DNA from: Candidatus Wukongarchaeum yapensis
Lineage (GTDB): Archaea > Asgardarchaeota > Wukongarchaeia > Wukongarchaeales > Wukongarchaeaceae
DNA: 6,981 bases
Assembly (NCBI GenBank): GCA_016840425.1
Contig: JAEOSI010000122.1
Span: 1-6,981, forward strand
Direction of reading: 5' to 3'
The translations under genes were made by a program, and so were the position numbers. This document shows, one piece after another, positions 1 through 6,981 of the stretch. Under the pieces are notes generated by a model. The model was not told where the DNA came from and made no database searches. It saw only the letters and a list, made by a program, of their open reading frames with translations. How positions within the stretch are numbered: the stretch's first letter is position 1; each line of letters begins with the position of its first letter.

Positions 1-1656
1 CGTATTTTGACTGAAATTCCCCGCTAGATCGAAAGTATATACGTTTGAAGGTTTTCCACGAATCCATTCTCCATTTTTTCTATGAACAATTTTAAGGACA
101 GCATCCATCATTATAGCGGACACGATTTCTATAGCGGATAGACTGGCAACAGTACATTTACTTGCAAAATCAGGACTTTCAGGAAAGCCTCTAACCCACC
201 TTAAATCCCTTTGATAACAACCAATACACGAATAATCCTGTTCGGATAACACTACCCTTACAGATCCTCTAGTTCCTTCAACTCCACCATTTAAAAAGGG
301 CTTTTCCGCCGCCAAGCTTATGGTTTGAAGCGTTCTTCTCGTGCTAAAATTATCAACACAAGTAGCTACTATATCAACATTTTGAATCATTTTTTCAACT
401 TTTCTCAAACTGGCCTCCAAATCAAACATCATCACCAGCCTGTTTGTTCCCAAGAGTATCGCTGGCATGTTTGCATTAGGAATCTCGAACATATCAGCTT
501 TTACCTCTATAAAAGGAAAATTCTCACCCACCCATTCTTTAACAGCTGTAACCTTAGATTTTCCCACATCGCCTAGCGTGTAAAGACTCTGCCTAAAAGT
601 GTTTTCTGCCTCCACCCTATCCCTGTCTACTACTTCAAGGCTCCCAATCCCGTGTAAACAAAGTAATCTTATGAGTTCACACCCAACAGTTCCTAACCCG
701 CAAACTAAAACCTTTGTTTCACTAAGTTTTTCCATATCATAGTTCATTTTTTTAATCCTGTCGAAAAGTTTTTCTTTCAGCGTTTCAGCTCCGATACTCA
801 TGATTGTATGACTTTTATCCCTATCTCCCTTTATGATTATGTTTTCTTGGGGGATTTTTTGGATTTTCACAGGCATGGTGGAGGCAAACATTTTTACCAA
901 ATAGTAATTGAAATCGATCCAGTTCTTTTCTTGTAAGACTTTACAGAATAAGAACTGCTTACTTCGGGTTTTGTTGTAGTAATTACCCATCAATATCTCT
1001 TCAAGGAAAGTCACATCTTTAATTTTAGAATAATGCCATAAACCCCAACTACTCTGAATCCCTTCCTTGTTCCCGTAGGACACAGGTATTAAGCCCTCAT
1101 CATCTTCTATTTCCTTGATTAAGCCCTTCTCCTCCCCTTTTCTTAAGAGCTCTAAAACCCTTCCTTCGAATGCGAAAAGTAAATTCTCATCCACACCTAG
1201 TATCTCATCCTTTCCAATCTCTTGAAATTTGGCGTTGATGGAGATACGAGGTTGGAAAAATGAAAGCTCTAAATTATCCCCCATAAGACAAGCTATACCA
1301 TAAATCTTAGGAAAGATTATAGGATTATCGGTTATAAGGAGACCTTCAACCCACTTTTCCATAATTACACTATCAATCCCCGAATAACTGCTTAGTCCGT
1401 GGGGGTGAGAGTGCCAATTTCCCAAAATAGAGAGCCCAGGATGGGCGCCTAAAAGTTCTGCATAAGTTGTTGGAGAAATCTTAACTATCCCAGGCGACTC
1501 TTCTGCTTTTAAATCCCGCAAGATCTTTTTTATGAAAACAGAATCTTCAGAAAAATTCCCTAAAAACCAGCCGCCGATCTCCCTGTCTCTTATATCTTTT
1601 ACAAGTTTTTCAAGTTCTAAATATGCTTCAGAACCAATCACTACCTTAAAAGTCAA
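1..1656 (-). CDS. JAB/JAMM metalloprotease - middle domain - ThiF/MoeB/E1-family activating enzyme fusion (C-terminus truncated by window edge, at least 552 aa)
   Basis: Hand translation gives an uninterrupted minus-strand frame from TTG at 1656 to position 1. An upstream in-frame TGA lies at 1704-1702 and an AGGGGA RBS at 1668-1663. N-terminus: MTFKVVIGSEAYLELEKLVKDIRDREIGGWFLG...ILGNWHSHPHGLSSYSGID, a complete JAMM motif (E26, H82-x-H84, x7-S92-x2-D95). C-terminal part: KVLVCGLGTVG (GxGxxG, G320-G325), VVDRDRVEAENTFRQSLY, DVGKSK, VDIVATCVDNFSTR, CIGC (C477/C480) and putative catalytic C501. Missing from the ORF track because no stop codon lies in the window. Confidence 0.92.
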   Translation of the reverse strand, partial: MTFKVVIGSEAYLELEKLVKDIRDREIGGWFLGNFSEDSVFIKKILRDLKAEESPGIVKISPTTYAELLGAHPGLSILGNWHSHPHGLSSYSGIDSVIMEKWVEGLLITDNPIIFPKIYGIACLMGDNLELSFFQPRISINAKFQEIGKDEILGVDENLLFAFEGRVLELLRKGEEKGLIKEIEDDEGLIPVSYGNKEGIQSSWGLWHYSKIKDVTFLEEILMGNYYNKTRSKQFLFCKVLQEKNWIDFNYYLVKMFASTMPVKIQKIPQENIIIKGDRDKSHTIMSIGAETLKEKLFDRIKKMNYDMEKLSETKVLVCGLGTVGCELIRLLCLHGIGSLEVVDRDRVEAENTFRQSLYTLGDVGKSKVTAVKEWVGENFPFIEVKADMFEIPNANMPAILLGTNRLVMMFDLEASLRKVEKMIQNVDIVATCVDNFSTRRTLQTISLAAEKPFLNGGVEGTRGSVRVVLSEQDYSCIGCYQRDLRWVRGFPESPDFASKCTVASLSAIEIVSAIMMDAVLKIVHRKNGEWIRGKPSNVYTFDLAGNFSQNT

Positions 1657-1662
1657 AAAATA

Positions 1663-1694
1663 TCCCCTTAAAAAACTATGAAAAACGCTATAAA
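1663..1694 (-). promoter_or_regulatory. Possible TATA box (TTTATAGC, 1694-1687) and RBS (AGGGGA, 1668-1663) for the JAB-E1 gene
   Basis: The TATA-like element lies about 31 nt upstream of the TTG start, within the 95-bp gap between the two ubiquitin-system genes. Confidence 0.35.
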
Positions 1695-1751
1695 TAGACT
1701 GTCATAAAAAAGCAAATATCCGATTTACTCAGTTAAAGAAATTATATGAAA

Positions 1752-2369
1752 CTAGATTAGATGGAACTGCTCTTTTAACATAGTGACTATCATGCTTAAT
1801 GGATTTTCCGTATAACGAACCTGTTTCCATGCCCTGTTAAAATCCTCATCCTGGAAATGAATTCTTCCAGTAACAGTGTCAACACACTGATGATTTAGGG
1901 GAGGATGTATTATTACGCATGGAGGAACCGCTGGATAGCCTATAGAAGGCAAGATGAAAACCTTATACTTCTCCTCTTTTCCACCCCTTGTTTTTACACA
2001 ATTTTTAAAGACTCCTGCGCCTAGATTTTCAGGTATCAAAGCTTCCCAATCTCTATGATATTTTTCAATGTGTAAAAGAGCATGTTTTGCAAAAACCTGG
2101 AACACTGTCGACGGAGTTTCTAACACTGATCCGTAAGGTTGTTCAAAAGACCAACAAATAACGCTTCCTTCATCAATACTCTCACCAATCTTCATCTCAG
2201 GAGATAAGGTTCTTTTAAAAGTGCTTAAGATTATCGGATAGCCCTCGAGACTATACTTCTCGCGTAGAAGGTTTATAATTGTTTGAACACTTTCTTCTCC
2301 TGAAAAATAAACATCTTCATCTTGCCACCCTTGCTCAAAATTAAACAGTTTTACACCGATTTTGCCCAT
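1752..2369 (-). CDS. Ubiquitin-like (beta-grasp) domain fused to a UBC/E2-fold domain (205 aa)
   Basis: ORF track plus a GGTGA RBS at 2386-2382. Residues 1-80 follow the ubiquitin pattern: FSGEESVQTIINLLREKYSL resembles [20 protein letters not shown], and RTLSPEMKIGESIDEGSVICWSFEQPYG resembles [29 protein letters not shown]. Residues ~85-205 carry the UBC signature KYKVFILPSIGYPAVPPCVII-HPPLNHQCVDTVTGRIHF...W (YPxxPP, an HPN-like HQC, and GxI-H in place of GxI-C). The CDS is well supported; the domain calls are pattern-based. Confidence 0.75.
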   Translation of the reverse strand: MGKIGVKLFNFEQGWQDEDVYFSGEESVQTIINLLREKYSLEGYPIILSTFKRTLSPEMKIGESIDEGSVICWSFEQPYGSVLETPSTVFQVFAKHALLHIEKYHRDWEALIPENLGAGVFKNCVKTRGGKEEKYKVFILPSIGYPAVPPCVIIHPPLNHQCVDTVTGRIHFQDEDFNRAWKQVRYTENPLSMIVTMLKEQFHLI

Positions 2370-2381
2370 CCTACAACCAAC

Positions 2382-2386
2382 TCACC
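2382..2386 (-). promoter_or_regulatory. Shine-Dalgarno-like GGTGA upstream of the Ubl-E2 gene
   Basis: Minus strand reads AAGGTGAG-ttggttgtagg-ATG, an archaeal-type SD 12 nt before ATG 2369. Confidence 0.55.
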
Positions 2387-2402
2387 TTATTTTTATTCAA
2401 TA

Positions 2403-2612
2403 TCAAGAATTTTTTAATAAACTAAAACTCATAACTAAACTACTAAAAGCATACTTTTCGAAAAACAACACCAATCTCCTATTATCATTTAAAAAATCGT
2501 ATAACAAGTAAGTAAAAATATGAAAAACAGCAATTAAAAAGCCACAAAATTGAAAAATTTCCCCAGAAAAACGCCACTCTTCTAAAGTTAAAATGTAGAA
2601 ATAGATCAGCAC
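2403..2612 (-). CDS. Doubtful small hydrophobic ORF (69 aa, GTG start); may be non-coding upstream region
   Basis: ORF track only. Same strand as its neighbours and ends 34 nt before the Ubl-E2 start. It has no clear RBS, and the T-rich strand would give Phe/Leu-rich translations by chance. Confidence 0.2.
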   Translation of the reverse strand: MLIYFYILTLEEWRFSGEIFQFCGFLIAVFHIFTYLLYDFLNDNRRLVLFFEKYAFSSLVMSFSLLKNS

Positions 2613-2646
2613 ATATTTTTAAAAAGGGAAGATCATGGTTTTTCGA

Positions 2647-3006
2647 TTACGTTACATTTTTTACCTTTTCTAAACATTCAAGAGCTATTTTTAAACAGGA
2701 GAAAAGCGCTTTGAGCTTGTCTAAATCCTTTTCTTCGGAGATTTTGAAGATTATTTCCCTTATTTTAGCAGTGATTTGGGCGCCCATATCACCAAATTCT
2801 TCTTGAACATAAAGCGCTTCTTCTGATTCTCCCGGTTTCAGAATAACAACGTTACGATCACAGCCGGCGCAATAGATTTTCCCACCTACATCAAACAAAG
2901 GAGAGTGACATGCAGGACAGGTTTCAGCAAGCATGGTGGCCCCTGAGCGGAAAAGATCCGCCATCCGCTTTATCTTTTCTGTATCTTCATTTTCTGAGCT
3001 ATTCAT
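2647..3006 (-). CDS. UPF0148 / Sjogren's syndrome-scleroderma autoantigen 1 (Auto_anti-p27) family Zn-ribbon protein
   Basis: KRMADLFRSGATMLAETCPACHSPLF...KIYCAGC is the family signature (two CxxC pairs) followed by a helical tail. GAGGAG RBS at 3018-3013. Lies next to UPF0147, as is common in archaea. Confidence 0.9.
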   Translation of the reverse strand: MNSSENEDTEKIKRMADLFRSGATMLAETCPACHSPLFDVGGKIYCAGCDRNVVILKPGESEEALYVQEEFGDMGAQITAKIREIIFKISEEKDLDKLKALFSCLKIALECLEKVKNVT

Positions 3007-3126
3007 AAAATACTCCTCAAAAATGGAGTAAAAATTAAAAGAATAAAAACATTTTTAAACAGATTTTATCGGGATCTCGTTCTCACAGCATATCAGCTAG
3101 ATTATTTTAAAACCTGTGGAAAACTT

Positions 3127-3393
3127 TCATCCATAATCTATGATGGTCGCTAGTAGAGATACGGCCTTATAAAGAGTTGTACGGGCGTAAGCTGGACAAT
3201 TCGGATCTTCCGGCAGCGGTTCTACGATATCGTGGGCGTTACTTGCCTTAACGGCGTACGTCCCTTCTCCCGTCTTTAACATATCTATAGCCTCTGATGC
3301 GCCTCTCCGAATGTTTCTTGGAACATTAGTATCATTAGCAATTCGTTCTAGGAGAGAAACTGTGTAATTTATTTTCTCTTCATCTGTACTCAT
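3127..3393 (-). CDS. UPF0147 family protein (88 aa)
   Basis: LERIANDTNVPRNIRRGASEAIDML...VKASNAHDIVEPLPEDPNCPAYARTTLYKAVSLL matches the UPF0147 pattern. Start moved from the track's 3435 to ATG 3393, which has a GAGGGG RBS at 3407-3402. Confidence 0.9.
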   Translation of the reverse strand: MSTDEEKINYTVSLLERIANDTNVPRNIRRGASEAIDMLKTGEGTYAVKASNAHDIVEPLPEDPNCPAYARTTLYKAVSLLATIIDYG

Positions 3394-3432
3394 TGACTTT
3401 TCCCCTCGTCCTAATTTATAAAATATCTTATG

Positions 3433-3466
3433 CATTTATATAAGCAAACAAAGCTATATAATTTTT
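3433..3466. promoter_or_regulatory. TATA-like elements in the divergent UPF0147/radB intergenic region
   Basis: TTTATATAAGC and GCTATATAATTTTT lie 40-70 nt upstream of the UPF0147 ATG. Assignment to a strand or gene is uncertain in this AT-rich DNA. Confidence 0.35.
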
Positions 3467-3677
3467 GAACTCATAACTTTTTGAATTTTATAATCATTTT
3501 TATGTTAAGAAAAAGGGGATTTTGGAACTCTTTAAGATTTGTCTTTTGGTTCGTACATTTTTCAAAAATCATAAAATGGGTTTTTTGGTTCGCTAATCTT
3601 TTAAAGAGATGTTTTTTTCAGTTTTATGAGAATTGTTATTTTTGGTCTTTTTCACTTTTTTGAGCGGTGGCATTTTG

Positions 3678-4382
3678 ATGAATGGTTATATATCTTCGGG
3701 GTGTAAGCTTCTTGATGCTCTTTTGGATGGTGGTTTTCCTAGGGGTAGACTTGTTCAAGTTTATGGTAGAAAATTTGTGGGAAAAACCACTCTTGCCCTC
3801 CAGATTGCTCTTGTAAATGCTGAAAAAGGCTTGAAAACCATCTTTATAGATACGGGACAGGCTTATCTTCCTTACAGGCTTTCTCAGATGATAAAACAAA
3901 GGAATGAGAAAGATCTTGAGCAGATTTTTTTTATCAAAGCAAAATCGTTCAAAAGCCAGTTGAAGATCATAGATAAAATAAACTTTTACATAACACCAAA
4001 AACATGCGCCATAATAGTTGACAACATAAGTCAACACTATCTTACTGAGCGTTTAAAATCAAAGGATCAGAAAAATATGACCTTGGGAAGGCTTCTAGCA
4101 TATCAGATAGCAAGTTTGAACTATATAGCAGAAGCTCACAATATAGCCGTTGTGGTGACAAACAACGGTTATTTTAAGAAGGCAGAAAAAGAATACGTCC
4201 CCGTAGCAAGAGGAATAATGGAAAAATATTCCGACATAATTCTTCTCGTGGAACACGACGCTGTAAAACCTAGTGCAAGAAAGATCATCCTAAAAAAGAA
4301 ACTTCTAGACAAAGAGTATCCCTCCCTTACAAAAACTGCTTTTTTCACACGTGTATCTCTAACTGAAGAAGGGCTAATCTAG
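3678..4382 (+). CDS. radB: RadB-like RecA/Rad51-paralog ATPase (234 aa, no N-terminal HhH domain)
   Basis: ISSGCKLLDALLDGGFPRGRLVQVYGRKFVGKTTLALQIA (Walker A), TIFIDTG, AIIVDNIS (Walker B), LNYIAEAHNIAVVVTN. Start moved to ATG 3678, with a GCGGTGG RBS-like motif at 3664-3670. RadB versus another paralog (aRadC type) cannot be resolved by eye. Confidence 0.8.
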   Translation: MNGYISSGCKLLDALLDGGFPRGRLVQVYGRKFVGKTTLALQIALVNAEKGLKTIFIDTGQAYLPYRLSQMIKQRNEKDLEQIFFIKAKSFKSQLKIIDKINFYITPKTCAIIVDNISQHYLTERLKSKDQKNMTLGRLLAYQIASLNYIAEAHNIAVVVTNNGYFKKAEKEYVPVARGIMEKYSDIILLVEHDAVKPSARKIILKKKLLDKEYPSLTKTAFFTRVSLTEEGLI

Positions 4383-4395
4383 TCCTGAAAAGTTT

Positions 4396-4878
4396 TTAGG
4401 GCGCTTGACTTGTTCCTCCAAATTTTCTGAAGGCGTAGGGATTAAGCTTGCTTTCCAGCATATAATTTACGCCGAAATAGCTTACTAATATCAAAGCTAT
4501 ACCCGCATAAAGGAGGAGATTTGCATATTTTGGGTCATAAGCGTATTTAGTACTCTGATATAACAGGATAAAACCTATCCCTCCAACAATAAAAAGAATA
4601 CCTGCAACTAGTCCCTCAAGGAGAAACATTCTATCAAACTGAGGATACAAGAATATGGGACTACCCGTTGAAGTAAAAGCCAAGGCTGTAGGCTTTTCAA
4701 TAAGGATATAGATCCCGCCACTTAGAAGAAACCAGATCGTAACTAAAACTAAGACTGTCATCCTATTTTGTGTAGGCCTTGGCAACTCAAACTTAGGCTT
4801 TCTAAGTTCCAATTTCGGCCTCTTGATAAAGGGTATAATCCACTTAAAATGGGGCTTGGAAATTTTCAAAAAACCCAT
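4396..4878 (-). CDS. OST3/OST6-family oligosaccharyltransferase accessory subunit, OSTC/DC2-like (3 TM, no thioredoxin domain)
   Basis: PFIKRPKLELRKP...MTVLVLVTIWFLLSGGIYILIEKP...MFLLEGLVAGILFIVGGIGFILLYQS...LLYAGIALILVSYF...KL parallels the remembered human OSTC/DC2 sequence along its whole length. Likely start is ATG 4878 or TTG 4869 (GTGAGG upstream), rather than the track's GTG 4953. Confidence 0.85.
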   Translation of the reverse strand: MGFLKISKPHFKWIIPFIKRPKLELRKPKFELPRPTQNRMTVLVLVTIWFLLSGGIYILIEKPTALAFTSTGSPIFLYPQFDRMFLLEGLVAGILFIVGGIGFILLYQSTKYAYDPKYANLLLYAGIALILVSYFGVNYMLESKLNPYAFRKFGGTSQAP

Positions 4879-4981
4879 CCTCACAATGCTTGAATAATAA
4901 AGATAATTTTTTGCCCGTTTTATACTTTTATCGCCGTGCTTATAAATTATCACTTTTTATAAAAATCAAATCATATAAAAG

Positions 4982-5002
4982 TTTTTGAAAAATTTTCAAA
5001 AA
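4982..5002. repeat. Perfect 10-bp inverted repeat with 1-nt spacer (TTTTTGAAAA-A-TTTTCAAAAA)
   Basis: Read directly from the sequence, in the divergent OSTC-like/STT3 intergenic region. Confidence 0.6.
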
Positions 5003-5209
5003 GAACAGTGAAAAACTTTTAAACATCCATATCATCTTAAAGAAAAAAACAAACTTTGAAAACGTTTAAATCACTTTAATGAAAATTTAAAAATTAAACA
5101 AATTTTATGAATTATAGTAACTTTCAGAACATGGAAACCGAAAAACATCACAAATTAAACCTTGTAGGATGTTATTCGCCTATTTTATGGCAATGATGAG
5201 GGGCAGTAA

Positions 5210-6981
5210 ATGTCTTTTATAAAGAGTGGTTTAGGTTGGATCAAGGATAAAATCTCTCGTCCAAATGTTACTAGAAGCACGGTTCTTCATTACACGGTCT
5301 TATACCTTATCTTGCTTTTAGCTTTCCTATACAGGGTTTATCCTTATTTTAAATATGAACATATCCTTAAGGCTTACGACCCTTATTTCCAACTCCGTAT
5401 GGCGGAATACATAAACGAGAATGGTTTTGGCTCCTTCTTTGACTGGCATGATGAAAGGACGTGGTTTCCTGCAGGAACAGAATGGGGGAAAGCGGCTTAT
5501 CCAGGAACACCACTAGTCGCCGTGGCAATTTATAAGATCCTTAATTGGGTAGGATTTAGCATAAGTTTGTATACTGTTTGCTATTTTTTCCCCGCTATTT
5601 TTGGAACCTTAACAGTTTACATGATCTATAAACTCGGTACAGAACTGGCAAATGAAAAGGTTGGATTAATCGCGGCCTTCTTCTTATCCTTTAATCCTGC
5701 TTATGCTCAAAGATCAGTCGTAGGATTCTTCGATAACGAAGCTTTAGGAATATTCCTCATCATAACATCTTTTTACTTCTTCATAAAAAGCTTAAAGACT
5801 GGGTCGGTTACCAACGGCATCCTTGCAGGATTGTTCTTAGGATTCTTGGCTGCAAGTTGGGGTGCTTTCAGGTTTGCTTTAGATATGATTGCCATATATG
5901 CTTTTATTCTTCTCCTTCAAAAAAGATATTCAAACCGTTTACTCATATCTTACTCCCTAACAGTTTCCACAGCCTTACTCATGACTACGATAGTTCCAAG
6001 AACTGGCATGAGTATTGTTACGGGTGTTGAAGGAATTTTCCCCCTAGCAGTAATGGGGCTCCTGATTTTCTACGGATTGACAAACTACTTTTCAGACTTG
6101 ATGCCTAGGACTAGAAGTCCTTTTATGGAAAAATTGAGCGATTTATGGCTTCCAATCATTGTCGTCATTATTCCTTTATTTCTAGTTGCTCTATGGGCTT
6201 TTGGAGGCATCACTGGTATAAGCGGTAAGTTCCTAGGCGTACTATTACCAACAATAAGGGAGGGCACGCCCCTCATAAACTCAGTAAGTGAACACTTACC
6301 CCTTTCATGGGCCAACCTTTACTACTCCGTGGAAATACTGCTTTTCTTAGTGCCTGCAGGCGCTTATTTCCTGATGAGGAATCCAAGCGAAGAAAATATT
6401 TTTCTCCTAGTATTCGGTCTAACAACTATCTACTTTGCTTCTTCAATGGTGCGTTTAATCTTAATTTTTGCCCCTGCAGCATGTCTCATAGCCGCCCTAG
6501 CTATCGACAAAGTTTTGACACCCTACGCATTAGCCTTAAAAGAAAAACTAGCACTAAGCAGAAGAAAAGTAAGAATAAGCGCAATGATCGGAAAAGAACA
6601 AGCAGCAGTAGTCTACATATTCATAGGCATTCTCCTATCTCTAAACATGTGGCACGGCGTACAAGCAGTAGATGAACGATTAGGCCAACCCGAAATGGCA
6701 CCTACCATCGGAGACACAGTACTTGATGACTGGCAGCAGACTTTAGAATTTATGGATACTGCGCTTAATGAAAACACAGTAGTCCTATTTTGGTGGGATT
6801 ACGGCCACTGGGTGACGGCTCTAGGGAACGTTAGAACGCTTGCGGATGGGTCTACGATTAATAGTCTTCAGATTGGGCAGATTGGTCGTGCTTTGGTATT
6901 TAATGAGACGGAGTCTCTTAAGATTTTGTGGGCTTTTAGTGTGGATTATGTTTTGGTGAATTTTGCGGCGGCTGAGATGAA
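5210..6981 (+). CDS. aglB: STT3/AglB oligosaccharyltransferase catalytic subunit (3' truncated by window, at least 590 aa)
   Basis: Hand translation is open from ATG 5210 (GAGGGG RBS at 5198-5203) to the window end. Motifs: AYDPYF (D57, 5378), FFDNE (D175/E177, 5732-5740), SVSEH (6281-6295), MVRL, WWDYG (6791-6805) and DGSTINSLQI, with many hydrophobic TM segments. Confidence 0.96.
   Translation, partial: MSFIKSGLGWIKDKISRPNVTRSTVLHYTVLYLILLLAFLYRVYPYFKYEHILKAYDPYFQLRMAEYINENGFGSFFDWHDERTWFPAGTEWGKAAYPGTPLVAVAIYKILNWVGFSISLYTVCYFFPAIFGTLTVYMIYKLGTELANEKVGLIAAFFLSFNPAYAQRSVVGFFDNEALGIFLIITSFYFFIKSLKTGSVTNGILAGLFLGFLAASWGAFRFALDMIAIYAFILLLQKRYSNRLLISYSLTVSTALLMTTIVPRTGMSIVTGVEGIFPLAVMGLLIFYGLTNYFSDLMPRTRSPFMEKLSDLWLPIIVVIIPLFLVALWAFGGITGISGKFLGVLLPTIREGTPLINSVSEHLPLSWANLYYSVEILLFLVPAGAYFLMRNPSEENIFLLVFGLTTIYFASSMVRLILIFAPAACLIAALAIDKVLTPYALALKEKLALSRRKVRISAMIGKEQAAVVYIFIGILLSLNMWHGVQAVDERLGQPEMAPTIGDTVLDDWQQTLEFMDTALNENTVVLFWWDYGHWVTALGNVRTLADGSTINSLQIGQIGRALVFNETESLKILWAFSVDYVLVNFAAAEM

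Follow-up and report, generated by a model that had tools for sequence, protein, structure and literature searches.

A two-gene locus of an Asgard archaeon as a candidate compact ubiquitin-like conjugation module with the layout of bacterial Type I Bub operons

Could two adjacent archaeal genes encode a whole ubiquitin-like (Ubl) conjugation pathway, from maturation of the modifier to its transfer, and if so, to which of the known systems are they related? Among bacteria, minimal operons for Ubl conjugation that lack an E3 are familiar, namely CBASS Cap2/Cap3, Bil and Bub, which serve antiviral defence. The window considered here is a stretch of 6,981 nucleotides from Candidatus Wukongarchaeum yapensis (contig JAEOSI010000122.1), and a preliminary description had read its first 2,369 bases as a self-contained pair of genes, one for a Ubl-E2 fusion and one for a fusion of a JAB protease, a middle domain 'x' and an E1. 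Both of these open reading frames are present, on the minus strand, with the features listed below.

1..1656, minus strand: JAB-x-E1 gene, residues 1-552 of 601, the remainder being on contig C17
1207..1656, minus strand: JAMM/MPN+ metalloprotease domain, about residues 1-150 (Pfam Prok-JAB; conservation in 12 members)
1579-1581 (E26), 1411-1413 (H82), 1405-1407 (H84), 1381-1383 (S92) and 1372-1374 (D95), minus strand: codons of the JAMM residues
787..1206, minus strand: middle domain 'x', about residues 151-290 (conserved together with the JAB domain in relatives)
1..786, minus strand: E1 (ThiF-type) adenylation domain, residues 291-552 inside the window (GxGxxG; ThiF match)
226-228 (C477) and 217-219 (C480), minus strand: codons of a zinc pair; 154-156, minus strand: codon of the crossover-loop Cys501
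1657..1751, minus strand: intergenic spacer of 95 bases, in which a GGGG(A) motif resembling a ribosome-binding site precedes a TTG start
1752..2369 including the stop codon, minus strand: Ubl-E2-like fusion gene, 205 aa (open reading frame; orthologues 90-93% identical; at least 26 Asgard family proteins)
2130..2369, minus strand: Ubl beta-grasp, residues 1-80, C-terminal end Tyr79-Gly80, Gly80 codon 2130-2132 (model and fold matches at Z ~11)
2112..2129, minus strand: linker, residues 81-86, predicted cleaved junction (pLDDT <50; in the JAMM site of the complex model)
1755..2111, minus strand: UBC-fold E2-like domain, residues 87-205, with Cys162 at 1884-1886 and His171 at 1857-1859 (model and fold matches)

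The two proteins and their genomic setting

The AlphaFold2 model of the 205-aa protein, built on a nine-sequence alignment, has a mean pLDDT of 82.8. Residues 1-77 take a beta-beta-alpha-beta-beta topology that superimposes on SUMO, ubiquitin, NEDD8 and ISG15 (Z 11.6-10.2, rmsd ~2 Å, 72-77 residues aligned), in agreement with the ubiquitin-type beta-grasp proposed earlier for residues 1-80; with these four as the top structural matches, no specific likeness to ATG8, ATG12 or UFM1 was seen. Residues 78-86 are disordered in the model (pLDDT <50), and in the alignment the linker varies in length among homologues, some of which have no linker. Gly80, at the junction, shows almost no variation. In the alignment it pairs with the second residue of the C-terminal GG of the family's stand-alone Ubls, the window Ubl itself having a single Gly, as Tyr-Gly, rather than GG. 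As judged from sequence and model, residues 1-80 would thus combine a beta-grasp with an exposed or exposable Gly, as expected of a conjugatable Ubl.

Residues 86-205, folded separately, give a pLDDT of 91.8, and all of their top 50 structural matches belong to the UBC superfold (E2, UEV, UFC1, Atg3, RWD; Z up to 10.9); against E2s the model scores Z 10.2-10.9 at an rmsd of ~3 Å over 107-110 residues. The UBC/RWD fold that had been suggested for residues 85-205 is therefore borne out, for a domain spanning residues 87-205. The canonical E2 signature, i.e. an HPN motif, a catalytic Cys about eight residues downstream and an adequate Pfam score, is absent from this domain: UQ_con matches are found in 13 of 22 E2-like members, at best with E 0.006 and all under the Pfam cut-off, and Prok-E2 matches in none of the 22, and neither NCBIfam nor PADLOC gave a match for the 205-aa protein. 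Cys162 is nevertheless invariant in 22/22 and 17/17 E2-like sequences of distant lineages, and position 171 is His or Asn. In the HMMER alignments, Cys162 falls on the Asn of HPN and His171 (His/Asn) on the canonical catalytic Cys; by this alignment the putative nucleophile and helper residue are swapped relative to canonical E2s. The two residues are on opposite arms of one predicted hairpin, from which we infer that they lie close together.

The second protein begins with a JAB domain (Prok-JAB, residues 25-107, E 1.2e-6, 28.8 bits against a Pfam cut-off of 25). Its JAMM motif, Glu...His-x-His...Ser-x-x-Asp, is complete (E26, H82, H84, S92, D95), and among 12 family sequences E26, H82, H84 and D95 never vary and S92 hardly does, so that the earlier description of an intact JAMM protease stands. 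When the family profile was run against the PDB, the best solved relative of the JAB domain was an Rpn11-like protein of Caldiarchaeum (E 7e-4), and a homologue's Atlas model (pLDDT 0.48) gave a JAB match only, over its residues 5-170. The middle domain has conserved columns at G205, W207, K229 and F235 and gave no match in Pfam or the PDB; an Atlas search with the middle domain of the window orthologue returned scores of at most 0.84 and no lead besides JAB. A phmmer match of residues 167-234 to the ETS/PU.1 winged helix (E 0.0075) was lost with the 12-sequence family profile, and we attribute it to chance. A possible role of the middle domain is docking of the E2-like protein.

The E1 part matches ThiF over residues 307-534 (E 1.1e-40) and carries the hallmarks of the ThiF/MoeB class, namely the GxGxxG nucleotide loop, a conserved Arg/Gln, Lys and Asp, and the CxxC pairs C477/C480 and C559/C562, the nucleotide-binding and zinc residues being invariant; the E1-type enzyme with a zinc site of the preliminary description is thus recovered, C477/C480 being inside the window. 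The candidate catalytic Cys501 is likewise where it had been proposed, within a 'CT' motif present in 10 of 11 family E1s; in the remaining one (L016) Thr-Tyr stands in its place. Cys501 aligns with Atg7 Cys507 in one uninterrupted alignment without an inserted Cys domain, a sequence pattern that points to an E1 of the UBA5/ATG7 type. PADLOC returned only generic CBASS 'E1-E2' and JAB matches for the E1, Pfam found no rhodanese domain on it, and tblastn of JAB-x-E1 against plasmids gave only matches to the E1 part, of MoeB/ThiF type and below 27% identity, none spanning JAB and E1.

The E1 gene is truncated at position 1, where the contig ends, and its last 49 residues, including the zinc pair C559/C562, are found on contig C17, which overlaps the end of the window by exactly 144 bases. 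The join is collinear with a genome of the same genus (G001), and its product of 601 aa has the length of the orthologue P0002. An E3 or a target had been suspected to lie to the left of the window; C17 carries housekeeping genes only. No RING, E3, defence or mobile-element genes were found in the window, on C17 or beside the operons of seven relatives, no sulfur-metabolism genes at the locus, and no second deconjugase or target near the two genes. Separate canonical E2s, ubiquitin and other E1s are encoded elsewhere in the host genome. One contig of RNA library X20 covers positions 1633-1968, across the spacer, a weak hint of co-transcription of the two genes; this single low-depth library covers 14 of 30 bins at a depth of 2-5, and its uncovered parts are uninformative.

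Split and fused forms of the gene set, and release of the Ubl

At least ten loci of several Asgard lineages contain the set of Ubl, E2-like, JAB-x and E1 parts, in split or fused form, and this recurrence argues that the association is not due to chance; co-occurrence of the parts in relatives had been one of the expectations of the earlier description. The occurrence of the family is patchy, in 11 of the 400 Asgard genomes, and includes genomes labelled Hodarchaeota, Jordarchaeia, Helarchaeota and Lokiarchaeota. Elsewhere among the Asgard lineages each part has its own gene, the four lying side by side as Ubl, E2-like, JAB-x, E1 (L045, L047-L051 and L053), at three loci they are partially fused (L014, L016 and L017), and complete fusion into two genes is seen in the window's genus only. 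Of the forms of this Asgard four-gene operon, that in the window shows the greatest degree of fusion. In the split operons the stand-alone Ubls end in ...PEPIGG followed by 1-6 residues, their GG corresponding to Tyr79-Gly80 of the window protein.

A complex was predicted between the window Ubl-E2-like protein and the JAB-x-E1 orthologue P0002, which is 92% identical to the window protein. It reached an ipSAE of 0.89 against 0.00 for the best control, passing a mark that 58 of 80 solved complexes reach compared with 2 of 110 mismatched pairs; at least 76% of the contacts were common to the runs and the partner pLDDT was at least 79. The predicted interface joins JAB residues 26, 28, 56-66, 77-85 and 92-117 to Ubl residues 9-19, 38-54 and 72-83, and residues 74-83, which include the Gly80 junction, occupy the JAMM site of the model. 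Since JAMM-ubiquitin complexes have already been solved, the pass may reflect likeness to these. Release of the Ubl by the JAB domain, as proposed in the preliminary description, fits this prediction as well as the near-invariant Gly80, the separate Ubl genes with GG and a tail, and the disordered linker. Taken together, sequence, model and bacterial analogy give good, if indirect, support to the view that the JAB domain would free the Ubl by cutting after Gly80.

The alternative that the 205-aa protein stays uncleaved, its beta-grasp acting as a built-in docking or regulatory domain and the JAB domain acting on other substrates, might draw on the fact that enzyme-fused Ubl domains are common, on the single Tyr-Gly in place of GG, and on paralogous Ubl-E2-like fusions without a JAB or E1 nearby (L019, L054 and L058). 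We consider it quite unlikely: the gene of relatives is split exactly at the junction, with the Ubl keeping GG and a short tail, the junction Gly is near-invariant, residues 74-83 run through the JAMM site of the predicted complex, and the identical bacterial architecture is cleaved (PMC11601596).

A proposed cycle and its bacterial counterparts

We propose, as a reading that we think more likely right than not, though by no means assured, that the two genes constitute a compact Ubl-conjugation module without an E3, a second Ubl system beside the canonical ubiquitin genes of the host. In the cycle that we envisage, the JAMM domain of the 601-aa protein would bind the beta-grasp of the 205-aa precursor and cut after Gly80, giving a Ubl of ~9 kDa and an E2-like protein of ~14 kDa. 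The E1 domain, probably as a homodimer of the MoeB/UBA5/ATG7 type, would then adenylate Gly80, and the Ubl would be loaded as a thioester on the crossover-loop Cys501, to be handed to Cys162 of the E2-like protein, with His171 perhaps aiding catalysis. The E2-like protein would pass the Ubl to targets, and its removal might be carried out by the same JAMM domain.

A few observations do not sit easily with this scenario. Cys162 is off the position of the canonical E2 Cys, and the best sequence matches of its domain are catalytically inactive UEVs; residue 171 is Asn in two members, and the L016 E1 lacks Cys501. The absence of an E3, a target and a second deconjugase nearby also counts on this side.

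The closest counterpart in layout is Type I Bub (6E.1), which consists of BubAB (Ubl-E2), BubCD (JAB-E1) and BubE (Ye, Gong, Chambers and Corbett, 2024, PMC11601596), the layout having been predicted already by Iyer et al., 2006 (row 6e, PMC1779556). The preliminary description, which took the architecture for undescribed and assigned other fusions to Bub, has to be corrected in both respects. The window encodes the same two fusions in the same order, a beta-grasp with a UBC fold in one 205-aa reading frame as in BubAB, and Prok-JAB with ThiF in one reading frame as in BubCD, together with a single-adenylation-domain E1 and no E3. The BubCD JAB has been shown to cut BubAB after a conserved Gly, upon which E1 and E2 conjugate the Ubl (PMC11601596). 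By its published description, Bub chemistry, however, proceeds through oxyesters, the E1 crossover loop having an invariant Tyr and no Cys, and the E2 a Ser-His-Asp replacing the catalytic Cys (PMC11601596), whereas the Asgard family has Cys501 in its E1 and Cys162 in its E2-like domain. The Asgard proteins differ further in having one beta-grasp rather than the 1-3 of Bub Ubls, and an additional middle domain of ~140 aa compared to BubCD. BubCD, BubB and Cap2 are absent from the matches listed in the comparisons with solved structures, an absence to which we give no weight.

Might the locus then be a horizontally acquired Type I Bub antiviral defence system, a true 6E.1 member? The identical pair of fusions, the missing E3 and the patchy occurrence among Asgard genomes would suit such an origin, and in an Atlas feature search the JAB region falls near bacterial JAB clusters, with weak scores of 0.84-0.94. 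We nonetheless hold this to be very improbable, even more so than an uncleaved precursor. BubE (DUF6527/PF20137, a serine protease) is present in all Bub operons (PMC11601596), and we found none among the genes flanking the pair or beside the operons of relatives, nor any DUF6527 match at E <=1 in the host genome, which is 92% complete and might hold an unassembled copy elsewhere. The cysteines are kept in place of the Bub residues; the eukaryote-type UQ_con, and not Prok-E2, is the family that E2-like members weakly match; the E1 scores highest against eukaryotic E1s; the archaeal locus has housekeeping neighbours and not the defence genes of a Bub context, or mobile elements; and all named homologues are from Asgard archaea. 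On sequence grounds, the family is an unnamed, so far Asgard-only variant with the Type I Bub layout but with thioester-type cysteines.

Bil (BilABCD) has the gene order Ubl, E2, JAB, E1, Cys-based E1 and E2, and no E3; it shares with the split Asgard operons the component order, and with the family the cysteines and the absence of an E3. BilA is ISG15-like, with two beta-grasps. The Asgard E1, in contrast to that of Bil, is one adenylation (ThiF) domain of ~300 aa with its Cys in the crossover loop, which sets the family outside Bil.

The E2-like domain is perhaps the part most open to another reading, in which it is an inert adaptor of the UEV/RWD type binding the Ubl or a partner, and the E1 alone conjugates, in the manner of UbaA and SAMP, or the Ubl is a sulfur carrier. 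The best sequence matches of the domain's profile are indeed UEVs (6zm3_B at E 3e-6, Plasmodium UEV, and Mms2). With UEVs such as Mms2/Uev1 and Tsg101 it has in common the pattern YP..PP...PCVD..G, a UBC core that is short, and a canonical position that is not occupied by Cys; it has no HPN motif. Tsg101, UEV3, Mms2 and AKTIP head its AlphaFold DB matches, and the analogous bacterial domain was regarded as an inactive E2/RWD-like domain by Iyer et al. (PMC1779556). Yet that bacterial counterpart later proved catalytic through a non-canonical residue (PMC11601596). A UEV is itself inactive and works beside a separate E2, whereas the Asgard domain has an invariant Cys and is genetically linked to a Ubl, JAB and E1 of its own; the strict Cys162 and near-strict His/Asn171 across both sets of sequences from distant lineages would be needless in an inert adaptor. 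The E1 without a rhodanese domain and the locus without sulfur-metabolism genes speak against the sulfur-carrier version. All considered, we judge the inert adaptor unlikely, though less so than the other alternatives weighed here, and retain the conjugation module as the preferred reading.

Archaeal and eukaryotic relatives and what the module may mean

Among archaeal systems, the Caldiarchaeum/Asgard ubiquitin operon resembles the module in its host domain and in having a ubiquitin precursor trimmed by a JAMM protease, but differs in its separate genes, RING E3, HPN-Cys E2 and E1 with a Cys domain. A likeness to the eukaryotic ATG7-ATG3/ATG10 and UBA5-UFC1 systems is seen in the single-adenylation-domain E1 with a crossover-loop Cys, the 'CT' motif that aligns to Atg7 Cys507. 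The family E1 profile scores highest on ATG7 (113 bits), by narrow margins and with UBA1 first for the window's own clade; the E2-like fold resembles UFC1 (Foldseek E 4e-4) and Atg3 (Z 9.3, rmsd 2.8 Å, 111 residues); and a further shared trait is the aromatic-Gly end of the Ubl in the window's clade, a Ubl that does not have the N-terminal helices of ATG8. These are leads toward a kinship, to which may be added that a genome of the same genus is labelled Hodarchaeota. An N-terminal domain of the ATG7 kind was not detected, and the JAB-x-region profile retrieves no ATG7 from the PDB. We regard it as improbable, while of interest, that the Asgard module is an archaeal relative of the ATG12/ATG8-ATG7-ATG10/ATG3 or UFM1-UBA5-UFC1 systems, whose origin, to our knowledge, is currently assigned to bacteria or which are said to lack archaeal homologues. 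If it were true, the archaeal ancestor of eukaryotes would be the source of the ATG/UFM1-type systems as well.

The archaeal Ubl systems known previously are SAMP/UbaA and the canonical ubiquitin operon, and the Asgard module would make a third kind. The site with swapped residues in its E2-fold domain would, if active, be a new solution within the UBC fold, and the size of the module, two genes, makes it directly testable in E. coli. The series from split to fused genes would be a natural record of a conjugation cascade condensing into two proteins.

The gene pair and its setting

The window is one entire contig (C119) of the genome bin G000, which measures 2.16 Mb and is 92% complete, and it carries the following genes (x, middle domain).

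1-1656, minus strand: JAB-x-E1 ORF, 552 aa within the window, 95 bases downstream of the 205-aa ORF and running off the contig end
1752-2369, minus strand: Ubl-E2-like ORF, 205 aa
2647-3006, minus strand: SSSCA1/autoantigen-p27-type zinc-ribbon protein
3127-3435, minus strand: UPF0147 protein
3633-4382, plus strand: RadB-like recombinase paralogue
4396-4953, minus strand: OST3/OST6-family membrane protein (E 1.4e-10)
5210-6979, plus strand: STT3/AglB oligosaccharyltransferase, running off the right contig end, where it overlaps contig C70 by 144 bases

The JAB-x-E1 frame continues on contig C17 of the same bin, the start of which overlaps the window's left end exactly over 144 bases and extends the frame by 49 further residues. 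The joined sequence is collinear across the junction with that of the same-genus genome G001, and the resulting 601-aa protein has the same length as its same-genus orthologue P0002 (92% identical). Housekeeping genes surround the pair, and none of the neighbours is a defence or mobile-element gene. The zinc-ribbon, UPF0147 and RadB-like genes are ordinary archaeal genes, none of them linked to the Ubl pair in relatives; the OST3/OST6-family gene adjoins the STT3/AglB gene in a eukaryote-like pairing. Together these five genes indicate an Asgard archaeon. About 1.45 kb directly downstream of the E1 gene in G000 (C17, also L003, 145-1600), with a PNPOx-like 147-aa ORF on the opposite strand, is missing from G001 (L056, G001:C69).

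Elsewhere G000 encodes one ubiquitin, two canonical UBC E2s and two more ThiF-type E1s, so that the pair is a further Ubl system beside the organism's main one. About a dozen metagenome studies, of marine sediment, marsh and mangrove, contain the window's DNA. In one metatranscriptome library, contigs of low depth fell within the JAB-x-E1 gene and one, at 1633-1968, bridged the intergenic spacer, a weak hint of co-transcription, weak because DNA carry-over is possible in that library.

Predicted folds and active sites of the two proteins

The 205-aa protein was recognised by no Pfam, NCBIfam or PADLOC model, the sole trace being UQ_con at E 0.2, and HMMER, run exhaustively against 1.84 billion representatives, returned just eight relatives; a profile search raised these to 26, all the named ones belonging to Helarchaeota, Lokiarchaeota or Promethearchaeota. 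In an AlphaFold2 model built on the family alignment, residues 1-77 form a beta-grasp that matches SUMO, ubiquitin, NEDD8 and ISG15 over essentially the whole domain (Z 11.6-10.2, rmsd ~2 Å), with model range 1-80 pairing with Smt3 residues 21-98, while residues 78-86 are disordered. Residues 86-205, also folded alone (pLDDT 91.8), found only the UBC superfold among the top structural matches: E2s with Z up to 10.9, Atg3 (Z 9.3, rmsd 2.8 Å over 111 residues), UFC1 (Foldseek E 4e-4), UEVs and RWD domains. Both folds anticipated by the preliminary description thus hold at the level of predicted structure.

The active site of this E2-like domain appears, from the alignments, to be transposed relative to that of a canonical E2. 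Tyr145, Pro149, Pro150, Pro156, Cys162, Trp181 and Asn189 do not vary in 22 C-terminal domains and another 17 sequences, and position 171 is His (Asn in two members). In the HMMER alignment of the family profile with UBE2L6, Cys162 falls on the HPN Asn and His171 on the catalytic cysteine; since residues 162-171 form a short hairpin in the model, the two residues are probably neighbours in space. The best sequence matches are UEVs, namely 6zm3_B (E 3e-6) and Mms2, with a '...PCVD..G' string in common. The eukaryote-type UQ_con is weakly matched by 13 of the 22 members and the bacterial Prok-E2 families by none.

In the 601-aa protein, Prok-JAB spans residues 25-107 of a domain that probably reaches to around residue 150. 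All 12 family members compared have E26, G28-G29, W81, H82, H84 and D95, and nearly all have S92; among solved structures, the Caldiarchaeum Rpn11-like protease comes closest (E 7e-4). A conserved middle domain of ~140 residues follows, which accompanies the JAB in all relatives and has no match to anything known. The E1 domain (ThiF, E 1e-40) shows GxGxxG together with the conserved Arg/Gln, Lys and Asp residues and a CxxC zinc pair at each of C477/C480 and C559/C562. Its crossover loop closes with a 'CT' motif whose Cys, Cys501, is kept in 10 of 11 members; against yeast Atg7 the family profile places Cys501 on Cys507, and both zinc pairs also match. The 11-sequence E1 profile scored ATG7 at 113 bits, UBA1 at 98, UBA3 and UBA5 at 90, MoeB at 85 and ThiF at 77, and a profile of the window's own clade scored UBA1 at 95, ATG7 at 83, UBA5 at 78 and MoeB at 76, from which the E1 looks slightly nearer to eukaryotic E1s than to MoeB or ThiF, by small margins. 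With the ORFs, both folds, the JAMM residues and the E1 motifs all found, the two-gene Ubl-E2 and JAB-x-E1 module first noticed in the sequence is confirmed.

Split and fused forms in Asgard archaea

A profile search of 400 Asgard genomes located the family in 11 genomes and 9 of 85 genera, and as far as the searches show it seems confined to Asgard archaea. Sorting of loci, with JAB-x and E1 parts located by purpose-built profiles on six-frame ORFs, gave four groups. In the first, four separate genes occur in the order Ubl (~105-125 aa), E2-like (~120 aa), JAB-x (~350 aa) and E1 (~360 aa), contiguous in four loci (L047-L050) and with one or two genes inserted in three more (L045, L051, L053). 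In the second, Ubl and E2-like parts are fused while JAB-x and E1 remain apart, as in a Jordarchaeia genome (L014/L055) and metagenome contig L016; contig L017 carries the fused gene followed by JAB-x and stops before any E1. The third, with two fused genes, was found in the window's genus only, and the fourth consists of paralogous Ubl-E2-like genes without JAB or E1 nearby (L019, L054, L058, L046, L052, L057). The gene set is thus conserved in relatives, whether split or fused.

Several loci show further features. A small second JAB protein (143-148 aa; Prok-JAB E 8e-6 and 9e-11), which may be a dedicated deconjugase, follows the E1 at L014:2968-3414 and L016:5562-5990; no such gene lies beside the window pair. 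On the opposite strand, 3 kb from the Jordarchaeia operon, L014:6061-6798 (minus) encodes a HEAT-repeat protein whose C-terminus is a ubiquitin domain (PF00240, E 9e-10). The separate E1s of Helarchaeota-type operons (L045, L047-L051, L053) share a conserved ~95-aa N-terminal extension ('FQNPDTGD...PPIFFT...LEEDD', alignment columns ~70-160) that the window protein lacks and that may represent a further beta-grasp or a domain for E2 docking. The full operon also occurs in L064 (DATKTP010000162.1, G157:C162), titled 'Candidatus Deferrimicrobium sp.', a bacterium; genome search placed its genome in the Asgard phylum, and the label or binning is probably wrong. A distant match, the 794-aa ThiF + JAB protein P0005 (L012/L013, ENA scaffolds, gene 8001-10385), has a metallo-beta-lactamase-fold gene, a serine recombinase and TraG/TrwB-like genes as neighbours; it is unrelated to the Asgard family and has the appearance of a bacterial system of the 6A-MBL type carried by a mobile element.

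Proposed precursor processing and the relation to Bub

The stand-alone Ubls end in ...PEPIGG plus 1-6 residues before the stop (e.g. GGE, GGM, GGH, GGLGNF, GGVPYI), and the family alignment equates this GG with Tyr79-Gly80 of the window protein, Gly80 being nearly invariant. From these tails, the unfused Ubls too would be pro-proteins needing trimming after Gly. Complex prediction of P0002 with the window's 205-aa protein gave an ipSAE of 0.89 against 0.00 for the best control, a mark attained by 58 of the 80 solved complexes and by 2 of the 110 mismatched pairs, with at least 76% of contacts common to runs and partner pLDDT of at least 79. As the confident interface sets the catalytic residues of the JAMM and the strands beside them (26, 28, 56-66, 77-85, 92-117) against the Ubl body and tail 72-83, the predicted complex would place the scissile junction in the protease site, a likeness rather than proof, because JAMM-ubiquitin complexes have already been solved.

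Such a mechanism has direct precedent. Bacterial operons with polyUbl, sometimes fused to an 'inactive E2-like' domain, and a JAB-E1 fusion were described as row 6e by Iyer, Burroughs and Aravind (2006, PMC1779556) and named Bub by Ye et al. (2024, PMC11601596), Type I comprising BubAB (Ubl-E2), BubCD (JAB-E1) and BubE; the BubCD JAB was shown to cut BubAB directly after a conserved Gly, whereupon conjugation ensues (PMC11601596). This experimental cleavage raises the likelihood of the mechanism first proposed, in which the JAB cuts the Ubl-E2 precursor, and lowers its novelty: the mechanism is plausible on comparative evidence and bacterial precedent, but the idea of an undescribed architecture is refuted, [Ubl-E2] + [JAB-E1] being known from Type I Bub (PMC1779556, PMC11601596).

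The window system nevertheless lacks three Bub-defining features. Bub always comes with BubE, whereas neither the locus nor the genome (92% complete) yielded a DUF6527/BubE; the Bub E2 nucleophile is Ser, where the candidate in the window's family is Cys; and in place of the invariant Tyr of the Bub E1 the family keeps the crossover-loop Cys. It differs also in its extra middle domain, in its housekeeping surroundings without defence or mobile-element genes, in domains that lean to archaeal and eukaryotic relatives and, so far as searches reach, in its restriction to Asgard archaea. We found no paper describing this family, which is unnamed. The family may be kin to the eukaryotic systems of the ATG7/UBA5 type. 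What is new here is an unnamed family, spread over several Asgard classes, with cysteine chemistry kept, a transposed E2 active site and a middle domain that resembles nothing known.

Follow-up and report, generated by a model that had tools for sequence, protein, structure and literature searches.

A ubiquitin-like modifier hidden in a Ubl-E2 fusion protein of an Asgard archaeon, with a conserved glycine as its predicted processing site

The processing of a ubiquitin-like protein (Ubl) out of a fusion with its own E2 has a direct experimental precedent in the bacterial Type I Bub operons, in which the JAB-E1 fusion BubCD cuts the Ubl-E2 fusion BubAB immediately after a conserved Gly, as Ye, Gong, Chambers & Corbett (2024, PMC11601596) established with Edman sequencing and with mutants of the active site. 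These operons, formerly named 6E.1/DUF6527, make up row 6e in the earliest catalogue, that of Iyer, Burroughs & Aravind (2006, PMC1779556). In archaea, two reports describe ubiquitin operons of Caldiarchaeum subterraneum and of Asgard archaea that comprise ubiquitin, an E1, an E2, a small RING E3 and an Rpn11-like JAMM protease (PMC5654768, PMC6043591), and the latter describes the processing of pro-ubiquitin by the Caldiarchaeum Rpn11 (PMC6043591). We found no paper in the literature describing the cassette analysed here, in which an Asgard archaeon encodes a Ubl-E2 fusion and, in the next gene, a JAB-E1 fusion. The processing logic that the earlier note on this DNA had put forward from the sequence has a solid footing in the Bub work, and for that same reason is not new (PMC11601596).

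The window, by which we mean the whole stretch of DNA that was analysed, is an entire contig of 6,981 bp from a 2.16-Mb archaeal MAG that is 92% complete. On its minus strand lie the Ubl-E2 ORF of 205 aa (1752-2369) and, beginning 95 nt past it, the JAB-E1 ORF (1-1656), which runs off the contig end. The other genes, recognised with Pfam and NCBIfam, encode a p27-type zinc ribbon protein, UPF0147, RadB, OST3/6 and STT3. The OST3/OST6-family membrane protein (4396-4953, minus strand) adjoins the STT3/AglB oligosaccharyltransferase (5210-6979, plus strand), a pairing that fits the Asgard origin of the contig. A related-locus search with the single protein returned a sole locus, on a Hodarchaeota contig, where the gene is 93% identical. 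Since a canonical ubiquitin set sits elsewhere in the source genome, with a PF00240 match of 40 bits (G000:C109:16057-16260) about 1.2 kb from a UQ_con E2 (17509-17772 on the same contig) and a further UQ_con E2 on another contig (G000:C135:1231-1614), the Ubl-E2/JAB-E1 cassette is a second Ubl system of this organism.

In the translation of the 205-aa ORF the segment S69-VICWSFEQPY-G80 is directly followed by SVLETPST, as the earlier note had read it, with the Gly80 codon at 2130-2132 (minus strand). A single-sequence AF2 model (pLDDT 46.8) was unusable, and only the model obtained with a 30-row homologue alignment (mean pLDDT 86.4) was used. This model contains a beta-grasp fold at residues 3-74, with strands 3-10, 14-23, 47-49 and 70-74 and a helix at 28-39, followed by a UBC/E2 fold at residues 86-202, with a helix at 86-104, a beta-meander at 109-155 and helices at 175-184 and 191-202; residues 78-83 form a low-confidence tail with pLDDT below 50. 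In an exhaustive structural comparison, model residues 1-81 matched modifiers of the ubiquitin family. Specifically, residues 3-80 superposed on SUMO1 (chain residues 21-97), with G80 on SUMO1 G97, residues 4-80 superposed on the parkin Ubl (chain residues 1-76), with G80 on residue 76, and residues 1-77 superposed on tetra-ubiquitin (chain residues 150-225); if each ubiquitin copy is counted as 76 residues, model residue 77 corresponds to L73 and G80 to G76. Foldseek against Swiss-Prot aligned residues 3-80 to residues 54-140 of human ATG12, the last of these being the final residue of that entry. These alignments to SUMO1, parkin, tetra-ubiquitin and ATG12 place G80 where mature modifiers have their activating glycine. 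Taken with the homologues described below, it is almost certain that residues 1-80 (2130-2369, minus strand), which end W73-S-F-E76-Q-P-Y79-G80, are a Ubl, and that in its relatives the homologue of G80 is the free C-terminal Gly. The equivalence with ubiquitin G76 that the earlier note had proposed is borne out by the SUMO1 and parkin alignments.

The Ubl is hidden in the sense that no Pfam family recognises it: none was found in any of 18 members, and PF00240 and PF03671 gave no match at E up to 1. The entire Ubl-E2 protein gave no significant family in Pfam, NCBIfam or PADLOC, and an ESM Atlas feature search led to bacterial YukD-UQ_con fusions, all sub-0.9.

An exhaustive phmmer search returned eight relatives only, three of them E2-only proteins, preceded immediately on their contigs by another gene, which encodes about 105 aa. 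When 400 genomes belonging to the phylum were searched in six frames, ten, the source genome among them, gave strong matches, which comprised both fused genes and adjoining Ubl/E2 pairs, often several per genome, and profile searches contributed 42 more stand-alone Ubls and six more fusions. Among these additions, all that bear a name come from MAGs of Hel-, Loki-/Promethearchaeota or Hodarchaeota, and all are annotated as 'hypothetical' and carry no Pfam domain. The resulting census holds 65 distinct homologous Ubl domains, 50 encoded by stand-alone genes and 15 fused to the same E2. Their last residue is Gly in 64 of the 65, the exception being P0006 (ending PPLGA), and the position before it holds Gly in 58, Tyr in four, Trp in two and Phe in one. 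Most family members end EPIGG, the usual C-terminus being YWxxEPIGG as against CWSFEQPYG in the source lineage, and in an 18-row Ubl alignment E76 and G80 are the only invariant columns. In the source protein the linker is SVLETPST (residues 81-88; 2106-2129, minus strand), and its length and sequence vary among the 15 fused homologues, which have 4-12 residues without conserved sequence before the first conserved E2 Phe. The expectation that an aromatic-Gly pair would be invariant and the linker variable was thus right for the Gly and for the linker and wrong for the aromatic residue, since Tyr79 (2133-2135, minus strand), at the position of ubiquitin Gly75, is replaced by Gly in most homologues. 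This undescribed Asgard Ubl family is a di-Gly family with one aromatic-Gly branch, and the single-Gly type that had been proposed for it holds within the source clade only. One stand-alone Ubl, P0012 (131 aa), has a duplicated tail motif (EAEPIGG-ILSWYLQR-EAEPIGG-RIHFKTRIC), which would provide two candidate processing sites.

Each of the 50 stand-alone Ubl genes immediately precedes a stand-alone E2 gene, and these Ubls run 0-24 residues past the Gly, with a median of 4. Two of them, as the earlier note had anticipated for split homologues, stop exactly at the Gly (L002, ending EPVYG, and P0036, ending EPIGG), and the others stop 1-24 residues later, such as the L003 gene, which ends WIPEPIGGR. 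In L002 the stop that follows FSHEPVYG overlaps the ATG of the E2 gene (GGATGA, an ATGA overlap). A maximum-likelihood tree places the aromatic-Gly (Y/W/F-G) rows on one side of a branch with support 99/96; this clade has six rows, namely the source Ubl, two close copies, P0002/L004, P0005 and L002, of which five are fused, with the split L002 nested among them. Fused genes of the Gly-Gly type are in turn nested among split genes. The tree thus mixes fused with split forms, which means that fusion and fission have both occurred repeatedly, always at this glycine. The split loci have the order Ubl-E2-JAB (about 350 aa)-E1 (about 360 aa), four genes that are merged into two in the source lineage, and fused Ubl-E2 genes lie beside JAB and E1 at the source locus and at G399, G120 and L050. 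At the last of these (L050:3271-7957) the genes are arranged differently: the Ubl-E2 gene, P0005, whose Ubl ends FG, is followed in order by genes for a 229-aa protein, ThiF and Prok-JAB, by two small ORFs and by a gene for a DUF87/HerA-like ATPase.

This comparative evidence supports the junction between G80 and S81, proposed in the earlier note, as the site at which the protein would be processed. An aromatic-Gly Ubl could instead stay permanently fused and act in cis as a domain of the E2, docking or regulating E1 or JAB, with G80 serving as a hinge. Such a role would agree with the short linker, with the appearance of Tyr, Trp or Phe at the penultimate position only in a clade with five fused rows out of six, and with the uncleaved Ubl domains that are common in eukaryotic enzymes (parkin, USPs) and occur among the fold matches. 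We consider it unlikely, since L002 belongs to the same clade and is a separate gene ending exactly at YG, G80 and E76 are invariant at 20-35% identity, the adjoining gene retains an intact JAMM domain, and an E1 requires a free Gly carboxylate.

Two further observations concern the split loci. In six four-gene cassettes of three families the E2 is encoded in frame +1 relative to the Ubl (L035:4340-4500; L036:1840-1930; L037, minus strand, ~4290-4400; L038, ~3540-3590; L039:4380-4440; L040, ~3780-3960). The conserved first E2 helix, [AI]-I-S-K-x-x-F-A-E-H, comes straight after EPIGG and overlaps the short Ubl tail; no ATG, GTG or TTG lies upstream of this helix in the six cassettes, and a conserved Ile codon (ATT, ATC or ATA) is found 8 nt past the GGAGG or GGGGG of the Gly-Gly codons. 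Two explanations suggest themselves: initiation may be non-canonical, the Gly-Gly codons serving as the Shine-Dalgarno sequence, or a programmed +1 frameshift may yield a fusion. Matching 4-residue tails (x-x-[DNH]-[FIL]) occur in 14 further stand-alone Ubls. In addition, a DUF72 (PF01904) gene adjoins two paralogous Ubl/E2 subtypes in the genomes of family f17 and on one metagenome contig (L003:3812-4624; L044:3122-3988; L034:5497-6354; L035:2109-3095; L037:5139-6122; L040:4436-5416), and is absent from the source contig and from the other lineages.

The candidate protease is encoded next to the fusion. The JAB/JAMM metalloprotease domain of the downstream gene (1207-1656, minus strand; Pfam Prok-JAB, 1.2e-6, residues 25-107) has a complete JAMM motif, E26 ... 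H82-x-H84-x7-S92-x2-D95, which is conserved in all the homologues aligned. It is followed by a middle domain (approximately residues 151-290; 787-1206, minus strand) whose homologue in the four-gene cassettes is the C-terminal extension that the stand-alone JAB proteins, of 350 aa, carry there. A complex was predicted between the Ubl and the complete JAB-E1 of the 93%-identical orthologue (P0053, contig JBHLKN010000069.1), alongside three controls. The pair scored 0.88, whereas the best of the three controls scored 0.00; of 80 solved complexes 58 reach that mark, as do 2 of 110 mismatched pairs. At least 97% of the contacts agreed among the runs, and the partner pLDDT was at least 87. In the model the Ubl sits on the JAB domain, with its tail (residues 74-80) pairing with JAB residues 58-62 and touching E26, H82, H84 and residues 92-95, and with Y79 touching H82 and D95. 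JAMM-ubiquitin complexes have been solved and are present in the PDB, and the success of the prediction may partly reflect likeness to them. The model supports the binding of the Ubl tail by the JAB domain and, contrary to what a permanent fusion would lead one to expect, would put Y79-G80 in the JAMM site; we regard the neighbouring JAB domain as the probable author of the cut. Against cleavage speaks the bulky Tyr at the penultimate position, where ubiquitin and 58 of the 65 family members have Gly. Known JAMM enzymes and E1s grip a Gly-Gly tail, and with Tyr at this position the pocket would therefore have to differ from those of the enzymes that do so.

The remainder of the downstream gene encodes a ThiF-type adenylation (E1) domain (residues 291-552; 1-786, minus strand; Pfam ThiF, 1.1e-40, residues 307-534), which is cut by the contig end and is complete in the orthologue P0053, where a second CxxC is also present. 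It contains GLGTVG at residue 320, C477-x-x-C480 and a crossover-region Cys501 (KCTVAS), which is kept as CT[VL]A in all the full-length E1 homologues aligned, its placement in the crossover loop being based on sequence. Its top solved relatives in the PDB came from the eukaryotic E1s Uba1 (1e-16) and UBA3, in each case from the active adenylation domain, and UBA5 aligned across the whole adenylation domain. The stand-alone E1s of four-gene cassettes start with a further domain of about 90 residues (L035:5779-6864; also L037, L040, L041, L038 and L039), absent from the source JAB-E1 fusion. In L035 this domain matched the Ubl HMM with E 1e-5 and has no terminal Gly-Gly (ending TPIWFRSSEL), and it looks like a built-in Ubl-like domain.

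The second half of the Ubl-E2 protein is a divergent E2/UBC-fold domain (residues 89-205; 1755-2105, minus strand), recognised from PDB profile matches and from its invariant columns. Searched against the PDB, the E2 profile gave UEVs as its best matches (E 1e-5), and true E2s also matched, whereas Pfam UQ_con (PF00179) reached 11.7-13 bits, below its cut-off of 27. UFC1 entries were the only E2-type entries among the top 50 Foldseek PDB matches. When the canonical E2 features were looked for, the UBC fold was still present, HPN had become H-Q-C and the position of the catalytic Cys was occupied by His: in alignments to the Ubc9-like 4l83 and to UBE2L3, an invariant Cys162 (1884-1886, minus strand) falls on the Asn of HPN and an invariant His171 (1857-1859, minus strand) falls on the catalytic Cys. 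As read from these alignments, the arrangement would fit a Cys-His site that has moved better than an enzyme that has lost its activity, and the chances that Cys162 carries the tag seem to us evenly balanced. With no Cys where canonical E2s have their catalytic one, conjugation downstream of activation is uncertain. A reading of the E2 as an Atg3/Atg10-type enzyme with 'HPC' was considered and set aside; Autophagy_act_C gave no match at E up to 1.

The same E1 and E2 results bear on whether the Ubl might be a sulfur carrier of the ThiS/MoaD/SAMP kind, whose Gly80 would be thiocarboxylated by the ThiF-type E1 for cofactor synthesis or tRNA thiolation, the E2 fold being a non-catalytic, UEV-like adaptor. 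The E1 does match ThiF and MoeB models, yet far under their equivalog cut-offs and with its best scores against eukaryotic Uba1 and UBA3; likewise, inactive UEVs are what the E2 profile matches best in the PDB and no Cys stands at the canonical site, but the invariant Cys162 and His171 argue for catalysis. Moreover, the beta-grasp domain is nearest to SUMO, ubiquitin, ISG15 and ATG12, with no ThiS or MoaD among its best matches, the source contig has no rhodanese domain and no sulfur or cofactor genes nearby, and the source genome has two better ThiF-family genes elsewhere. A sulfur carrier is, on this evidence, very unlikely.

Compared with the Bub operons, the cassette shares the order of a Ubl-E2 fusion gene and a JAB-E1 fusion gene, and its E1 is likewise a minimal adenylation domain of the homodimer type. 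In Bub, however, the reaction proceeds through oxyesters formed on an E2 Ser (with His and Asp) and an E1 Tyr, whereas here the E2 has the invariant Cys162 and His171 and the E1 Cys is kept; Bub also carries the DUF6527 serine protease BubE, an E2 without C-terminal helices and Ubls with 1-3 beta-grasp domains. The Asgard cassette in contrast has a single beta-grasp Ubl, an archaeal host and no defence context that we could see. DUF6527 is missing from the source contig, and PF20137 gave no match in the 92%-complete genome. Membership in Type I Bub was rejected, since the catalytic position of the E2 is not occupied by Ser, the E1 has retained its Cys and DUF6527 is absent. That the cassette is nevertheless a true Type I Bub (6E.1) system by descent or transfer, antiviral and working through oxyester intermediates, is most improbable: besides the shared two-gene architecture it would account for the patchy, multi-copy distribution in Asgard archaea (matches in 10 of the 90 high-quality genomes, a single genome having as many as 4) and for the relative that lies beside a DUF87/HerA-like ATPase, but it would have to accommodate His rather than Ser at the canonical E2 position, the conserved crossover-region Cys of the E1 and the absence of DUF6527, as well as the lack of a PADLOC match for Ubl-E2, the C-terminal UBC helices that the model keeps and BubB lacks, and the housekeeping neighbours RadB, OST3/6 and STT3.

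With the Caldiarchaeum and Asgard ubiquitin operons the locus has in common an archaeal host and a ubiquitin-type beta-grasp tag and, if the fusion is processed as proposed, also the C-terminally extended precursor and its trimming by a JAMM enzyme; Caldiarchaeum ubiquitin was among the Foldseek matches of the model. Those operons differ in that Pfam ubiquitin and UQ_con recognise their tags and E2s and in that a RING E3 is present, whereas the cassette is invisible to Pfam, has a rearranged E2 site and consists of fused genes.

The earlier note had also drawn a parallel with ATG8, ATG12 and UFM1. A single terminal Gly after an aromatic residue is indeed shared with ATG12 and ATG8, the latter also having a C-terminal extension, and both top the Swiss-Prot Foldseek list (aligned to query residue 80), tied with SUMO, NEDD8 and ubiquitin, at E values of about 1e-4 and TM scores by hit of about 0.5. 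However, ATG8 has N-terminal helices, whereas the source model starts directly with beta1 and has no Pfam match; most of the source family ends in Gly-Gly, aromatic-Gly being confined to the source clade; and the predicted processing enzyme here is a JAMM metalloprotease, in place of an ATG4-type cysteine protease. UFM1 is a single-Gly modifier with a short extension (VG followed by SC). Its pathway resembles the locus in that UFC1 is among the E2 fold matches and UBA5 aligned over the adenylation domain, but Uba1 and UBA3 outscore UBA5, and in UFC1 the catalytic Cys is still where canonical E2s have it. UFM1 was absent from the best structural and sequence matches of the Ubl, and PF03671 had no hit in the source genome. 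Asgard Ufm1 homologues have been reported (PMC12962969), and the comparison made here sets the source Ubl beside UFM1 itself. The family being mostly di-Gly, the parallel does not by itself amount to kinship with ATG8, ATG12 or UFM1. A joint reading would make the cassette an Asgard-wide second Ubl conjugation system, spread over Hod-, Hel- and Lokiarchaeial MAGs, in which the E2 thioester forms on a Cys that has moved to the HPN position, His having taken the place of the old Cys, and in which the aromatic-Gly branch of Hodarchaeota, the UFC1-like E2 fold and the minimal UBA5-like E1 are related to the archaeal stock of a non-canonical eukaryotic Ubl pathway of the ATG12/ATG8 or UFM1 type; taken as a whole, we regard this combination as rather improbable.

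The reading that we favour is that the 205-aa product serves as a precursor from which two proteins arise, the Ubl modifier (residues 1-80) and its cognate E2-fold enzyme (about 89-205). The JAMM domain of the co-transcribed JAB-E1 would bind the extended tail (residues 74-80) and cut the G80-S81 bond, freeing Gly80, which would be both the P1 residue of the cut and the predicted C-terminal activating glycine. The E1 domain would then adenylate Gly80 and probably form a thioester on Cys501, and the tag would be passed to the E2, probably to Cys162 with the assistance of His171, for attachment to targets. Cleavage of the source protein, the thioester relay and conjugation are steps that we infer; that this fusion is cleaved between G80 and S81 and its tag then activated appears to us quite likely.

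Eukaryotes are reported to have no closer known relatives than the Asgard archaea, and Hodarchaeota especially, whose ubiquitin machinery is used to reconstruct the origin of eukaryotic protein tagging. To this machinery the present family adds a tag, with at least 65 distinct sequences that have no Pfam family and are annotated only as 'hypothetical', together with its own E2, JAMM protease and E1. Because Bub had already established the principle of processing, the value of the finding lies in the new archaeal family and its chemistry and not in the idea of a hidden Ubl. The arrangement of the E2 active site, with Cys at the HPN position and His at the Cys position, is one for which we found no earlier description, and the repeated fusion and splitting of the genes exactly at the activating glycine amounts to a natural experiment that marks the processing site.

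Follow-up and report, generated by a model that had tools for sequence, protein, structure and literature searches.

The window analysed here comprises positions 1 to 6,981 (6,981 nucleotides, forward strand) of contig JAEOSI010000122.1 of Candidatus Wukongarchaeum yapensis (GCA_016840425.1), and contains two neighbouring genes read from the reverse strand (Table 1). The first encodes a ubiquitin-like (Ubl) β-grasp domain fused to a minimal UBC-fold, E2-like domain; the second, its downstream partner, joins a JAB protease, a middle domain and an E1 adenylation domain in a single polypeptide that is cut short by the end of the contig. The frame and the residue coordinates given by an initial annotation of the window (YPAVPP, H160-Q161-C162, G168 and H171) proved exact. 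A sister genome (G001) holds a copy of the fusion protein that is 93% identical, and also, at L027:2934-4913 (-), a full-length copy of the JAB-E1 gene. The genes flanking the pair look housekeeping, and a hydrophobic open reading frame of 69 residues (2403-2612) sits between the Ubl-E2-like gene and an upstream Zn-ribbon gene; it has no family match and is probably spurious.

Table 1. Genes, domains and residues of the two-gene locus, in window coordinates
Feature	Position	Strand	Residues or codon	Basis or remark
Ubl + E2-like fusion gene	1752..2369	-	205 aa; stop codon 1752-1754	ORF list
Ubiquitin-like β-grasp domain	2130..2369	-	1-80	AF2 model match; conserved Gly80 taken as end
Minimal UBC-fold (E2-like) domain	1755..2120	-	84-205	domain model
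Y-P-x-x-P-P hallmark of UBC fold	1920..1937	-	145-150 (YPAVPP)	conservation
His160	1890..1892	-		codon located in frame
Gln161	1887..1889	-		codon located in frame
Cys162	1884..1886	-	TGT	invariant; HPN-Asn position; putative thioester site
Gly168	1866..1868	-		codon located in frame
His171	1857..1859	-	CAT	canonical catalytic Cys position; putative helper (general base or oxyanion partner)
Trp181	1827..1829	-		conserved Trp past the E2 active site; aligns with Trp of canonical E2 and UEV
JAB protease + middle domain + E1 adenylation domain gene	1..1656	-	552 aa	truncated by contig end; downstream partner
JAB-E1 protein, JAMM residues			E26, H82, H84, S92, D95	
JAB-E1 protein, ThiF domain			307-534	
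JAB-E1 protein, Zn motif			C477/C480	
Crossover-loop Cys501 of E1	154..156	-		codons checked

Predicted fold and relatives of the E2-like domain

As matches to the Ubl domain filled the VIA-align listing for the whole protein, the E2-like domain was folded separately, giving a confident model (pLDDT 91.0, pTM 0.85). Its predicted elements, helix 1, a four-stranded antiparallel meander, the active-site hairpin and two helices, follow one another in the order of the UBC fold, with no counterpart of helices 3 and 4 of canonical E2s. All of the best 50 VIA-align matches and all Foldseek matches are UBC, UEV, RWD, Atg3 or UFC1 structures. Among the VIA-align matches, which also include UEV and RWD domains, are E2 (Z 9.6), Atg3 (Z 9.4, rmsd 2.8 Å over 110 residues) and the bacterial BubB (Z 7.1), while UFC1 is matched by Foldseek (E 2e-4) and by the Atlas search (TM 0.69), and is the best language-model match. 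The predicted UBC fold is thereby established; had the domain proved to be some other fold, the E2 interpretation of the initial annotation would have fallen, and instead its top structural matches lie entirely within the UBC superfamily.

Sequence libraries see far less of this. The 205-residue protein has no significant match in Pfam, NCBIfam or PADLOC, and literature searches found no description of the family. Against the Pfam E2 model UQ_con the window protein scores 11.7-13.1 bits, below the gathering threshold of 27 bits, and the best of 31 members reaches E 0.0041, also far under the cut-off; the Pfam UEV model (PF05743) matched one of the 31 (E 0.018). The solved structures closest in sequence are UEVs of the Mms2/Uev1 type (E 1.2e-5 to 9e-5). 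No member tested, nor anything in the window's own genome, matches Pfam UFC1 (PF08694); the likeness of the domain to UFC1 is structural only. The same genome, which is 92% complete, is also without a match to the Pfam Ufm1 model or, at E <= 1, to PF20137 (DUF6527/BubE), and BubE was likewise unseen in the neighbourhoods examined. For lack of UFC1, Ufm1 and DUF6527 matches there we assign the domain to neither UFC1 nor Bub.

Searches with single proteins gave few relatives, a word search one match and an exhaustive search eight representatives; it took a profile search and six-frame searches of genomes to bring the set to 42 distinct homologues, which group into 14 clusters at 60% identity and show pairwise identities as low as 17%. 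All 42 come from Asgard archaea, the prokaryotes most closely related to eukaryotes. A single-protein search in the relatives also matched Asgard UEV-Vps23 proteins.

Exchanged residues at the active site

E2 enzymes are defined by one cysteine at a fixed place, aided by the asparagine of an HPN motif. In an alignment that includes Asgard UEVs and the canonical E2 of this genome, Cys162 falls on the HPN asparagine and His171 on the catalytic cysteine, and hhalign against the genome's own E2 gives the identical register for Cys162, although this single-template comparison is weak (probability 5.8%) and of use only for that register. The spacing from Cys162 to His171 is eight residues in most members, like that from Asn to Cys in canonical E2s. 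DSSP assigns a β-bridge between model residues 80 and 86-87, so that model residues 79 (Cys162) and 88 (His171) flank the base of one short hairpin.

Conservation over the homologues makes the exchange a property of the family. Cys162 is present in 42/42 and is the sole conserved cysteine, its column being the only Cys-rich one in the alignment; position 171 is His in 40 and Asn in the remaining two, both of which sit in intact Ubl/JAB/E1 operons. Cysteine at the canonical catalytic position was found in 0/42 homologues. The framework shared with canonical E2s is equally firm, as Tyr145, Pro149, Pro150 and Trp181 each occur in all 42 members in alignment with canonical E2; Asp164 is conserved in 38 and His96, in helix 1, in 40. 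These residue equivalences and their conservation support the rearranged active site that the initial annotation had proposed, and confirm the histidine at the catalytic cysteine position. Its reading of HPN as HQC stands for the cysteine at the asparagine position but fails for the histidine, position 160 being Asp in 24 homologues, Asn in 11, His in six and Ser in one. Since position 160 varies and position 161 is mostly Pro (28/42), the family motif is not a conserved H-x-C but [D/N/H]-P-C ... G-x-[L/I/V]-H. The cysteines at 124 and 151, named alongside Cys162 and His171 as alternatives whose conservation should be compared, are not conserved, and no homologue combines a canonical G-x-I-C with a variable position 162. 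A one-off degenerate copy is ruled out by conservation across the 42 homologues. We also set aside, on fold topology, a Zn site built from Cys162 and His171, because the only other well-conserved possible ligands are His96 and Asp164.

Set beside a canonical E2 (UQ_con), the domain therefore shares the core fold, the Y-P-x-x-P-P motif, the active-site hairpin, the downstream Trp, the eight-residue spacing and an adjoining E1 with a crossover cysteine. It differs in having Cys at the Asn site and His or Asn at the Cys site, the catalytic G-x-[I/V]-C being absent, as well as in the non-conserved first position of the HPN motif (D, N, H or S) and the missing helices 3 and 4.

The initial annotation had left three readings open, a thioester cysteine moved to position 162, an inactive UEV/RWD-like adaptor or a non-cysteine nucleophile. 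The first has gained, since Cys162 is the only invariant cysteine, and we hold it somewhat probable that the C-terminal domain is an active, non-canonical E2 with its thioester cysteine moved to the asparagine position and a His/Asn helper at the old cysteine position. The last has lost ground. His171 itself would in this case be the nucleophile, forming an acyl-imidazole intermediate, and it does occupy exactly the canonical catalytic cysteine site in a fold for which Bub systems provide non-thiol nucleophiles. Yet Asn replaces it in two members of intact operons and Cys162 never changes, which argues against His171 as nucleophile and makes this chemistry very improbable.

A weightier alternative is a UEV-like pseudo-E2. 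The domain would then be a dead UBC fold that binds only Ubl, E1 or target, with Cys162 and His171 serving structure or binding and any conjugation carried out by the E1 alone. Conjugation of this E1-only kind is established in archaea (SAMP/UbaA). The canonical cysteine, whose absence is the defining mark of inactive UEVs, is gone from 42/42 members, the nearest solved sequences are UEVs, and the UEV-Vps23 proteins matched in the Asgard relatives, like Asgard ESCRT UEVs, bear His or Asn at the same position; these points count against an active E2. However, pseudoenzymes usually let old active-site positions drift, whereas here one cysteine is invariant over 14 divergent clusters. Asgard ESCRT UEVs show a different pattern, keeping HPN but varying at the cysteine position (H, N or S). 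The change of His171 to Asn restores a Cys/Asn pair and so looks catalytic, and a tight operon of a Ubl ending in GG, a JAB and a cysteine-bearing E1 fits a full cascade. More generally, UEVs (Mms2/Uev1, TSG101/Vps23, Asgard UEV-Vps23) resemble the domain in fold and in loss of the canonical cysteine, some Asgard UEVs even having His in its place, but in them HPN is kept or drifting, there is no counterpart of the invariant Cys162 (42/42), and they are without E1, JAB and Ubl genes of their own beside them. We consider the pseudo-E2 explanation unlikely, though deserving of serious weight.

Operon partners and the E1

The other components of the operon are those expected of a conjugation system. 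The AF2 model of the Ubl domain (residues 2-80) matches SUMO/ubiquitin with Z 11.8 and rmsd 1.8 Å over 76 residues, and Gly80 is probably where the Ubl is processed, and would then be its free C-terminus. In the homologues the E2-like domain is either fused to a Ubl or encoded directly behind one, and this Ubl finishes in Gly or Gly-Gly with a short tail; stand-alone relatives terminate in GG+R, GG+TSSDE or GG+H. The parts fused in the window are carried by relatives as separate genes. Linkage to JAB and E1 genes is established in five Asgard families (f1, f18 and the Hel-like f26-f28), in which the two adjoin, as they also do at the metagenomic locus L020; several Hel-like paralogues, one fused (P0007) and others split (P0021, P0028), are without a nearby E1 or JAB.

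These arrangements bear on a further explanation, in which Cys162 and His171 would be a hydrolytic dyad, or a triad together with Asp164, that cuts the Ubl-E2 junction in cis or deconjugates targets. The Cys, the His and a nearby Asp (Asp164, 38/42) are indeed conserved, and the fused Hel-like paralogues are distant from any JAB gene. Against this, the two members with Asn in place of His would be disabled as Cys-His proteases, the split forms, which have a separate Ubl gene and hence no junction to cut, retain the same residues, and the operon already encodes a JAB protease. Moreover, we know of no UBC fold that acts as a peptidase. We regard such an activity as improbable.

The partner gene matches Prok-JAB (1.2e-6) and ThiF (1.1e-40) in Pfam. 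The best NCBIfam matches of its E1 are ThiF/MoeB models, each below cut-off, and the crossover-loop cysteine is present in 6/7 partner E1s, that of L020 being without it. Among solved structures the E1 is closest to the eukaryotic UBA1, UBA3 and UBA5, the UBA5 match spanning the whole adenylation domain. Atg7 is matched at 2e-8, more weakly than UBA1 or UBA5, and BubCD is not among the PDB matches at E <= 1e-5.

A Ubl with a MoeB/ThiF-type E1 and a JAB is a common layout of sulfur carriers in prokaryotes. Cys162 could accordingly serve a sulfur relay of the ThiS/MoaD/SAMP type, bearing a persulfide for the adenylated C-terminus of the Ubl, as a rhodanese cysteine does elsewhere; the layout matches, as do the ThiF/MoeB models heading the E1's sub-threshold NCBIfam matches, and in G001 a radical-SAM gene lies 36 bp behind the E1. 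That neighbour is not kept at L018, L020 or L067, however, and the eukaryotic relatives of the E1 speak against such a relay. We know of no UBC fold for which persulfide carriage has been demonstrated. We give a sulfur relay a low probability.

We further analysed the pairing of the two proteins by modelling a complex of the E1 with the E2-like domain. The model reaches ipSAE 0.66, a mark attained by 58/80 solved complexes and 2/110 mismatched pairs, compared with 0.01 for the best control; between-run contact agreement is at least 57% and partner pLDDT at least 83. The model thus supports an interaction of the two domains, with the qualification that the pass may partly reflect memory, because E1-E2 complexes have already been solved. 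In the E2-like domain the confident contacts fall on helix 1 and the YPxxPP loop; the active-site loop and the E1 cysteine are not among the contacts. As the model places neither the E1 cysteine nor the Ubl tail beside Cys162 or His171, it makes no choice between the two candidates.

Comparison with known systems and proposed chemistry

The gene architecture mirrors that of bacterial Type I Bub systems; the differences lie in the proposed chemistry, in the sequence relatives and in the lack of BubE. The window has the identical two-gene layout, with the Ubl-E2 fusion gene ahead of the JAB-E1 one (PMC11601596), and both systems have a minimal E2 without C-terminal helices and pair a non-canonical nucleophile, here a candidate, with a histidine. 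In Bub, cleavage by the JAB after a conserved Gly has been demonstrated by experiment, the BubB nucleophile is a Ser at the canonical position with a His at +2 and an Asp, and the E1, which is without the Cys, uses a Tyr, giving oxyester chemistry (PMC11601596). In contrast, the candidate nucleophile described here is a Cys at the Asn position, 6/7 of the E1s keep the crossover Cys, DUF6527/BubE was not found in the window's own genome and the hosts are Asgard archaea. Nor is BubB the closest structure, as 9eav_D (Z 7.1) comes 48th in the VIA-align listing, below eukaryote-type E2s at Z 9.6.

In the UFM1 system, UFC1 is also without HPN and without the loop and helices beside the active site, it is the best Foldseek, Atlas and language-model match of the domain, UBA5 resembles the partner E1, and UFM1 too is a Ubl precursor with a short tail past its Gly. 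The two key positions are filled differently: in UFC1 the canonical site holds the Cys (Cys116) and the Asn site a Lys, in the present domain His or Asn and Cys, respectively. UFM1 is processed by the cysteine protease UfSP, where here a JAB metalloprotease is predicted. An analogy with the HPC motif of Atg3/Atg10, drawn by the initial annotation, is probably superficial. The P-C motif looks alike and Atg3 is a good structural match (Z 9.4), but the HPC cysteine of Atg3 is at the canonical Cys position, with Thr213 in the place of the Asn; in the present family it is the Asn position on which the cysteine falls in the sequence alignment, the Cys position being taken by a distinct His. The E1 partner of Atg3 and Atg10 is of the Atg7 type.

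The best reading of the locus is a four-part, Asgard-specific Ubl conjugation system of Ubl, E2-like domain, JAB protease and E1, in which, we infer, the JAB of the neighbouring protein would cleave the fusion after Gly80 and so release the Ubl. The E1 domain would then adenylate Gly80, and the Ubl would move onto the crossover-loop Cys501 and be transferred from there to Cys162 of the E2-like domain, at the place of the HPN asparagine. His171, or Asn in the two relatives, may act as the adjacent polar helper, either as general base or in positioning the oxyanion or thioester, so that nucleophile and helper would be swapped across one short hairpin relative to a canonical E2. It is the conserved Cys162, together with an operon carrying its own Ubl, E1 and JAB, that leads us to favour an active E2. 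Points on the other side are the E1 of L020, which is without the crossover cysteine, docking contacts that lie away from the active-site loop, and the Hel-like paralogues that have neither E1 nor JAB close by.

Two precedents are consistent with such chemistry. Lys108 of UFC1, at the Asn position, forms part of the wall of the active-site cleft and receives UFM1 in cis from Cys116 (PMC12032130), which places the Asn position close enough to the acyl group for reaction with it, and BubB indicates that an E2 fold can work with a non-canonical nucleophile and a His (PMC11601596). We put forward tentatively, as a proposal whose prospects fall a little short of even, that this is the first E2 family in which catalytic Cys and polar helper have been exchanged, and the conjugating enzyme of a hitherto undescribed Ubl system, specific to Asgard archaea, in which E1 and E2 of eukaryote-like sequence meet the fused Ubl-E2 / JAB-E1 layout that only bacterial Bub operons have shown to date; this system is possibly kin of the lineage ancestral to UFM1/UBA5/UFC1.

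If the exchanged positions work, the active site of the UBC fold has more plasticity than was assumed, which would extend recent findings on the Ser/His chemistry of BubB and the TAK motif of UFC1. The family would also be a natural experiment on the role of the Asn position, as oxyanion hole or as structural brace. The same genome carries a separate canonical ubiquitin set, its canonical E2 lying on another contig (C135) and its UEV-Vps23 being a separate gene (C109). Given the Asgard host, the present system would add a second, independent cascade to the stock of Ubl systems out of which those of eukaryotes may have diversified. It is compact, with two genes in the window, and its reconstitution should be easy.

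Fold of the Ubl and E2-like domains

Modelled in full with AlphaFold2 (pLDDT 82.5), the protein consists of two domains, and residues 77-84 form a linker of low confidence between them. The N-terminal Ubl domain (residues 1-80) is a β-grasp that superposes on SUMO, ubiquitin and other Ubls (Z 11.8, rmsd 1.8 Å over 76 residues), the SUMO/ubiquitin-type match extending to model residue 80. Modelled alone from a 31-sequence alignment, the E2-like domain (residues 84-205) reaches pLDDT 91.0 and pTM 0.85, and its elements follow the order helix 1, four-stranded meander, short hairpin and two helices; the model is a UBC core in which helices 3 and 4 of canonical E2s are absent. All top structural matches in Foldseek, VIA-align and ESM Atlas belong to the UBC superfamily, bearing out the fold proposed in the initial annotation, whose named positions (YPAVPP, H160-Q161-C162 and G168-R-I-H171) also proved exact when the codons were checked. 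Foldseek ranked UFC1 first (E 2e-4), followed by Ube2K, Mms2, TSG101 and Ubc9; VIA-align returned canonical E2s (Z 9.6-9.4) and Atg3 (Z 9.4, rmsd 2.8 Å over 110 residues), with further matches to VPS37A, Mms2, TSG101, RWD domains, BubB and BilB (the last two at Z 7.1). In ESM Atlas UFC1 clusters were best by shape (TM 0.69) and again by language-model features (0.90, a borderline score). The Pfam-level sequence signal is confined to UQ_con, far under its threshold, and the family profile run against the sequences of solved structures found Mms2/Uev1-type UEVs best (E 1.2e-5). By its modelled fold and hallmark motifs the domain belongs to the UBC superfamily.

Features of the fusion gene, its neighbours and related loci (window positions unless a locus is named)
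Feature	Position	Strand	Remark
Ubl + E2-like ORF	1752-2369	-	205 residues
Ubl domain, ends at conserved Gly80	2130-2369	-	N-terminal 80 residues
YPAVPP, residues 145-150	1920-1937	-	codons checked
Cys162 codon TGT	1884-1886	-	end of H160-Q161-C162; codon checked
His171 codon CAT	1857-1859	-	end of G168-R-I-H171; codon checked
Trp181 codon	1827-1829	-	codon checked
JAB-E1 fusion	1-1656	-	cut by contig end
Hydrophobic ORF	2403-2612	-	69 aa
OST3/OST6-family protein	4396-4953	-	no thioredoxin domain
STT3/AglB oligosaccharyltransferase	5210-6979	+	
Canonical-set contigs, same genome	C109 (L012:1489-3204); C135 (L010:1183-1668)		C135, HPN ... Cys E2
Stand-alone Ubl genes of relatives	L023:5649-5972; L025:5694-6008; L067:4023-4331		end in GG+R, GG+TSSDE or GG+H
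E1 with Thr-Tyr	L020:4756-5583		
E1 with N-terminal extension	L067:7487-8578		Hel-like genome G161
Radical-SAM gene	L027:1881-2897	-	in sister genome G001, past the left edge of the window

The active-site hairpin and its conservation

When the domain is aligned with the canonical E2 of its own genome (HPN ... Cys), the UEV-Vps23 of that genome (HPN ... Ser) and two UEV-Vps23 proteins from other Asgards, Cys162 falls on the Asn of HPN, a register that hhalign reproduces identically, His171 on the catalytic Cys and Trp181 on the conserved Trp. Both the HPN and the canonical-site Cys of active E2s are absent. The Cys-His spacing is eight residues in most family members, as between Asn and Cys of canonical E2s, and one residue longer in the window protein. 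Residues 80 and 86-87 of the domain model form a β-bridge, which places residues 79 (Cys162) and 88 (His171) on either side of a single hairpin at its base; from this topology their side chains are predicted to be neighbours.

The family is rare. An exhaustive search yielded eight representatives and a profile search 26 clusters. When 400 Asgard genomes were searched with the profile in six frames, true members turned up in 10, namely in the window's own family f1, in f18 and in all seven genomes of the Hel-like families f26-f28, most of these seven with two paralogues; all named homologues come from Helarchaeota, Lokiarchaeota or Promethearchaeota records. In the collection of 42 distinct domains, which form 14 clusters at 60% identity and in pairs are as little as 17% identical, Y145, P149, P150, P156, C162, W181 and N189 are invariant, and the Cys162 column is the sole Cys-rich one. 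Position 171 is His in 40 and Asn in two, the E1-adjacent paralogues of the Asgard genomes G157 and G158, in which the Cys/Asn pair is recreated in mirror order. Position 161 is Pro in 28 of the 42 and Asp164 is kept in 38. Among the residues singled out in the initial annotation C162 and H171 thus stand, but position 160 varies (Asp in 24, Asn in 11, His in six, Ser in one), and C124 and C151 are unconserved. No member has Cys at the canonical position, so the contrary pattern, a canonical G-x-I-C with variable C162, was not seen. The active-site rearrangement is conserved across the family.

The simplest reading, towards which we lean, is that of a working E2 whose nucleophile would have moved to Cys162, while the residue that now occupies the old Cys site, His or Asn, would act as helper; the single invariant Cys in the active-site hairpin and the polar residue at the old site both point to it. 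Its main rival, an inactive UEV-like adaptor, we judge rather unlikely. In its favour, the canonical Cys is missing and the sequence resembles those of UEVs, among them Asgard ESCRT UEVs that also carry His or Asn there; against it, these UEVs vary at the Cys position and keep HPN, whereas Cys162 is strictly invariant. That His171 itself is the nucleophile is hardly credible given its replacement by Asn in two members. The geometry of a nucleophile at Cys162 finds a parallel in UFC1, where Lys108, at the Asn position, forms part of the lining of the catalytic cleft. It is ufmylated in cis from Cys116, since the loop covering the site in other E2s is missing from UFC1 (PMC12032130). The E2-like family lacks this loop too. 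The defining features of UFC1 are not found in the domain.

Partner genes and the proposed cascade

The JAB-E1 frame begins 95 bp after the Ubl-E2 gene on the same strand and encodes 552 residues before the contig end truncates it. It has an intact JAMM motif (E26, H82, H84, S92, D95) and a ThiF-type adenylation domain that contains a Zn motif (C-x-x-C) and, in its crossover loop, Cys501; the full-length G001 copy also carries a second C-x-x-C. The roughly 190 residues between the domains (about 108-300) match no Pfam family, and in relatives this region lies in a JAB-bearing protein, 328-357 aa long, that is encoded by a gene of its own. Modelled as a two-chain complex, the E1 and E2-like domains scored 0.66, whereas the best control stayed at 0.01. 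Of 80 solved complexes 58 attained that mark, as did 2 of 110 mismatched pairs; the runs agree in at least 57% of contacts, and partner pLDDT is at least 83. Part of this score may stem from the predictor's familiarity with E1-E2 structures already solved. Confident contacts join an insertion of the E1 to helix 1 and the YPxxPP loop of the E2-like domain; neither the active-site loop nor the E1 Cys is among them.

Linkage recurs in other arrangements. The locus of homologue P0002 (38% identical) reads E2-like, JAB protein, ThiF, second JAB, and that of P0005 (28% identical) E2-like, 229-aa protein, ThiF, JAB. In Hel-like genomes a stand-alone Ubl ending GG+H comes first, then the E2-like gene, followed by a protein of 357 aa that contains JAB and by an E1 of 363 aa; other paralogues of these genomes are split, with a 104-107-aa Ubl ending GG+R or GG+TSSDE directly followed by the E2-like gene, and no E1 lies in the neighbourhoods examined of these or of one fused paralogue. 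That the relatives' separate Ubls stop at GG plus a tail implies that the fusion is a precursor cut after Gly, and the JAB protease would process it after the conserved Gly. This dedicated Gly- or Gly-Gly-ended Ubl, the Cys-bearing E1 and the JAB protease further favour a nucleophile moved to Cys162. A Cys-His peptidase, in contrast, seems quite improbable given the split forms and the His-to-Asn members. A sulfur-relay role has similarly poor prospects; it is suggested by the radical-SAM gene that in G001 lies 36 bp after JAB-E1 on the same strand, but this neighbour was absent at the other loci examined.

The crossover-loop Cys is present in six of seven distinct partner E1s. The exception, at L020, has Thr-Tyr there, recalling the catalytic Tyr of bacterial BubCD; in its E2-like partner P0005 the Cys and the His remain, and 19 residues are inserted into the active-site hairpin. 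In G161 the E1 starts with about 85 residues that look like the Ubl of the system, with a similar helix motif but no Gly-Gly end; they may be a built-in Ubl-like domain.

Known systems and the genomic setting

The Ubl-E2 plus JAB-E1 layout is that of bacterial Type I Bub, in which JAB cleavage after a conserved Gly was demonstrated experimentally, the E2 works with Ser and His/Asp, and the E1 with Tyr (PMC11601596); these precedents support both the processing step and the proposed chemistry. The Asgard family differs in the kind and position of its candidate nucleophile, its partner E1 keeps the Cys, and eukaryote-type E2s match its structure better than BubB does. The PDB matches of the E1 at E <= 1e-5, led by UBA1, UBA3 and UBA5, did not include BubCD, and DUF6527, a Bub hallmark, was found neither in the genome nor in the neighbourhoods examined. 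Literature searches returned no description of the system. Most likely the domain represents a new form of E2 chemistry, serving a Ubl cascade specific to Asgard archaea. Elsewhere the same genome encodes a canonical set, made up of a ubiquitin of 77 aa that ends in LGG, a small RING protein, UEV-Vps23 and the HPN-Cys E2, which indicates that the Ubl/E2-like/JAB/E1 system is an additional, self-contained one; two further ThiF-family genes lie on contigs C63 and C232.

The host is an Asgard archaeon, and the window also encodes STT3 and OST3/OST6 homologues, RadB, UPF0147 and a Zn-ribbon protein. The hydrophobic ORF between the Zn-ribbon and Ubl-E2 genes has no family match and is probably not a gene. 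The OST3/OST6-family membrane protein lies beside STT3/AglB, a eukaryote-like pairing typical of Asgard archaea.
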